A DNA stretch of 64,000 bases from Alphaproteobacteria bacterium (lineage in GTDB: Bacteria; Pseudomonadota; Alphaproteobacteria; JAAXGF01): contig CAUVXB020000002.1 in assembly GCA_963555825.3 (NCBI GenBank), positions 3,424,001-3,488,000 of the forward strand, read 5' to 3'. The notes beneath the pieces were generated by a model. It had not been told where the DNA came from. It searched no databases and was given only the letters and a program-made list of their open reading frames with translations. The number at the start of each line of letters is the position of its first letter. The first letter of the stretch is position 1. Made by a program: the position numbers and the translations under genes. Of this stretch, positions 1-64,000 are shown one piece after another.

Positions 1-195
1 CGAACTCAACCCCGTCGAGCGGGTTTGGCTCTACCTACGCGAACGCTTCCTATCGCTCCGCGTCCTCGACGACACCGAGGCCATCATCGACGCCTGTTGC
101 CAAGCATGGATCGACCTCATCGCAGAACCGGATCGTATGCGAACCCTCTGCGCCTATCCATGGATCATGAAGGTGATTTCATAGGCTCACTGGTA
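1..195 (+). mobile_element. IS630-family element (type A), 3' part only
   Basis: Same sequence as the 3' end of the copy at 16399-17573 (ELNPVERVW...YPWIMKVIS*, terminal GGCTCACTGGTA). Confidence 0.9.
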
Positions 196-445
196 TCAGA
201 CATCAATCAGGCCAGACTGCTGACAGCACGCTGTCACTAGACCCATGGTAGTTAGACCGACCTTGCTTAGGTGGAATCACCGCTGGGTTCCTGGTGAGGC
301 GTTCGCTCTTGGTGGAGGAGTCACGAGTTTGAATCGCGGATCAATGTTCAGAGAGCGCGCAAAATCAAGAGCTTGCAGGCCTGTATCCGGATAGGCGCCG
401 GGATGGCCCGCTCACGGGGCCTGTTCTCACCAACGAAGGAGAGGG

Positions 446-1939
446 GTGTTTATGACGAACGATAATGGAATCGCCGCGACACCAAGGAAGGGGGGGCGCA
501 TCAGACTCGGTCTGAACGGCGCCAGCGCCTCCGATTCGCTCGACCCCGGTCAGCTCACGGACACGTTCCCAGCCGAGGTGTCATTCGGTCAGACTCGCAA
601 CTGCTTGGTTGAGCTGAATACCGAACACGAAGCCGTCGGCGAACTGGCCGAGAACTGGGAATCTTCCAGTGCGGCAGACGTGTGGCATTTCAAGCTGCGT
701 AAAGGCATCGAGTTTCACAATGGCAAGAGCCTGACATCAGATGACGTGGTTTACACCATACAACAGCACCTTGGTGAAGACTCCAAGTCGGCGGTCAGCG
801 GTATTGTGAAGCCGGTGAAGAGCGTCAAGGCGGATGGCCCGAACGCGGTGGTGTTCGAGCTCGAAGCCGGCAACGCCGACTTCCCCTACATCCTAGGTGA
901 CTATCACCTGTCCATCGTTCCTGTTGGCACCACCGGCAAAGAATATGAAAAGAGCATCGGCACCGGCGGCTACATCTTGAAAGAGTGGGAGCCTGGCGTC
1001 CGCGCGTTCAATGTTCGCAACCCGAACTACTGGAAGGAAGGAAGAGCCCATTTTGACGAAGTCGAAACCTTTGCCATGAACGACGTTGGTGCCAGAACCG
1101 ACGCGCTCAAGGCCGGCACCATTGACGTCATGGATCACGTCAACCTCGAAACGGTAGACCTTCTGGAGAAGACTCCCAGTATCAATGTAATCAAGACCAC
1201 AGGGCTCCGCCATTACGCCATGTCGATGCGCACCGATCAGGCGCCGTTCGACGACAACCACGTTCGACTGGCGCTGAAACATGCGCTCGACCGGGATGCC
1301 ATTCTGGAGACAGTGCAACGCGGCCACGGCGTAATCGGCAATGACACCCCCATCGGTCCCGGCCATCGATACTTCGCCAAAGAAATCCCGCAACGTAAAT
1401 ACGATCCCGACAAGGCCAAATGGCATCTAGGTCAGGCTGGTTTGAGCGGCATGAAAGTCGATCTGACCACCGCCGGCGTGGCATTTGGTGGCGCCGTCGA
1501 TGCGGCGTTCCTGTACAAGGAGCACGCCGCCTCTGCCGGTATCGACATCAACGTCGTACAGTGCGTGCCCGACGACGGATACTGGAGCAAGGTGTGGATG
1601 AAGAATGGCTGGCGCATGTCATATTGGAGCGGGCACGTCACCGCGGACTGGATCTTGTCGACCGTTTACGCTGCCGGTTCGGCCTGGAACGAAACCTTCT
1701 GGAATCACGAGCGGTTCAACAAGCTGCTGGTGGTTGCACGGTCCGAGCAAAACGACAATCGGCGCCATGAAATGTACGTGGAGTTACAGCAAATCCTTCA
1801 CGATGAAGGCGGCGCGGTCATACCGCTGTTCGCAAGTCACCTCGCTGCCACCCGCGATAATGTGGCCATTCCTGATGAGTTGATTCCTGCCTGGGGCATG
1901 GACGGCGCCAAGGCTACCGAACGTTGGTGGTTTAGCTGA
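446..1939 (+). CDS. ABC transporter substrate-binding protein, family 5 (peptide/nickel type)
   Basis: 497 aa; LAENWE..WHFKLRKGIEFHNGK, GTGGY, RNPNYW, PFDDNHVRLALKHALDR motifs; GGAGAGG RBS; no obvious signal peptide. Confidence 0.85.
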   Translation: MFMTNDNGIAATPRKGGRIRLGLNGASASDSLDPGQLTDTFPAEVSFGQTRNCLVELNTEHEAVGELAENWESSSAADVWHFKLRKGIEFHNGKSLTSDDVVYTIQQHLGEDSKSAVSGIVKPVKSVKADGPNAVVFELEAGNADFPYILGDYHLSIVPVGTTGKEYEKSIGTGGYILKEWEPGVRAFNVRNPNYWKEGRAHFDEVETFAMNDVGARTDALKAGTIDVMDHVNLETVDLLEKTPSINVIKTTGLRHYAMSMRTDQAPFDDNHVRLALKHALDRDAILETVQRGHGVIGNDTPIGPGHRYFAKEIPQRKYDPDKAKWHLGQAGLSGMKVDLTTAGVAFGGAVDAAFLYKEHAASAGIDINVVQCVPDDGYWSKVWMKNGWRMSYWSGHVTADWILSTVYAAGSAWNETFWNHERFNKLLVVARSEQNDNRRHEMYVELQQILHDEGGAVIPLFASHLAATRDNVAIPDELIPAWGMDGAKATERWWFS

Positions 1940-2027
1940 GCTCAGGGGATAATCCCGAATCGTAATCCCTATCTGTAATCGAGTCCAAAAAACCAACCTC
2001 ATCTGCTTTTCGTACTAATTTGTGCAA

Positions 2028-2747
2028 CGGGCTGTCCTAGCTAAGGGCGTTTCTGTCTCAAAATAATCCATGTCTTCAATTGGTTAAGCAGTTCTCGGTG
2101 GTCACCTCCGTTGAACCGCCATTCGCACTCCTTGAGGAACAGGTGAAAGCTCTGTTTCGGGACGCCATTGAAGCGCCGTAAATGCCGCTTCGCCTGGTTC
2201 CAGAAGTTCTCGATCCCGTTGATATGGCTCCGCTCGTCGACGAACCGCTCCGAGTGATTGATCCGAACATGGTGGAAGTCCGAAACGTCCAGGGCATCAT
2301 AGCTCGAAAAGCCGTCCGTATAGACGATGCTGTCAGGCCGGATCATACGCTCCATAATCGGCATCAACGTGGCAGTCCGGGCATTGGGAATCATCGCCGT
2401 GTAGACCTTCCCACCTCGCTTCAAAAGCCCGAAAACCGGGACTTTTCCGCCAGCGCCTCGACCCCGCTTGCCTTTGCGGCGGCCGCCAAAATAACTCTCA
2501 TCAACCTCGATCTCTCCGGCAAAAGGCGAGGCCTTCTCCATTTCCTCGGCAATCACCTTGCGAAGCCGAGTATAAAACGAGGCCGCCGTGTTCCGGTGGA
2601 CGCCAACCAGTTCGGCTGCTGCCCGAGCCGTCGTACCCGCAACGAAGTGCTCAATCAGACGACCGCGCTTCCAATCACTGAGCCGGCTTTTCCTCTCGTA
2701 CATCCCGCCATCCTAGCCTAAGCATGCCGCTTAGCTAGGACAGCCCC
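2028..2747 (-). mobile_element. IS1595-family element, copy 1 (720 bp)
   Basis: TIR GGGCTGTCCTAGCTAAG at both ends; 8-bp TSD TTGTGCAA (2020-2027, 2748-2755). Confidence 0.93.
2041..2703 (-). CDS. IS1595-family transposase
   Basis: 220 aa; EVDESYFGG, VYTDG..SY, HINGIENFW, LKECEWRFN motifs. Confidence 0.93.
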   Translation of the reverse strand: MYERKSRLSDWKRGRLIEHFVAGTTARAAAELVGVHRNTAASFYTRLRKVIAEEMEKASPFAGEIEVDESYFGGRRKGKRGRGAGGKVPVFGLLKRGGKVYTAMIPNARTATLMPIMERMIRPDSIVYTDGFSSYDALDVSDFHHVRINHSERFVDERSHINGIENFWNQAKRHLRRFNGVPKQSFHLFLKECEWRFNGGDHRELLNQLKTWIILRQKRP

Positions 2748-3626
2748 TTGTGCAATATCTCTGGCGGCATGTGCAAACACAGCGGTGAGGACGATGCCGC
2801 CGCCAACGAAGCTTGCAAGCGGCGGTAGCTCTGCAAGCAGCAACCAAGCGAGCAGAATCGCAAATGGCGTTTCCGCGGCGCCGAGAAGGCCGGCCTCCGC
2901 CGCCGGGATCAGTCTTGTACCTTCCGTCCACAGCACGACCGCGAGGGCCCAAGAAATGCCGAATAAGGTCAAGAGTACCGCGTCCTGTTGTGATACCGCG
3001 AGGGGATCGACAACGAACCAGCCAACGAGGAACAGTTGGAATGCCGACACGCCGCCCGCCAGGACCACTGGACTGTCTCGAAACACGCGGATCAGCACCA
3101 TGTAGAGCGCGTTGCCCAATGTCATGAAGAGCGCAACGGCGTCACCCACCAGTTTGCCAGAAGCGGGTCCTCCCGCAACGAGGATGACCACCCCTAAGAG
3201 CGAAAAGGCGGTAGTAACTGCCGTTCGCCGCTGAAATCGCTCGCGAAGTAGCCACCAAGCGAGGCCTGCCGCCATGAACGGAACCGTGGCATAGATCACC
3301 GCAACATTCGCAATATACGTCAATTTGAAAGCGAAGATGAACGCCAAGCTCGCCACGCTGCCGACACACGCGAGGAGCCATCCTCGCCAGCCCAAGCGGA
3401 ACGATTCACGCGGGGGTTTGGCACGGCCCAACCACGCGACGTAAAGCGCGATCAACATTCCGCCCAGGAGTCCGCGCCAACAAGCTATCGTCCACGCGTC
3501 CGCTGCAATCGATTTCGTCAGAACACCCGCAAGGCTGAATGCGAGCGCGGAGGCGACCACAAGAAGAACGCCCAACAGATGTCCGTCGCGACGGCCGGCT
3601 GGTTTGCCCAAATCGGCCTCCTCCAC
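2718..3626 (-). CDS. DMT/EamA family transporter (C-terminus replaced by IS-derived residues)
   Basis: 302 aa, about 10 hydrophobic segments in two EamA-like repeats; last 9 codons lie inside the IS1595. Confidence 0.85.
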   Translation of the reverse strand: MEEADLGKPAGRRDGHLLGVLLVVASALAFSLAGVLTKSIAADAWTIACWRGLLGGMLIALYVAWLGRAKPPRESFRLGWRGWLLACVGSVASLAFIFAFKLTYIANVAVIYATVPFMAAGLAWWLLRERFQRRTAVTTAFSLLGVVILVAGGPASGKLVGDAVALFMTLGNALYMVLIRVFRDSPVVLAGGVSAFQLFLVGWFVVDPLAVSQQDAVLLTLFGISWALAVVLWTEGTRLIPAAEAGLLGAAETPFAILLAWLLLAELPPLASFVGGGIVLTAVFAHAARDIAQGAVLAKRHA

Positions 3627-3712
3627 TGGCTGCGGTCCGCCATCATAGGGGGAGGTTGCTGACAGCTATGTGTCAGCAGTGATGCTATACTCGACCACAA
3701 GGAGGCCTCGCA

Positions 3713-4396
3713 TTGAGCCGGTCCGTCCGCATGTTCGAGATCATTCAGCTGCTCAGGAGCGCCGAGGCGCCCCTGACCGCAAGCGCCATTGCGAGCGTGC
3801 TCGAAGTGACGAAGCGGACCATCTATCGCGACATTGCCGCGCTGCAAGCCACGCGCGTGCCGATCGAGGGGGAGGCCGGTGTCGGCTACGTGATGCGCCC
3901 AGGATTCGACCTGCCTCCGCTGATGTTCACGGCCGAGGAAGTCGAGGCGATTGTCGTCGGCTTGGCGCTTCTTGGGCGAACCGGGGACGCTGGTCTTCAG
4001 TCAGCGGCGGCAAGCGCCGGCCAGAAGATCGGCGCGGTTCTCCCCGGCGATGGCGAGCCCGATCTCAAGGGTTGGCCGTTCTACGCCTCGAGCTGGAATG
4101 CCATTCCTCAGTCGCGCGTCGATCTGCGGGTTTTCCGCAGAGCCGTTCGCGAGGAGGAAAAGGTCCGGCTCACCTATTCAAACGCTGATGGCAAGCGCAC
4201 GCAACGCACAGTCCTGCCGATCGCGCTTCTTTACTACATCGAGGTCGTCGTGCTAGCGGCTTGGTGCGAGCTCAGGTCCGACTTCAGGCACTTCCGCATC
4301 GACCGAATCGTCGATTGCAAGCCCATCGGCGAGCGGTTCGCTGGAGAGGGCAAGTTTCTCAGGGCGAAATGGCAAGAGCAACATCGTCTGCCCTGA
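3713..4396 (+). CDS. YafY-like HTH + WYL domain transcriptional regulator
   Basis: EVTKRTIYRDIAAL HTH, GEAGVGY, LPPLMFT, AWCELRSDFRHFRIDRI; divergent from the DMT gene. Confidence 0.92.
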   Translation: MSRSVRMFEIIQLLRSAEAPLTASAIASVLEVTKRTIYRDIAALQATRVPIEGEAGVGYVMRPGFDLPPLMFTAEEVEAIVVGLALLGRTGDAGLQSAAASAGQKIGAVLPGDGEPDLKGWPFYASSWNAIPQSRVDLRVFRRAVREEEKVRLTYSNADGKRTQRTVLPIALLYYIEVVVLAAWCELRSDFRHFRIDRIVDCKPIGERFAGEGKFLRAKWQEQHRLP

Positions 4397-4681
4397 TCGG
4401 TCCCGGATTCTCAATGTCGGTTTGGGTTCATGAACGGCCGTAGCGCTGCGCGTGCGTCGAGATCCGCCGTCGGGCGCGAAGAAAACATGAACCGCTGAAT
4501 GGCCGACATGCCGGGCGTCGGCCCGGCGGAATTTCAGACCGGGACACAACCCCGACCTCGGCATGCTTGCAATTGCACGGGGCGGTCGCTATAAGGCGGC
4601 TTCGAATTCGAGTGGTGCGGCCGACGGCATGCCCAGCTGCTCAAAACGACACCTGGCAACCGCCAAACCAAGGACAGGAAA

Positions 4682-4879
4682 ATGCCGAAGCTCAAGACCA
4701 AGAGCAGCGCCAAGAAGCGCTTCTCGTTCACGGCCACCGGCAAACTTCGCAAGAACTACGCCGGCAAGAACCACTTTATGCGGCGGCGTTCGCAGAAGGT
4801 CATCCGCAACACGCGCGGCACCAGCCTCGTGTCCCGCGTCGATGCGCGCATCATCAAAAAATTTCTTCCCTACGGCTAA
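4682..4879 (+). CDS. rpmI: 50S ribosomal protein L35
   Basis: [14 protein letters not shown]...FLPYG, 65 aa, upstream of rplT. Confidence 0.97.
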
Positions 4880-4891
4880 GGAGAGCGATCG

Positions 4892-5257
4892 ATGGCTCGA
4901 GTAAGCCGGGGCGTCACCGCCCATGCCCGTCACAGGAAGGTCGTCAAGCTCGCCAAGGGCTACCGCGGCCGCAGCAACAACTGCTTCCGCCTGGCGCTCG
5001 GCCGGGTCGAGAAGGCGCTGCAATACGCCTATCGCGACCGGCGCACGCGCAAGCGCAACTTCCGTTCGCTGTGGATCCAGCGCATCAACGCAGGCGCGCG
5101 CGAGCGCGGCCTGACATACGCGCGCTTCATGCACGGCCTCAGCCGCGCCGGCGTCGGCATCGACCGCAAGGTGCTCGCCGACCTCGCGGTGCGCGAGCCG
5201 GAGTCGTTTAGCGCGCTCGTCGAAAAGGCGCGATCGGCGCTCGCCGACGCGGCCTGA
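4892..5257 (+). CDS. rplT: 50S ribosomal protein L20
   Basis: [41 protein letters not shown]. Confidence 0.98.
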
Positions 5258-5279
5258 CGGGGCCACATCTCGACGATAC

Positions 5280-5317
5280 GAGGAGGGGCCTCCCACATGA
5301 GAGGCCCCTTCTTCTTT
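5280..5317 (+). terminator. Putative intrinsic terminator between rplT and pheS
   Basis: GAGGGGCCTC / GAGGCCCCTT stem, 8-nt loop, followed by CTTCTTT. Confidence 0.5.
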
Positions 5318-5342
5318 GGCAGAAGGGGGTGAACGAAACGAC

Positions 5343-6419
5343 ATGGAAGACGCCGACCGACTGCGCGACAGGCTGCTCGCCGAAGTCGCCGAGGCGACCG
5401 ACCTCGACGGGCTCGAGCGCGCGCGTGTCGCCGCGCTCGGCAAGAAGGGCGTTCTCACCCAGCACATGAAGGGCCTGCGCGAGCTGGCGCCCGACGCGCG
5501 CAAGGCTGCCGGCGCGGCGCTAAATGCGGTCAAGGACGCGGTCGTGGCGGCGATCGAGGCGCGCAAGACCGCGCTCACGTCGGCGGCGATCGATGCGCGG
5601 CTGGCCAGCGAGAGCCTCGACGTCACGCTGAGCGCGCCACCCGAAGCCGAAGGCCGCGTCCATCCGGTCAGCCAGGTGCTCGACGAGATCGTCGAGATCT
5701 TCGCCGACATGGGTTTCGCGCTGGCCGAGGGGCCGCATATCGAGGACGACTTCCACAACTTCACGGCGCTCAACATCCCGCCCGAGCACCCGGCGCGCCA
5801 GGAGCACGACACCTTTTATTTCAATCCAGGCGCCGACGGCGTGCGCAAGCTGTTGCGCACCCACACCTCGCCGGTCCAGATCCGCTATCTCAAGGCCAAC
5901 CCGCCGCCGGTGCGGATCATCGCGCCGGGCCGCACCTATCGCTGCGATTCGGACCAGACGCACACGCCGATGTTCCACCAGGTCGAGGGGTTGGTGGTCG
6001 ACCGCACGACGCATATGGGACACCTCAAGGGCTGCCTGCACGATTTTGTGCGCGCCTTCTTCGAGGTCGACGACCTGCCGGTGCGCTTCCGGCCGAGCTA
6101 CTTCCCGTTCACCTCGCCATCGGCCGAGATGGACATCGGCTGCACGCGCGATGGCGGCGAACTCAAGATCGGCGCCGGCGACTCCTGGCTCGAGATCCTC
6201 GGCTGCGGCATGGTGCACCCCAACGTGCTGGCCAACTGCGGCGTCGATCCGGCCGAGTATCAGGGCTTCGCCTTCGGCGTCGGCATCGACCGCATCGCCA
6301 TGCTGAAGTACGGCATCGCCGACCTGCGCAGCTTCTTCGACGCCGATCTGCGCTGGCTCAGGCACTACGGTTTCGCCGCGCTGGATACGCCGACGCTGGG
6401 CGGGGGGCTGACGCGATGA
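5343..6419 (+). CDS. pheS: Phenylalanine--tRNA ligase alpha subunit
   Basis: [42 protein letters not shown]; ATG at 5343 preferred over TTG at 5316. Confidence 0.98.
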
Positions 6420-8806
6420 AGCTCACGCTTTCGTGGCTCAAGAACCATCTCGAGACCGAGGCGACGCTCGACGAGATCGTCGCCCGCCTCACCGCGCTCG
6501 GCCTCGAGGTCGAGGACGTGGTTGACCCGGGCGCGGCGCTTGCCGCCTTCACCGTCGGCTATGTCATTGAGGCGACGCGGCATCCCAACGCCGACAAGCT
6601 TTCGGTCTGCCGGGTCGACACCGGCGCCGGCGAGGTCCAGGTGGTGTGCGGCGCGCCCAACGCGCGGGGTGGCATGAAAGGCGTCTTCGCTGCCTCGGGA
6701 CTGACCGTCCCGGGTACCGGCCTCAAGCTCAAGAAGTCGGTCATCCGCGACGTCGAGAGCAACGGCATGCTGCTGTCCGAGCGCGAGCTGGGCCTTTCGG
6801 ACGAGCACGACACGATCATCGAGCTGGCCGACGACGCACCACTCGGCGCGCCCGTCGCGCCGCTGATGGGCCTCGACGATCCGATGATCGACATCGCCAT
6901 CACACCCGACCGGGGCGACTGCCTGGGCGTGCGCGGCATTGCCCGCGACCTGGCGGCGGCCGGCATTGGCGGGCTGGCGCCGCTCGACGACGCGGCGATC
7001 GCCGGCGGCTTCGAGAGCCCGGTCGCCGTCCATCTCGAATTCGACGCCGAGACTGCGGATGCCTGCCCGGCCTTCGTCGGCCGCTACTTCCGCGGGCTCA
7101 CCAACGGGCCGAGCCCGAAATGGCTGCGCGACCGGCTGATCGCGGTGGGTTTAAGGCCGATCTCGGCGCTGGTCGACATCACCAACTGGCTGACCCTCGA
7201 CTTGGGCCGCCCGGCGCATGTCTTCGACGCCGGCAAGCTCGCGGGCGACGTCCGCGTGCGTCTGGCGCGCGACGGCGAGCGCATGGCGGCGCTCGACGAC
7301 CGCGAATACCAACTCAACGATCAGGTCACGGCGATCGCCGACGACAGCGGCGTCATCGGGCTCGGCGGCGTGATCGGCGGCACGGCGACCGGCTGTACCG
7401 CCGACACCACTGAGGTGCTGCTCGAGATCGCCTGTTTCGACCAACTGCGCACGGCGAAGACCGGCCGCACGCTGGGCATCGAGAGCGACGCGCGCTATCG
7501 CTTCGAGCGCGGCACCGACCCGGCTTTCATGCGGCCCGGCGCCGAGATCGCGACGCGGCTGATCCTCGAGCTGTGCGGCGGCGAGGCGAGCGAGGTCTTC
7601 GTCGCCGGCGAGATTCCCGCGGCGCGCCGCCGGCTGCCGTTCCGCACCGAGCGCGTCGAGAGCCTGGGCGGCATCGCGCTCGACGCCACGGCCTGCTACG
7701 ACATCCTCGGCCGGCTCGGCTTCGAGATCGACGGCGAGCACGTCACTGTGCCGAGCTGGCGTCACGACATCGAGGTCGAGCCCGACGTCGTCGAGGAGGT
7801 GCTGCGGGTCTACGGCTTCGACCGCATCCCCGAAGTCTCGATGCCGCGCGAGCACGGCGTCGCCGCGCCGGTGCTGACGACCGCCCAGCGCCGCGTCGGC
7901 TGGACCAAGCGGGCGCTGGCGGCGCGCGGCCTGGCCGAGGCGGTCACCTGGTCGTTCCTGCCGGCGGCGCAGGCCGAGGCGTTCGGCGGCGGCGGCGGCG
8001 ATCTCAAGCTGGCCAATCCGATCTCAGCCGAATTGACCGACATGCGGCCCAGCCTGATCGCCAACCTGATCGCCGCGGCGGGGCGCAACATCGACCGCGG
8101 CTTCAACCGCGTCGCGCTGTTCGAGGTCGGCCAGACCTATGCCGACGACACGCCCGACGGCCAACACATCGCGGCCGGCGTGGTGCGCGCCGGCGCGTCC
8201 GCCCCGCGCCACTGGCGCGATGCGCCGCGCCCGGTCGACGCCTTCGACGCCAAGGCCGACGCGCTCGCCGTGATCGCCGCCTGTGGCGGCCCGGCGGCCA
8301 AGGTCCAGGTCGGCGCGCCGGGGCCTGAGTGGTACCACCCGGGCCGTTCGGGCACGCTCAGGCTCGGCCCCACCGTGCTGGCCCATTTCGGCGAGCTGCA
8401 CCCGCGCGTCGCGGCCGACTTCGACGTCGGCGGCCCGCTGGTCGCCTGCGAGGTCATGCTCGACGCCATCCCGGCGCCCAAGGCCAAGACGACGCGCGCC
8501 AAGCCGCCGGTCACGCTGTCGCCGTTTCAGTCGCTGCGCCGCGACTTCGCCTTCGTCGTCGATGCGGGCGTGCGCGCCGACGACCTGGCGCGCGCCGCGC
8601 GGGGCGCCGACAAGGCGCTGATCGCAGCCGTTCGGCTGTTCGACTCCTATGAAGGATCCGAGCTGGGCGACGGCAAGCGCTCGCTCGCCATCGAGGTCAC
8701 CCTGCAGCCGACCGAGCGCACGCTGACCGACGCCGACATCGAGGCTGTCTCGAAGAAGATCACCGCCGCGGTCGAAAAAGCGACGGGGGGCGTGCTGAGG
8801 GGGTAG
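6416..8806 (+). CDS. pheT: Phenylalanine--tRNA ligase beta subunit
   Basis: 796 aa; [42 protein letters not shown]-terminal anticodon-binding domain; ATGA overlap with pheS. Confidence 0.98.
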
Positions 8807-8938
8807 CGACTTACATTGCCTCTAGGAACGGCAACGCATAGTGCTTATACGTTTGCAACTGGCACGTGATTACGAAATTCGACCCAGTATTGAACGTACT
8901 AGGACTGAATCGGCTCAACAGCTATACTTAACCGGATC

Positions 8939-9622
8939 ATGCTCGAACGGAACACAAATGTAGGCGCGCCGGCTCGCGGACTACCTGGGTACAGCCCGGG
9001 TGAGGTGGCGCATTACATTGTTGTCCCCGTCTCTACCGTGAGGTATTGGTGTTTGGGTCGCGAGCAATATGCCTCTCTGATTAAACCGGCACAACCAAGC
9101 CCGCTCCTGTTGTCGTTTATCAATCTGGTTGAGTTACACGTTCTCGGCGCCATACGCCGCAAGCACCGGATATCCATGCCCAACGTTCGAACGGCGCTTA
9201 AATTCGTCGAGAAGAAGATGGATGTATCGCAGCCGCTTGCAAACCATCGTTTCCAGACCGACGGCGTGAGCCTGTTCGTTGAGCACCTTGGCCAGCTCAT
9301 TAATGCCCGCCAACAGGGGCAGATGGGCATGCGTGCGATTCTTGAAGATGCGCTCATCCGGATCGAATGGGATGATCGAGATTTGCCGATTCGTCTTTTC
9401 CCATATACGCGCAAGGCCACCTCAAAGACGTCGAAGCTTATCGTTATCGATCCCGAAGTGTGCGGCGGACGGGCAGTGATCGACCAAACACGAATCGCTG
9501 TCGAAGTTGTTGCAGAGCGCTTCAAGGCTGGTGACTCGATTCAGGACCTCGTATCGGACTATGGCTGTGGGCCAGAAGCGATCCAAGAAGCGATCCGGTG
9601 CGAACTTCCAATCGCCGCCTGA
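8939..9622 (+). CDS. DUF433-domain antitoxin (VapB45-like)
   Basis: N-terminal HTH, LSFINLVELHVL, C-terminal DUF433 (IDPEVCGGRAVI...AGDSIQDLVSDY); lower GC than flanks. Confidence 0.8.
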   Translation: MLERNTNVGAPARGLPGYSPGEVAHYIVVPVSTVRYWCLGREQYASLIKPAQPSPLLLSFINLVELHVLGAIRRKHRISMPNVRTALKFVEKKMDVSQPLANHRFQTDGVSLFVEHLGQLINARQQGQMGMRAILEDALIRIEWDDRDLPIRLFPYTRKATSKTSKLIVIDPEVCGGRAVIDQTRIAVEVVAERFKAGDSIQDLVSDYGCGPEAIQEAIRCELPIAA

Positions 9623-10019
9623 ATCGCTGGTAATATTCCTTGATGAATGTGTCGGCGGGCACCGCATCGCCAAATTGCTGCGTGCACACGGCCATGAAGT
9701 TCGAATTCCCAGCGAACCAGGAAGTGTTCCAAAAGGTCTCCCCGATTCCGAATGGACGCAACAGATCGCGGACCGCGGCTGGGTAGCCGTCACGCGAGAC
9801 AAGAGAATCCAAAACCGCACCGCAGAGAAACAAGCGGTGGCACAAGCGAAACTTGCGCTTTTCGTCCTTCGTACTTCCGGCAGCCTCAATGGCGCCGAAA
9901 TCGTGGAAATTATTGATCAGGCAGTGCCGCGAATGGTGAAATATTTGAGTGATAACGAACCGCCATTCATCGCAGGAATCTATCGTGAAGGTCGCGTAAA
10001 ACTACGAGAGCAACTTTGA
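9561..10019 (+). CDS. PIN-like toxin (VapC45-like)
   Basis: IFLDECVG, DSEW, GWVAVTRDKRI motifs; overlaps the 3' end of the DUF433 gene; start codon uncertain. Confidence 0.75.
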   Translation: MAVGQKRSKKRSGANFQSPPESLVIFLDECVGGHRIAKLLRAHGHEVRIPSEPGSVPKGLPDSEWTQQIADRGWVAVTRDKRIQNRTAEKQAVAQAKLALFVLRTSGSLNGAEIVEIIDQAVPRMVKYLSDNEPPFIAGIYREGRVKLREQL

Positions 10020-10237
10020 AATTAGCGATGGATCGGGTGAGTGCGATGAGGAAGCGATTTAGGGCAAGCCTGTGGCGAGAGGATGACTGGGTCGTCGCCC
10101 AGTGCCTCGACGTCGATGTCGCCAGCCAGGGACACGGCGCAGACGAGGCGCTGGAGAACCTGAAGGAAGCCTTGGAGCTTCACCTCGAGGCGCCTAGCGC
10201 CGCCGACGCACCGAGCATTCGGCCCACAAGGCGCTAA
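10016..10237 (+). CDS. Short HicB-like antitoxin, no partner HicA
   Basis: REDDWVVAQCLDVDVASQG..EALENLKEALELHLE. Confidence 0.7.
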   Translation: MKLAMDRVSAMRKRFRASLWREDDWVVAQCLDVDVASQGHGADEALENLKEALELHLEAPSAADAPSIRPTRR

Positions 10238-10268
10238 GGGGTAGGTTCCGAAAGGAAGCGAGACGACG

Positions 10269-12266
10269 ATGCCTCTTTTGCTCGGCATAGATACCGGCGG
10301 CACCTACACCGACGCGGTGCTGTTCGATGACGAAACCGGCGTCGTGGCGACCGCCAAGTCGCTGACCACCCGCCACGACCTCTCGGTCGGCATCGGCCAA
10401 TCGATCGACGCCGTTGTGGCGCAGTCGGGCATCGCGCCTTCCGAGATCGCGCTGGTTTCGCTGTCGACGACGCTGGCGACCAACGCCCTGGTCGAGGGCC
10501 AGGGCGGCCGTGTCTGCCTGGTGCTCGTCGGCTTCGCCGCGTCGGCGCTTTCGAAATACGGCCTGGCGGCGACCATGAAGGACAGCCCGGTCATTCTGCT
10601 CGACGGCGGCCATGACGCGCATGGCCAGCCGTTGTGCCCGCTCGACGCGGGTTCCCTCAAGGCCCAGCTCGACGCACTCGAGGGGCAGGTCTCGGGCTTC
10701 GCGGTCGTCGGCCGCTTCGCGGTGCGCAACCCGGCGCATGAAATCGCGGCGCGTGAGGTGATCCGCGATGTGACCGGCCGGCCGGTCACCTGCTCACACG
10801 AGCTTTCGAGCAAACTCGATGGCCCCAAGCGTGCCCTGACCTGCGTGCTGAACGCGCGGCTCATCAATCTGATCCACCACCTGATCGGCGCCACTGAGTC
10901 CCTGTTCGACACGCGCGGCATCGATGCGGCGCTGATGGTGGTGCAAGGCGATGGCGCGCTGATCTCGGCCGAGGTCGCCAAGGTCAAGCCGATCGAGACC
11001 ATCCTCTCGGGCCCGGCGGCCAGCTTGGTCGGCGCCGCCTATCTGACCGGCGCGAAGGACGCCGTTGTGTCCGACATCGGCGGCACGACGACCGATATCG
11101 CGATCCTCACCGACGGCCAGCCGCGCCTCGATACCGATGGCGCGACGGTCGGCGGCTGGCGGACCATGGTCGAGGCGGTCGACATGCACACCATCGGGCT
11201 CGGCGGCGACAGCGACGTACAGACGCTGCAGGTCGGCTTGCAGACGACCCTGAAGCTCGGGCCGCGGCGGCTGGTTCCGCTGAGCCTCTTCGCTGCCCAA
11301 CATGCGGACCTCGTCCACGGCACGCTCGATCGGCAGCTCAAGAAGCCGCGCGTCGACGAAACGGACGGGCGGTTCGCCATGGCGGTGGGCCGCGAGAGCG
11401 CCCATCTGGCTGCGTTGCAGCCGGGCGAGACGGAACTTCTCGAGCTGCTGCTGGCCGACCCGCTTCCGCTCGGCTCGGTCATGACCAGTCCGCGCCGTCG
11501 GCGGGCGCTCGATCACCTGGTCGCCTGCGGGTTGGCGATGGTGTCGGGCCTGACGCCGAGCGACGCGGCCCATGTGCTCGGCAAGCATGACGCGTGGGAC
11601 GCCGACGCCGCGCGCAAGGCGGCGACCCTGTTCGCGCGCAAGAAGGACAGCCTGGGCACGGCCATCGCGCCCAACGCCGAGGCGCTGAGCGCCTGGATCA
11701 TCGACACGCTGATTCGGACCTCGGCCGAAACCCTGCTCGAAACCAGTCTGGCGAACGACCGCTTCGCGGCGACGCATATGGCAGGCGTCCTGCTGGCCGC
11801 CTCGGTGCGCGACGATCCCGGCCGACTGATCGATTTCCAACTGCGCCTGAGCGTGCCGCTGATCGGCCTCGGGGCCGCCGCGCCGAGTTATTACCCCGAG
11901 GTCGCCGACCGGCTGCGGACCACGGCGCTGATACCCGAACACGCCGATGTCGCGAATGCGATCGGCGCGGTGGTCGGCCATGTCCGGGTGACGGCGGAAG
12001 CCCTGATCGCGCAGATCGAGGAAGGCGTTTTCCGCCTCTACATGGCCGACGCGCCGAACGACTTCACCTCGCTCGACGCCGCCGTGTCGTTCAGCGAACA
12101 GGCATTGACCGCCGATGCCCGCCGCCGCGCCATCGAGGCCGGCGCTGGCGACATCGAGATCAGGCTGAGCCGCAAGGACAACGCGGCGATCGTCGAAGGC
12201 CGCGAAATTCTCGTCGATTGTCTGGTCAAGGCGACGGCCTCGGGCCGCCCGCGCGTCGCCGTGTAG
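10269..12266 (+). CDS. Hydantoinase/oxoprolinase family protein
   Basis: LGIDTGGTYTDAV, STTLATNALVEG, ETILSGPAAS, DIGGTTTDI, GLGGDS. Confidence 0.92.
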   Translation: MPLLLGIDTGGTYTDAVLFDDETGVVATAKSLTTRHDLSVGIGQSIDAVVAQSGIAPSEIALVSLSTTLATNALVEGQGGRVCLVLVGFAASALSKYGLAATMKDSPVILLDGGHDAHGQPLCPLDAGSLKAQLDALEGQVSGFAVVGRFAVRNPAHEIAAREVIRDVTGRPVTCSHELSSKLDGPKRALTCVLNARLINLIHHLIGATESLFDTRGIDAALMVVQGDGALISAEVAKVKPIETILSGPAASLVGAAYLTGAKDAVVSDIGGTTTDIAILTDGQPRLDTDGATVGGWRTMVEAVDMHTIGLGGDSDVQTLQVGLQTTLKLGPRRLVPLSLFAAQHADLVHGTLDRQLKKPRVDETDGRFAMAVGRESAHLAALQPGETELLELLLADPLPLGSVMTSPRRRRALDHLVACGLAMVSGLTPSDAAHVLGKHDAWDADAARKAATLFARKKDSLGTAIAPNAEALSAWIIDTLIRTSAETLLETSLANDRFAATHMAGVLLAASVRDDPGRLIDFQLRLSVPLIGLGAAAPSYYPEVADRLRTTALIPEHADVANAIGAVVGHVRVTAEALIAQIEEGVFRLYMADAPNDFTSLDAAVSFSEQALTADARRRAIEAGAGDIEIRLSRKDNAAIVEGREILVDCLVKATASGRPRVAV

Positions 12267-12362
12267 CACTCGGCCGGCCTGGCGTTCGGCAACCATGGAA
12301 CGGCCCTCTAAAGCGAGCTAAGGTTCGGCTGTCGATGCTAACCGGGCCGAGGGGAACCCGCC

Positions 12363-13433
12363 ATGATGAGCATGCCGAACGACGCGCGTCTCGACGACCT
12401 GGTCGCGGCGATCAAGACCCTGCTGGCGAGCCAGGGCCGCATCTACATGCATTTTGCCGAGGCGACCATCGAGCGCTTCGGCCGCGACGGCGAGATGACC
12501 GTGCGGCTCGGCCTGCGCGCCTACGGGCAGTGGCGCGGTGGCGAGATGCGCGCGGCGCATCACGCGCTCGGCAAGGACATCAGCATGGCGACGCTGATCG
12601 GCTGCTGGGACAACGCCAGCACTTACGTGATCAAGGACGACATGGACGAGAGCGGCACCTTCGAGCCGTGCAACGTCCGCTTCGATGTGCCCTACTGCCC
12701 GGCCGCCGAGGCGTGGCAGGACGCCGAGTTCTTCCAGTGGGGCCACGTCTACTGCGACGAATTCCACCAGGCCTGCGCCTCGGCCTACCACCCGGACGGC
12801 AACGTGGTCATCCCGCAGAACATGATGAAGGGCGACGACCATTGCCATTTCCAGTGGATCATGCCGCCCGGCGCCGAGGCCCTCGAGCTGGGCGAGTCCG
12901 ACGCGCTTGGCCGCAAGCTGGCGCGCGACTACCAGCCGTCGGGCGAACTCGAGGACGCCTGGCTCGCGCTGAAGCGCAGCAACCGCCTGCTCGGCGGCCA
13001 TTACTTCACCCTGGCCCGGCCGCTGATCGAGCGCCACGGCGATGCGGGCCGCGCGGCCGTCGTCGACGCGCTGGAGCGCTGGGGCGCAGAGCGCGGCCGC
13101 CTGCTCAGGCAACGCCACGAGACGGCCGGCATCGAGGCCGGCCTCGCCGCATTCGTCCGCCACCACGACCTGCCGCTGGCCCTGGTCTGGGAGTCGGCCG
13201 AGGTCGAGGCCTCGGCCGCACGCGTCGTCGTCGAGATCGGCGACACCCCCCAGGACGACGCCTGGGCCGACGCCGACGTCCGCGAGCTCGGCGCGCTGTG
13301 GTACGAGACCGTCTACCCGGCCATGGTCGCCGCCTACCTGCCCGGCGCCGGCGCCCATTGGGCGAGCCTGCGCGCCCGCGGCGACGCCGTCAGCCGTCTC
13401 GAGCTGAGCAACCCCGGCGGTCCGGACGCGTAA
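12363..13433 (+). CDS. Tandem L-2-amino-thiazoline-4-carboxylate hydrolase-like (ATC hydrolase) domain protein
   Basis: Two repeats of IERFG/IERHG..G..RG; CPAAEAW, YCDE, MMKGDDHCHF in the first repeat. Confidence 0.6.
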   Translation: MMSMPNDARLDDLVAAIKTLLASQGRIYMHFAEATIERFGRDGEMTVRLGLRAYGQWRGGEMRAAHHALGKDISMATLIGCWDNASTYVIKDDMDESGTFEPCNVRFDVPYCPAAEAWQDAEFFQWGHVYCDEFHQACASAYHPDGNVVIPQNMMKGDDHCHFQWIMPPGAEALELGESDALGRKLARDYQPSGELEDAWLALKRSNRLLGGHYFTLARPLIERHGDAGRAAVVDALERWGAERGRLLRQRHETAGIEAGLAAFVRHHDLPLALVWESAEVEASAARVVVEIGDTPQDDAWADADVRELGALWYETVYPAMVAAYLPGAGAHWASLRARGDAVSRLELSNPGGPDA

Positions 13434-14173
13434 TTCTCGGGCCGTGGCCGATGGCCGCACGGATCATCGGACGCTCGGATGCCTTCTCCCCGACCCGAAC
13501 CGGACGGTCAACGCACCATCGATCAAGGCGTAACCCAACGTCGGCGCATGGCACCATCGATCCGCTTCGAGACGGCCTGCCCATGACTGCTCAGGCCAAT
13601 GAGGCGACATCCCAACTCGGACATTCGGCGCTTTGGATATTTGATATCTTCTTCATGATACCGTGCCGCCCCGATCGGCTGATCAAAGGGATGAGTGTCG
13701 ACCGGGATGTTCAAGGCGCGACGAAATTTCATGGCGACGTGATTGGGGAGTTACGATGCGAATTTTCAGTCTTTCACTTCTAACGTTTCTCATTTCTTCG
13801 ACTGTGCTGTCCGCTGAGGTTCAGGACGTACTATCCCGTGGAGAGACCACGCGGCTGTTGGTTGAACAGGGAGACAACCCGTGGGTCACGGTGGTCCTGT
13901 TTGCCGGCGGCAAGGGGGTGATGAAGATCTCAGAGAGCGGCAGTTTGGGATGGGGAAGTGGAAACTTCCTTATCCGCTCCCGACAGCACTTCTTAAATCA
14001 TGGTGCCATTACCGCCGTCATCGACGCGCCGACAGACAAGAGATATGGCCTTCATGGGTTCAGGAGCACTGAGGATCACGCCAAGGACGTCGGCACAGTG
14101 GTCAAGCACCTGCGGGCGGAATTCGGACTGAGTCGGACCCGATTTCCTTGGACACAGAATTGGCTTAATCGAA

Positions 14174-14605
14174 GTGTCCAAGGAGGACCGGAACATGACC
14201 GACAATTTTGAGAACAAAGTTGCTGTTGATGGGCCTGTGGTAAACGAGGGCGAGCTTGGCTCGTCCACGTTTTCCCCGGGCCAGGTTTCGCCGGCAGGCC
14301 CGCTGGGACTTGGCCAGCGGTGGACGGTGACGCGCAAGCGTGAGGTTGCCCTGCGGCTTTTGCGTGGCGAGCCGGTGGAACTTTTGTCGCGGCAGTTGGG
14401 CGTGGAGATTTTCCGGCTCGAGCAGTGGCGTGAGAAGGCGATCGCCGGGATCGATGCCTCGCTCAAGGAACGCAAGGGCGATCCGGTGAAGGCGGAACTG
14501 GACATCGCCATGAAGCGGATCGGGGAGTTGATCATGCAGGTGGAACTGCTGGAGGCCAAGACGGAGACGTCCGGCCCTTTGGGGCGGCGGAGGTCGCGGC
14601 GATGA
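14174..14605 (+). CDS. Transposase OrfA (HTH)
   Basis: RWTVTRKREVALRLLRGE; ATGA overlap with OrfB. Confidence 0.8.
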   Translation: MSKEDRNMTDNFENKVAVDGPVVNEGELGSSTFSPGQVSPAGPLGLGQRWTVTRKREVALRLLRGEPVELLSRQLGVEIFRLEQWREKAIAGIDASLKERKGDPVKAELDIAMKRIGELIMQVELLEAKTETSGPLGRRRSRR

Positions 14606-15513
14606 GTGCCGCCACCTCTCCCGGCACGGGTTTGGCCTACGGCCTCCAGCGGGTCTGTGCGGCCTGGGGTTTTGCCCGTTCCTCGTTCTACGCCATGAAA
14701 TCCCGGCAGCAGGCCACCGCTGAGCGCCCACCAGCAAAGCGCCGGGGACCGAAGCCCTCGATCTCGGACGAGGCTCTGCTGGTGGCCATCGAGGCCGACC
14801 TGGAGGCATCCCCCTGGGAGGGCGAGGGACACCGCAAGGTCTGGGCTCGGCTTCGGGTCTGTCGTGGCATCCGTGTTTCCCGCAAGCGGGGGCTCCGGGT
14901 GATGCGCGAGAACAACCTGCTCTCGCCCCATCGCTGCCGCCGCCGTGGCGGAAATCCCCATGTCGGTGAGATCATCACCCATGCCCCCAACCTCATGTGG
15001 GGCACGGACGGCGTTCGGGTGTTCACGGTGGACGACGGCTGGGGCTGGATATTCACCGCCATCGAGCATTGGAACGCCGAGTGCGTCGGCTGGCATGTGT
15101 GCAAGCGAGGCGACCGCTTCGCCGCCCTTCAGCCGATCTCCATGGGGCTTGCGAGGCTGTATGCCTCGACCTCCGCCGGTGCGGCGCGGGGGCTGGCCTT
15201 GCGGATGGATCACGGCTCCCAGTATCTGTCGGACCACTTCACCAACCAGATCAAGTTCTGGGGCATCCAGCCGTCCTACGCCTTCGTCGAACAGCCCCAG
15301 ACCAACGGCGTCGCCGAGAGGTTCAATCGCACGCTCAAGGAACAGATCATCCATGGCCGCATCTACCGCAACATCGCGGAGCTGCGGAACGCCGTCCGCG
15401 GGTTCGTCGAACAGTACAATGCCCAGTGGATCGTGGAGAAGAACGGCTACCTGAGCCCCGCTCAAGCTCGTCAGGCGTGGCACACCGCGATGTCACTCAG
15501 GCCCGCCGCATGA
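14602..15513 (+). CDS. Transposase OrfB (rve/DDE integrase core)
   Basis: WGTD, DHGSQY, PQTNGVAERFNRTLKE. Confidence 0.9.
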   Translation: MSAATSPGTGLAYGLQRVCAAWGFARSSFYAMKSRQQATAERPPAKRRGPKPSISDEALLVAIEADLEASPWEGEGHRKVWARLRVCRGIRVSRKRGLRVMRENNLLSPHRCRRRGGNPHVGEIITHAPNLMWGTDGVRVFTVDDGWGWIFTAIEHWNAECVGWHVCKRGDRFAALQPISMGLARLYASTSAGAARGLALRMDHGSQYLSDHFTNQIKFWGIQPSYAFVEQPQTNGVAERFNRTLKEQIIHGRIYRNIAELRNAVRGFVEQYNAQWIVEKNGYLSPAQARQAWHTAMSLRPAA

Positions 15514-16398
15514 GACAAACTTGTGTCCAAGGAACCGGGTGCGATACAGGCGGAATTCGGACTTCCGGTGTGGCTGATTGGCACCAGCCGGGGCACTAAT
15601 TCGGTGGCAAATTCGGCGCTGCGGTTATCGTCGGACAAGCCCGACGGCATCGTACTTACAGCCAGCATGCTGGCGTACAACTCCCGGTGGGGTGGCGATT
15701 ACCTGCTTACGATGGATTTAGAAAAAATAGAGATGCCGGTGTTGATCGCACATCACCGAAAGGACGCATGTTCGGTTACTCCGCCCGGCCTGGTTGGTGA
15801 ACTAAAGGCAAGACTGGAACACGCCGAGCCGTTGGCCGTAATGTGGTACGAGGGCGGCAGCGGCGTAAAAGGCAAGGTCTGTCAGGCCTTCCATCACCAC
15901 GGTTTCGCGGGCATCGAGGAAAGGGTGGTTTCGGACATCATGGGTTGGATCAAATCGCGATCACCCTAGCTCGTTCCCTGATGTCGCCCTGGCTGTGGAC
16001 GGACCATCGAAACGCTGAACCTCGACGTCCGTTTCACGCCTGATAGCCGACGCTAGCGCAGCGAAAATTCCAATCTAACCCTGTGATGTCCGGTTCCCGC
16101 GAGAAAGCAGACGCCGGAAGCGTCGCCGCCTAACGTCCGCTGGTGACCCATCCCGGAGATTCGCTATACCTTCAACAGCTTTTCAGAGCAATCGCTTTAC
16201 GTACTGCTTCTTTCTCTCCGCGCACATTTGCCAATTCAGATGCTTCCATTCCGTCGCCTTGACCGAACCCCCACCAGAATGCCTGCATTTGACTCGACTT
16301 AACTCTCTGCTCTTGCGCGACAACCAATTGATTTTCTCTCCTCGCTAATGAATCCAATTCCACCGATAATTTCGAACATTCAAATTCCTCATATCTAA

Positions 16399-17573
16399 TG
16401 CCAGTGAGCGCCTGAATTGACTCTCGGGATATTCATTGATGGCGGATGATGGCGGATTGTGATTCTATGGTCTCCCACCAGATGTGGGGGATGTCATGGG
16501 ATCAGCACTCAAGATACGGGATGATTTGACGCCTTTGGAGCTTCGGCGCTGGGCTCGCGTGGAATCGTACGGTCGAGCGGCGGCGCGGGCCTATGGGATC
16601 GCGAATGCTTTGGAGGAGATGCCCCGGGCTGATGCCGCGCGGCTTGCGGGGATGGATCGCCAAACGCTTCGCGACGCGGTTGTTCGTTACAATGCAAAGG
16701 GATTGGAGGGGCTTCACGACCGTCCAAAGGGCTACTCGCCGCGGCGGCTGACGGCAGACGAGGAAGCGGCGCTGGCGGCGGTCATCATCGCCGGGCCGGA
16801 GCCTGAGCGCGACGGGGTTTGCGCCTGGACCCGGGCCGATCTGTGCCGCTGGCTGGAGGAGCGCTTCGCCAAGACCTACCACCCCTCGAGCATGACCCGG
16901 GTTCTACGGCGGATGGGATTTTCCCGCCAGAAGGCGCGCCCGAGCCACCCGCGAAGGGACGCCGAAGCGCAGGAGCGCTTCAAAAAAGGGGGCTTCGCGA
17001 CATCCTGAAGGCGACCGCCGCGGCGCATCCCGACAAGCGCCTACAGCTGTGGTTTCAGGATGAAGCGCGCGTCGGCAACAAGGGCCGGGTGTGTCACCGG
17101 TGGTGGCGCAGGGGCGAGCGTGCCCCCGGGACGCGTCAAATCGGCTACCAGTGGGCCTACATCTTCTCCGCCGTGCGCCCGGACACCGGCGACGACGTCA
17201 CCCTGGTGATGCCGAGCGTCAACGCCAAGGTCATGGACCTGTTTCTCGCACACTTCGCCGATACCCTGGACCAGGATGCGCACGCCGTCATGATGTGCGA
17301 CGGCGCCGGTTGGCACGACGAGCGCGCCCTCACCGTCCCCGACAACGTCACCTTGGCGCTGTTGCCGCCTTACAGTCCCGAACTCAACCCCGTCGAGCGG
17401 GTTTGGCTCTACCTACGCGAACGCTTCCTATCGCTCCGCGTCCTCGACGACACCGAGGCCATCATCGACGCCTGTTGCCAAGCATGGATCGACCTCATCG
17501 CAGAACCGGATCGTATGCGAACCCTCTGCGCCTATCCATGGATCATGAAGGTGATTTCATAGGCTCACTGGTA
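16399..17573 (+). mobile_element. IS630-family element (type A, 1175 bp)
   Basis: Ends TGCCAGTGAG / CTCACTGGTA, flanked by TAA on both sides; two ORFs. Confidence 0.92.
16496..17562 (+). CDS. IS630 transposase, two ORFs probably joined by a -1 frameshift
   Basis: HTH ORF to 17008 and DDE ORF (FQDEARVG, DGAGWH, LPPYSPELNPVE) overlap at AAAAAAGGGGG (~16982). Confidence 0.88.
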
Positions 17574-17763
17574 TAAGGCCTGAGGTTTATGAACCCGTAA
17601 TTTGCGATGCTGGTGTGGGCATATTTATACACCCTGCCAAAGAAATAGGCCCAATCGCCGCACCGACCAGAATGATAGCCTTCACATTCATTTCTTTTCT
17701 CCTTTCGTGACCCCTCCCTATCTCGCCAATCCGCCACACGGCCGTCAAGAAGAATAGATCGGG

Positions 17764-18027
17764 CTACAGGACGAACAGCCGCCCTTTTCCCTCATTGACC
17801 GCGATTGTGGCATCCAGAAGGTCTGCGAGTTCGTCAAGGCGCTCGTGGGGTGCTTTCACGGCCTGTTCCATGAGGCCCTCCATGACGGATTCCCATCCGC
17901 AATCCTCGACGAGGCATTCGATAGCTGAAATGTGGTTGATGGTCATGGAGAAAGCATTGCAGAAACCGCTATGCGACTCTGGGCGGAGGGTCTCCAAGCT
18001 GAGCATCCCACCGGTGAAGCGGACCAA
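17764..18027 (-). CDS. Hypothetical protein (possibly 5'-truncated by IS630)
   Basis: 87-aa ORF with non-shadow composition next to the CTAG insertion site. Confidence 0.35.
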   Translation of the reverse strand: MVRFTGGMLSLETLRPESHSGFCNAFSMTINHISAIECLVEDCGWESVMEGLMEQAVKAPHERLDELADLLDATIAVNEGKGRLFVL

Positions 18028-18055
18028 ATTCTGTTGAGAGTTTGACGCTTGTTAG

Positions 18056-19240
18056 CTAGTGTCCTGATCGATAAATTGATATGATTATGTCTCTATTTGT
18101 TTTTAGGAGGCGCGATTGATGGCGAGAGTGGCGGTGACGATCTCTTTGAGCGATGACGAGCGCGCCGAATTGGAGGCGCTGTCTCGTCGTCGCAAGACGT
18201 CGCAGGGGCTTGCGCGGCGGGCTCGGATCGTCTTGGCGGCGGCGGAAGGGTTGGAGAACAAGGAGATCGCCGTTCGTCTCGAGGCGAGCGCGGACACCGT
18301 GGGCAAGTGGCGTCGCCGCTATGCGGCGGAGGGCCTCGACGGTCTGTACGACGAACCCCGCCCCGGCGCGCCGCGTCAAATCGGCGATGACGCCATCGCG
18401 GAAGCGGTCCGGCTGACGCTGGAAGAGACGCCGCCGGACGCGACCCATTGGAGCCTTCGCTCGATGGCGCGGGCGAGCGGCCACGCGCCCTCGACCATTC
18501 ATCGCATCTGGCGGGCCTTCGGCTTGCAGCCGCATCGCTCGGAGACCTTCAAGCTGTCGAGCGATCCCTTCTTCGTGGAGAAGGTCCGCGACATCGTCGG
18601 TCTGTATTTGGCGCCGCCGGATCGTGCCCTGGTTCTCTGTGTCGACGAAAAGAGCCAGATCCAGGCCCTGGACCGTTCCCAGCCCCTCTTGCCGATGCGC
18701 CCCGGGCAGGCGGAGCGGCGCAGCCACGACTACAAGCGCCACGGCACGACCTCTCTCTTCGCGGCCCTCGACATCGCCACGGGAGAGATCATCGGCAAAT
18801 GTTTCCCGCGCCATCGGGCCCGAGAGTTCCGCAAATTCCTCGACCTCGTCGAGGCGAACGTCCCTGCTGATCTCGACATCCACATCGTCATGGACAACTA
18901 CGGGACCCACAAGACCAAGGCGATCCGCGACTGGTTCGCCAAACGGCCGCGCTGGCAGGCCCATTTCACACCCACCAGCGCCTCCTGGCTGAACCAGGTC
19001 GAGCGCTGGTTCGGGCTGCTGACCGACAAGCAGATCAGGCGCGGCGTCCATCGCTCCACCAAGGAGTTGGAGCGCACCATCCTCGACTACATCGACACGA
19101 CAAACCAGAACCCCAAACCCTTCAAATGGACCAAATCCGCCGATGACATCCTCGGCGCCATCCAGCGCTTCTGCCTCCGAACAATCGAAATCGCTGAACA
19201 GCAGGCGAAAATCATGCGAACTTCGGAATCGGGACACTAG
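18056..19240 (+). mobile_element. IS630-family element (type B)
   Basis: CTAGTGTCCTGAT...ATCGGGACACTAG inverted ends. Confidence 0.9.
18116..19240 (+). CDS. IS630 transposase (single ORF)
   Basis: [38 protein letters not shown]. Confidence 0.93.
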
Positions 19241-20292
19241 CGCGTCTTCCGATCTGATTGAGTCTTAAGGGATTCCCTTTTGGTCGGTTTTGTGATTCAT
19301 CCTACGTGCTGGGATAGGAGGCCAGCATGTATGGTGAAGAGCCTTTCTGACGATCTTCGTGTGCGGGTGGTCGAAGCGGTCGATGCGGGAGCCTCCCGCC
19401 GCCAGGCGGCATCGCGATTTGGGGTGAGTGTATCGAGCACGATCCGTTGGGTTCGCAGATGGCGTGATCGTGGCGAAGTTGGCGCCAGGCCGCAGGGCGG
19501 CGATCGTCGCTCGGGTCGGATCGAGGCGCAGGCCGGCTTTATTCTGGCTGCGGTGGAAGAGAGACCGGATGTGACGCTGGCCGAGCTGCAAGCTTTGCTG
19601 CTTGAGCGCGGCGTCTCGGTGGGCATCGGTAGCTTGTGGCGGTTCTTCGAGCGCCGGGGGATCAGCTTCAAAAAAAACCGCGCACGCCGCCGAGCAAGAT
19701 CGGCCTGACGTGGTGGCGCGCCGGCTGGTCTGGCTCGCCTGGCAAGCCGATCTCGATCCCCACCGGTTGGTGTTCATCGATGAGACCGGCGCCTCGACCA
19801 AGATGGCGCGCCTGCGTGGCCGGGCCAAGCGTCGGACGCGCTGCCGCGCCGCGGTGCCCCATGGCCATTGGAAGACAACCACCTTCACCGCCGGTCTGCG
19901 CATGGGTGATCTCACCGCTCCCATGCTCCTCGACGGGCCGATGAACGGGGCTGCCTTCCTCGCCTATGTGACCCACGTCCTGGCTCCCACACTGACGCCG
20001 GGCGATCTGGTGATTATGGACAACCTGCCCGCCCACAAGGTCTCCGGTGTGAAAGAGGCCATCGAGACGGCTGGCGCCAGACGCGTTTTCCTGCCGCCGT
20101 ACTCACCCGACTTCAATCCCATCGAACAAGCCTTCGCAAAGCTCAAGGCCTTCCTCAGAAAGACCGCCGCCCGCAGCGTCGATGATCTCTGGGCCGCCAT
20201 CGCCGAGGCAATCGAGCTATTCCCGCCAGCGGAATGCGCAAACTTCTTCGCTAACTCAGGGTATAAGCCTAATTGATCGGAAAACGATCTAG
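19237..20292 (+). mobile_element. IS630-family element (type C)
   Basis: CTAGCGCGTCTTCCGATC...GATCGGAAAACGATCTAG ends; shares a CTAG with the type B element. Confidence 0.88.
19331..20276 (+). CDS. IS630 transposase, two ORFs with A8 slippery site
   Basis: [12 protein letters not shown]; TTCAAAAAAAAC near 19670; [29 protein letters not shown]. Confidence 0.88.
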
Positions 20293-20338
20293 CGTGAAGG
20301 TGTCGTCCTTCGAGGCGTAGGCCGACGTGCCCCGACGC

Positions 20339-21655
20339 TTATCCGACCAGAAACCTGACCGGCCACATAACGATCTCGGGGAACACCATGATGAGAATGA
20401 GCCCGATGAGCTGCAGCCCGCAAAACGGTATGGCGGCGCGGAATATGTCGCCCATCGAAATGTCCGACGGGGCAACCGACTTGAGGTAGAACATGGCCGC
20501 GCCCACGGGCGGCGACAGGTAGGCGATCTGCATGTTGACGTCGAATAGTATGCCGAACCAAATGAGATCGAATCCCAGATCCTTGACGATTGGAATCACC
20601 ACCGGGCCGGTGATCAGGAGGATGCCGAGCCAGTCCATGGGTACGCCCATGATGATGTAGAACACCTGGATCGCGATGAGGGTGCCCCACCGACCGAGCT
20701 GCAGATCGAGGATCGCATCGCCGATCATTTCGCCGCCGCCGGCCAGGGTAAAGACGCTGCTGAACGCCGTGACGGCGAAGAAAATCCACAGGATCATGCA
20801 GGTTGCGCGGGTCGTGCGATGGACCGCGTCCCTGACGTTCGGCCACGTAAGTTGGCGGTGGACGGCGGCGCTCAACAGGGCGCCGAGGGCGCCGACGCCG
20901 GCCGCCTCGGTGGGCGTCGCGACGCCTTGGAAGATCGAGCCGAGGACGGCCAACACGAGGATCAGCGGGAGGATCACGCCGCGCAGCGCCGCGATCTTTT
21001 GCCCGATAGGAACCGAACGTTCCTCGATCGGCGCCGGTGGCGCAAGGTGTGGCTGGAGATAGCTGCGGAGCAGGATGTAGCCGATATAGAGGCTGGCAAG
21101 AAGCAGCCCGGCGCCGAGCCCGCCGGCGAACAGCTTGCCGATGGAAACGTTAGCGACCAGGCCATAGACGATGAGCATCACCGCGGGCGGAATGAGCTGA
21201 CCCAGGCCGCCGCCGGCGAGGATGCAGCCGAGCGCCAGGCCCTTGCTGTAGCCGCGCTTCAGCATGGCCGGCAGGGCGATCATGCCCATCAGCACCTCGC
21301 CGGCGCCGACGATGCCGACCATGGCGGCGAGCACGGTGGTGGCGAGTATGGTGGTCACGGCGAGGGACCCGGGGACCGGACCGGTCCACACGTGGATCGC
21401 CGTGAACAATCGTTCGCCGATGCCCGAGCGCTCCAAGACGCTGGCCATGAAAATGAACAGCGGAATGGCCGCCAGGCTGAACTCGTTCATCTCGCTCCAG
21501 ACCTGGGAGACCACCAGGTAGAAGGCGTCCGGGCTCATCACCAAAAGGATGGTGATCACCGACATGGCGCCGCAGACGAAGGCGATCGGCACCCCGGCGA
21601 GGAGCAGGGTGATCAGCCCGCCGAACATCATGACGGAGATGACCTGAACGCTCAT
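20339..21655 (-). CDS. dctM: TRAP transporter large permease
   Basis: 438 aa hydrophobic; AIPLFIFM, LIPP, ATPTEAAGVGA, LSPPVG. Confidence 0.93.
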   Translation of the reverse strand: MSVQVISVMMFGGLITLLLAGVPIAFVCGAMSVITILLVMSPDAFYLVVSQVWSEMNEFSLAAIPLFIFMASVLERSGIGERLFTAIHVWTGPVPGSLAVTTILATTVLAAMVGIVGAGEVLMGMIALPAMLKRGYSKGLALGCILAGGGLGQLIPPAVMLIVYGLVANVSIGKLFAGGLGAGLLLASLYIGYILLRSYLQPHLAPPAPIEERSVPIGQKIAALRGVILPLILVLAVLGSIFQGVATPTEAAGVGALGALLSAAVHRQLTWPNVRDAVHRTTRATCMILWIFFAVTAFSSVFTLAGGGEMIGDAILDLQLGRWGTLIAIQVFYIIMGVPMDWLGILLITGPVVIPIVKDLGFDLIWFGILFDVNMQIAYLSPPVGAAMFYLKSVAPSDISMGDIFRAAIPFCGLQLIGLILIMVFPEIVMWPVRFLVG

Positions 21656-22200
21656 AGCTCCTTGTCGACCTCCGCGGCGGCGCTGACAGACAGGCCTTCT
21701 CCCGTCACCAGAGCCCGGATGTCACGGGTGAACTGGGCCAGGCCTTGGAGCATGATGAGAAGCGCCCCCAACGGGACCATCAGCTTGAACGGCCACACCA
21801 GGGGATTCCATAGGGTCCCGGCGTGTTCGCCATCCATCATCGAATCCCACCAGAACTCCGTTCCGACCCACAGCAGGACGCCGATGTAGAGAACGAACAA
21901 CGGGAAATGCAGCACCACCCTGGTTATCGTCTGCCACCGCGGCGACAGCAGGTCGTAGAGGGTATCCACGCTAATATGGCCGCGCAGGAAATGGGTGTAG
22001 GCGCCGCCGATGATGTAGAGGGTACCGGCGAGCATGATGACAACGTCCGTCGACCATATGGTCGGAGCGTTGAAGGCGTACCGGGAGATGACCTCGAAGA
22101 CCATGACGCTGACGATCGGCAGGATGAGAAAGCCGATCGCTTTGCCCGACCACTCGCTGACGAAGTCGATGGCGGCGAGCAGCCGGTCGAGTGCCAACAT
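21652..22200 (-). CDS. dctQ: TRAP transporter small permease
   Basis: FEVISRYAFNAPTIWS, GHISVD; four TM segments. Confidence 0.92.
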   Translation of the reverse strand: MLALDRLLAAIDFVSEWSGKAIGFLILPIVSVMVFEVISRYAFNAPTIWSTDVVIMLAGTLYIIGGAYTHFLRGHISVDTLYDLLSPRWQTITRVVLHFPLFVLYIGVLLWVGTEFWWDSMMDGEHAGTLWNPLVWPFKLMVPLGALLIMLQGLAQFTRDIRALVTGEGLSVSAAAEVDKEL

Positions 22201-22282
22201 CGGTGTTACCGGATGCTAAATGAAAGAAGGGGGGCGGCCCCGCCGGCCTTCACCGAAAGGGCCGCTCCGTCCCTCGACAGTT

Positions 22283-23323
22283 CTAGTCTATTAGTCCGAG
22301 CTTCTTCATGAAGCTTACCTGGGATTCGAACATCCTCTTGGCCATCGGCGACTTGTCGCGCCAGATCCCCCAGGCTTCCCGCGCCATCACGCGGATCTGT
22401 TTCATGTCGTCTTCGGACCACACCACGTGCACGTTGCCGGCTTCGGCATACAACTGCAACGCCTCGGCATCGGCCAGGTACATGGTCTCCCACTGCTGAG
22501 TGGACCAACTGCGCGCGGCGGCCTCGACGATCGCCTGGAGATCGCCAGGCAGGGCATCCCATGCCTTTTGGTTGACGAAGAAGTCGTCGACGCCGACCGG
22601 GCTGTGGAACGACGGATAGAGGAACGAGTCGCTGACCTCGTGCATGCCGATGCCGTAATTGGCGGCAAGACCGGTCCACTCGCCGACGTCGATGACGCCC
22701 TTGTCCAGCGCCGTATAGACCTCGGACCCGGACATGTAGAGCGGCGAGCCGCCCATGGCGGCGAACAGATCCGTCGGGATACCGGGAATCGTCCGCACCT
22801 TGGGCGCCATCGCCCTGAATTCCGCGAGCGAACGCACCACGCCCTTGAAGTGGAGAGACTCGCCGGGACGCAGCGTCAGGGCGATCAGATGCACGCCTTG
22901 TTTGGCATAGAGTTCGCGCGCCAGCTCGATGCCGCCGCCGGTGTCGAGCCAGGCTTGGTACTGCCAGAAAATCTCAAAGCCGGCCGAGGCGTTGCGCACG
23001 AAGACGAAGCCCGGGTCCTTGCCGGTCCAGTATGCCGGCGACTGCTGAGCGCCCTCGAACGTGCCTGCGGCAACACCATCGAGCGCTTCCTTGTTCTTGA
23101 TGATGGAGTCCCCCGCGAACGGCTTGATGACCAGCCGGCCGCCACTCATTTCTTCCACCAACGGAACGAAGTAGTCCCTGAACACCGCATAGTCCGAGGT
23201 GCCGGCGGGGAACAGCGACTGGATTTTCCATACAATGGTCTCGGCCGCGGAAACTTGCGGCGTCGCGAGTGCGATGACGAGCCCCAACGCGAGAGCAGGT
23301 AAAATTGTGAAACGTGCTTTCAT
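22283..23323 (-). CDS. dctP: TRAP transporter substrate-binding protein
   Basis: Signal peptide, WKIQS, MSGGRL, AYWTGK, EVYTALDKGVID, AWDALP. Confidence 0.92.
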   Translation of the reverse strand: MKARFTILPALALGLVIALATPQVSAAETIVWKIQSLFPAGTSDYAVFRDYFVPLVEEMSGGRLVIKPFAGDSIIKNKEALDGVAAGTFEGAQQSPAYWTGKDPGFVFVRNASAGFEIFWQYQAWLDTGGGIELARELYAKQGVHLIALTLRPGESLHFKGVVRSLAEFRAMAPKVRTIPGIPTDLFAAMGGSPLYMSGSEVYTALDKGVIDVGEWTGLAANYGIGMHEVSDSFLYPSFHSPVGVDDFFVNQKAWDALPGDLQAIVEAAARSWSTQQWETMYLADAEALQLYAEAGNVHVVWSEDDMKQIRVMAREAWGIWRDKSPMAKRMFESQVSFMKKLGLID

Positions 23324-23642
23324 CGTATGCCTCCCTTTCAGATACGAATTAGCAACGCAGTCAGTATGACGCTATCGAGCGTCATTCACAATGTGTGAAA
23401 GACGGTGCAAAAATTGCCACCAGAGCGGCCGCTAGATTTGACTGCGGCGGCATACAAATACATCGGGTATGGCATTCAATCAGTTTGTGGCTGACTGCGG
23501 GTCGGGGGGATGTGTCGAACGGAGCTTTACGCGCGGCTTCGGCGGGCGCGCGTGTCGTCATGCCAGGGCTTCGGTCTGAGTCGCTTGATGCAATCCCCAT
23601 CGAAACGCCGTCCACCCCGGTCTACAAATGTCCGTTTCTGGC

Positions 23643-23804
23643 CGAGGCTGTTGAAAAAGTCCCGAAACATCCATTTTGAGCCTGAATTGCCAATTCTCCG
23701 AAATCGGTGTTTTCCTAAGCCTTTGATTTCATTGAAATCGAATTCTCATTGGTTCCGGGAATTTGGCGAGTTTGGTTCCGCAACCGACTTTTTCAACAGC
23801 CTCG
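23643..23804. mobile_element. MITE-like element, copy 1 (~160 bp)
   Basis: TIR GAGGCTGTTGAAAAAGTC / GACTTTTTCAACAGCCTC, AT-rich interior; related copy at 43217-43378. Confidence 0.8.
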
Positions 23805-23894
23805 GCTACGAGCAGACCTTGGAGAGGCTGAACCGCGAGGTCCGCTTTCCGCTCCAGAGCGGACGCCGTACGCCTCGGTCGACCGGACGATGAA

Positions 23895-24678
23895 CTAGCC
23901 CGGACGCCGGGCGCGGAAGTGGCCGTGTCTTAAACCGCCGCTCTCGAGCGCCCGTAGGCGGATGCCGCTGGCCTCGATGCGGACGGTGAACATCTCGTCG
24001 CCCAAGGCCTGCTTCAGCCCCGTCGAAGCGGGACTCGCCAGAAACTCGGTTTCGCGGCGGGTCGCTCGTATCGTGGTGGCGCTGTTGTCGCGGTGCTCGA
24101 CCGGGTCGAACCCCGCCGCGGCCAGGCCGGCCGCATAGACCGACCTTGGCTCGAACCAGAAGGTCAGGCCGTAATCCGCGATCTTCGTTACATAGTCGTC
24201 GAGGTCGACCGCGCCCGCGCCGTCCCCCTCGCCCAGGAAGTCGGTGCAGAGGAACTGGCCGCCGGGCCTCAGCACGCGGAAGGCCTCGGCGAAGAAAGGC
24301 GCCTTGTCGGCCATGTGGCAGGCGACGTCCTTGCAGAACACCGCATCGAAGCGCGCGTCCGACAGCGGCAGCGGCCCCGGTGTCACTTCCATCAGCGTCA
24401 CCCGGTCGGCCAGGCCCGCCGCCGCCACCTTGGCGGCCGTGCGGGCGATTGAATCGGCCTCGACGTCGACCCCGGTGACGTGGCCGGCGCCGTAGTCGCG
24501 CGCCAGCATGAGCGTCGCCGATGCCGCAGCCGAGGTCGAGCACGTCATGACCGGCGATCTCGATACCGTCGAGCATCTCGTGCACCTCGACCGCCCCGCC
24601 GGGCGACAGGAAGCCATCGCCGAAGAGCTTCTCCATACCCTCGATAACGGCGTCGCCGTACTGGTTCTGCTTGCTCAT
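23895..24678 (-). pseudogene. SAM-dependent methyltransferase (phosphoethanolamine N-methyltransferase-like), frameshifted
   Basis: FGDGFLSPGG..VLDLGCGIG in one frame, ATLMLARDYG..FRVLRPGG in another; shift near 24517. Confidence 0.8.
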
Positions 24679-24730
24679 GAGTCCACCGCCTCCCGCTCGT
24701 CAGCAGACGTTAGCGTCCGGAAAATCCGAA

Positions 24731-25450
24731 GGGGCTGTCCTAGCTAAGCGGCATGCTTAGGCTAGGATGGCGGGATGTACGAGAGGAAAAGCCGGCTCAG
24801 TGATTGGAGGCGCGGTCGTCTGATTGAGCACTTCGTTGCGGGTACGACGGCTCGGGCAGCAGCCGAACTGGTTGGCGTCCACCGGAACACGGCGGCCTCG
24901 TTTTATACTCGGCTTCGCAAGGTGATTGCCGAGGAAATGGAGAAGGCCTCGCCTTTTGCCGGAGAGATCGAGGTTGATGAGAGTTATTTTGGCGGCCGCC
25001 GCAAAGGCAAGCGGGGTCGAGGCGCTGGCGGAAAAGTCCCGGTTTTCGGGCTTTTGAAGCGAGGTGGGAAGGTCTACACGGCGATGATTCCCAATGCCCG
25101 GACTGCCACGTTGATGCCGATTATGGAGCGTATGATCCGGCCTGACAGCATCGTCTATACGGACGGCTTTTCGAGCTATGATGCCCTGGACGTTTCGGAC
25201 TTCCACCATGTTCGGATCAATCACTCGGAGCGGTTCGTCGACGAGCGGAGCCATATCAACGGGATCGAGAACTTCTGGAACCAGGCGAAGCGGCATTTAC
25301 GGCGCTTCAATGGCGTCCCGAAACAGAGCTTTCACCTGTTCCTCAAGGAGTGCGAATGGCGGTTCAACGGAGGTGACCACCGAGAACTGCTTAACCAATT
25401 GAAGACATGGATTATTTTGAGACAGAAACGCCCTTAGCTAGGACAGCCCG
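24731..25450 (+). mobile_element. IS1595-family element, copy 2 (720 bp)
   Basis: Same TIRs as copy 1; TSD AATCCGAA (24723-24730, 25451-25458). Confidence 0.93.
24775..25437 (+). CDS. IS1595-family transposase
   Basis: Identical to the 2041-2703 product except K12R. Confidence 0.93.
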   Translation: MYERKSRLSDWRRGRLIEHFVAGTTARAAAELVGVHRNTAASFYTRLRKVIAEEMEKASPFAGEIEVDESYFGGRRKGKRGRGAGGKVPVFGLLKRGGKVYTAMIPNARTATLMPIMERMIRPDSIVYTDGFSSYDALDVSDFHHVRINHSERFVDERSHINGIENFWNQAKRHLRRFNGVPKQSFHLFLKECEWRFNGGDHRELLNQLKTWIILRQKRP

Positions 25451-25799
25451 AATCCGAATTCCAGGGGTGTCTGGTTCCCGCGACCTAATTGCCGCGATCA
25501 AGGCTCGACTGTCCGACGCGCTTGGAGCCGAGCTGACAATGCTCCTCGATGGCTTCGCGATCTTCGCCGGAAGCTCTCGACACCGAATTCGCTACGGTTA
25601 TGGGCTTGTTGAACGTACTCTCCGGGGAATCTCGATCGCGAAGGTACTCGCCCGCTAGGCGGGAGGGTTGGTGATGGATGCAGGTCGGATCGTCGATTCG
25701 GGTCGTTAGCCGATCGCCGATATCGATGATGCCCCGGCCCGCGCGTTGATCGACGCCTGTCGCCGGAATCTCGATGAACAGCCCTTTGCACCCTAAGAT

Positions 25800-25892
25800 C
25801 GGCGATCCGGGCCGCACGGACGCTGATAACCGTCTGTTTGTGAACGGCGTTTTGTGGGTGCTGCGCTCGGGTGCCCGGTGGTCCGATCTGGC
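25800..25892 (+). pseudogene. IS5-family transposase N-terminal remnant
   Basis: Translates to [22 protein letters not shown] (DUF4096-type motif). Confidence 0.7.
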
Positions 25893-25935
25893 CGGTCGGC
25901 GCCGCCATCGTCTAGCGCGCGGCGGCCCAGACCGT

Positions 25936-25989
25936 CCATGGTGATAAATCCGGCCATGGTGAGAAATCCGGCCATGGTGATAAATTCGG
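25936..25989. repeat. 3 x 18-bp tandem repeat
   Basis: CCATGGTGATAAATCCGG, CCATGGTGAGAAATCCGG, CCATGGTGATAAATTCGG. Confidence 0.9.
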
Positions 25990-26070
25990 GCTGGCCCGGC
26001 GCAGGCCGCCACGCGGCGGTCGCTTCGTGTTAGGATAGGCCGACGATCGACCACCAAAGGGCTGCAAGAG

Positions 26071-26493
26071 ATGACCGATTTCATTAGCGCCGCCAAGGCC
26101 GGCGACGTCGCCGTTGGTGTCATGAAGGCCGTCGTGATCGACGGCGCCGATATCGCCATCGCCAACGTCGGCGGCGACTACTTCGCTTTCGCGGACCGTT
26201 GCACCTGCGTGCCCCAGTTCGCCGGGCACACTGACGTCGAGAGCGGCGACGGGCACCAGCATCTGGGCGAGCGCGTGCACCTGTCGGACGGCACGCTCGA
26301 CGGCGACCGGGTGACTTGCCCGCAGCATTCGACCGTCTACAGCGTGAAGACCGGCAAGCCGCTCGGCGGGCCCGGCGAGATCCCGCTCAACACTTACGAG
26401 ATGCACGTCGAGGGCGGCGAGCTGCTGGTCGCGGCGATGCCCGACGCCTTGCGCCACTTCGTCAACGATCCCGGCAACCGCGAGCGCCCCTAA
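26071..26493 (+). CDS. Rieske-type ferredoxin with atypical ligand motif
   Basis: NVGGDYFAFADRCTC...LSDGTLDGDRVTCPQHSTVYSVKTGK..GP..PLNTY. Confidence 0.75.
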   Translation: MTDFISAAKAGDVAVGVMKAVVIDGADIAIANVGGDYFAFADRCTCVPQFAGHTDVESGDGHQHLGERVHLSDGTLDGDRVTCPQHSTVYSVKTGKPLGGPGEIPLNTYEMHVEGGELLVAAMPDALRHFVNDPGNRERP

Positions 26494-27005
26494 GACGCCG
26501 CCGTCTGCCCGGCGCCCATCGTTGATGCGAGAGCCTCCGCCGCCGTCCGCTGACGCGACGCCCCGACATTGCGAGGAATGTCATGAACGGCGCGGAAAGC
26601 CTGGTTAGAACGCGGGTCGCTCACTATTCCAGTCCCGCCTTGCGCAGGCCGTCGAGGTAGGACGCGAGGCCGCCCGTGCCACGGCAGTCCCCCCGGTCCG
26701 TTTCGATGATGGTTTGCAGTCTATGGAACACGGTTAACCGAGTCTAACGCCGAGACTCGAGCCGCTTTCCCGGTCGTCGAGGTTTCACCGCGATGCCGCG
26801 ATGATCGAAAGCTCGTGACCGGCCCGATCGAACACGCCCGGCCAATCGCCAGGGAGCTCTCGGCGAATCAGCCGCATTGTCGGATACCAGGGGCTGTCGT
26901 CGCGATCTTCGCCTTGATGGTCTTCAAACCGGCGTGACGGCCATGGTTGCGCTCGGACTGCGCCGCCCCTATGGTCGCGCCGCCCGTTAGCATAGCCCCC
27001 ATATC

Positions 27006-28808
<1,803 letters not shown>

Positions 28809-28818
28809 GCGTGTCGAC

Positions 28819-29151
28819 CTAGCGGCGCCGACGCCTCCGACGGCGCCTGCGGCGCAGGTGGCAGAGCCAGACCAGCAGGCCGCCGGGCACGCCGAGGACG
28901 AGCCAGGCGGGCAGGCTGAGCAAGGGCACGATGACGTCGGTCCAGAGCGCCGGGCTGATCGATTTTTCGACGAAGGCGCCGAAGCCGACCAGGCTGTTGG
29001 CGTGGATCAAGCTCCACGGCTCGGCGAAGGGGATCGACTGGTAGACGCCTTCGCTCCAATAGCGCGCCAACTCGGCGCCGAACGCGACCAGCGCGGCGAT
29101 GCACAACAGCCAGCCGATGACACCGCCGATCTTCCTTAATCTTGCGCGCAC
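28819..29151 (-). CDS. Hypothetical membrane protein
   Basis: 110 aa, two to three hydrophobic segments, poly-Arg tail. Confidence 0.6.
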   Translation of the reverse strand: MRARLRKIGGVIGWLLCIAALVAFGAELARYWSEGVYQSIPFAEPWSLIHANSLVGFGAFVEKSISPALWTDVIVPLLSLPAWLVLGVPGGLLVWLCHLRRRRRRRRRRR

Positions 29152-29243
29152 CGCCGCCCCCCGATCGCAGCCGTGCAGCCACCCTAGCGTATGGCTGCAT
29201 GCTCCGCTATACAGACCGGCGCAACGCCGCCGTTGGCGCGACA

Positions 29244-29331
29244 GGAGGGATGGCCGAGTGGTTTAAGGCGCACGCCTGGAAAGCGTGTTCACCGAAAGGT
29301 GTCCGGGGTTCGAATCCCCGTCCCTCCGCCA
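29244..29331 (+). tRNA. tRNA-Ser (GGA)
   Basis: GGAGGGA/TCCCTCC acceptor stem, CACGC-CTGGAAA-GCGTG anticodon arm, long variable arm, GGTTCGAATCC, encoded CCA. Confidence 0.96.
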
Positions 29332-30609
29332 CATCTAAGTAGTTAATATTACGTCACTTTTAGGAATTCTCGATATCTTGGGAATCTTCGCGTAGTTTCC
29401 GCGAGTTAGGCCGACAGCGCAGTCCAGCTGTGGTTTAGTGAGACCGGAGAGGTGCCGCAAACGGGCGGCTGACTGCGCCGAAGTCTCTTACGCCAGTTTT
29501 GGTGGTGCCCCAAGTGGCCCGCTGCGGGCACCGCGGAGCCTCATCCCATCCGGAAGTACGGCGTGATTTGCTAGGCAGGCGAGAGGCGTTGGGTTGCTTT
29601 CGGAATAGCGCCCGTCAAGTGATCCCGAGGACCGAGATCTGGTCCTGCCAAACGCTCGGCAGCTTGGTACGCAGTGAGAGCTGTTTTGCCGTGAGTTCAG
29701 GAGGGTGGCGATCGCGCAACACCGCCTTCACGATATCCGGGGCGAGAAAGCCGAGCCTGACGGTGCGGCAGAAGTAGGGACGCCCGACACCGGCTTGCCG
29801 CGCGAGATCGCTCATCGTGCTACCTTGGGCTTCGAGCATCATCTCGCGATAGCGATGCGCCTGGGCGAGGAGCCGCAGCATGCTGCGGTCCGGTGTTCTC
29901 CGCGACCGGTCGCCCGCACCGTCAATCAGCAACTTGATCTCCATGCCCGCCCGCTTCAGCTTTGCGGAGACGTCGAGGTCGAGCGTCGGCTCGACATCTG
30001 CCGCCGCCTGGTCGATCCGCATCATCTCGCTGTTGGCAATCACGACCTCCGGGATTCGGCTAGGTCGAACCCGAATCTTCACGCTCTCGCGCCGGACCTC
30101 GATCCGCGCGACAAGGGTCTGGAATATCCGACGCTTCTCCGGCGGCTCCAGGTTCGGCCAGCGCCCGGCAATATCCGCGGACTGGGTGAAGATCGATCGA
30201 CGCTCATTGACATCCTCGACGAAGGGTTCGATCGCGTCGAAGACCGCTGCTTCGTCACGTAGGAATCCAGTGATGCGCTCCGTCACCAATTGCTCGACGT
30301 CGCCCGCCGGAACCCGTCGCCCCGCATCCGACCTTTTTGGCCGCCCACGTTTGATGAGCGATTGGCTGACATAGTAGCGATAGCGGCGTCCCTTCTTGTT
30401 GGCGTGGGTCGGCGTCATCCGCTCGCCGACATCGTCGTAGATCAGACCGGCGAGCAGGCTCGGCTCGGCGGCATTGGCGCCGGATTGGCGCTCGACGCGA
30501 TTGGCGGCGAGCCGCTGCTGGACTTGGTTCCAGAGCGCCTCATCGATGATCGCCGCATGCTTGCCCGGGTAGCTCGTCTCCTTATATGAGGCGTTTGCTG
30601 TCAAGGTGG

Positions 30610-30890
30610 ATTTAATCTACGCCACATGATCGTCTCTTCCATTGGTTATGGCTTTGTATCCAGGGCGGGTCTTGCGATGAGTTCCGTGTTTCGTGCGAGT
30701 GATCGCATCACCTTATATCCGGCAGCTCCGATCCGGCTTGCCACAATGCTGTATACATGGACCATCACAGGACGGGGATGGGACTAATCTTGTGGACGGC
30801 ACCTTCGCCAAGGAGACATGCAGTCACACATCCAACCTGCCAACAAGCGTTCCCATCGGGGAATGAAGCCCGTTAGAACGCTGAGCTGAT
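30610..30890 (-). ncRNA. Putative bridge/seek RNA of the IS1111-type element
   Basis: Contains exact copies of both target flanks (30789-98, 30809-17) around a hairpin and a donor-junction match (30712-18). Boundaries approximate. Confidence 0.7.
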
Positions 30891-30898
30891 CCGCAGTC

Positions 30899-32032
30899 CT
30901 ATTTGACGACAGCACCCACCGGGATCAGCCCGGTTTCCAGATACCGCCAAAGCGCGATCGCCAGTTTGCGGGCCAGGGCGACGATCATGACGCGCCTGAT
31001 GCGCCCCTTCTGACCTTGGGTGCGGTCATGGAACCACTGGGTCAGAGCGCTATCGGGTTGATGGCGGACCCAAAGCCATGCGGCTTCGATCATGGCAACC
31101 CGTGCCAGCCGATTGCCCGCCTTGGAGATGCCTTGGCTGCGGCGCCCGTCGCCGCTGTCATAGGCACTGGGCGTGATCCCGATATAGCTTGCCACCTGTC
31201 GGCGATTGGCGAACTGGCGATAATAGACTTCCCGTGCGAGCGTCGTGGATAAGGCCGGGCCGAGGCCCTTTAAGCGCAGCAGCTGGTGACGCTTGCTTTC
31301 CGTGGCCACACACGGTGTCGGCGCTTGATCACGCTCACGCTCGACCTCGACGATCTGCGCTTGGACCTGGGCCAGTCTCGCGATCTCCCGCGCGATCTCG
31401 CGGCCGAGACGGTCCGGCAGGGGTCGGCCGTCTCCGGTGACCAGCGCCGCCGGTGTCAAGGTCTTGTAGCGCGCCTTGACATTGATGCCGCGAATGCCCT
31501 GACCGAATAGCAGACCCTTGATCCGGTTGATGTGGGCGGTTCGCTCGCGGACCAATCGGTCACGTTCCCGATGAGAGCGGCGAAGGTCCTCCTCCGCGAC
31601 GCTCGGAATCACCACCATGGAGCAGACATGACGCTCGCCGCGGCACCAGGCGATCAGCGTATGAAGAATATTCTCGACATCGATGCGGTCGGTCTTCACC
31701 CGCCGCGCCCGGCGGTTGACCCGCAAGCTGGCCGGCTCCATGACCAGACACTCGATGCCGCGCTGCTCGAGGAACCGCGCCAACCAGAAGCCGTCGTAGC
31801 CGGCCTCGTAGCACAGCGTTATCGTCGGCGTTCGACCCGTCACCTTGACCACCCGGTCCCGCGCCGCGTCCAGCTTGGCCATCAGTCCTTCAGCGTCGCC
31901 GCCCTTGATCGGATGCAAGCTCGGATTGCCCCGCCCCGGAGCCTGGATCGCCAAAAGCCAGCTGTTCTTGCTCAACTCCAGTGCCGCATAAATAGCGTGT
32001 TCATTGGAGGTCGATACCGGAAACTGTGCCAT
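30899..32032 (-). CDS. IS110-family transposase/recombinase
   Basis: ALELSK, CYEAG, KTDRIDV, YDSG..QGISKAGN, VALARKL. Confidence 0.93.
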   Translation of the reverse strand: MAQFPVSTSNEHAIYAALELSKNSWLLAIQAPGRGNPSLHPIKGGDAEGLMAKLDAARDRVVKVTGRTPTITLCYEAGYDGFWLARFLEQRGIECLVMEPASLRVNRRARRVKTDRIDVENILHTLIAWCRGERHVCSMVVIPSVAEEDLRRSHRERDRLVRERTAHINRIKGLLFGQGIRGINVKARYKTLTPAALVTGDGRPLPDRLGREIAREIARLAQVQAQIVEVERERDQAPTPCVATESKRHQLLRLKGLGPALSTTLAREVYYRQFANRRQVASYIGITPSAYDSGDGRRSQGISKAGNRLARVAMIEAAWLWVRHQPDSALTQWFHDRTQGQKGRIRRVMIVALARKLAIALWRYLETGLIPVGAVVK

Positions 32033-32594
32033 CGTGTCGCTCCTTCTGATCGAGGTTGAAATAATCGAAGGAGCTTGAGGCTGCGTCCTTCAGCCTCATA
32101 GCATCTTGTGGACGATCTCGCCGCGATAGATCCGGTTCTGCAACATTAGATAGAGCGCGCCACGAGCGAGCGGCATGCCGCCGGTCCGGCGGCCGTATTT
32201 GTCGATGCGGATCTTGCTGACGAACCCGTCTCTGTCGAGCGCTTCCTTGAGTGTACGCACCGAGCCCAGTTCGGCATAGCGGCGGTAGATGTGCCGGACC
32301 GTCTCGGCCTCGTGGCGGTTGACCACCAGCTTCCGGTCCGCCGCGTCGTAGCCGAGCGGCGGCAGGCCGCCCATCCACATGCCTTTCTTCTTCGAGGCGG
32401 CGATCTTGTCGCGAATGCGCTCGCCGGTGACCTCGCGCTCGAACTGCGCAAAGGACAGCAGCATGTTGAGCGTGAGGCGCCCCATCGAGGTGGTCGTATT
32501 GAACTGCTGGGTTACCGAGACGAACGACACACCGCGTGCGTCGAACACCTCGACGATCTTGGCGAAGTCGCCCAATGTCCGTGTCAAGCGGTCC

Positions 32595-33903
32595 TGTCCC
32601 TCCTGAAAACCTCGTACCGCACAGAATCCTTGGTCTTTCCGCCGAACGCCGGATACCTTCTCTGGCATGCCAACGATCGCCTTTCTGCTCCTGGCCACTC
32701 TCCGTGACGCTCTCCGCAGCCGCGTAGCGCTTCAGTTGGAAGTCCTTGCGCTACGCCAGCAACTCGCCACGATGAAGCGAATCTCGTCGCGGCCGTCGCT
32801 CCGTTCGGCAGATCGTCTGTTCTGGGTGTTGCTCTCTCGGCTTTGGCCAGCTTGGCGGGCCACGCTGGTGATCGTGAAGCCCGAGACGGTCATCACTTGG
32901 CACCGCAAGGGATTCCGCTTGTTCTGGACCTGGAAGTCGCGGCGGCGGAGAGGAGGGCGGGCACCGGTTCCGCGCGAGGTTCGCGACCTAATTCGACGGA
33001 TGAGCCGGGAGAACCCGCTCTGGGGCGCTCCCCGAATCCACGGCGAACTGGTGAAACTGGGGATCGAGGTGTCGGAGGCCTCGGTGTCCAAGTACATGGT
33101 GCGCCATCCGAAGCCACCCTCGCAAACCTGGCGGACTTTTCTCCGAAACCATGTGGGCTGTCTCGCATCGATCGACTTCTTCGTGGTGCCCACGGCGGCG
33201 TTCAGTCTCTTCTTCGCCTTCGTCGTGCTCCATCATGATCGCCGGCGGATCGTGCATTTCGCTGTGACGGCAAACCCGACCGCGGCGTGGGTGGCACAGC
33301 AGATCCGCGAAGCCTTCCCGTGGGACACGGCACCACGCCACGTGATCCGGGATCGCGACAGCGTGTACGGCGGCGTGTTTCGTGCTCGCATTTTAGCCAT
33401 GGGCATCGAGGAGGTCGTAACCGCCCCACGGTCGCCTTGGCAGAATCCGTTTGCCGAAAGGGTGATCGGGTCCATCAGGCGAGAGTGCTTGGACCACGTG
33501 ATCGTCCTCAACGAGCGGCACCTGCAGCGAATTCGCACGTCATACCTCGCCTCCTTCCATCGCTCTCGTACATACTTGTCGCTGGGAAAGGACGCACCCA
33601 ACGGGCGACCGGTCCAGCCTGCCGGTGCAAGGAAGATCGTCGCGTTCCCGCAGTTCGGCCGACTGAATCACGGTAACGTACGGCGGGCAGCCTGATCCGA
33701 ACCTACCCGGCTGCGGCGAATCAACATCCTTAGTGCGGATACGGTCAATCGTATGTAGGGACTTGAGCAAACCGGCCGCATTCGACGAAATGGCCTTTAC
33801 CCGTTAGGCGCACGCTCATCAACGTTCGATTTATCCCAGGCGGGCGCATCGAGCAGGCGACCCGGTCCGGGTTATGCGCTATATTGGATTTTCAGGAACG
33901 ACA
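32595..33903 (+). mobile_element. IS481/IS3-like element (integrase core)
   Basis: TGT...ACA ends, TIR TGTCCCTCCTGAAAA / TTTTCAGGAACGACA; no exact TSD. Confidence 0.8.
32667..33695 (+). CDS. Integrase-core transposase
   Basis: ENPLWGAPRIHGEL, SIDFF, IRDRD, PWQNPFAERVIGSIRRECLDH. Confidence 0.88.
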   Translation: MPTIAFLLLATLRDALRSRVALQLEVLALRQQLATMKRISSRPSLRSADRLFWVLLSRLWPAWRATLVIVKPETVITWHRKGFRLFWTWKSRRRRGGRAPVPREVRDLIRRMSRENPLWGAPRIHGELVKLGIEVSEASVSKYMVRHPKPPSQTWRTFLRNHVGCLASIDFFVVPTAAFSLFFAFVVLHHDRRRIVHFAVTANPTAAWVAQQIREAFPWDTAPRHVIRDRDSVYGGVFRARILAMGIEEVVTAPRSPWQNPFAERVIGSIRRECLDHVIVLNERHLQRIRTSYLASFHRSRTYLSLGKDAPNGRPVQPAGARKIVAFPQFGRLNHGNVRRAA

Positions 33904-34457
33904 GGTTCATGGTGAGCTGGATATTCCGGTTGCCATGTGATCTTGTTTCAGCATCAAAATCATACGGAATCTCAACAGTTTAATTTACGCTCACCGACCC
34001 TTTCACAGCGCGCCGTGAATAATCCGGGCTAGATCGGGCCGCTGGAGTTAGGCTATCCTTATGAGCCAGTCATTCGGAGCCAATAGACTTTCCGGCCGAT
34101 GCGTTAATCAGGGGAGGATTCGACAATGAGTGAAAACGCTCCGCCAAAATATCCCACGTCGAATGTGCCAATCGACTGGCAGCAGATTGAGCGCTGGGAC
34201 CGGCGCTATTACTTGCACAGCTGGGTGGCCGAGGACGAATATGTTTTCACCGGCGTCGAGAGAACGGACGGCAATTATCTTTATTTGGCAGATGGCACCC
34301 GGCTGCTCGATTTCCGCAGCCAGTTCGTCTCCGACAGCATGGGTCACAGGCACCCGCGTGTACACGAGGAAATAAGACGAGCCATGGAGCGCTACGGCCA
34401 TGTGATGATGGCCTTGGCCACCGATTATCGCGCGCGGGCCGCAAAACTTGTCATCGA

Positions 34458-34585
34458 TGTATCGCACCCGGTTCCTTGGACACAAGTTTGTCTCATGCGG
34501 CGGGCCTGAGTGACATCGCGGTGTATCGCACCCGGTTCCTTGGACACAAGTTTGTCTCATGCGGCGGGCCTGAGTGACATCGCGG
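34458..34585. repeat. 64-bp tandem duplication of the IS end
   Basis: 34458-34521 is repeated at 34522-34585. Confidence 0.9.
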
Positions 34586-34944
34586 TGTGCCACGCCTGAC
34601 GAGCTTGAGCGGGGCTCAGGTAGCCGTTCTTCTCCACGATCCACTGGGCATTGTACTGTTCGACGAACCCGCGGACGGCGTTCCGCAGCTCCGCGATGTT
34701 GCGGTAGATGCGGCCATGGATGATCTGTTCCTTGAGCGTGCGATTGAACCTCTCGGCGACGCCGTTGGTCTGGGGCTGTTCGACGAAGGCGTAGGACGGC
34801 TGGATGCCCCAGAACTTGATCTGGTTTGAGAACGGCAGAGCAATAATCCCCCACTGAAGCGGCCGGTCGATCCGGCTGCGGCGGACCAAAATGGGACCGC
34901 GTATAGCCTTCTGTCAGGGTTGCTCTGACTGGAAGGCGGGGGGG

Positions 34945-36444
34945 ATGTATCGGGTGGAGTTGTACGCACGGGTTCGGCGGGCGTGTCATGTCGAGGGGAT
35001 GAGCACCCGCGAGGCCTCGCGGGTGTTTGGTGTAGACCGCAAGACGGTCCGTAAGATGCTGTCGTTCTCGGTGCCGCCAGGGTATCGCCGAAGCGCGCCG
35101 CCGAGGCGGCCAAAGCTGGGTCCGTTCACGGGAATCATCGATCGGATCTTGGAAGACGATCGGACCAGCCACCGCAAGCAACGGCACACTGCGAAGCGCA
35201 TCTTCGACCGCCTCCGGGACGAGTACGGTTTCACGGGCGGCTACACCATCGTGAAGGACTACGTTCGTGAGCAGGGGCTTCGGTCGCGTGAGGTGTTCGT
35301 GCCACTCTCCCATTCCCCCGGTCACGCCCAGGCGGACTTCGGCGAAGCGATGGCGGTGATCGGCGGCGCGTTACGGAAGATCCACTTCCTTGCCTTCGAC
35401 CTTCCCCACAGTGATGGTTGCTTTGTTGCGGCCTATCCGGCGGAGACGACCGAAGCATTCTGCGATGGCCACAACGCGGCGTTTGCCTTCTTCGGCGGCG
35501 TCCCCCGATCCATCCTGTACGACAACACCAAGCTGGCGGTTGCCCGGATCCTGGGCGATGGGAAGCGGCAGCGAACGCGCGTCTTCACGGAGCTTCAGTC
35601 CCACTATCTGTTCGAGGACAGGTTCGGCCGGCCGGGCAAGGGCAACGACAAGGGCAAGGTCGAGGGACTGGTCGGCTTCATCCGGCGGAACTTCCTGGTC
35701 CCCGTCCCGCGTGCCGAGAGCTTCGCGGCCCTCAACGATGCTCTCGCCGAACAGTGCCGCCGGCGCCAGGCGGCGCGGCTGCGGGGCCACAAGGAGACCA
35801 TCGGCGAGCGTCTCGAGCGGGATCGTCAAGTTCTCTTGCCATTGCCGCCTGCTCCCTATGATGCCTGCGATAAGCGCCCTGGACGGGCGAGTTCGCTGTC
35901 GCTGGTGCGTTACCGCAGCAACGACTATTCCGTGCCCGTGGCCTACGGCCACCGTGAGGTGCTCATCCGGGGCTACGTCGATGAGGTGGTGATCAGCTGC
36001 GGGGCCGAGGTGATCGCCCGGCACCGCCGGTCCTACGACAGCGAGGACCTGATCTTCGACCCGCTGCATTACCTGCCCTTGATCGAGCAGAAGATCGGCG
36101 CCCTCGACCAGGCCGCGCCATTGGCGGGCTGGGACCTGCCCGAGGCCTTCATCACTCTGCGGCGGCTCCTCGAAGCTCGTATGGGCAAGGCAGGCAAGCG
36201 CGAGTACGTCCAGGTGCTCCGTCTACTGGAGACCTTCCGGCTCGAGGAGGTCGAGGGTGCGGTCGGCGACGCCCTGCGGCTCGGCGCAATCGGCTTTGAT
36301 GCGGTGAAGCACCTGGTACTGTGCCGCATCGAGCGGCGGCCGCCCAGGCTCAACCTCGACGTCTATCCGTATCTGCCGCGCGCCCGGGTCGCGATGACGT
36401 CCGCCAAGTCGTACATGAGCCTGCTGTCGGGGCTCGGCGCATGA
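34945..36444 (+). CDS. istA: IS21 transposase
   Basis: PGHAQADFG, ILYDN, GNDKGKVE, YSVP. Confidence 0.93.
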   Translation: MYRVELYARVRRACHVEGMSTREASRVFGVDRKTVRKMLSFSVPPGYRRSAPPRRPKLGPFTGIIDRILEDDRTSHRKQRHTAKRIFDRLRDEYGFTGGYTIVKDYVREQGLRSREVFVPLSHSPGHAQADFGEAMAVIGGALRKIHFLAFDLPHSDGCFVAAYPAETTEAFCDGHNAAFAFFGGVPRSILYDNTKLAVARILGDGKRQRTRVFTELQSHYLFEDRFGRPGKGNDKGKVEGLVGFIRRNFLVPVPRAESFAALNDALAEQCRRRQAARLRGHKETIGERLERDRQVLLPLPPAPYDACDKRPGRASSLSLVRYRSNDYSVPVAYGHREVLIRGYVDEVVISCGAEVIARHRRSYDSEDLIFDPLHYLPLIEQKIGALDQAAPLAGWDLPEAFITLRRLLEARMGKAGKREYVQVLRLLETFRLEEVEGAVGDALRLGAIGFDAVKHLVLCRIERRPPRLNLDVYPYLPRARVAMTSAKSYMSLLSGLGA

Positions 36445-37205
36445 CCGACACACCGCAAGTGCTGCTCGCCCACCACCTCAAGACGCTGAAGCTGCCGACC
36501 TTCCTGCGCGAGTACGACAAGATCGCCCGGCAGTGCGCCTCGGAAGGCGTCGATCACGTCCGCTACCTGTTGAGACTCGCCGAGCTCGAGCTGATCGACC
36601 GCGAGCGCCGCATGGTCGAGCGGCGCATCAAGGCGGCGCGCTTCCCCGTGGTCAAGAGCCTCGACAGCTTCGACTTCAAGGTCATCCCCTCGCTCAACAA
36701 GGCGCTGGTCCTGGAGCTGGCCCGCTGCGAGTACATCGAGCGCCGCGAGAACCTCATCGCGCTCGGCAACAGTGGGACCGGCAAGACCCACATCGCCCTC
36801 GGTCTCGGCCTGGCGGCCTGCCAGAAGGGCCTCTCGGTCGGCTTCATCACCGCCGCCGCGCTGGTCCACGAACTCATCGAGGCCCGCGATGACAAGCAGC
36901 TGCTGAGGTTCCAGAAGAAGCTCGCCACCTACAAGCTTCTGATCGTCGACGAACTCGGCTTCGTGCCGCTGTCGAAGACCGGCGCCGAGCTGTTGTTCGA
37001 GGTGTTCAGCCAACGCTACGAGCGGGGCTCGACCCTGGTCACCACCAATCTGCCCTTCGACGAATGGACCGAGGTGTTCGGCTCCGAGCGCCTCACCGGC
37101 GCGCTCCTCGATCGCCTCACCCACCACGTCAACATCCTCGAGATGAACGGTGACAGCTACAGGCTCAACCAGAGCCGCAGGCGTCAAACCCCGACTGCTA
37201 ACTGA
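36441..37205 (+). CDS. istB: IS21 helper ATPase
   Basis: GNSGTGKTH, LLIVDELGF, TTNLPF, ALLDRLTHH, GDSYR. Confidence 0.95.
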   Translation: MTDTPQVLLAHHLKTLKLPTFLREYDKIARQCASEGVDHVRYLLRLAELELIDRERRMVERRIKAARFPVVKSLDSFDFKVIPSLNKALVLELARCEYIERRENLIALGNSGTGKTHIALGLGLAACQKGLSVGFITAAALVHELIEARDDKQLLRFQKKLATYKLLIVDELGFVPLSKTGAELLFEVFSQRYERGSTLVTTNLPFDEWTEVFGSERLTGALLDRLTHHVNILEMNGDSYRLNQSRRRQTPTAN

Positions 37206-37358
37206 ACCGACCACCCAGCCCACGCTTGACCCCGTGGGCCCACAGGTCCCTCCCGCGCGCGCCGCCGCGTCAGCCTGTTGAGGGCACGCCGCGTCGCGCG
37301 CGGGGCCCTCCCGTGGACTACGGGGACAAGCCCGCAGCCGCCAAGCGGTCCCTTCTTA

Positions 37359-38533
37359 TATCAGTGAGCCTATGAAATCACCTTCATGATCCATGGATAG
37401 GCGCAGAGGGTTCGCATACGATCCGGTTCTGCGATGAGGTCGATCCATGCTTGGCAACAGGCGTCGATGATGGCCTCGGTGTCGTCGAGGACGCGGAGCG
37501 ATAGGAAGCGTTCGCGTAGGTAGAGCCAAACCCGCTCGACGGGGTTGAGTTCGGGACTGTAAGGCGGCAACAGCGCCAAGGTGACGTTGTCGGGGACGGT
37601 GAGGGCGCGCTCGTCGTGCCAACCGGCGCCGTCGCACATCATGACGGCGTGCGCATCCTGGTCCAGGGTATCGGCGAAGTGTGCGAGAAACAGGTCCATG
37701 ACCTTGGCGTTGACGCTCGGCATCACCAGGGTGACGTCGTCGCCGGTGTCCGGGCGCACGGCGGAGAAGATGTAGGCCCACTGGTAGCCGATTTGACGCG
37801 TCCCGGGGGCACGCTCGCCCCTGCGCCACCACCGGTGACACACCCGGCCCTTGTTGCCGACGCGCGCTTCATCCTGAAACCACAGCTGTAGGCGCTTGTC
37901 GGGATGCGCCGCGGCGGTCGCCTTCAGGATGTCGCGAAGCCCCCTTTTTTGAAGCGCTCCTGCGCTTCGGCGTCCCTTCGCGGGTGGCTCGGGCGCGCCT
38001 TCTGGCGGGAAAATCCCATCCGCCGTAGAACCCGGGTCATGCTCGAGGGGTGGTAGGTCTTGGCGAAGCGCTCCTCCAGCCAGCGGCACAGATCGGCCCG
38101 GGTCCAGGCGCAAACCCCGTCGCGCTCAGGCTCCGGCCCGGCGATGATGACCGCCGCCAGCGCCGCTTCCTCGTCTGCCGTCAGCCGCCGCGGCGAGTAG
38201 CCCTTTGGACGGTCGTGAAGCCCCTCCAATCCCTTTGCATTGTAACGAACAACCGCGTCGCGAAGCGTTTGGCGATCCATCCCCGCAAGCCGCGCGGCAT
38301 CAGCCCGGGGCATCTCCTCCAAAGCATTCGCGATCCCATAGGCCCGCGCCGCCGCTCGACCGTACGATTCCACGCGAGCCCAGCGCCGAAGCTCCAAAGG
38401 CGTCAAATCATCCCGTATCTTGAGTGCTGATCCCATGACATCCCCCACATCTGGTGGGAGACCATAGAATCACAATCCGCCATCATCCGCCATCAATGAA
38501 TATCCCGAGAGTCAATTCAGGCGCTCACTGGTA
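37359..38533 (-). mobile_element. IS630-family element (type A), inside the IS21 right end
   Basis: Copy of 16399-17573; flanked by TTA on both sides; ORFs 37924-38448 and 37370-38113. Confidence 0.92.
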
Positions 38534-39237
38534 TTACACCGCCGAGGTGGTCCCTTTTTGCTCCGCCATTGACACCGTAGGCCAAACCCGTGCCGGGAGA
38601 GGTGGCGGCACTCATCGCCGCGACCTCCGCCGCCCCAAAGGGCCGGACGTCTCCGTCTTGGCCTCCAGCAGTTCCACCTGCATGATCAACTCCCCGATCC
38701 GCTTCATGGCGATGTCCAGTTCCGCCTTCACCGGATCGCCCTTGCGTTCCTTGAGCGAGGCATCGATCCCGGCGATCGCCTTCTCACGCCACTGCTCGAG
38801 CCGGAAAATCTCCACGCCCAACTGCCGCGACAAAAGTTCCACCGGCTCGCCACGCAAAAGCCGCAGGGCAACCTCACGCTTGCGCGTCACCGTCCACCGC
38901 TGGCCAAGTCCCAGCGGGCCTGCCGGCGAAACCTGGCCCGGGGAAAACGTGGACGAGCCAAGCTCGCCCTCGTTTACCACAGGCCCATCAACAGCAACTT
39001 TGTTCTCAAAATTGTCGGTCATGTTCCGGTCCTCCTTGGACACTTCGATTAAGCCAATTCTGTGTCCAAGGAAATCGGGTCCGACTCAAAACTTGTCATC
39101 GACGACATCCTGGGCGGTGAAAAAGGTTGGGCCGGGCGCGTGCGGTTCCTTTGCTCGGGAACAGAGGGAGTCGGGTGCGCGATGGACATGGCGCGCTTGT
39201 ATACCCGGCGTCCTATCATCCTTATCCAGGTTCATTC

Positions 39238-40891
39238 GGGTGCGAGTCTCGCATGGCAGTGATGTCTGCGGCTTGGTTCGTTGAGTTCAGGCAGCGATTG
39301 CCATGGCTGCTGCACGTGGACTGATGTTGTCGTTGGCCGGTGTGTCGGTTGCGCTGATCAGGGCCTTCCATGCCCGCTCGAAGCGGCCGGATTTGATCAG
39401 GGCGCGGAAGGTCAGAACAGCCTGTCCGCCGACGATCCGCCAGCGCATGCCGGAGCGCTTCATGCGCTGTGTCACCAGGGTCTTGTTGGCAGCTTCGACC
39501 ACGCCTGAGCCGATGGCGATGCCCTCTTCCTTCAGGGCGTGGTAGCGCATGCGATGGCGATGCTTGCGGAAGAAGGCGAGTTCCCGCTCGGTCTCGGCCC
39601 GGTCCGGCGCAGCGGCGGCATCGCGAAGGTGGCGCAGCGCCCGGATCACCTTGGCGACGCCACGGGGATCGTGACGGAGGATCTCGCGGTACTTCTCGAA
39701 CCAGCCGGGCGCCACGGCATGGTCGGACGCGGTTTGCAGATGTTCGCAAGCATGCCAGAAGTCGATCACCTCGGTTTCGGGCGACAGGGTCTCCAGGAAG
39801 GTCCAGTTGTCGGCGGCGCCATCGGCGATAGCGACGATCCCGATCTCGGGGCGTGCTCGCCTGATGTGTGCGACTTCGCTTGCAAGCTGCGCCTTCAGCG
39901 TGAGCTTGCCGCTCTCCGGCATGCGGCCGAGATAGAGGGTCTTCAGGCGCTTGCCCTCGGCGTCGTGGAAGGAGACCGTGCCGCAGGCAGCCTCGCGCCA
40001 GGAGGCCTTGGCGCGACCGTCCTCGCCGGGTCTCAGCGGCACCATGACGCCGTCGAGGGAGACCGAGGCGGTGGTCGCGTCCTGCGGTATGCCCTCGGCC
40101 TCACGGATGCTGCCCAGCGTCTCCGGGCCGAGGCTCTCCCAGCATTCGTGCATGCTCAGGGTCAGGCGCTGCAGGGTGCTCACCGACGGCGTCATGGCGC
40201 CGGTCTTCGCAAAGAACGCCGCCGCTTCCCGGGCCGTGCAGTGACCCATCATCAGCAGACCGAGCTCGGCCGCCGGCCGCGTCAGGTAATCGTCGACGAG
40301 GCCCAGGCTCTCGTCGACCGGCACCGGCGATGCCCCGCTCGCGCCGCTGCGGTAACGCGCTCGCCGGTAGGTCACCGGACCGAGCGAGGTCATGATCGTC
40401 TTCGGCGTCACCGCGACCCGGAACCAGCTCTGCCCGTCCCGCTCGATCCGGGAAGCGCCATCGTCCCGGTTCTCGATGACGGCGCCCATGACATCGCGAG
40501 CGAACTCGTTCGTGGCCTCACGCACCCGCAACTCGACCTCCTCGGGCGCCTCGGGGCGCGGCTCGGAACGAAGCTCCTCGCGACACAGTGCGAGCACCCG
40601 GGCGGCCGCCTCGACGACCCGAGGAGGCAGGCCGGAAAGATCGATGGACGAAGGCGCCGGAGGCGGGGATACTGCCATGGGAATGCTCCCGATGTTGGGT
40701 TTCGAGACACGGCATCGTACCGCTTCTGGCGGTGCGGAGCGTTCCCACCTTCCCCTGCTCGACCCTGCCGTCGTAACAAAATCCTGCCTTGGAGCGGCCC
40801 ATTGTCACGAATAGCCGATTTCGGCCGTTCGTCTCGACACAAAAAACGCACTAAATCAATGACTTAGATTTTCCATACCAGACCCACACCC
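39238..40891 (-). mobile_element. ISKra4-like element, copy 1 (1654 bp)
   Basis: GGGTG...CACCC ends; 8-bp TSD GTTCATTC. Confidence 0.88.
39287..40678 (-). CDS. ISKra4/UPF0236-type transposase
   Basis: SLDGVMV, IADGAADNW, IDFWHACEHL, IGSGVVEAANK, RMKRSGMRW. Confidence 0.88.
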   Translation of the reverse strand: MAVSPPPAPSSIDLSGLPPRVVEAAARVLALCREELRSEPRPEAPEEVELRVREATNEFARDVMGAVIENRDDGASRIERDGQSWFRVAVTPKTIMTSLGPVTYRRARYRSGASGASPVPVDESLGLVDDYLTRPAAELGLLMMGHCTAREAAAFFAKTGAMTPSVSTLQRLTLSMHECWESLGPETLGSIREAEGIPQDATTASVSLDGVMVPLRPGEDGRAKASWREAACGTVSFHDAEGKRLKTLYLGRMPESGKLTLKAQLASEVAHIRRARPEIGIVAIADGAADNWTFLETLSPETEVIDFWHACEHLQTASDHAVAPGWFEKYREILRHDPRGVAKVIRALRHLRDAAAAPDRAETERELAFFRKHRHRMRYHALKEEGIAIGSGVVEAANKTLVTQRMKRSGMRWRIVGGQAVLTFRALIKSGRFERAWKALISATDTPANDNISPRAAAMAIAA

Positions 40892-41995
40892 GTTCATTCC
40901 TTTCACGGGATGACGGTTGGTGCGACCATGCTCAGAGGCTTCCGCACCAACGTCACTCCTGTGGACAGTCCCGACGAGATTCGCGACGTGCCGGGCTTTA
41001 CCAGCCAGGGCTTTATGCCGATCCCCGCGCCCGAGTTTCACGACTGGGAGGGTGACGGCGCGTTGCCCTCGCTTGCCGCCACGGAGCATTTAATTCAGGC
41101 AGTAGGGCCCCAGAACATTGCGGCCGTCATCACCGAAACGATGTTCGGGGCGGGTGCCTATCTACCGCACGACCGGTATCTGCCCGAGCTGCGCGAGCTC
41201 ACCAAGCGGTACGGAATCCTTTGGATCGACGATGAGGTCCTATGTGGCTTCGGCCGACTCGGAGAATGGTTCAGCTACCAGCTCTATGAAGGGATCGAGC
41301 CTAATCTTATGGTGGTCGGCAAGAGCCTGAACGGATGTGCGTTGCCGATCGGCGGTGTCGTTGCCAGCCGGCCCATTGCCGAGTTCTTCGAACGAGCGCG
41401 CTGGTGGAGCGGTAGCACGAACGAGGCGCATCCGCTCGTTTGCGCGTCGATCGTGGGCAATCTCGAGACCATGATCGAGGAGGAGGTGGTCCCGCGCGTG
41501 ACTCGGCTCGGACGCTACCTCGAGGGAAAGCTTCGGGAGATCCAGAAGCAGCACCCTTGTGTTGGGCGGTTCGGCGGCCGCGGCCTCTACTATGCCGTCG
41601 ACCTTGTTAACGCACAAGGCGAACCGATCGTTCCGGAAGACCGCTTTACAGGCTACCTCGGTGATCTCTCCAATTACCCAAGTTACATTATTTCCGGCGA
41701 ATGCGCCAAACGCGGGGTCTTTCTGGGCGGCGTCCCTCCCAACACCGTCCAGGTCGCGCCGCCCTTCACGATCACCGAGGACGAGATAGACCTCGCTATG
41801 AACGCTTTCGACGAAGCGCTGAACGTGCTCGATCGCCAGATTGGCGCCGTGTGATGCCGAAATCAACGTGGATGGGCGGACGGCTTGCCGTGGTGCGCAA
41901 GATCGCGGCCGTGCTTCGCCGACTCCGGTGCTGATCAGAGCGGCAGCGGGCCGGCGAGACCGTCGCGTTCGCCGAGGCGCATCAAAGGCTTGGTG

Positions 41996-42337
41996 ATGTC
42001 TGCTGAGGTTCGTGCCGAGGTCTCCCTCATCGACCATCACTGTCACGGGGTCGTGCCCATCAGCCTGTCGGCGGCGTCCTTCGAGGGCCTCATGAGCGAG
42101 AGCTTCGCGCGGGCACCCTCGGGGACGAGCCACTGGGACAAGCCCATCGCCCTGGCTATCCGACGCTGGTGCGCGCCGGTGCTCGATTTGTCGCCCTTCT
42201 GCTCACCCCAAGCCTACGTGGAACGGCGTGGCGACCTTGGCGCCGAGGAAGTGAACCGGCGGTTCCTGGGGGCGGCGGGCCTCGAGATGCTGCTGGTCGA
42301 CTCGGGCAACAAACCCTTAAACTGTTCTGATGATTAG
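41996..42337 (+). pseudogene. Amidohydrolase, N-terminal fragment
   Basis: LIDHHCHG, IRRWCAPVLDL, LLVDSG, then a GC drop and stop. Confidence 0.65.
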
Positions 42338-42373
42338 ATCGCCATTCAGGGCGAATTGTTAAAAGGGGGCAAA

Positions 42374-42793
42374 ATGTCAGCATTTGAAACCGCGACCAAG
42401 TTCTTCCACGCCTGCGAATCGCTGGAGGGTTGGGAGGGATGCAGGGACTACGTCGCGGACGGGGCTCCGTTCACCGGGCAATGCGAACCGCTCGCGGACA
42501 TCGCTACCGTCGAGGCCTACTGCGAATGGATGAAGGGCCTCGGAGAAGGTCCCCTCAAGGGCTGCGTTTACGAGATCAACGGCTCGTCTTATGACGAGAC
42601 CAACAAGATGGCCATTTATTACGCCACCATCACGGGGACCCATGTGGGCGATGGTGGACCTGTTCCGCCGACCAACAAGCAAACCAAGACGGATTATGTT
42701 TACGCGCTGACCATGAACGACGAGGGCAAGGTCGCGAAAATGTACAAGGTCTGGAACGCGTCATGGACCCTGAAGGAGCTCGGCTGGATGTAG
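42374..42793 (+). CDS. SnoaL-like / ester cyclase family protein
   Basis: FFHACE, GTHVGDGGPVPPT, KVWN; NTF2-like pattern. Confidence 0.75.
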   Translation: MSAFETATKFFHACESLEGWEGCRDYVADGAPFTGQCEPLADIATVEAYCEWMKGLGEGPLKGCVYEINGSSYDETNKMAIYYATITGTHVGDGGPVPPTNKQTKTDYVYALTMNDEGKVAKMYKVWNASWTLKELGWM

Positions 42794-42813
42794 CCAATTA
42801 GAGGGGGGTCATC

Positions 42814-43060
42814 ATGGGTGAACGAACGACGCCAGCGACCGGCGGCGGTCCGTGTGTCGCCGTGCGTTTCTAGGTAAGCGGGCAACCAAACAATACGGCT
42901 TGTTGCTACTGCAAAATGTGTCAGCAGTGGAGCCGTAGTGTTCTCACGTCTTGGGCAGGCTTCAAAATCAGCGACTTTCACTGTACCGAGGGCGAGATCA
43001 AATACTACAAGTCGTCCGAATTCGCCGAACGCGGCTTCTGCCCCGAATGTGGCTCATCGC
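42814..43060 (+). pseudogene. GFA (CENP-V/Mss4-like) family protein, internal stop and truncated
   Basis: TGGGPCVAVRF*...CYCKMCQQW...SSEFAERGFCPECGS. Confidence 0.75.
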
Positions 43061-43200
43061 CAATCACCGATCCTCGGCCTCTTCAAAAGCGCACCAGAAG
43101 TCAGGGCCCTTTCCTCCGCCGGCATTACCCGGCCTCAACGGTACTATGGCCCTGTCCGACTCCCGCCCGGCCCGCCGTGCTCACCACGGCGTCGGGGCGC
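43051..43200 (-). mobile_element. Group II intron RNA fragment (domains II-III region)
   Basis: Minus strand GGAGTCGGACAGGGCCATAGTACCGTTGAGGCCGGGTAATGCCGGCGGAGGAAAGGGCCCTGAC resembles the conserved DII/DIII of bacterial group II introns; no RT ORF. Confidence 0.65.
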
Positions 43201-43216
43201 ACTGTCTCCTTTTGGC

Positions 43217-43378
43217 TCAGGCTGTTGAAAAAGTCCCGAAACATCCATTTCGAGCCTGAATTGGCCAATTCTCCGAAATCGGTGTTTTCCTTAGTCTTTG
43301 ATTCCATTGAAATCGAATTCTCATTGGTTCCGGAAAACTGTCGAGTTTGGTTCCGCAACCGATTTTTCAACAGCCTCA
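43217..43378. mobile_element. MITE-like element, copy 2
   Basis: AGGCTGTTGAAAAA / TTTTTCAACAGCCT TIRs; diverged copy of 23643-23804. Confidence 0.8.
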
Positions 43379-43522
43379 GCCAGGAGAAGACCAACGGTGC
43401 CCTTTCGTACACGGCGATTGCCGGCGTCGTTATAGGCCCCTATTCCCGCACTAACTGGGCTTCGATAGTCATTACTATTATGGAAACGGGCACAACGGCG
43501 ATTAGAGGAGGGACCGGTCGAC

Positions 43523-44167
43523 ATGAAAATGGTCAGATTGAATGCACCTGCCGAATTGAACATGCCGATCGGCGAGGCGATGTTCAGCCAGCGCGCGATC
43601 CGGCGCCTGGACCGCGACCGGCCGATCGGCAACGCGCAATTGAAGATCGTGCTGGATGCGGCGTCCAAGGCGCCGAGCGGCGCGAACGCGCAGATGGCGC
43701 GCTACTTGGTGATTCGCGATCGGCAGCGCATCGCCGAATTCGGCGAACTCTATTACGAGGCGTGGTGGGCCAAGCGCAAGGACGACTACGGTTGGGAGCC
43801 CGGAAGTGACATCCCGGCCGAGTCGCCGTACCGAATGGCGGCGCTGCTGGCGCGCGAGATGCGCCACGCCCCGGTCGTCATCCTGGCGTACGCGATGGGC
43901 GCGGCGGCGGCGAGCTCGGTGCTGCCGGGCGTTCAGAACCTGTTGCTGGCGGCACGGGCGCTCGGCATCGGTTCGGTGCTGACGACGCTCCACCCGAGCG
44001 TGATGGACCGCGTCACCGAGATGTTAGGCGTGCCGGCCGACGCCGCCTTCCACTGCTGCATCCCGCTCGGCTATCCGCGCGGCAATTTCGGCCCGACGCG
44101 GCGCTACCAGACGGCCGATACGACCCACTGGGACCGATGGGGTGCGCGCCCGCCCTGGGCCGACTGA
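43523..44167 (+). CDS. Nitroreductase family protein
   Basis: SQRAIRR, APSGANAQ, QNLLLAARALGIGS, IPLGYP. Confidence 0.9.
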   Translation: MKMVRLNAPAELNMPIGEAMFSQRAIRRLDRDRPIGNAQLKIVLDAASKAPSGANAQMARYLVIRDRQRIAEFGELYYEAWWAKRKDDYGWEPGSDIPAESPYRMAALLAREMRHAPVVILAYAMGAAAASSVLPGVQNLLLAARALGIGSVLTTLHPSVMDRVTEMLGVPADAAFHCCIPLGYPRGNFGPTRRYQTADTTHWDRWGARPPWAD

Positions 44168-44193
44168 CCGACGCAGGTCGCGCGGCGCGCGGT

Positions 44194-45138
44194 CTATCGG
44201 TCGAACGCGTCCAGCACGGCGGCGAAGGATTCGATGCTTTGGACCGTGTTGGGCGCCAAAGAGACTTGCAGATGGTCGATGCCTTGCGCGGCAAAAGCGC
44301 GCATGCCGTCTGCGATCTCCTCTGGTGAACCGCTCAAGGGGATCGCCGTGTTGGGCGCCATGCTAGTCGGTATGTCATGGGCGCCCGTCTGGTCGACCGT
44401 GATCGACACGCTTCGCCCGATTTCCGCCGGGTCGCGCCCGACCGCGCGGCATGCCTCGTCGACGACGTCGCGCCGCGCTGGCACCTCGTCGGCGCTGCTC
44501 GCGCCGGCGCAGAGCCAGGCGTTCCAACTGTCGATATGCGGCAGGGTGATCGACAGCATACGCGGGCCGCTGGAGCCGATCATCAGCGGCGGACCTTTGG
44601 GGCGCGGGCCGCGCGGGCAGATCTCGCAGTCGCGCGCCGAGTAGTAGGTGCCGTCGAAGTCGACCTTGCCGTCGCGAAGCAGGCAGCGAATGATGGTGAA
44701 CGCCTCTTCGAAACGCGAGACGCGACGGTCATAGGGCAGGCCGAAGGCGCGGTATTCGTCCTCGTGCCAGCCCGCGCCAAGGCCCAGGATGACCCGACCG
44801 CCCGAGATTTCCTCGACCGCATCGATCATCTTTGCGAACACGGCCGGATTTCGAAACGACGTCGGGGTGACCAACGAGCCGAGCTCGACGCGGCGGGTGA
44901 TGGCGGCCAGTCCGGTCAGCATCGTCCAACACTCCCAGACGCCCTGTTGTTCCGCCTCGGTCGCATCGCCCCGGTACAACAAGTGATCGACGAACCAGAG
45001 CGAATCGACCCCGATGTCCTCGGCGAGGCCGGCCATGGTGACGTAGTCCTGCCAACGCGCTGTCTTGCCGCCCATGTCGTTCTCGCTTTCGGGCAGAATG
45101 AGTCCGACCTTCAACGGCCGCGCCTGTATGTCCGTCAT
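44194..45138 (-). CDS. LLM-class oxidoreductase (probably F420-dependent)
   Basis: DSLWFVDH, RNPAVFAK, ISGGRVILGLGAGW. Confidence 0.88.
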   Translation of the reverse strand: MTDIQARPLKVGLILPESENDMGGKTARWQDYVTMAGLAEDIGVDSLWFVDHLLYRGDATEAEQQGVWECWTMLTGLAAITRRVELGSLVTPTSFRNPAVFAKMIDAVEEISGGRVILGLGAGWHEDEYRAFGLPYDRRVSRFEEAFTIIRCLLRDGKVDFDGTYYSARDCEICPRGPRPKGPPLMIGSSGPRMLSITLPHIDSWNAWLCAGASSADEVPARRDVVDEACRAVGRDPAEIGRSVSITVDQTGAHDIPTSMAPNTAIPLSGSPEEIADGMRAFAAQGIDHLQVSLAPNTVQSIESFAAVLDAFDR

Positions 45139-45310
45139 CTTGCTCGCCTCGCTACTGTTCGTTCCGAGAGCCGGGGTCCCTGGTCAGTCTAGGGAAGCGC
45201 GGCACGCGAGTCCACGCGCCGCAGGGTTTGACAGCGGCCTGAAGGGCTCTACTCTAGCCGACCGGTCAGGCGCGGCGACGCCGGCCGGTCAACCGTAGGG
45301 GGGACCGAGG

Positions 45311-46222
45311 ATGAGCCACGATCTGCGCTTTCAAGTCGCGATCATGCCGAGTGGCGATTTCGACACCGTGCTCAAGCGCTTCAAGCATGTCGAGGACCTG
45401 GGTATCGACATGGCGACGACGGGCGACCACTTCGTCGATTGGACCAATCCGCCGCGGCCCTGGCTCGAGTCATGGACCACGCTGGCGGCGATCGCCCGGG
45501 AAACGTCTCGCATGCGGCTCGCGACCTATGTCACGCAAATCCCGCTTCGCAACCCGGCGATGCTGGCGCGCCAGGCGTTGACGCTCGACCACATCTCCGG
45601 CGGCCGGTTCGAGGTCGGCCTCGGCGTCGGCCTGCCGATCGATCCGTCCTGCGGCATGATCGGCGTCGAGAACTGGGACGAGAAGGAACGGGTTCGCCGC
45701 TTTCCCGACTATGTCGAGATCGTCGATCGGCTGCTGTCGAACGAGGTCGCGAGCTACGAGGGCGAGTACTACAGCGTCAAGGACGCGGTTATGAACCCGC
45801 GGCCGGTGCAGTCGCCCAGGCCGCCGATCGTCATCGCGGCGCTGCGCCCGGTGATGATGCGGATCGCGGCGAAATACGCCGATAATTGGAACAGCCTGAG
45901 CTTCGCCGAGACATTCGCCGAACAGCTTGCCGAGACCCGCGAGCGGGTCGCCCGCATGAACGACAACCTGGCCGCCATCGACCGCGACCCGGCCGAGCTT
46001 CGCTATTCGTATCAGATGTTCGATCCGAGCTCGCGGGCGAGCGGCGGGGCGGTCAGCTACTACGAATCCACCAACCTCTTCGTCGACATGGCGGAGAGCC
46101 TGATCGAGGCTGGCATGTCCGAGCTCGGCCTCTACTACCCGACGCTGACCGAACAGTATCCGGCCTTCGAGACGATCATCGGTGAGGTGATCCCCGACCT
46201 CAAGAAGCGCCACGGCGGCTGA
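45311..46222 (+). CDS. LLM-class oxidoreductase
   Basis: GDHF, RNPAMLA, LDHISGGRFEVGLG, PRPVQSPRPP. Confidence 0.88.
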   Translation: MSHDLRFQVAIMPSGDFDTVLKRFKHVEDLGIDMATTGDHFVDWTNPPRPWLESWTTLAAIARETSRMRLATYVTQIPLRNPAMLARQALTLDHISGGRFEVGLGVGLPIDPSCGMIGVENWDEKERVRRFPDYVEIVDRLLSNEVASYEGEYYSVKDAVMNPRPVQSPRPPIVIAALRPVMMRIAAKYADNWNSLSFAETFAEQLAETRERVARMNDNLAAIDRDPAELRYSYQMFDPSSRASGGAVSYYESTNLFVDMAESLIEAGMSELGLYYPTLTEQYPAFETIIGEVIPDLKKRHGG

Positions 46223-46252
46223 CCGAGGCACACGGGCCCGCCGCCTTGCGCC

Positions 46253-46918
46253 TCAGACCGGGCGGCGCTGGCCCCAGCCGTTCCAGTGGGTCTGTTCCGC
46301 CGCCGGCAGCCGCTTGGCGGGCTTGAAGGTCTCGCCGGTGAAATAGGCGACGGGCAGGAGCACCGCCTGGGTGACGTCGTCGGGCACGCCGAGCAGCTCG
46401 GCGACCGCGCGTTCGAACCGGAGGTGAAGCGTCGTCCAGCACGAGCCGAGTCCACGCGCCCGTAGCGCTAGCATCAACGACCAGGCGGCGGGCAGGATGG
46501 AGCCGTACATGCCGCCGAGCGACGCCGCGTCCTCACCTTCGGGGCGCCCGTCGATGGCGAGGATGATCAGCGCCGGGTTGCGGTCGAGCTCATCGGCCTG
46601 CCGGCGGGCCAGGCCCAGGTTCTTGCGGACGAGGTCGGCCCGCGCCGGATCGTCGATCGTGTCGGCGAACGCGTCCCGCTCATCCAGATAGGGATAACAG
46701 GCCTTGCGATAGAGATCGGCCACCGCCGTCTTCTTCGCCTGGTCGGTGATGACGATGAAATGCCGCGGCGTGGCGGCGGAGCCGACTGGCGACTGCAAGG
46801 CGATCTCGATGCAGGCCTCGATCATTTTCGGGTCGACCGGCTTGTCGAAGTCGAGCCGCCGGCGCACGCCTCGCGTGGTGGTCAACAGCGCGTCGACGGC
46901 GGCGATGTCGATAGTCAT
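46253..46918 (-). CDS. Nitroreductase family protein
   Basis: LTTTRGVRRRLD, SILPAAWSLMLALRARGLGSCWTTLH. Confidence 0.9.
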   Translation of the reverse strand: MTIDIAAVDALLTTTRGVRRRLDFDKPVDPKMIEACIEIALQSPVGSAATPRHFIVITDQAKKTAVADLYRKACYPYLDERDAFADTIDDPARADLVRKNLGLARRQADELDRNPALIILAIDGRPEGEDAASLGGMYGSILPAAWSLMLALRARGLGSCWTTLHLRFERAVAELLGVPDDVTQAVLLPVAYFTGETFKPAKRLPAAEQTHWNGWGQRRPV

Positions 46919-47023
46919 TTGAACTCCTCTCGATCGCTGCGAACTGCCACGACGCGTTGAGTTTGCCAGCCGACTAAAGCAGCGGCGCCATCTGCTCGCG
47001 GACTCCTCGCCGTTGCGCGGGCC

Positions 47024-47968
47024 TTAAGCCCCCTTCCTGAGCAGCTCGAGCGCGGGCGCGAACCGTTCGATCGCCCCCGTCGATATGTTGTCGATGCTGA
47101 CCTGGACGTGGGCGATTCCCTCGGCCCGATACGCGCTCAGCCCCTCGGCGATCTCCGCGGGCTCGCCGACCAAGGGCTCGAGGGGCTTGTAGTCGTGACC
47201 GGTCGGCAAGGTGTTCCACCACGGATCGGCGTCTGGTTCGGCGACCAACACCGAGACCGTCCGCTGTAACGTCGCGGGGTCGCGCCCGACCTCGACGCAG
47301 GCCTCGTCGACAAGCTCGCGCAACGGCGGCACGCCGTCGGGGGTGTTGTTGGTCGACGTCCAATAAACGTTCCATATGTCGCAATACTTGGCCGTCAACC
47401 TGAGCATCTTGGGGCCCTTGGTGCCGACCATGATCGGCGGGCCCTCGGGCCGCGGCCCGCGCGGCTTGAGCACGCAGTCGCGCGCCTGGTAGTAGGTGCC
47501 GTCGAAATCGACCTCGCCGGTCTTCAGCAACGCCGAGACGATCTGGATCGCTTCGGCGAACCGGCTATAGCGGTGATCGTAGGGATAGCCGAAGGCGCGG
47601 TATTCGACTTCGTGATAGCCCGTGCCGACGCCCAGGATCAGCCGGCCGCCGCTGATCTCGTCGACGGTGTCGGCCATCTTGGCCAACAGCGCCGGGTTGC
47701 GAAAACCCATGCCCAACACCAGATTGCCAAGCTCGACGGTCTTGGTGCAGGCGGCGAGCGCGCTCAGCATCGACCAGGATTCCCAGTTGCCGTTCGGCTC
47801 GGCGGCGTCTCTCATGTGATAGAGGAGATGGTCGTCGAGCCAGATCGAATCGAAGCCGACGTCTTCCGCAAGCATGGCGATGTCGCGAAGCGCCGACCAG
47901 CCGAGGCCGGTCCTGTCGCTGGTCGGCAGGTCCAGCCCTACCTTGATGCGGTCTTCCGTGGCGCTCAT
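47024..47968 (-). CDS. LLM-class oxidoreductase, paralog 3 of tandem trio
   Basis: MSATEDRIKVG start with RBS; 314 aa; FRNPALLAKMADTVDEISGGRLILG. Confidence 0.9.
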   Translation of the reverse strand: MSATEDRIKVGLDLPTSDRTGLGWSALRDIAMLAEDVGFDSIWLDDHLLYHMRDAAEPNGNWESWSMLSALAACTKTVELGNLVLGMGFRNPALLAKMADTVDEISGGRLILGVGTGYHEVEYRAFGYPYDHRYSRFAEAIQIVSALLKTGEVDFDGTYYQARDCVLKPRGPRPEGPPIMVGTKGPKMLRLTAKYCDIWNVYWTSTNNTPDGVPPLRELVDEACVEVGRDPATLQRTVSVLVAEPDADPWWNTLPTGHDYKPLEPLVGEPAEIAEGLSAYRAEGIAHVQVSIDNISTGAIERFAPALELLRKGA

Positions 47969-47997
47969 GTTTTCGCTCCTCCCTGTTCGCGTCGGCG

Positions 47998-48951
47998 TCA
48001 CGCCGCCTTCTTGAGCAGATCCAGCGCGGGCGCGAACTTCTCGATCGCCTTCGTCGAAATCGCGTCCATGTTGATCTGCACATGCGCGACGCCCTCGCGG
48101 CGGTACGCCGTCAGCTCCTCGGCGATCTGGTCGGGCCCGCCGATCATGGGCGTGATCGCCATGTCCTCCTTGCCGAACGGCATGTCGTTCCACCAGGGAT
48201 CGGCATCGGCGTCGGCCGTCAATACCGTGACGGTGCGCTCCAGCGTCGCCGGGTCGCGGCCGGCCTCGTTGCAGGCCTCGTCGACGATCTCGCGCAAGCG
48301 GGCGGCGCCTTGCGGGCTGTTCGTCGCGTCGTCCCAGTACGAGTTCCAGACGTCGGCGTAGCGCGCCACCAGCTTGAGCATCTTTGGGCCGATGCTGCCG
48401 ATCATGATCGGCGGGCCCTCGGGCCGCGGCCCGCGTGGCTTGAGCACGCATTCCCTCGCCTCGTAGTACTTGCCAGCGAAGTCCACCGCGCCGGTCTTCA
48501 ACAGGCCATGGACGATCTGGATCGCCTCGGCGAAACGGCTGTAACGGTAGTTGTGGGGGTAGCCGAAGGCGCGATACTCGAGCTCGTGATAGCCCGCGCC
48601 AACGCCGAGAATGAGCCGACCGCCGCTGATCTCGTCGACGGTGTCGGCCATCTTGGCCAACAGCGCCGGGTTGCGGAACCCCATGCCGAGCACCAAGGTG
48701 CCCAACTCGACGGTCTCGGTGCAGGCGGCCAGGGCGGAAATCTGGGACCAGCATTCCCACAGCCCGATCGGCTCGCGCCCGTCAGCGAGCTGGTAGAGGA
48801 AGTGATCGACGACCCAGAGCGAATCGAAGCCGACGTCCTCGGCCAGCTTGGCCATGTCGAGGATTTCCGACCAGCGCATGGAATCGCCGCCGGTTTCATG
48901 GCCTATGGGAATCTGCAGCCCCACTTTGATGCGATCTTGCGTGTCGGGCAT
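47998..48951 (-). CDS. LLM-class oxidoreductase, paralog 2 of tandem trio
   Basis: 317 aa, same core motif, GGAG RBS. Confidence 0.9.
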   Translation of the reverse strand: MPDTQDRIKVGLQIPIGHETGGDSMRWSEILDMAKLAEDVGFDSLWVVDHFLYQLADGREPIGLWECWSQISALAACTETVELGTLVLGMGFRNPALLAKMADTVDEISGGRLILGVGAGYHELEYRAFGYPHNYRYSRFAEAIQIVHGLLKTGAVDFAGKYYEARECVLKPRGPRPEGPPIMIGSIGPKMLKLVARYADVWNSYWDDATNSPQGAARLREIVDEACNEAGRDPATLERTVTVLTADADADPWWNDMPFGKEDMAITPMIGGPDQIAEELTAYRREGVAHVQINMDAISTKAIEKFAPALDLLKKAA

Positions 48952-49322
48952 TGGTCAGCTCCTCCTGGTTCCTGTTCGGCTTAGGCGGCCTCGTCGAGCA
49001 GCGCCAGCACGGGCGCGTACTGCTCGATCGCGGCCGTCGTCATCTGATCCATGTTGATCTGCACATGCGTGATGCCCCGGGGCCGGTAGGCCAGCAGCGC
49101 CTCGGCGATCTCGGCGGGCTCGCCGCAAATTGGCCGTAGCGGCCGTTCCTGGTCGCCGGTCGGCATGTCGTTCCACCAGGGGCGGGCGTCGGGGTCGGCC
49201 GCGAGCACCGTGATCGTGCGTTCCAGGGTCGCCGGGTCGCGGCCGACGTCTTGGCAGGCCTCGTCGACCATCGCCAGGAAACGCTCGGCGCCCTCGGGCG
49301 TGTTGCCCGTGTCGTCCCAATA

Positions 49323-50976
49323 GGGTGCGAGTCTCGCATGGCAGTGATGTCTGCGGCTTGGTTCGTTGAGTTCAGGCAGCGATTGCCATGGCTGCTGCAC
49401 GTGGACTGATGTTGTCGTTGGCCGGTGTGTCGGTTGCGCTGATCAGGGCCTTCCATGCCCGCTCGAAGCGGCCGGATTTGATCAGGGCGCGGAAGGTCAG
49501 AACAGCCTGTCCGCCGACGATCCGCCAGCGCATGCCGGAGCGCTTCATGCGCTGTGTCACCAGGGTCTTGTTGGCAGCTTCGACCACGCCTGAGCCGATG
49601 GCGATGCCCTCTTCCTTCAGGGCGTGGTAGCGCATGCGATGGCGATGCTTGCGGAAGAAGGCGAGTTCCCGCTCGGTCTCGGCCCGGTCCGGCGCAGCGG
49701 CGGCATCGCGAAGGTGGCGCAGCGCCCGGATCACCTTGGCGACGCCACGGGGATCGTGACGGAGGATCTCGCGGTACTTCTCGAACCAGCCGGGCGCCAC
49801 GGCATGGTCGGACGCGGTTTGCAGATGTTCGCAAGCATGCCAGAAGTCGATCACCTCGGTTTCGGGCGACAGGGTCTCCAGGAAGGTCCAGTTGTCGGCG
49901 GCGCCATCGGCGATAGCGACGATCCCGATCTCGGGGCGTGCTCGCCTGATGTGTGCGACTTCGCTTGCAAGCTGCGCCTTCAGCGTGAGCTTGCCGCTCT
50001 CCGGCATGCGGCCGAGATAGAGGGTCTTCAGGCGCTTGCCCTCGGCGTCGTGGAAGGAGACCGTGCCGCAGGCAGCCTCGCGCCAGGAGGCCTTGGCGCG
50101 ACCGTCCTCGCCGGGTCTCAGCGGCACCATGACGCCGTCGAGGGAGACCGAGGCGGTGGTCGCGTCCTGCGGTATGCCCTCGGCCTCACGGATGCTGCCC
50201 AGCGTCTCCGGGCCGAGGCTCTCCCAGCATTCGTGCATGCTCAGGGTCAGGCGCTGCAGGGTGCTCACCGACGGCGTCATGGCGCCGGTCTTCGCAAAGA
50301 ACGCCGCCGCTTCCCGGGCCGTGCAGTGACCCATCATCAGCAGACCGAGCTCGGCCGCCGGCCGCGTCAGGTAATCGTCGACGAGGCCCAGGCTCTCGTC
50401 GACCGGCACCGGCGATGCCCCGCTCGCGCCGCTGCGGTAACGCGCTCGCCGGTAGGTCACCGGACCGAGCGAGGTCATGATCGTCTTCGGCGTCACCGCG
50501 ACCCGGAACCAGCTCTGCCCGTCCCGCTCGATCCGGGAAGCGCCATCGTCCCGGTTCTCGATGACGGCGCCCATGACATCGCGAGCGAACTCGTTCGTGG
50601 CCTCACGCACCCGCAACTCGACCTCCTCGGGCGCCTCGGGGCGCGGCTCGGAACGAAGCTCCTCGCGACACAGTGCGAGCACCCGGGCGGCCGCCTCGAC
50701 GACCCGAGGAGGCAGGCCGGAAAGATCGATGGACGAAGGCGCCGGAGGCGGGGATACTGCCATGGGAATGCTCCCGATGTTGGGTTTCGAGACACGGCAT
50801 CGTACCGCTTCTGGCGGTGCGGAGCGTTCCCACCTTCCCCTGCTCGACCCTGCCGTCGTGACAAAATCCTGCCTTGGAGCGGCCCATTGTCACGAATAGC
50901 CGATTTCGGCCGTTCGTCTCGACACAAAAAACGCACTAAATCAATGACTTAGATTTTCCATACCAGACCCACACCC
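49323..50976 (-). mobile_element. ISKra4-like element, copy 2 (1654 bp)
   Basis: Near-identical to 39238-40891; TSD TCCCAATA. Confidence 0.88.
49372..50763 (-). CDS. ISKra4/UPF0236-type transposase
   Basis: Identical protein to 39287-40678. Confidence 0.88.
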   Translation of the reverse strand: MAVSPPPAPSSIDLSGLPPRVVEAAARVLALCREELRSEPRPEAPEEVELRVREATNEFARDVMGAVIENRDDGASRIERDGQSWFRVAVTPKTIMTSLGPVTYRRARYRSGASGASPVPVDESLGLVDDYLTRPAAELGLLMMGHCTAREAAAFFAKTGAMTPSVSTLQRLTLSMHECWESLGPETLGSIREAEGIPQDATTASVSLDGVMVPLRPGEDGRAKASWREAACGTVSFHDAEGKRLKTLYLGRMPESGKLTLKAQLASEVAHIRRARPEIGIVAIADGAADNWTFLETLSPETEVIDFWHACEHLQTASDHAVAPGWFEKYREILRHDPRGVAKVIRALRHLRDAAAAPDRAETERELAFFRKHRHRMRYHALKEEGIAIGSGVVEAANKTLVTQRMKRSGMRWRIVGGQAVLTFRALIKSGRFERAWKALISATDTPANDNISPRAAAMAIAA

Positions 50977-51640
50977 TCCCAATAGGCGTTCCACATGTCG
51001 GCATAGCGGGCCGTCAGCCGGAGCATTTTGTGCCCCTTGGTGCCGATCAGGATGGGCGGGCCCTCGGGCCGGGGGCCGCGCGGCTTGAGTACACAGTCGC
51101 GCGCCTGGTGGTAGGTGCCGTCGAAGTCGATCTCGCCCGTCCTCAAGAGGCCGTGGACGATCTGGAGCGCCTCTTCGAAGCGGGCGAAGCGATGGTCGTA
51201 AGGAAAACCGAAGGCGCGGTACTCGAGTTCGTGGTACCCCGCGCCGACGCCGAGGATGAGCCGGCCGCCCGAGATTTCGTCGACGGTGTCGGCCATTTTC
51301 GCCAACAGCGCCGGGTTGCGGAATCCCATGGCGAGCACCAGCGTGCCCAGCTCGACCCTCTCGGTGCAGGCCGCGAGGGCGGCCAGCACGGACCAGGCTT
51401 CCCACAGCCCGTCGGGCTCGCTCGCGCCCTCGAGCTGGTACAGCAGGTGGTCGACCACCCAGAGCGAATCGAAGCCGACGTCCTCGGCCGCCATCGCGAG
51501 GTCGCGGATGTCCGACCAGCGCGCCGTCGGATCGAAGTCCTTCTCGCTCGTCGGCAGGCGCAACCCCACCTTCATGCGGCCTCGCGTGTCGTTCATACTC
51601 CGCCTCTCAGCTGCCAGTCCCCGCTATCTGGTCCTTGGTG

Positions 51641-52081
51641 TTACTCGGCATCGTGGCCGAATACCTTCTCGGGCGTCACGACGAGCAACGCCGACGGTCC
51701 CCAATCGGGCTTGGTCTCGTCGTAGTGGCGCGCGTCGGCCTCGGTCTCGTGGTAGCGCAGGATGATGCGCCAGGTGACGTCGCCGCGCCACGCACTCTCC
51801 GTCTCGACCAGCTCGGCGGTGCCGTAGACCGTGACGGCCTGCCCGTCCGGATGGCCCTCGTCGATGCACAGGCTGACCCGCGGGTCACGCCTCACATTGC
51901 GGGCCTTCACACTATCGGCGCCGACGCTGATGTGGAAGCGGCCGTCCTCGTAGAGGTACCAGATCGGGCTGAGGTGAGGCGCACCGTTACGCCGGTTGGT
52001 GGCGAGGATCGCATTGACGGTCGCCTGCAGGATGGTGTCGATTTCGGCGTCTGTCATGATCTTCGCGTCCTCCTCAGCCAT
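51641..52081 (-). CDS. PPOX-class (FDOR-B) F420-dependent oxidoreductase
   Basis: LATNRRNGAPHLSPIWY, KARNVRRDPRVSL; start overlaps the fgd stop. Confidence 0.85.
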   Translation of the reverse strand: MAEEDAKIMTDAEIDTILQATVNAILATNRRNGAPHLSPIWYLYEDGRFHISVGADSVKARNVRRDPRVSLCIDEGHPDGQAVTVYGTAELVETESAWRGDVTWRIILRYHETEADARHYDETKPDWGPSALLVVTPEKVFGHDAE

Positions 52082-53078
52082 AGCGTTCGCGCAGCCGTGG
52101 CAGCACCTGCTCGGCATAGAGGCGCAAGAAGCGTTCCTGATCGGGACCGGGGGCGTGGAACACCAGATGCGTGAAGCCGAGCTCGATATAGGGCGCGATC
52201 ATCTCGATATGCGCGTCGGGATCGGTCGAGACGATCCAACGGCTGGCGGCCCGTTCGACCGGCAAGGCGGCGGCCAGCGCCTCGATCTCGATGGGATCCT
52301 CGATCCCTGTCTTCTCCTCGGGCGAGAGCGCGAGCGCCGCCCAGTGGCGGGTGTCCTCGAGGGCGCGCTCGGGATCGCTGTCGAAGGAGACCTTCATCTC
52401 GATCATGCGCTCAATGCCGTCCGGTGACCGGCCGGCCTTCTCGAGGCCGGTTTCGACGTTCGGCAGCAGTGTCTCGCTGTACAGCTCGGGCGCCTTGCCG
52501 CTGGTGCAAATGAAGCCGTCGGCGACACGCCCGGCGAGCCGCGCCGCAGTCGGACCCGAGGCCGCGACGTAGATCGGCACGGGCGCGGCGGGACGATCGT
52601 AGATCGTCGCGTTGGCGGTACGATAGTACTCGCCCTCGAAGGTGACGCGCTCTTCGGCCCAGAGCCGCTTGATCAATTCGATCGACTCCCTCAGGCGCCC
52701 GAACCGCTCCTTGAACTTCGGCCACTCGATGCCGATCGCCGGCACCTCGTTGAGCGACTCGCCGGTGCCGACGCCCAGCACGACGCGGCCCGGATAGAGC
52801 ACGCCGAGGGTGGCGACCGACTGGGCGACGATCGACGGATGGTAGCGGAAGGTCGGCGTGACCACGCTGGTGCCGATGATGACGCGCGAGGTCCGCGCGC
52901 CGAGCGCGCCCAGCCAAGTAAAGGAATGGGGCGCATGGCCGTCGCTGTGCTTCCACGGTTGGAAGTGATCGCTGACCCATACCGAGTCGAAGCCGACCTC
53001 TTCGGCGATGACGCCGAAGTCGAGCAGTTCGCAGGGCCCGAATTGCTCCGCCGACGCCTTGTATCCCAGTGTCAACAC
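52074..53078 (-). CDS. fgd: F420-dependent glucose-6-phosphate dehydrogenase
   Basis: LGYKASAEQFGP, SDHFQPW, GTSVVTPTFRY, GTGESLNE, FICTSGK, HLVFHAPG. Confidence 0.93.
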   Translation of the reverse strand: MLTLGYKASAEQFGPCELLDFGVIAEEVGFDSVWVSDHFQPWKHSDGHAPHSFTWLGALGARTSRVIIGTSVVTPTFRYHPSIVAQSVATLGVLYPGRVVLGVGTGESLNEVPAIGIEWPKFKERFGRLRESIELIKRLWAEERVTFEGEYYRTANATIYDRPAAPVPIYVAASGPTAARLAGRVADGFICTSGKAPELYSETLLPNVETGLEKAGRSPDGIERMIEMKVSFDSDPERALEDTRHWAALALSPEEKTGIEDPIEIEALAAALPVERAASRWIVSTDPDAHIEMIAPYIELGFTHLVFHAPGPDQERFLRLYAEQVLPRLRERYG

Positions 53079-53133
53079 CTCTCGAGACCCTCCAAGTCAT
53101 CGCGCAACGCGCGGATTTTCGATTCGACAGCAA

Positions 53134-53844
53134 TCATACAATCTTCGCCGCGGCAGCGTGATCGGCGAACACCGCCGCCTGCGCGGCGCGGACGCGACCC
53201 GCCGGAATCGCCGCGTCGCCATCATGCAGGCGCGCCAGCATGGCGGCCTTGTCCTCGCCGGTCACCAGCCAGACCACTTGCCGCGCGCGGTCGAGCGCCG
53301 GATAGGTCAGGGTCATGCGGCGTCGACCCTGGTATGGCCCGGTGATCGCGACATCGCGATCGCCGACGTCGAGCACCGGATCGCCGGGCACCAGCGACGC
53401 GGTATGGCCGTCGCCGCCGAGACCCAAGTGCACGAGATCGAGCACGGGCGGCGAGCCGGCCACCGCCGCCAGTGTCTCGGCATAGCGCCTTGCCGCCGCG
53501 TCGAGATCATCGCGCTCGACCGGCATCGGGTGGACCCGCGCCGGTACGGTCAAGCTCTCGCGCAAGACGGTGAGGTTGCGGTCCGCATCACCATACGGCG
53601 CGACGCGCTCGTCGACCTGCAGCAGGTCGACGCGATCCCAGGGGACGTCCTCGCGTGCCAGTGCCCGCAGCATACGAATCGGCGTGCTGCCGCCGCTTAG
53701 CGCCAGCGCGAAGCGGCCACGCTCGGCGACCGCGCGCCGGGCGCGGGCGGCGACCGCGCGCCGGGCGCGGGCGGCGATGAAACCCGCGGCCTCGACGGAA
53801 GCCGTATCGGCGTCGGCGAAAACGCGGAGATCCAGGTCGCTCAG
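53134..53844 (-). CDS. pgl: 6-phosphogluconolactonase
   Basis: [31 protein letters not shown]; probable CTG start overlapping the gnd stop. Confidence 0.9.
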
Positions 53845-54857
53845 CTGTCCTTCTCCACATGCCCGCCGAACTGATAGCGCATGGCCGACAGGACCTTGTT
53901 GGCGAAATCGGCCTCGCCACGCGAACTGAAGCGTTCGTAGACCGCCGCGGAGAGGACATGCGCCGGCACGCCCTCGTCGATCGCCGCGTGCAGCGTCCAA
54001 CGTCCCTCGCCCGAATCCGAGACGCGGCCCGAAAAGTCCGACAGCTCGGCGTCCTCGAGCAGGGCCCGCGCCGTCAGGTCGAGGAGCCACGAGCCGACCA
54101 CGCTGCCGCGCCGCCACAGCTCGGTGATGTCGGCCAGGTTGAAGTCATAGCGGTACGCCTCGGCATTCTCGATCGGCGCGGTCTCGGCGTCGGCGGTCGC
54201 TGGTGCCCGCTTGCCGATGTCGGCGTTGTGCAGGATGTTCAGGCCTTCGGCATAGGCGGCCATGATGCCGTACTCGATGCCGTTGTGGATCATCTTGACG
54301 AAGTGGCCGGCACCGTGCGGCCCGCAATGCAGGTAGCCGTGCTCGGCCGTGCCGCCGATGGCCTCGCGTCCCGGCGTGCGCGGCGCCGTGTCGAGCGGCG
54401 GCGCCAACGACCGGAAGATCGGATCGAGGTGGCGCACCACGGTCTCGTCGCCGCCGATCATCTGACAATAGCCGCGCTCGAGTCCCCACACGCCCCCGCT
54501 GGTGCCGACGTCAAGATAATGGATACCCTCGGCGCCGAGCGCCTGGGCGCGGCGAATGTCGTCTCGGTAATGCGAGTTGCCGCCGTCGACGATGATGTCG
54601 CCGGGCGCCATCAGCGCCGCCAAGTCCCGCGCGGTCTCGTCGACGATAGCCGCCGGCAGCATGATCCAAACCGCGCGCGGCGGTTCCAGTTTGGCGACCA
54701 GATCTTCGAGCGACGCGGCGCCGGTCGCGCCGTCCGCCTCCAGCGGCTCAACGCTGGCGCGGCGTCGGCCGTAGATGACGCAGTCGTGCCCGTCGCGCAA
54801 CAGGCGGCGGACCATGTTGGCACCCATCCGCCCGAGACCGATCATTCCAAGCTGCAT
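53841..54857 (-). CDS. gnd: 6-phosphogluconate dehydrogenase (short form)
   Basis: [50 protein letters not shown]. Confidence 0.95.
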
Positions 54858-55003
54858 GCCGTAACCTTTTCACCGCGTCGATAGGTCCGTCCGTCGTGTC
54901 CGCGACTTGCCAGTCTCACACGAATGCGCAATTTTGCGAATTGAATTGAAACGGCGGTCGTCTTCGATGGCCGCGAAGAGGATTTCGGAGGATCGATCGA
55001 CCG

Positions 55004-55783
55004 ATGAGCCGCGCGACCGCCAAGATCGAGCTCACGCCACTGGCTGGCCTTCCTTTGGTCGAGCCGGGCGACGACCTCGCGACGCTGATCACCGACGGTC
55101 TCGCGGCCACGGGTGTCACGCTGAAGGACGGCGATGTTCTCGTCGTCGCCCAGAAAATCATTTCCAAGGCGGAAGACCGCTATGTCGACCTGCGATCGGT
55201 CACGCCGTCGGCGCGCGCGCGCGATCTGGCGTTGAAATGCGAGAAGGATGCGCGGCTGGTCGAGCTGATCCTTTCCGAATCGCGCGAGGTCTTGCGTTGG
55301 CGGCCGGGCGTGCTGGTGGTCGAGCATCGTCTCGGCGTAGTGCTCGCCAACGCCGGGATCGACCGGTCGAACGTCGCGCCCGACGGCGACGCCGAACGCG
55401 TGCTGCTGCTGCCTGAAAACCCCGACGCGACCTGTCGCGCCTTGCGCGAGGCGGTGCGCGCGCGGGCCGGCGTCGACGTCGCCATCATCATCAACGACAG
55501 CGTCGGCCGCGCCTGGCGCCGCGGCACGGCGGGCATCGCCTTGGGCGCCGCCGGGCTGCCGGTGCTCGACGATCAGCGTCGGCGGCCCGATCTCTTCGGC
55601 CGGCCGCTCGAGGTCAGCATCGAGGCGGTGGCCGACGAGTTGGCCGCCGCCGCCTCGCTGGTGCAGGGCCAGGCCGACGAGGGCACGCCGGTGGTGCTGA
55701 TCCGCGGCTTCGACCGCCGTGGCGCCGAGCAGTCCGCGGCATATCTCATTCGGCCCGAGGCCGAGGATCTATTCCGGTCCTGA
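55004..55783 (+). CDS. cofE: Coenzyme F420-0:L-glutamate ligase (single domain)
   Basis: GLPLVEPGDDLA, QKIISKAE, ANAGIDRSN, DSVGRAWRRG, ADELAAAA, EDLFR. Confidence 0.93.
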   Translation: MSRATAKIELTPLAGLPLVEPGDDLATLITDGLAATGVTLKDGDVLVVAQKIISKAEDRYVDLRSVTPSARARDLALKCEKDARLVELILSESREVLRWRPGVLVVEHRLGVVLANAGIDRSNVAPDGDAERVLLLPENPDATCRALREAVRARAGVDVAIIINDSVGRAWRRGTAGIALGAAGLPVLDDQRRRPDLFGRPLEVSIEAVADELAAAASLVQGQADEGTPVVLIRGFDRRGAEQSAAYLIRPEAEDLFRS

Positions 55784-55797
55784 ACGCGGGTCGCGAT

Positions 55798-56763
55798 CTA
55801 AAGCAGCGGCGCGACGTCCATGGCGAATTTTTCCATCTGCTTCATGCCGAAGGAAACCGGCTCGAGGCCGTGGAACTGGAACTCGATGACGAAATGGGAG
55901 ATGCCCGCCTGCATCAGCGCGTTCATTCGATCGGCGCAACGCGCCGGCGAGCCGCTGATCGTCACCGCCAGCGGATCGGTGCTCGGGTCCTGGAAGGCGA
56001 CACCGTTGCGGAGCTTGGGCAGATTGGCCTGGAAGTCGTTCTCGTCCTTGGCGACATAGGCGAAGGTGAAGGCGGCGAGTTTCGGGTCGCTGCCCCATTT
56101 CGCCCCCGCTTCGCACAGCTTGGGCAGCCAGAACGAGCTGGCCTCGTCCTCGGTCGGCCAGAACGGCACGATGTATTCGCCGTAGCGCGCGGTCCGCTCG
56201 ATCGACTTGACCCCGCCACCGATCCAGATCGGCGGATAGGGCTTCTGCACCGGTTTGGGCTCGAGCGTCATGTCGGCCAACTGGTAGTGCTCGCCCTCGA
56301 ACGTCGTCGTCGGCTCGGTCCACAGCCGGGTGATCGCCTCGAGCTGCTCGTCGAACATCTTGCCCCGCTTGCGCCGGTCGACGCCCATCGATGTGAAATC
56401 CTCCTCCCACCAGCCCATGGCGACGCCGGCAATGACCCGGCCGCCCGACATGACGTCGAGGGTCGCCAGGTACTTGGCCCATTGATAGGGCGGCAGTAGG
56501 GGCAGCAGGATCGAGTTGGTGCCCAGCTTGATCGTCGAGGTCGCCTGGGCGATGGCGGGCAGGACGACCAGAGCGTCGAGGACGTCGCGGTTCGGGAAGG
56601 TGGTGAAGAGCCAGCCCGGCGGCAGGGTCATATGGGTCGGCAGGGTGACCGAGTAGAAGCCAAGGTCCTCGGCCAGCCTGGCGGCTTCGACGATCTCGCC
56701 GACCGAAGGGTTCTGCGCGCCCCAGGGGAACAACATGATGCTGATGTCCGACATCTTCGCCAT
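55798..56763 (-). CDS. LLM-class oxidoreductase (probably F420-dependent)
   Basis: LATLDVMSGGRVIAG, PKPVQKPYPPIWIGG. Confidence 0.88.
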   Translation of the reverse strand: MAKMSDISIMLFPWGAQNPSVGEIVEAARLAEDLGFYSVTLPTHMTLPPGWLFTTFPNRDVLDALVVLPAIAQATSTIKLGTNSILLPLLPPYQWAKYLATLDVMSGGRVIAGVAMGWWEEDFTSMGVDRRKRGKMFDEQLEAITRLWTEPTTTFEGEHYQLADMTLEPKPVQKPYPPIWIGGGVKSIERTARYGEYIVPFWPTEDEASSFWLPKLCEAGAKWGSDPKLAAFTFAYVAKDENDFQANLPKLRNGVAFQDPSTDPLAVTISGSPARCADRMNALMQAGISHFVIEFQFHGLEPVSFGMKQMEKFAMDVAPLL

Positions 56764-56955
56764 CGCGATACCCCTTGTTGAGCCGAATTCGCTTGTGGCG
56801 GCTTACGCCACCCGACATCCTCGCAGGGCCTCGCGTCGAATGTCCACTCTCCCGGTCGGTCGAATGGTTGTTTCTGAAGTCGGGGAAGTTCGTGTCATGT
56901 GTCGGGACTCGCATCTGCGTGTCGGCGGCGGGCCTGATCCTGCCGTGACGGTGGG

Positions 56956-57960
56956 ATGACCGCCGCGAGGGGTTCCGGCGTCGAGTGCCTCGCGCTCTCG
57001 GGCGGTATCGGCGGCGCCAAGCTGGTCGTCGGGCTGGCGCGGATCCTCGATCCCGCGCGTCTCCTGGTGGTCGCCAACACCGGCGACGACTTCGAACATC
57101 TCGGCCTTCACGTCTCGCCCGACATCGACACGTTGGTCTACACGCTGTCCGGCCTGGCCAATCCGGAGACCGGCTGGGGCCGCGCTGGCGAGACCTGGAC
57201 GTTCATGGCGGCGCTCGAGGCGCTCGGCGGAGAGACTTGGTTCCGGCTCGGCGACGCCGATCTCGCGATGCACGTCGAGCGCAGCCGGCGCCTTCGCGCG
57301 GGCGAGAGCCTGAGCGCCATTACCGCCGATCTGAGCGCCCGGCTGGGCGTCGCCGTGCGCATCGTGCCGATGAGCGACGATCCGGTCCGCACCGTCGTCG
57401 AGACCGCCGACGGCGCCCTCGACTTCCAGCACTACTTCGTGCGCGAACGCTGCGCGCCGGCGGTGACGGGATTCCGTTTCTCTGGCAGCGAGGCGGCGCG
57501 GCCACAACCGCAGTTCCTCGACGCGCTCGCCGATCCGGGCCTCGGCGGCATACTGATTTGCCCGTCGAACCCATTCATCAGCATCGACCCAATCCTGGCG
57601 CTTCCCGAGGTGCGTGATCGGCTCGCGGCGTGCGCCGCGCCGGTTATCGCCGTGTCACCGATCGTTGGTGGGCGCGCGATCAAGGGGCCGACGGCGAAAA
57701 TGATGCGCGAACTCGGCGGACCGTCTACGACAACCGCGGTGGCGGCCCACTATGGCGAGCTGCTCGACGGTTTCGTCATCGACTGCGCGGACGCGGATGC
57801 CGCCGACGACTTACGCGCGGCCGGGATCGCCGTCCTCGTCACTCGTACCGTCATGGAGAGCCTAGGCGATCGCGAGAGCCTAGCGCGGGCCGTGCTTGGC
57901 TTCGCCAGCGAACTCCGCGAACACGGGAAGCCGGCAAGGGAATCTGGCCACGACGCGTAG
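56956..57960 (+). CDS. cofD: 2-phospho-L-lactate/PEP transferase (CofD/FbiA)
   Basis: LSGGIGGAKL, NTGDDF, SPDIDT, WFRLGDADLA, FQHYFV, PSNPFISI, KGPTAKMM. Confidence 0.95.
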   Translation: MTAARGSGVECLALSGGIGGAKLVVGLARILDPARLLVVANTGDDFEHLGLHVSPDIDTLVYTLSGLANPETGWGRAGETWTFMAALEALGGETWFRLGDADLAMHVERSRRLRAGESLSAITADLSARLGVAVRIVPMSDDPVRTVVETADGALDFQHYFVRERCAPAVTGFRFSGSEAARPQPQFLDALADPGLGGILICPSNPFISIDPILALPEVRDRLAACAAPVIAVSPIVGGRAIKGPTAKMMRELGGPSTTTAVAAHYGELLDGFVIDCADADAADDLRAAGIAVLVTRTVMESLGDRESLARAVLGFASELREHGKPARESGHDA

Positions 57961-58032
57961 GTTTCGATTCTCCTGTCGATGCTGGCGTGCAACACTATCC
58001 GCCACCAGGCGGAGATTGAGCAACGCGCGACC

Positions 58033-61000
58033 ATGTGGGCAGTCCTTCCAGTCAAGTCTCTCGACGACGCGAAGCAGCGGTTGGGCGGCGTGTTGAGTCC
58101 GCGCGAACGGCGCGCGCTGTTCCGTGCCATGGTCGAAGACGTCCTCGCCGCGCTGTCGGCGGTGCGCGGCCTCGACGGCGTCGCCGTGGTGTCGCGCGAC
58201 GCCGACATCGCCGCCCTGGCGCGGCGCTACGGCGCGCGGTTGATCGTTGAGGACGAGGACCGCGGCCAGACCGCGGCGGTGCGAGCGGCGGCCGAGGCGT
58301 TGGCGGCCGAGGGCGTCGCCGGCATGATCACGGTGCCGGGCGATGTCCCGCTTGTCACGCCGGCCGACATCGAAGCGGTCCTCGCTGCGCACGGCACGGC
58401 TCCCGCGATGACGATCGTTCCCGCCCGTGACGACCGGGGTTCCAACTGCATCGCCTGTTCGCCGCCCGATGTCATGGCGTTCGCCTTCGGCGACGACAGC
58501 TTCGCCAAACACCTCGACGCCGCGCGGAGATTGGGCATCGCGCCGCGTGTCGTCCACCTCGCGAGACTCGGCCTCGACGTCGACACGCCGACCGATCTCG
58601 AGCAGCTGCTGGCGCAGCCTGGCGACAAGTTGACGCACCGCTATCTCGGCCACAACGGCGGTGCGGTGCGGCTCGGTCGCCGCCGATCCGGCGACGACGC
58701 GGCCGCCGGACCGCTCGACCGCGCGGCGGCGGGCGATCGGATGACGCCCGACGATGCGCTGGCTTTGGCGGGCGAAACCGACATCGCGGCGCTGACGCGC
58801 GCCGCCGCCGAGCGCCGCGACGTCGGTCACGGCAACGTCGTCTCCTATTCGCGCAAGGTGTTCATTCCCCTGACCCAGCTTTGCCGCGACGTCTGCCATT
58901 ACTGCACCTTCGCGCAGCCGCCGAGGAAGGGCGAACGCGCCTTTATGACCCGTGACGAGGTGCTGGCCGTCGCCCGGGCCGGCGCCGCGGCGGGCTGCAA
59001 GGAGGCATTGTTCACTCTCGGCGACAAGCCCGAGCTGCGCTACCGCGCGGCGCGCGAAGAGCTGGCGCGGCTCGGTCATTCGACGACGATCGCCTATTTG
59101 ACCGAGGTCGCCGGGCTGGTGCTGCGCGAAACCGGCCTGCTGCCGCACGTCAATCCCGGCGTCATGGACGCCGATGACATTGCCGCCCTGCGGGCCGTCT
59201 CGGTGTCGCAGGGGCTGATGCTGGAAAGCGTCTCGGCGCGGCTTTGCGCCAAGGGCGGGCCCCACTACGGCTCGCCCGACAAGGCGCCGGAAAAGCGCCT
59301 CGAAACGATCCGGCTGGCCGGCGAGGCCCGGGTGCCGTTCACCTCCGGCATCCTGATCGGCATCGGCGAGACGAGGCGGGAGCGCATCGAATCAATACTC
59401 GCACTGCGCGGGTTGCACGAGCGCTATGGCCATATCCAGGAGATCATCGTCCAGAACTTCCGCGCCAAGCCCGGTACACGCATGGCCGGCGTGACCGAGC
59501 CGGACCTCGACGAGCTGTTGTGGAGCATCGCCGTCGCGCGCCTCATCTTCGGCCCGGAGACGACCATCCAGGCGCCGCCCAACCTGAGCCCCGGCGCGGC
59601 GGCCCGGTTGGTGGCCGCGGGTGTCGACGACTGGGGCGGGGTGTCGCCGGTCACGCCGGACTTCGTCAATCCCGAGGCGCCCTGGCCGGCGATCGAACGG
59701 CTGGCCGAGGAGACCGCGGCGGCCGGCAAGGCGCTGACCGAGCGGTTGGCAATCTACCCGGCCTACGCGCGCGACGGTAAGCGCTGGCTCGACGAGGCGC
59801 TGCGCCTTCCCGTGCTGCACGCCGTCGACAGCGAGGGCTTCGCGCGGACCGACCCCTGGCATCCCGGCGGCGGTCAGGCGCTCCCCATCGGGGCGGCGCC
59901 CACCGCGCGCAGCAGCCGCGATCTCGATGCGATCCTCGCCCGCGCCTCGGACGGCGGGGAGCTCGGCGAGGCCGACATCGTCCGGCTGTTCCGCGCCCGG
60001 GGCGGCGACGTCGACGCCGTCTGCGCCGCGGCCGACGAGTTGCGCGCGGCGGTCAACGGCGACGTCGTCAGCTATGTCGTCAACCGCAACATCAACTACA
60101 CGAACATCTGTCAATATCGCTGCGGCTTCTGCGCCTTCTCGAAGGGCAAGTTGAGCGAGAACCTGAGGGGCCGGCCCTACGACCTCGACCTCGACGAGAT
60201 CGCCAGGCGGGTGCGTGAAGCCTGGACGCGGGGCGCCACCGAGGTCTGCATGCAGGGCGGCATCCATCCCGCCTACACCGGCCAAACCTACCTCGACATC
60301 TGCCGCGCGGTGAAGGAGGCGGCGCCCGACATTCACGTCCACGCCTTTTCGCCGCTCGAGGTCTGGCACGGCGCCGAGACGCTCGGCCTGAGCCTTTCCG
60401 AGTTCTTCGCGCGACTGCGCGAGGCCGGGCTCAGCTCACTGCCCGGAACCGCGGCCGAAATCCTCGACGACGAGGTCCGCGCCGTGATCTGCCCCGACAA
60501 AGTGAACACGGCGCAGTGGCTCGAGGTCATGGCGGCGGCGCACGATTTGGGCCTGCGCAGCACCGCCACGATCATGTTCGGCCACGTCGACGCGGCCGAG
60601 AACTGGGCACGCCACCTGCTGCGTGTGCGAAACCTTCAGGCGCGGACTGGCGGTTTCACCGAGTTCGTGCCGCTGCCCTTCGTCTACATGGAGGCGCCGC
60701 TCTATCTCAGGGGCGGCGCGCGCAAGGGCCCGACGTTCCGCGAAAGCCTGCTGATGCACGCGGTGGCGCGACTCGCGCTCAACCCGCACATCACCAACAT
60801 CCAGGCCTCGTGGCCCAAGATGGGGCCCGATGGCGCGGCCGCCTGCCTGCGGGCCGGCGTCAACGACATGGGCGGCACGTTGATGAACGAATCGATCAGC
60901 CGCGCCGCCGGCGCCGCTCACGGCCAGGAACTTGCGCCCGGGTCCATGGTGGCTCTGATCCGAGGCGCCGGCCGCGAGCCGGTGCAGCGCACGACGCTCT

Positions 61001-61113
61001 ATGGCCGGCCACCCCGCACGCGCGTCGATGCCGCCGCCACCGCGCCATCGTTGATCCCCCTCGTCACGCCCCCCGTCACGCGGCGCCGCCGCGGCCAGCG
61101 CGCGGCCGAATAA
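58033..61113 (+). CDS. cofC/fbiC: Fused CofC (guanylyltransferase) + FO synthase FbiC (CofG-CofH)
   Basis: N-terminal PVKSL..AKQRL, PGDVP, GSN, FGDDSF, DVDTPTDL; then two radical-SAM motifs CRDVCHYC and CQYRCGFC; no stop between the domains. Confidence 0.92.
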   Translation: MWAVLPVKSLDDAKQRLGGVLSPRERRALFRAMVEDVLAALSAVRGLDGVAVVSRDADIAALARRYGARLIVEDEDRGQTAAVRAAAEALAAEGVAGMITVPGDVPLVTPADIEAVLAAHGTAPAMTIVPARDDRGSNCIACSPPDVMAFAFGDDSFAKHLDAARRLGIAPRVVHLARLGLDVDTPTDLEQLLAQPGDKLTHRYLGHNGGAVRLGRRRSGDDAAAGPLDRAAAGDRMTPDDALALAGETDIAALTRAAAERRDVGHGNVVSYSRKVFIPLTQLCRDVCHYCTFAQPPRKGERAFMTRDEVLAVARAGAAAGCKEALFTLGDKPELRYRAAREELARLGHSTTIAYLTEVAGLVLRETGLLPHVNPGVMDADDIAALRAVSVSQGLMLESVSARLCAKGGPHYGSPDKAPEKRLETIRLAGEARVPFTSGILIGIGETRRERIESILALRGLHERYGHIQEIIVQNFRAKPGTRMAGVTEPDLDELLWSIAVARLIFGPETTIQAPPNLSPGAAARLVAAGVDDWGGVSPVTPDFVNPEAPWPAIERLAEETAAAGKALTERLAIYPAYARDGKRWLDEALRLPVLHAVDSEGFARTDPWHPGGGQALPIGAAPTARSSRDLDAILARASDGGELGEADIVRLFRARGGDVDAVCAAADELRAAVNGDVVSYVVNRNINYTNICQYRCGFCAFSKGKLSENLRGRPYDLDLDEIARRVREAWTRGATEVCMQGGIHPAYTGQTYLDICRAVKEAAPDIHVHAFSPLEVWHGAETLGLSLSEFFARLREAGLSSLPGTAAEILDDEVRAVICPDKVNTAQWLEVMAAAHDLGLRSTATIMFGHVDAAENWARHLLRVRNLQARTGGFTEFVPLPFVYMEAPLYLRGGARKGPTFRESLLMHAVARLALNPHITNIQASWPKMGPDGAAACLRAGVNDMGGTLMNESISRAAGAAHGQELAPGSMVALIRGAGREPVQRTTLYGRPPRTRVDAAATAPSLIPLVTPPVTRRRRGQRAAE

Positions 61114-61374
61114 TACCAAGGAGCAGTGATAAAGACCCATAGAGACGGCTTGCCGTGGTTCTCGGCTAGGCGCGCCCGTCGCGGTGATGCAGCGCATCAC
61201 AAGGCGGGCGGAACGACGTCCGAGGGCCTCGGCAAGCCGCCCTACGGGTCGCGGCCGCTTATCGCCGGAGGGCGTCAGGAAGCCTAGCCGATGCGCTGAA
61301 TCGCCTGCGGCTCCCTTCCTACCCGGCGAAAAGCGGACGCGATCTCTATGAGTCTTTATCACTGCTCCTTGGTA
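61114..61374. mobile_element. MITE (261 bp) with 32-bp TIRs
   Basis: TACCAAGGAGCAGTGATAAAGAC(C/T)CATAGAGA inverted repeats; TAA on both sides. Confidence 0.85.
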
Positions 61375-61462
61375 TAAGAGCGGGACGTCCCCGACTCGGA
61401 AGGCTGCGCGAGTTCGCTCATCCGGATGCCCGCCGCGGGCAATGACGACTAGGGGGAACGGG

Positions 61463-61545
61463 ATGATCGATATCCTCGTGCTCTTCCACAGCGTCTCGGA
61501 ACACGCCTGGCGGCTCGCCGAAGCGGTGGCCGAAGGCGCGCGTGT
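61463..61545 (+). pseudogene. WrbA/flavodoxin-like N-terminal remnant
   Basis: RBS then MIDILVLFHSVSEHAWRLAEAVAEGAR. Confidence 0.6.
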
Positions 61546-61574
61546 CTGGGCTAGGCGACCAGACAGCTAGCCCG

Positions 61575-62519
61575 CTATTCGGCGAGGCGCCAGACTTCGT
61601 CCGCGAAGTACTGCATGTTGTCCAGGGACGCGTCCAGCGACTCGCGCTGGAAGCCGAGCACGAGGTCGCCGACGCCGAGCTCTTCGAGGGCTTGGATGTC
61701 TTCGGCGACGTCCCGGTCGGCGCCCGTCAGGAGTTTCCGCTGACCGTCGTCGGCGGTCGCCGGCTCGGCCGTCCAGTTGCCGCAATAGGCGATCCCGACG
61801 CTCGCGGGGTCGCGGTTGTTCTCTTCGGCGAGCCGGCGCAGTCGCTTGATGGCGTCGGCCATGCGCGCCAAGGTGTCGAGCGGATGGCGCGGGTTCGAGT
61901 AGATCGGATGCCAGGCGTCGCCGTGACGCACGGCGCGGCGCATGGCGGGCGTGCTCTCGCCGCCGACCCAGATCGGCGGATGAGGCTGCTGCACCGGCTT
62001 GGGTTCGAATATGACGTCGGCGACACGGACGTGCTCGCCCTCGAAACGCGGGTCGTCCTCGGTCCATAGCGCCTTGAACGCCTGCAGGTACTCGTCGGTG
62101 ACCCGGCCTCGGTCCTTGAACGGCGGAGCGCCGATGGCCTCGAACTCCTCGGCCAGCCAGCCGACGCCGATGCCCAGGATCATGCGCCCGCCCGACAGTA
62201 CGTCGATGGTCGAGACGACCTTGGCGGTGTGCACGGCGCCGCGCATGGGGATGACGGTCACCGAGGCGAGCAGGCGTAACGACGTGGTGATGGCGGCCAG
62301 GTAGGCCAGATAGGTGAATTGATCGACGCATTCGCCCCAGCCGCTGACGTCGCCGGTCTCGGAATAGGGATAGGCCGAGCCGATGGCGGTCGGTATCACG
62401 ATGTGGTCCGATACGTTAATATGCGAATAATCGAGCGCTTCGGCCCGCTCGATCCAGGCGTCGAGCGATGTCCGCGTGGCCTGCGGACCGGTTTCCGGAA
62501 TTCCCATGCCAATCTTCAT
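61575..62519 (-). CDS. LLM-class F420-dependent oxidoreductase (TIGR03619-like)
   Basis: SDHIVIP..YPYS, IDVLSGGRMILGIGVGW..EEF, PKPVQQPHPPIWVGG. Confidence 0.9.
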   Translation of the reverse strand: MKIGMGIPETGPQATRTSLDAWIERAEALDYSHINVSDHIVIPTAIGSAYPYSETGDVSGWGECVDQFTYLAYLAAITTSLRLLASVTVIPMRGAVHTAKVVSTIDVLSGGRMILGIGVGWLAEEFEAIGAPPFKDRGRVTDEYLQAFKALWTEDDPRFEGEHVRVADVIFEPKPVQQPHPPIWVGGESTPAMRRAVRHGDAWHPIYSNPRHPLDTLARMADAIKRLRRLAEENNRDPASVGIAYCGNWTAEPATADDGQRKLLTGADRDVAEDIQALEELGVGDLVLGFQRESLDASLDNMQYFADEVWRLAE

Positions 62520-62565
62520 CGTGGCGGCTCCTATGGCCCGAGGTGATGACGGTGGTGTCGAACGC

Positions 62566-62994
62566 ATGTTAGCCGATGAGCGACGACGGTTTCTAGACGC
62601 GCAGCGGGTCGCCCGGCTGGCAACGGCGGATGCCGAAGGCCGGCCCCATGTCGTGCCGGTCTGCTATGCGCTGGCCGACGACAGCCTCTACTTCACCATC
62701 GACGCGAAACCCAAACGCAGCGGCGGGACGCGACTCAAGCGGCTCTCCAACATTCGGCAAAATCACCATGTCGCGCTCGTCGTGGACCGCTACGACGAGG
62801 ACTGGAGCCGGCTCGGCTGGGTCATGGTGCAGGGACGCGCGGACATCCTCGAGGCGGGCGACGAGCACGATCGCGCCCAGTCCCGGCTGCGCGCCCGCTA
62901 TCGCCAGCTCCGCGAGATGCGGATCGAACATCTCCCGGTCGTCGCCATTCGAATCGAGCGCATCATCGGCTGGGGAGATCTGAGTCCCGCGTAA
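62566..62994 (+). CDS. PPOX-class F420-dependent oxidoreductase (TIGR03668/Rv0121-like)
   Basis: RVARLATAD..PHVVPVCY, DAKPK, LKRLSNI, DRYDEDWSRLGWV. Confidence 0.88.
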   Translation: MLADERRRFLDAQRVARLATADAEGRPHVVPVCYALADDSLYFTIDAKPKRSGGTRLKRLSNIRQNHHVALVVDRYDEDWSRLGWVMVQGRADILEAGDEHDRAQSRLRARYRQLREMRIEHLPVVAIRIERIIGWGDLSPA

Positions 62995-63053
62995 GGCCGC
63001 GCGGTCGTCGGGGCGACGTCGCCTCGAGCAACAATGGCCGCTACGGGTCCAGG

Positions 63054-64000
63054 CTGTTCTCTAACTCGGGGGTTGGTTGTCAAGCTCTCCGTGACGTACC
63101 TGCCGGGTTCACTGTTCTCTCCGCGGTAGGGGCTCGGCCCTCCGCATGATGGCGTTGGAGGACGTTGGCGGATCAATGTGTGAAGCGCGCTTGCCTCGGT
63201 GAGGCATCGCAAAGCCTGGATCGATCTCGCCGACGCCGCCGTCCCGACAGGGACATCGGTTCCGCTCTCGCGGAATGCTTGGACGTTGTTTCCCTATGCG
63301 GCCGCCTCCTTGGTTGACCAGATGAAGTCCGTTCCATCACGCCACATGCGATGGAGGATGACCGCCAGCTTCCGTGCCACGGCGATCTTGGCCTTCTTGA
63401 AGCCGATGCGTTTCCACAACCTGTGACCCCAGGCCTTGAGCGCGCACCATCGCGGCACCCGGGTGAGCAGCACGCCGGCCGCCTCGAAGAGGTAGGTCCT
63501 GAGCATTCGATCGCCGCATTTGGAGATCCGCCCCGTCCAATCGACCTCGCCGGAAGCATGGCGGCGCGGCGTCAGCCCGATGTACGCGCCGACACTCCGG
63601 GAACGTCGGAAGCGGCTCGGCTCGTCGATCGCCGAGTGGAAGGCCAAGGCGGTGATCGGCCCGATGCCTGGAACCGTCATGGAACGTCTGCTGTCCTCGT
63701 CGTTCCGCGCCAGGCCCAGCAGCTTGCGATAGAGCGCGGCGATCTCTCGGCCGACCTTCTCGCGGACTTCCAGAAGGGGCCGAACGGCCTCCGACAAAAG
63801 ACCCTGCCCGCCAAGCAGCTCTTCGACCCGGCGACGGAAGACATTGCCGCCCGCCTTGCCGATGACGAGGCCGAGGTTCTTGAGCAAGCCACGGATCTGG
63901 TTCTCGAGATCACGCTTGATCTTGACCAACTGGGCCCGGCTGTTCAGGACGGCCCGTATCTCGTGGCACGCCACGCTCGACTTGGACCTCCTTGTACCAA
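63054..64000 (-). mobile_element. IS110-family element, partial (runs off the window)
   Basis: Transposase 3' part plus ~240-nt downstream non-coding region; outward-facing TTGACA at 63078-83. Confidence 0.8.
63294..63974 (-). CDS. IS110-family transposase, C-terminal part (possible frameshift near 63985)
   Basis: TVPGIGPITA, GLTPRRHASG..GRISKCGD, AVARKLAVILHRMW. Confidence 0.85.
   Translation of the reverse strand: MACHEIRAVLNSRAQLVKIKRDLENQIRGLLKNLGLVIGKAGGNVFRRRVEELLGGQGLLSEAVRPLLEVREKVGREIAALYRKLLGLARNDEDSRRSMTVPGIGPITALAFHSAIDEPSRFRRSRSVGAYIGLTPRRHASGEVDWTGRISKCGDRMLRTYLFEAAGVLLTRVPRWCALKAWGHRLWKRIGFKKAKIAVARKLAVILHRMWRDGTDFIWSTKEAAA

Follow-up and report, generated by a model that had tools for sequence, protein, structure and literature searches.

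The seekRNA/bridge-RNA mechanism dates from publications of 2024, and in NCBIfam the protein of the element described here already bears the name of an RNA-guided transposase. The IS621 bridge RNA was reportedly also treated by Hiraizumi et al. in 2024. The available part of Durrant et al. (2024, PMC11208160) describes the IS621 bridge RNA, and that of Siddiquee et al. (2024, PMC11187229) describes the IS1111-family seekRNA elements ISEc11, ISPa11, ISKpn4, and ISPst6. For the IS1111 family, the latter text gives transposases of 330–350 aa and seekRNAs in which the top-strand match lies 5' of the bottom-strand match, and it reports a circle-junction promoter for ISEc11. The ISfinder-wide bridge-RNA predictions of these two 2024 papers may already list a close relative of the present element. 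The knowledge of the mechanism itself is unchanged by this locus, which is a clear but ordinary new example of the IS110/IS1111 RNA-guided elements.

Like the IS1111 seekRNA elements, the element has a long non-coding region downstream of its transposase gene and subterminal inverted repeats. The segment complementary to the top strand also lies 5' of the bottom-strand one, and in the target their matches overlap. It resembles IS621 in its two predicted loops, each with two guides for opposite strands beside a short shared core, and in the separate specification of target and donor, with the donor more conserved than the target. However, IS621 encodes its RNA upstream of the gene, in the left end, and has the reverse guide order; its core is the dinucleotide CT, whereas the overlap of the present element is 3 nt (plus-strand CTT) in this genome.

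The window, i.e., the whole stretch of 64,000 nucleotides that was analyzed, was confirmed to contain an IS110-family insertion sequence with IS1111-type architecture (Table 1). Its boundaries, which had been proposed from the letters alone, were supported by the other copies and by an empty site. The genome holds 11 full copies that all end at the same bases, nine of them identical to the window copy. The exact empty site was found in contigs of two metagenomic DNA runs (X6 and X1), in which the flanks are joined and exactly 1524 bp are absent, with a 3-nt ambiguity. Following the IS110-family pattern, the specific insertion site shares a short core without real target duplication (1524-bp difference, 3 shared nt). 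The element appears to be an active, autonomous 1.5-kb mobile element carrying its own guide RNA.

Table 1. Positions of the insertion sequence, its predicted RNA features, and the interrupted gene in the window.
Feature	Position	Strand	Basis or remark
Interrupted large serine recombinase gene, C-terminal part	29615..30583	-	Pfam Zn_ribbon_recom; collinear with intact 583-aa paralogue
Second CTT overlap copy, target side	30581..30583	.	CTT at both ends of every site in the genome
Whole insertion sequence	30584..32107	-	1524 bp including one CTT/AAG overlap copy; 11 full copies with identical ends
Long right non-coding end, 315 nt	30584..30898	-	Predicted to encode the guide RNA; subterminal repeat ATGAGGC at 30586-30592
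Putative outward -35 hexamer TTGACA	30599..30604	-	15 nt from right end
Hairpin 3' of donor loop (UGCGA...UCGCA)	30694..30707	-	Helix 6, 90.9% paired; one pair A-U in 12 sequences, C-G in 8
3' donor guide (predicted), RNA AUAUAAG	30712..30718	-	Equals right end's last bases plus core; invariant in 25/25 aligned sequences
Donor-loop hairpin	30721..30742	-	Invariant except loop in 25/25 aligned sequences
5' donor guide (predicted), RNA AGCAU	30746..30750	-	Complementary to left end's first five bases, ATGCT
3' strands of stems closing target loop	30759..30785	-	RNAalifold and pair counts
3' target guide (B guide, predicted), RNA GUCCACAAG	30789..30797	-	Same sense as left flank plus core
Small hairpin between target guides (GGC...GCC)	30798..30809	-	Columns 79-81 with 91-93, 94.7% paired; C-G to U-A in 2 sequences
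5' target guide (T guide, predicted), RNA AUGUCUCCUU	30810..30819	-	Complementary to top strand, core plus right flank (transposase orientation)
5' strands of stems closing target loop	30822..30841	-	RNAalifold and pair counts
Transposase gene, 377 aa	30899..32032	-	Pfam DEDD_Tnp_IS110 and Transposase_20; NCBIfam NF033542
Short left non-coding end, 72 nt	32033..32104	-	Begins ATGCT, then subterminal repeat ATGAGGC
Recombinase gene, N-proximal part	32105..32590	-	Pfam Resolvase (only from profile position 73) and Recombinase

The subterminal inverted repeats (ATGAGGC/GCCTCAT) are 7 bp long; their distance to the terminus is 2 nt on the right and 5 nt on the left, and the left copy reads GCCTCAT on the plus strand at 32093–32099. 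This length falls within the 7–17 bp that the available text of PMC11208160 gives for the IS1111 group. The longer non-coding end is the downstream one (315 nt, vs 72 nt upstream of the transposase gene), and both the guides and the covarying structure are located in it. The left-end sequence ATGCTATGAGG is conserved among relatives. The CTT overlap, at 30581–83 and 32105–07 in the window, is present at both junctions of all sites of this genome, which agrees with the 3-nt CTT core named in the earlier note. In relatives such as L023, L027, L033, and the L038 clade, however, the outer triplet bases differ between the left and right junction, and the true crossover core may be shorter than 3 nt, like the CT core of IS621.

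The transposase shows the domain arrangement of the IS110 family, namely an N-terminal DEDD RuvC-like domain and a C-terminal Transposase_20 domain (PF01548, E = 1.1e-9; PF02371, E = 1.6e-16). Against the NCBIfam equivalog NF033542 'IS110 family RNA-guided transposase', it scored 204 bits compared to a cut-off of 140, over profile positions 1–341 of 343. In the C-terminal part, GITPSAYDSG lines up with the IS621 SG motif region, and the protein also contains CYEAG and KTDRID. Similarity to IS621 is detectable in the C-terminal domain only (E = 7e-8), with the IS621 and ISCro4 proteins aligning only over residues 218–369. Unlike the IS1111 elements, the protein is 377 aa long, outside the range stated for that family, and its first acidic residue appears to be E (A-L-E-L-S-K) in all 18 clade sequences that were examined by eye. 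The other IS110-family transposase of the genome has G-V-D-L-A-K. The IS4321 family also differs, its transposases being only about 24% identical over residues 58–362. A divergent recombinase clade is added here, whose members are possible candidates for programmable tools.

The right non-coding end is predicted from its sequence to encode, in the transposase sense, a structured RNA with a target loop and a donor loop. Guides to target and donor had been read in this end before, and every motif behind that reading was found in place: CTTGTGGACG at 30789–98, CAAGGAGAC at 30809–17, the hairpin GGC-ACCTTC-GCC at 30798–30809, CTTATAT at 30712–18, ATGCT at 30746–50 with a hairpin between these two at 30721–42, and TTGACA on the minus strand at 30604–30599. 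The target loop runs from AUGUCUCCUU (the T guide, complementary to the top strand) through the hairpin to GUCCACAAG (the B guide, in top-strand sense), which is the order published for IS1111 seekRNAs. The T guide was longer than first described, and its full length matched 10/10 at three other insertion sites.

Every insertion site of the genome has flanks that match the two target guides. On the plus strand, the window site reads cGTCTC-CTT-GTGGACG and the IS21 site gGTCTC-CTT-GTGGCC. The remaining sites are ATGTCTC-CTT-GTGATG (L005), ATGTCTC-CTT-ATGGCT (L006), ATGTCTC-CTT-GTGACC (L009), and, for the right side only, CTT-GTAGCC (L016). At the window site and the IS21 site the T guide matches 8 nt, and at L005, L006, and L009 it matches 10 nt. 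The B guide together with the preceding C (30798) matches 10 nt at the window site and 6–7 nt at the other sites. The tolerance of mismatches in nature is visible here by guide position, as the T side pairs over 8–10 nt and 6 nt are enough on the B side. Of 20,000 shuffles of the 315-nt end, none reproduced the pair of target matches of 8 nt and 10 nt (counting the core).

The covariation of guide and target among homologous elements, which had been named as a check, was found on both sides in relatives whose transposases are 57–89% identical. The T guide of L021 (AATGTCCGCTT) matches its right flank (AAGCGGACATT) at 11/11 positions, L026 likewise at 11/11, and L024 and L029 at 10/11. The B guide is identical to the left flank in L023 (GGTAGAG), L033 (CCCTGAG), and L034 (CCGCGAG), and its covariation with the left flank includes the base adjoining AG. 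MAFFT misplaced the T guide of the L030–L035 clade, which sits in an apparent insertion (in L030 and L032, CGAAACCC against the flank GGGTTTCG); therefore, the permutation test was made alignment-free. On the right side (12 representatives), the cognate mean longest match was 6.6 vs 4.3, and on the left side (15 representatives) it was 5.7 vs 4.4, with 0/100,000 permutations as high in each case. Guides and targets changed together in the relatives, the empty site persists in related populations, and one identical element occupies six different sites of one genome, which makes this a well-documented natural case of bridge/seek-RNA targeting.

Donor recognition is less well supported by the sequences than target recognition. 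The donor loop reads AGCAU, hairpin, AUAUAAG. A compensatory change from AGCAU to AGGAU with the left end ATCCT was seen in seven loci from five genomes and is probably a single event. Uncompensated combinations also occur, namely AGGAU with ATGCT in three loci, AGCAG with ATGCT in L030 and L032, and AGAAU with ATGCT in L033. In total, the 5' donor guide is mismatched with the left end in six loci with both known (L030, L032, L033, L045, L047, and L051). The right end is almost invariant in the relatives, like the 3' donor guide, and since this guide never varies, no covariation comes from it. Taken singly, the donor matches would allow for chance: the 5-nt AGCAU excludes the core and is weak alone, and the 7-nt AUAUAAG arose in 271 of 20,000 shuffles. 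As an account of all matches between the non-coding end and its flanks, however, chance is of negligible probability, given that neither the shuffles for both target matches nor the permutations across relatives ever reached the observed values.

The RNA structure was taken from covariation because folding the whole 315-nt end as a single sequence gave no improvement over shuffles (z = 0.91). In the consensus structure, 95.3% of the cells are paired, compared to 34–46% with slid partners. Both partners changed in twelve pairs, and helices 1 to 3, the stems of the target loop, contain ten such pairs. The covariation score was 0.33 vs 0.15 in shuffles, with 0/500 as high. G-U pairs favour the transposase-sense strand, and one U-G is invariant in 25/25 sequences. 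A long-range pairing of CUGUGAUGGUCC with GGAACUCAUCGCA that would close the donor loop was dropped, as RNAalifold and the pair counts favour pairing of its 5' strand with the stem beneath the target loop. An Rfam 15 scan of 28000–35000 with E up to 1 returned a tRNA and two chance matches only, none of them in the element.

The guide-like motifs might act as DNA rather than RNA, either as binding sites of the recombinase or as single-strand DNA guides like those of IS200/IS605. This would agree with the promoter scan of the integrated element, which gave no sigma-70-like promoter, and with the RNA-library contigs (X13 and X16), which cover the element but would look alike under DNA carry-over with about 12 copies present. 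In the X13 contigs, the depth is higher at the non-coding end and the 3' part of the gene than at its 5' part, a pattern that DNA carry-over could also give. Nevertheless, a DNA role is very improbable. The stems keep strand-specific G-U pairs and compensatory changes, and NCBIfam places the protein in an RNA-guided equivalog. Moreover, RNA dependence is reported as proven experimentally for four IS1111-family elements and one IS110-family element in the available text of PMC11187229, and for the IS110-family IS621 in that of PMC11208160.

The element is very probably an IS110-family insertion sequence with IS1111-type layout that is guided by its own RNA through the seekRNA/bridge-RNA mechanism. 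The non-coding end 3' of the DEDD-type recombinase gene would be transcribed in the orientation of the gene, giving a structured RNA about 150–200 nt long. In the target loop, AUGUCUCCUU would pair with the top strand right of the crossover and GUCCACAAG with the bottom strand left of it, while in the donor loop AGCAU and AUAUAAG would pair likewise with the element ends as joined in the excised circle. In complex with this RNA, the recombinase would then recombine circle and target at the common CTT/AAG without real target duplication. From the published mechanism of the family, we infer that this RNA is transcribed and the recombinase binds it, that the circle forms, and that a junction promoter works. 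A circle junction appeared in none of the contigs, which carries no weight since rare forms are lost from contigs.

Regarding this promoter, the -35 at the right end probably joins the left end to form a promoter only in the circle. The outward TTGACA was expected in the earlier note to pair with a junction-supplied -10. The -35 part of this claim held, since 25 of 31 relatives keep TTGAC[A/T] at 15–16 nt from the terminus, with a varying spacer. The -10 part was weak; as read off the end sequences, the hexamer supplied at 17 nt is GATGCT (3/6 only).

The window copy interrupts a large serine recombinase gene, whose N-proximal part is cut off 5' at about 32590, with homology to the paralogue from residue 47 of the open frame. 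It had been suggested that the element is aimed at the (I)VHKE codons of island serine recombinases, and this was not borne out. Only one of six distinct sites lies in a serine recombinase gene, two paralogues with partial site matches are empty, and most copies are in IS21 istA or on REP-like sequences. Seven of the 11 full copies are in the IS21 transposase gene istA, and other sites are on the arms of a REP-like palindrome family.

A broader version of this idea is that the element is a dedicated parasite of mobile elements, with guides selected for the conserved H-K-E-T codons of serine recombinases and IS21 transposases. The B guide has its best match at the window site (10 nt), eight of the 11 full copies are inside mobile-element genes (seven istA, one recombinase), two further copies adjoin the ends of other insertion sequences, and both coding targets read HKET in frame. 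There is also a precedent in ISEc21, which according to the available part of PMC11187229 targets DDE codons of IS3 transposases. Even so, such a specialization is unlikely. Besides the single recombinase site, an intact 92%-identical paralogue with one site mismatch is empty, although this variant, CCATAAG, serves as a site at L006; a third paralogue, with the B-side match only, is empty as well. Genome-wide, 69 GTCTCCTTGTGG sites are empty, nearly all in IS21 copies. The seven copies borne on IS21 have the left flank in common over at least 1500 bp and the right flank over 273–966 bp, and therefore may stem from one insertion spread by IS21. Furthermore, the genome is crowded with insertion sequences, so that insertions into them are expected. 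Finally, close relatives target REP-like hairpins (ATGTCCGCTTT..AAAAGCGGACAT), and the T guide of the element is a 2-nt variant of that arm.

A further proposal is that the 377-aa transposases with E first and a 3' bridge RNA (target guides of about 10 nt and about 9 nt) form a distinct IS110 subgroup, in which scarce free REP-like hairpins and a 2-nt T-guide change from ATGTCCGCTT to ATGTCTCCTT redirected the element to IS21 istA and the serine recombinase, as a natural guide reprogramming towards hyperparasitism. Nearly all ancestral-type REP-like hairpins in the genome are already occupied by other insertion sequences, which is the scarcity meant here. A genome-wide search for intact palindromes with ATGTCTCC arms found none, and only three hairpins of the wider family. 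The combined scenario is rather unlikely.

Preferred sites inside other mobile elements are also known from ISEc21 (IS110 family), IS4321/IS5075, and the IS1111-attC group. In contrast to those elements, the mobile-element sites used here share only a guide match of about 12–15 nt and coexist with REP-like sites.

The element is a known kind of system, and its predicted mechanism corresponds to that of the 2024 seekRNA/bridge RNA. Its transposase contains DEDD_Tnp_IS110 and Transposase_20 domains (Pfam) and reaches 204 bits (cut-off 140) with the NCBIfam equivalog NF033542, 'IS110 family RNA-guided transposase'. Judged from its sequence, the element has the architecture that defines the IS1111 group, and every motif read from this DNA in the earlier note was recovered at its reported position. 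The transposase is atypical for the group in its length of 377 aa and its identity of about 24% to IS4321-family transposases. All 18 clade members viewed had E, not D, at the apparent first catalytic position, and glutamate seems to be the first catalytic acidic residue in this clade. Right-end RNAs were predicted in 93% of the IS1111 elements surveyed from ISfinder, as stated in PMC11208160.

Features of the element, its insertion sites and their surroundings (window positions unless a contig, C1 or C2, of the window's genome is named)
Feature	Position	Strand	Description
Insertion sequence	30584-32107		1524 bp
Transposase open frame	32032 to 30899	minus	377 aa
Transposase residues 17-22	~31967-31984	minus	A-L-E-L-S-K where the usual motif is G-[IV]-D-[LV]-[AS]-K
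Non-coding ends			72 nt upstream, 315 nt downstream (gene orientation)
Inverted repeat			ATGAGGC / GCCTCAT, 7 bp, 5 nt and 2 nt inside the ends
5' target guide	30810-30819	minus	
3' target guide	30789-30797	minus	
Window site			in large serine recombinase gene, tRNA gene adjoining
IS21 site			seven full and two partial copies at a single istA position of a 2570-bp IS21-family element
Copy L005			unique DNA ending ATGTCTCCTT on one side, first base of another IS110-family element on the other
Copy L009			arranged as L005, with an IS5/IS1182-like element as neighbour
Copy L006			caspase-domain gene on one side, unassigned frame on the other
Copy L016			fragment; flank CTT-GTAGCC-AGG-AGGAGACAT
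Copy L015	C1:1251402-1251631		truncated right-end variant, also at the IS21 site
tRNA gene	29244-29328		61 bits; the serine recombinase gene's 3' end is ~290 bp away
ORF with rve_3 and HTH_32	32667-33695	plus	
IS21-family copy L101	C1:11300-14100		example of the 2570-bp element
Conserved-arm examples	C2:1014552, C2:2176766, C1:680245 and others		

The window's genome (6.04 Mb, two contigs) contains 11 full-length copies plus fragments, at six distinct insertion sites. Nine of the 11 were identical to the window copy and two had a one-base difference; one of the 11 was longer by 2 nt. In contigs of two DNA runs, X6 (labelled sponge metagenome) and X1, the window flanks were joined with exactly 1524 bp skipped and 3 bases ambiguous. 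Related populations therefore contain the empty site GTCTC-CTT-GTGGACG, and the insertion is recent. Element depth in X1 was about 12 times flank depth. The 2570-bp IS21-family element encodes IstA (rve and Mu-transpos_C_2) plus IstB, and nearly all of the 69 empty GTCTCCTTGTGG sites genome-wide lie within its copies. Because the seven full IS21-borne copies have common flanks (at least 1500 bp on the left, 273-966 bp on the right), they may descend from a single insertion. In L015, the RNA-encoding part from donor loop to 3' target guide was identical to the window copy, and the ~60 nt from the RNA to the -35 hexamer were strongly diverged. Contigs of two RNA-library runs (X13 and X16) over window 30300-32400 had loose ends on both sides of the element, with flanks absent from this genome, which suggests that related populations carry the element at further sites.

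In gene sense, the downstream end reads AUGUCUCCUU, then a hairpin, GGCGAAGGUGCC, then GUCCACAAG. The 5' target guide, AUGUCUCCUU, is complementary to AAG-GAGACAU right of the insertion point. The complementarity extends over 8 nt at the IS21 and window sites and reaches 10 nt at L005, L006 and L009. The 3' target guide, GUCCACAAG, is identical to the left flank together with AAG; counting the C before it, the match is 10 nt long at the window site, 7 nt at the IS21 site and 6 nt at L005 and L009. Both target matches together were reached in 0 of 20,000 shuffles of the downstream end. This order, with the top-strand match first, is that of IS1111-family seekRNAs and the opposite of that in IS110-type elements, as described in PMC11187229.

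A scan of one genome per species yielded 80 related loci with transposases 49-89% identical. In close relatives the non-coding end aligned well, and guide differences fell exactly at flank differences. The 5' target guide and right flank were AATGTCCGCTT and AAGCGGACATT in L021, AACGTCCGCTT and AAGCGGACGTT in L026, and CACGGTAGCTT and AAGCTGCCGTA, with one G-U pair, in L027. The 3' target guide matched the left flank as GGTAGAG in L023, CCCTGAG in L033 and CCGCGAG in L034, and at 7/7 positions each in L024 and L025. In an alignment-free test, the longest exact match that each flank had in its own target loop was set against that in others' loops, with one representative per guide-target combination and near-duplicates dropped (right flank 12 of 25 loci, left 15 of 27). 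The mean longest match was 6.6 in cognate versus 4.3 in other loops on the right and 5.7 versus 4.4 on the left. The observed cognate sum was reached by 0 of 100,000 permutations on either side, and the guide-target covariation that the earlier note had put forward as a check is thus present on both. Several relatives were inserted in hairpins, for example between ATGTCCGCTTTACCCCCAAAAG and CGGACAT, where the 5' target guide is one palindrome arm.

RNAalifold on 25 aligned sequences gave stems enclosing the target loop; single-sequence folding of the element's non-coding end was uninformative. In the 30-pair structure, 95.3% of cells were paired, versus 34-46% with partners slid, and 12 pairs were changed on both sides. 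The covariation score was 0.33 versus 0.15 in shuffles, none of 500 being as high. Only the gene-sense strand was compatible with the G-U pairs, of which one was invariant in 25/25 sequences. The donor hairpin was invariant, and covariation therefore neither backs nor opposes it.

The donor loop reads AGCAU, hairpin, AUAUAAG. AUAUAAG, the right end plus core, was invariant in 25/25 sequences, and AGCAU is complementary to the left end's first five bases. AGGAU was found in 12 of the 31 loci having a donor loop: seven (five genomes) had the compensatory left end ATCCT, three retained ATGCT and in two the contig lacked a left end. L030 to L032 carried AGCAG and L033 AGAAU, with an unchanged ATGCT readable in L030, L032 and L033 and no left end on the L031 contig. 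Donor pairing is plausible, with one compensated event, and less firmly established than target pairing.

The 3-nt CTT core proposed earlier was held in common by every junction in the window's genome; in relatives the outer triplet bases can differ. The left junction was GAG or TAG versus AAG on the right in L023, L027, L033-35 and L050, and in most of the L038 clade it was AAG versus AAA. Because the middle base alone was always common to both sides, the crossover may be shorter than 3 nt, which would resemble the CT core reported for IS621 (PMC11208160). The 5' donor guide stops short of the core.

Circle-junction promoters are documented for the family in PMC11187229. In 25 of 31 relatives the proposed outward -35 was kept, as TTGAC[A/T] at 15-16 nt from the right end, with a varying spacer between. 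Of the remaining six, four stop or are interrupted short of the end, a fifth combines the hexamer with a variant repeat, and in L037 the hexamer was not found. The junction-made -10 fared less well: the ends, joined from their sequences, would put GATGCT 17 nt downstream, matching the -10 consensus at only 3/6 positions. A promoter scan of the integrated state found none.

The suggested aim at conserved codons of island serine recombinases was not supported. Two paralogues are empty: an intact one of 583 aa (92% identity) with GTCCATAAGGAGAC, which differs from the window site at one position, and one of 46% identity with GCCGTCCACAAGGGCAAG, a perfect 3'-guide side with no 5'-guide side. No other perfect site was found in the window's genome. 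One of the six distinct sites lies in such a recombinase gene; the others include IS21 istA, the borders of other elements (L005 and L009) and, for L006, DNA between a caspase-domain gene and an unassigned frame. The in-frame HKET at both coding sites is a trivial outcome of nucleotides common to both. The data fit a guide match of about 12-15 nt that is incidentally present in those mobile-element genes. Family precedents for targeting other mobile elements are described in PMC11187229.

There is a second break in the serine recombinase gene (window 32590-33695 region): its first ~100 codons, where the intact paralogue has the catalytic serine region, are absent. Upstream of ~32590 lies unrelated sequence beside the rve_3/HTH_32 ORF, probably another insertion sequence. 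A tRNA neighbour is what one would expect of an integrase whose genomic island had inserted at a tRNA.

Insertion sequences abound in the genome. They include dozens of nearly identical 2570-bp IS21-family copies, a 1.7-kb IS5/IS1182-like element in about 27 copies and a 1.36-kb IS110-family element (transposase 339 aa) in about 7. The latter two adjoin conserved arms that read ...ATGTCTGCTG or ATGTCCGCT, often with CAGACAT past the far end. These look like arms of a REP-like palindrome family that serves several element families as a target; of its hairpins, only 3 were found intact in the genome.
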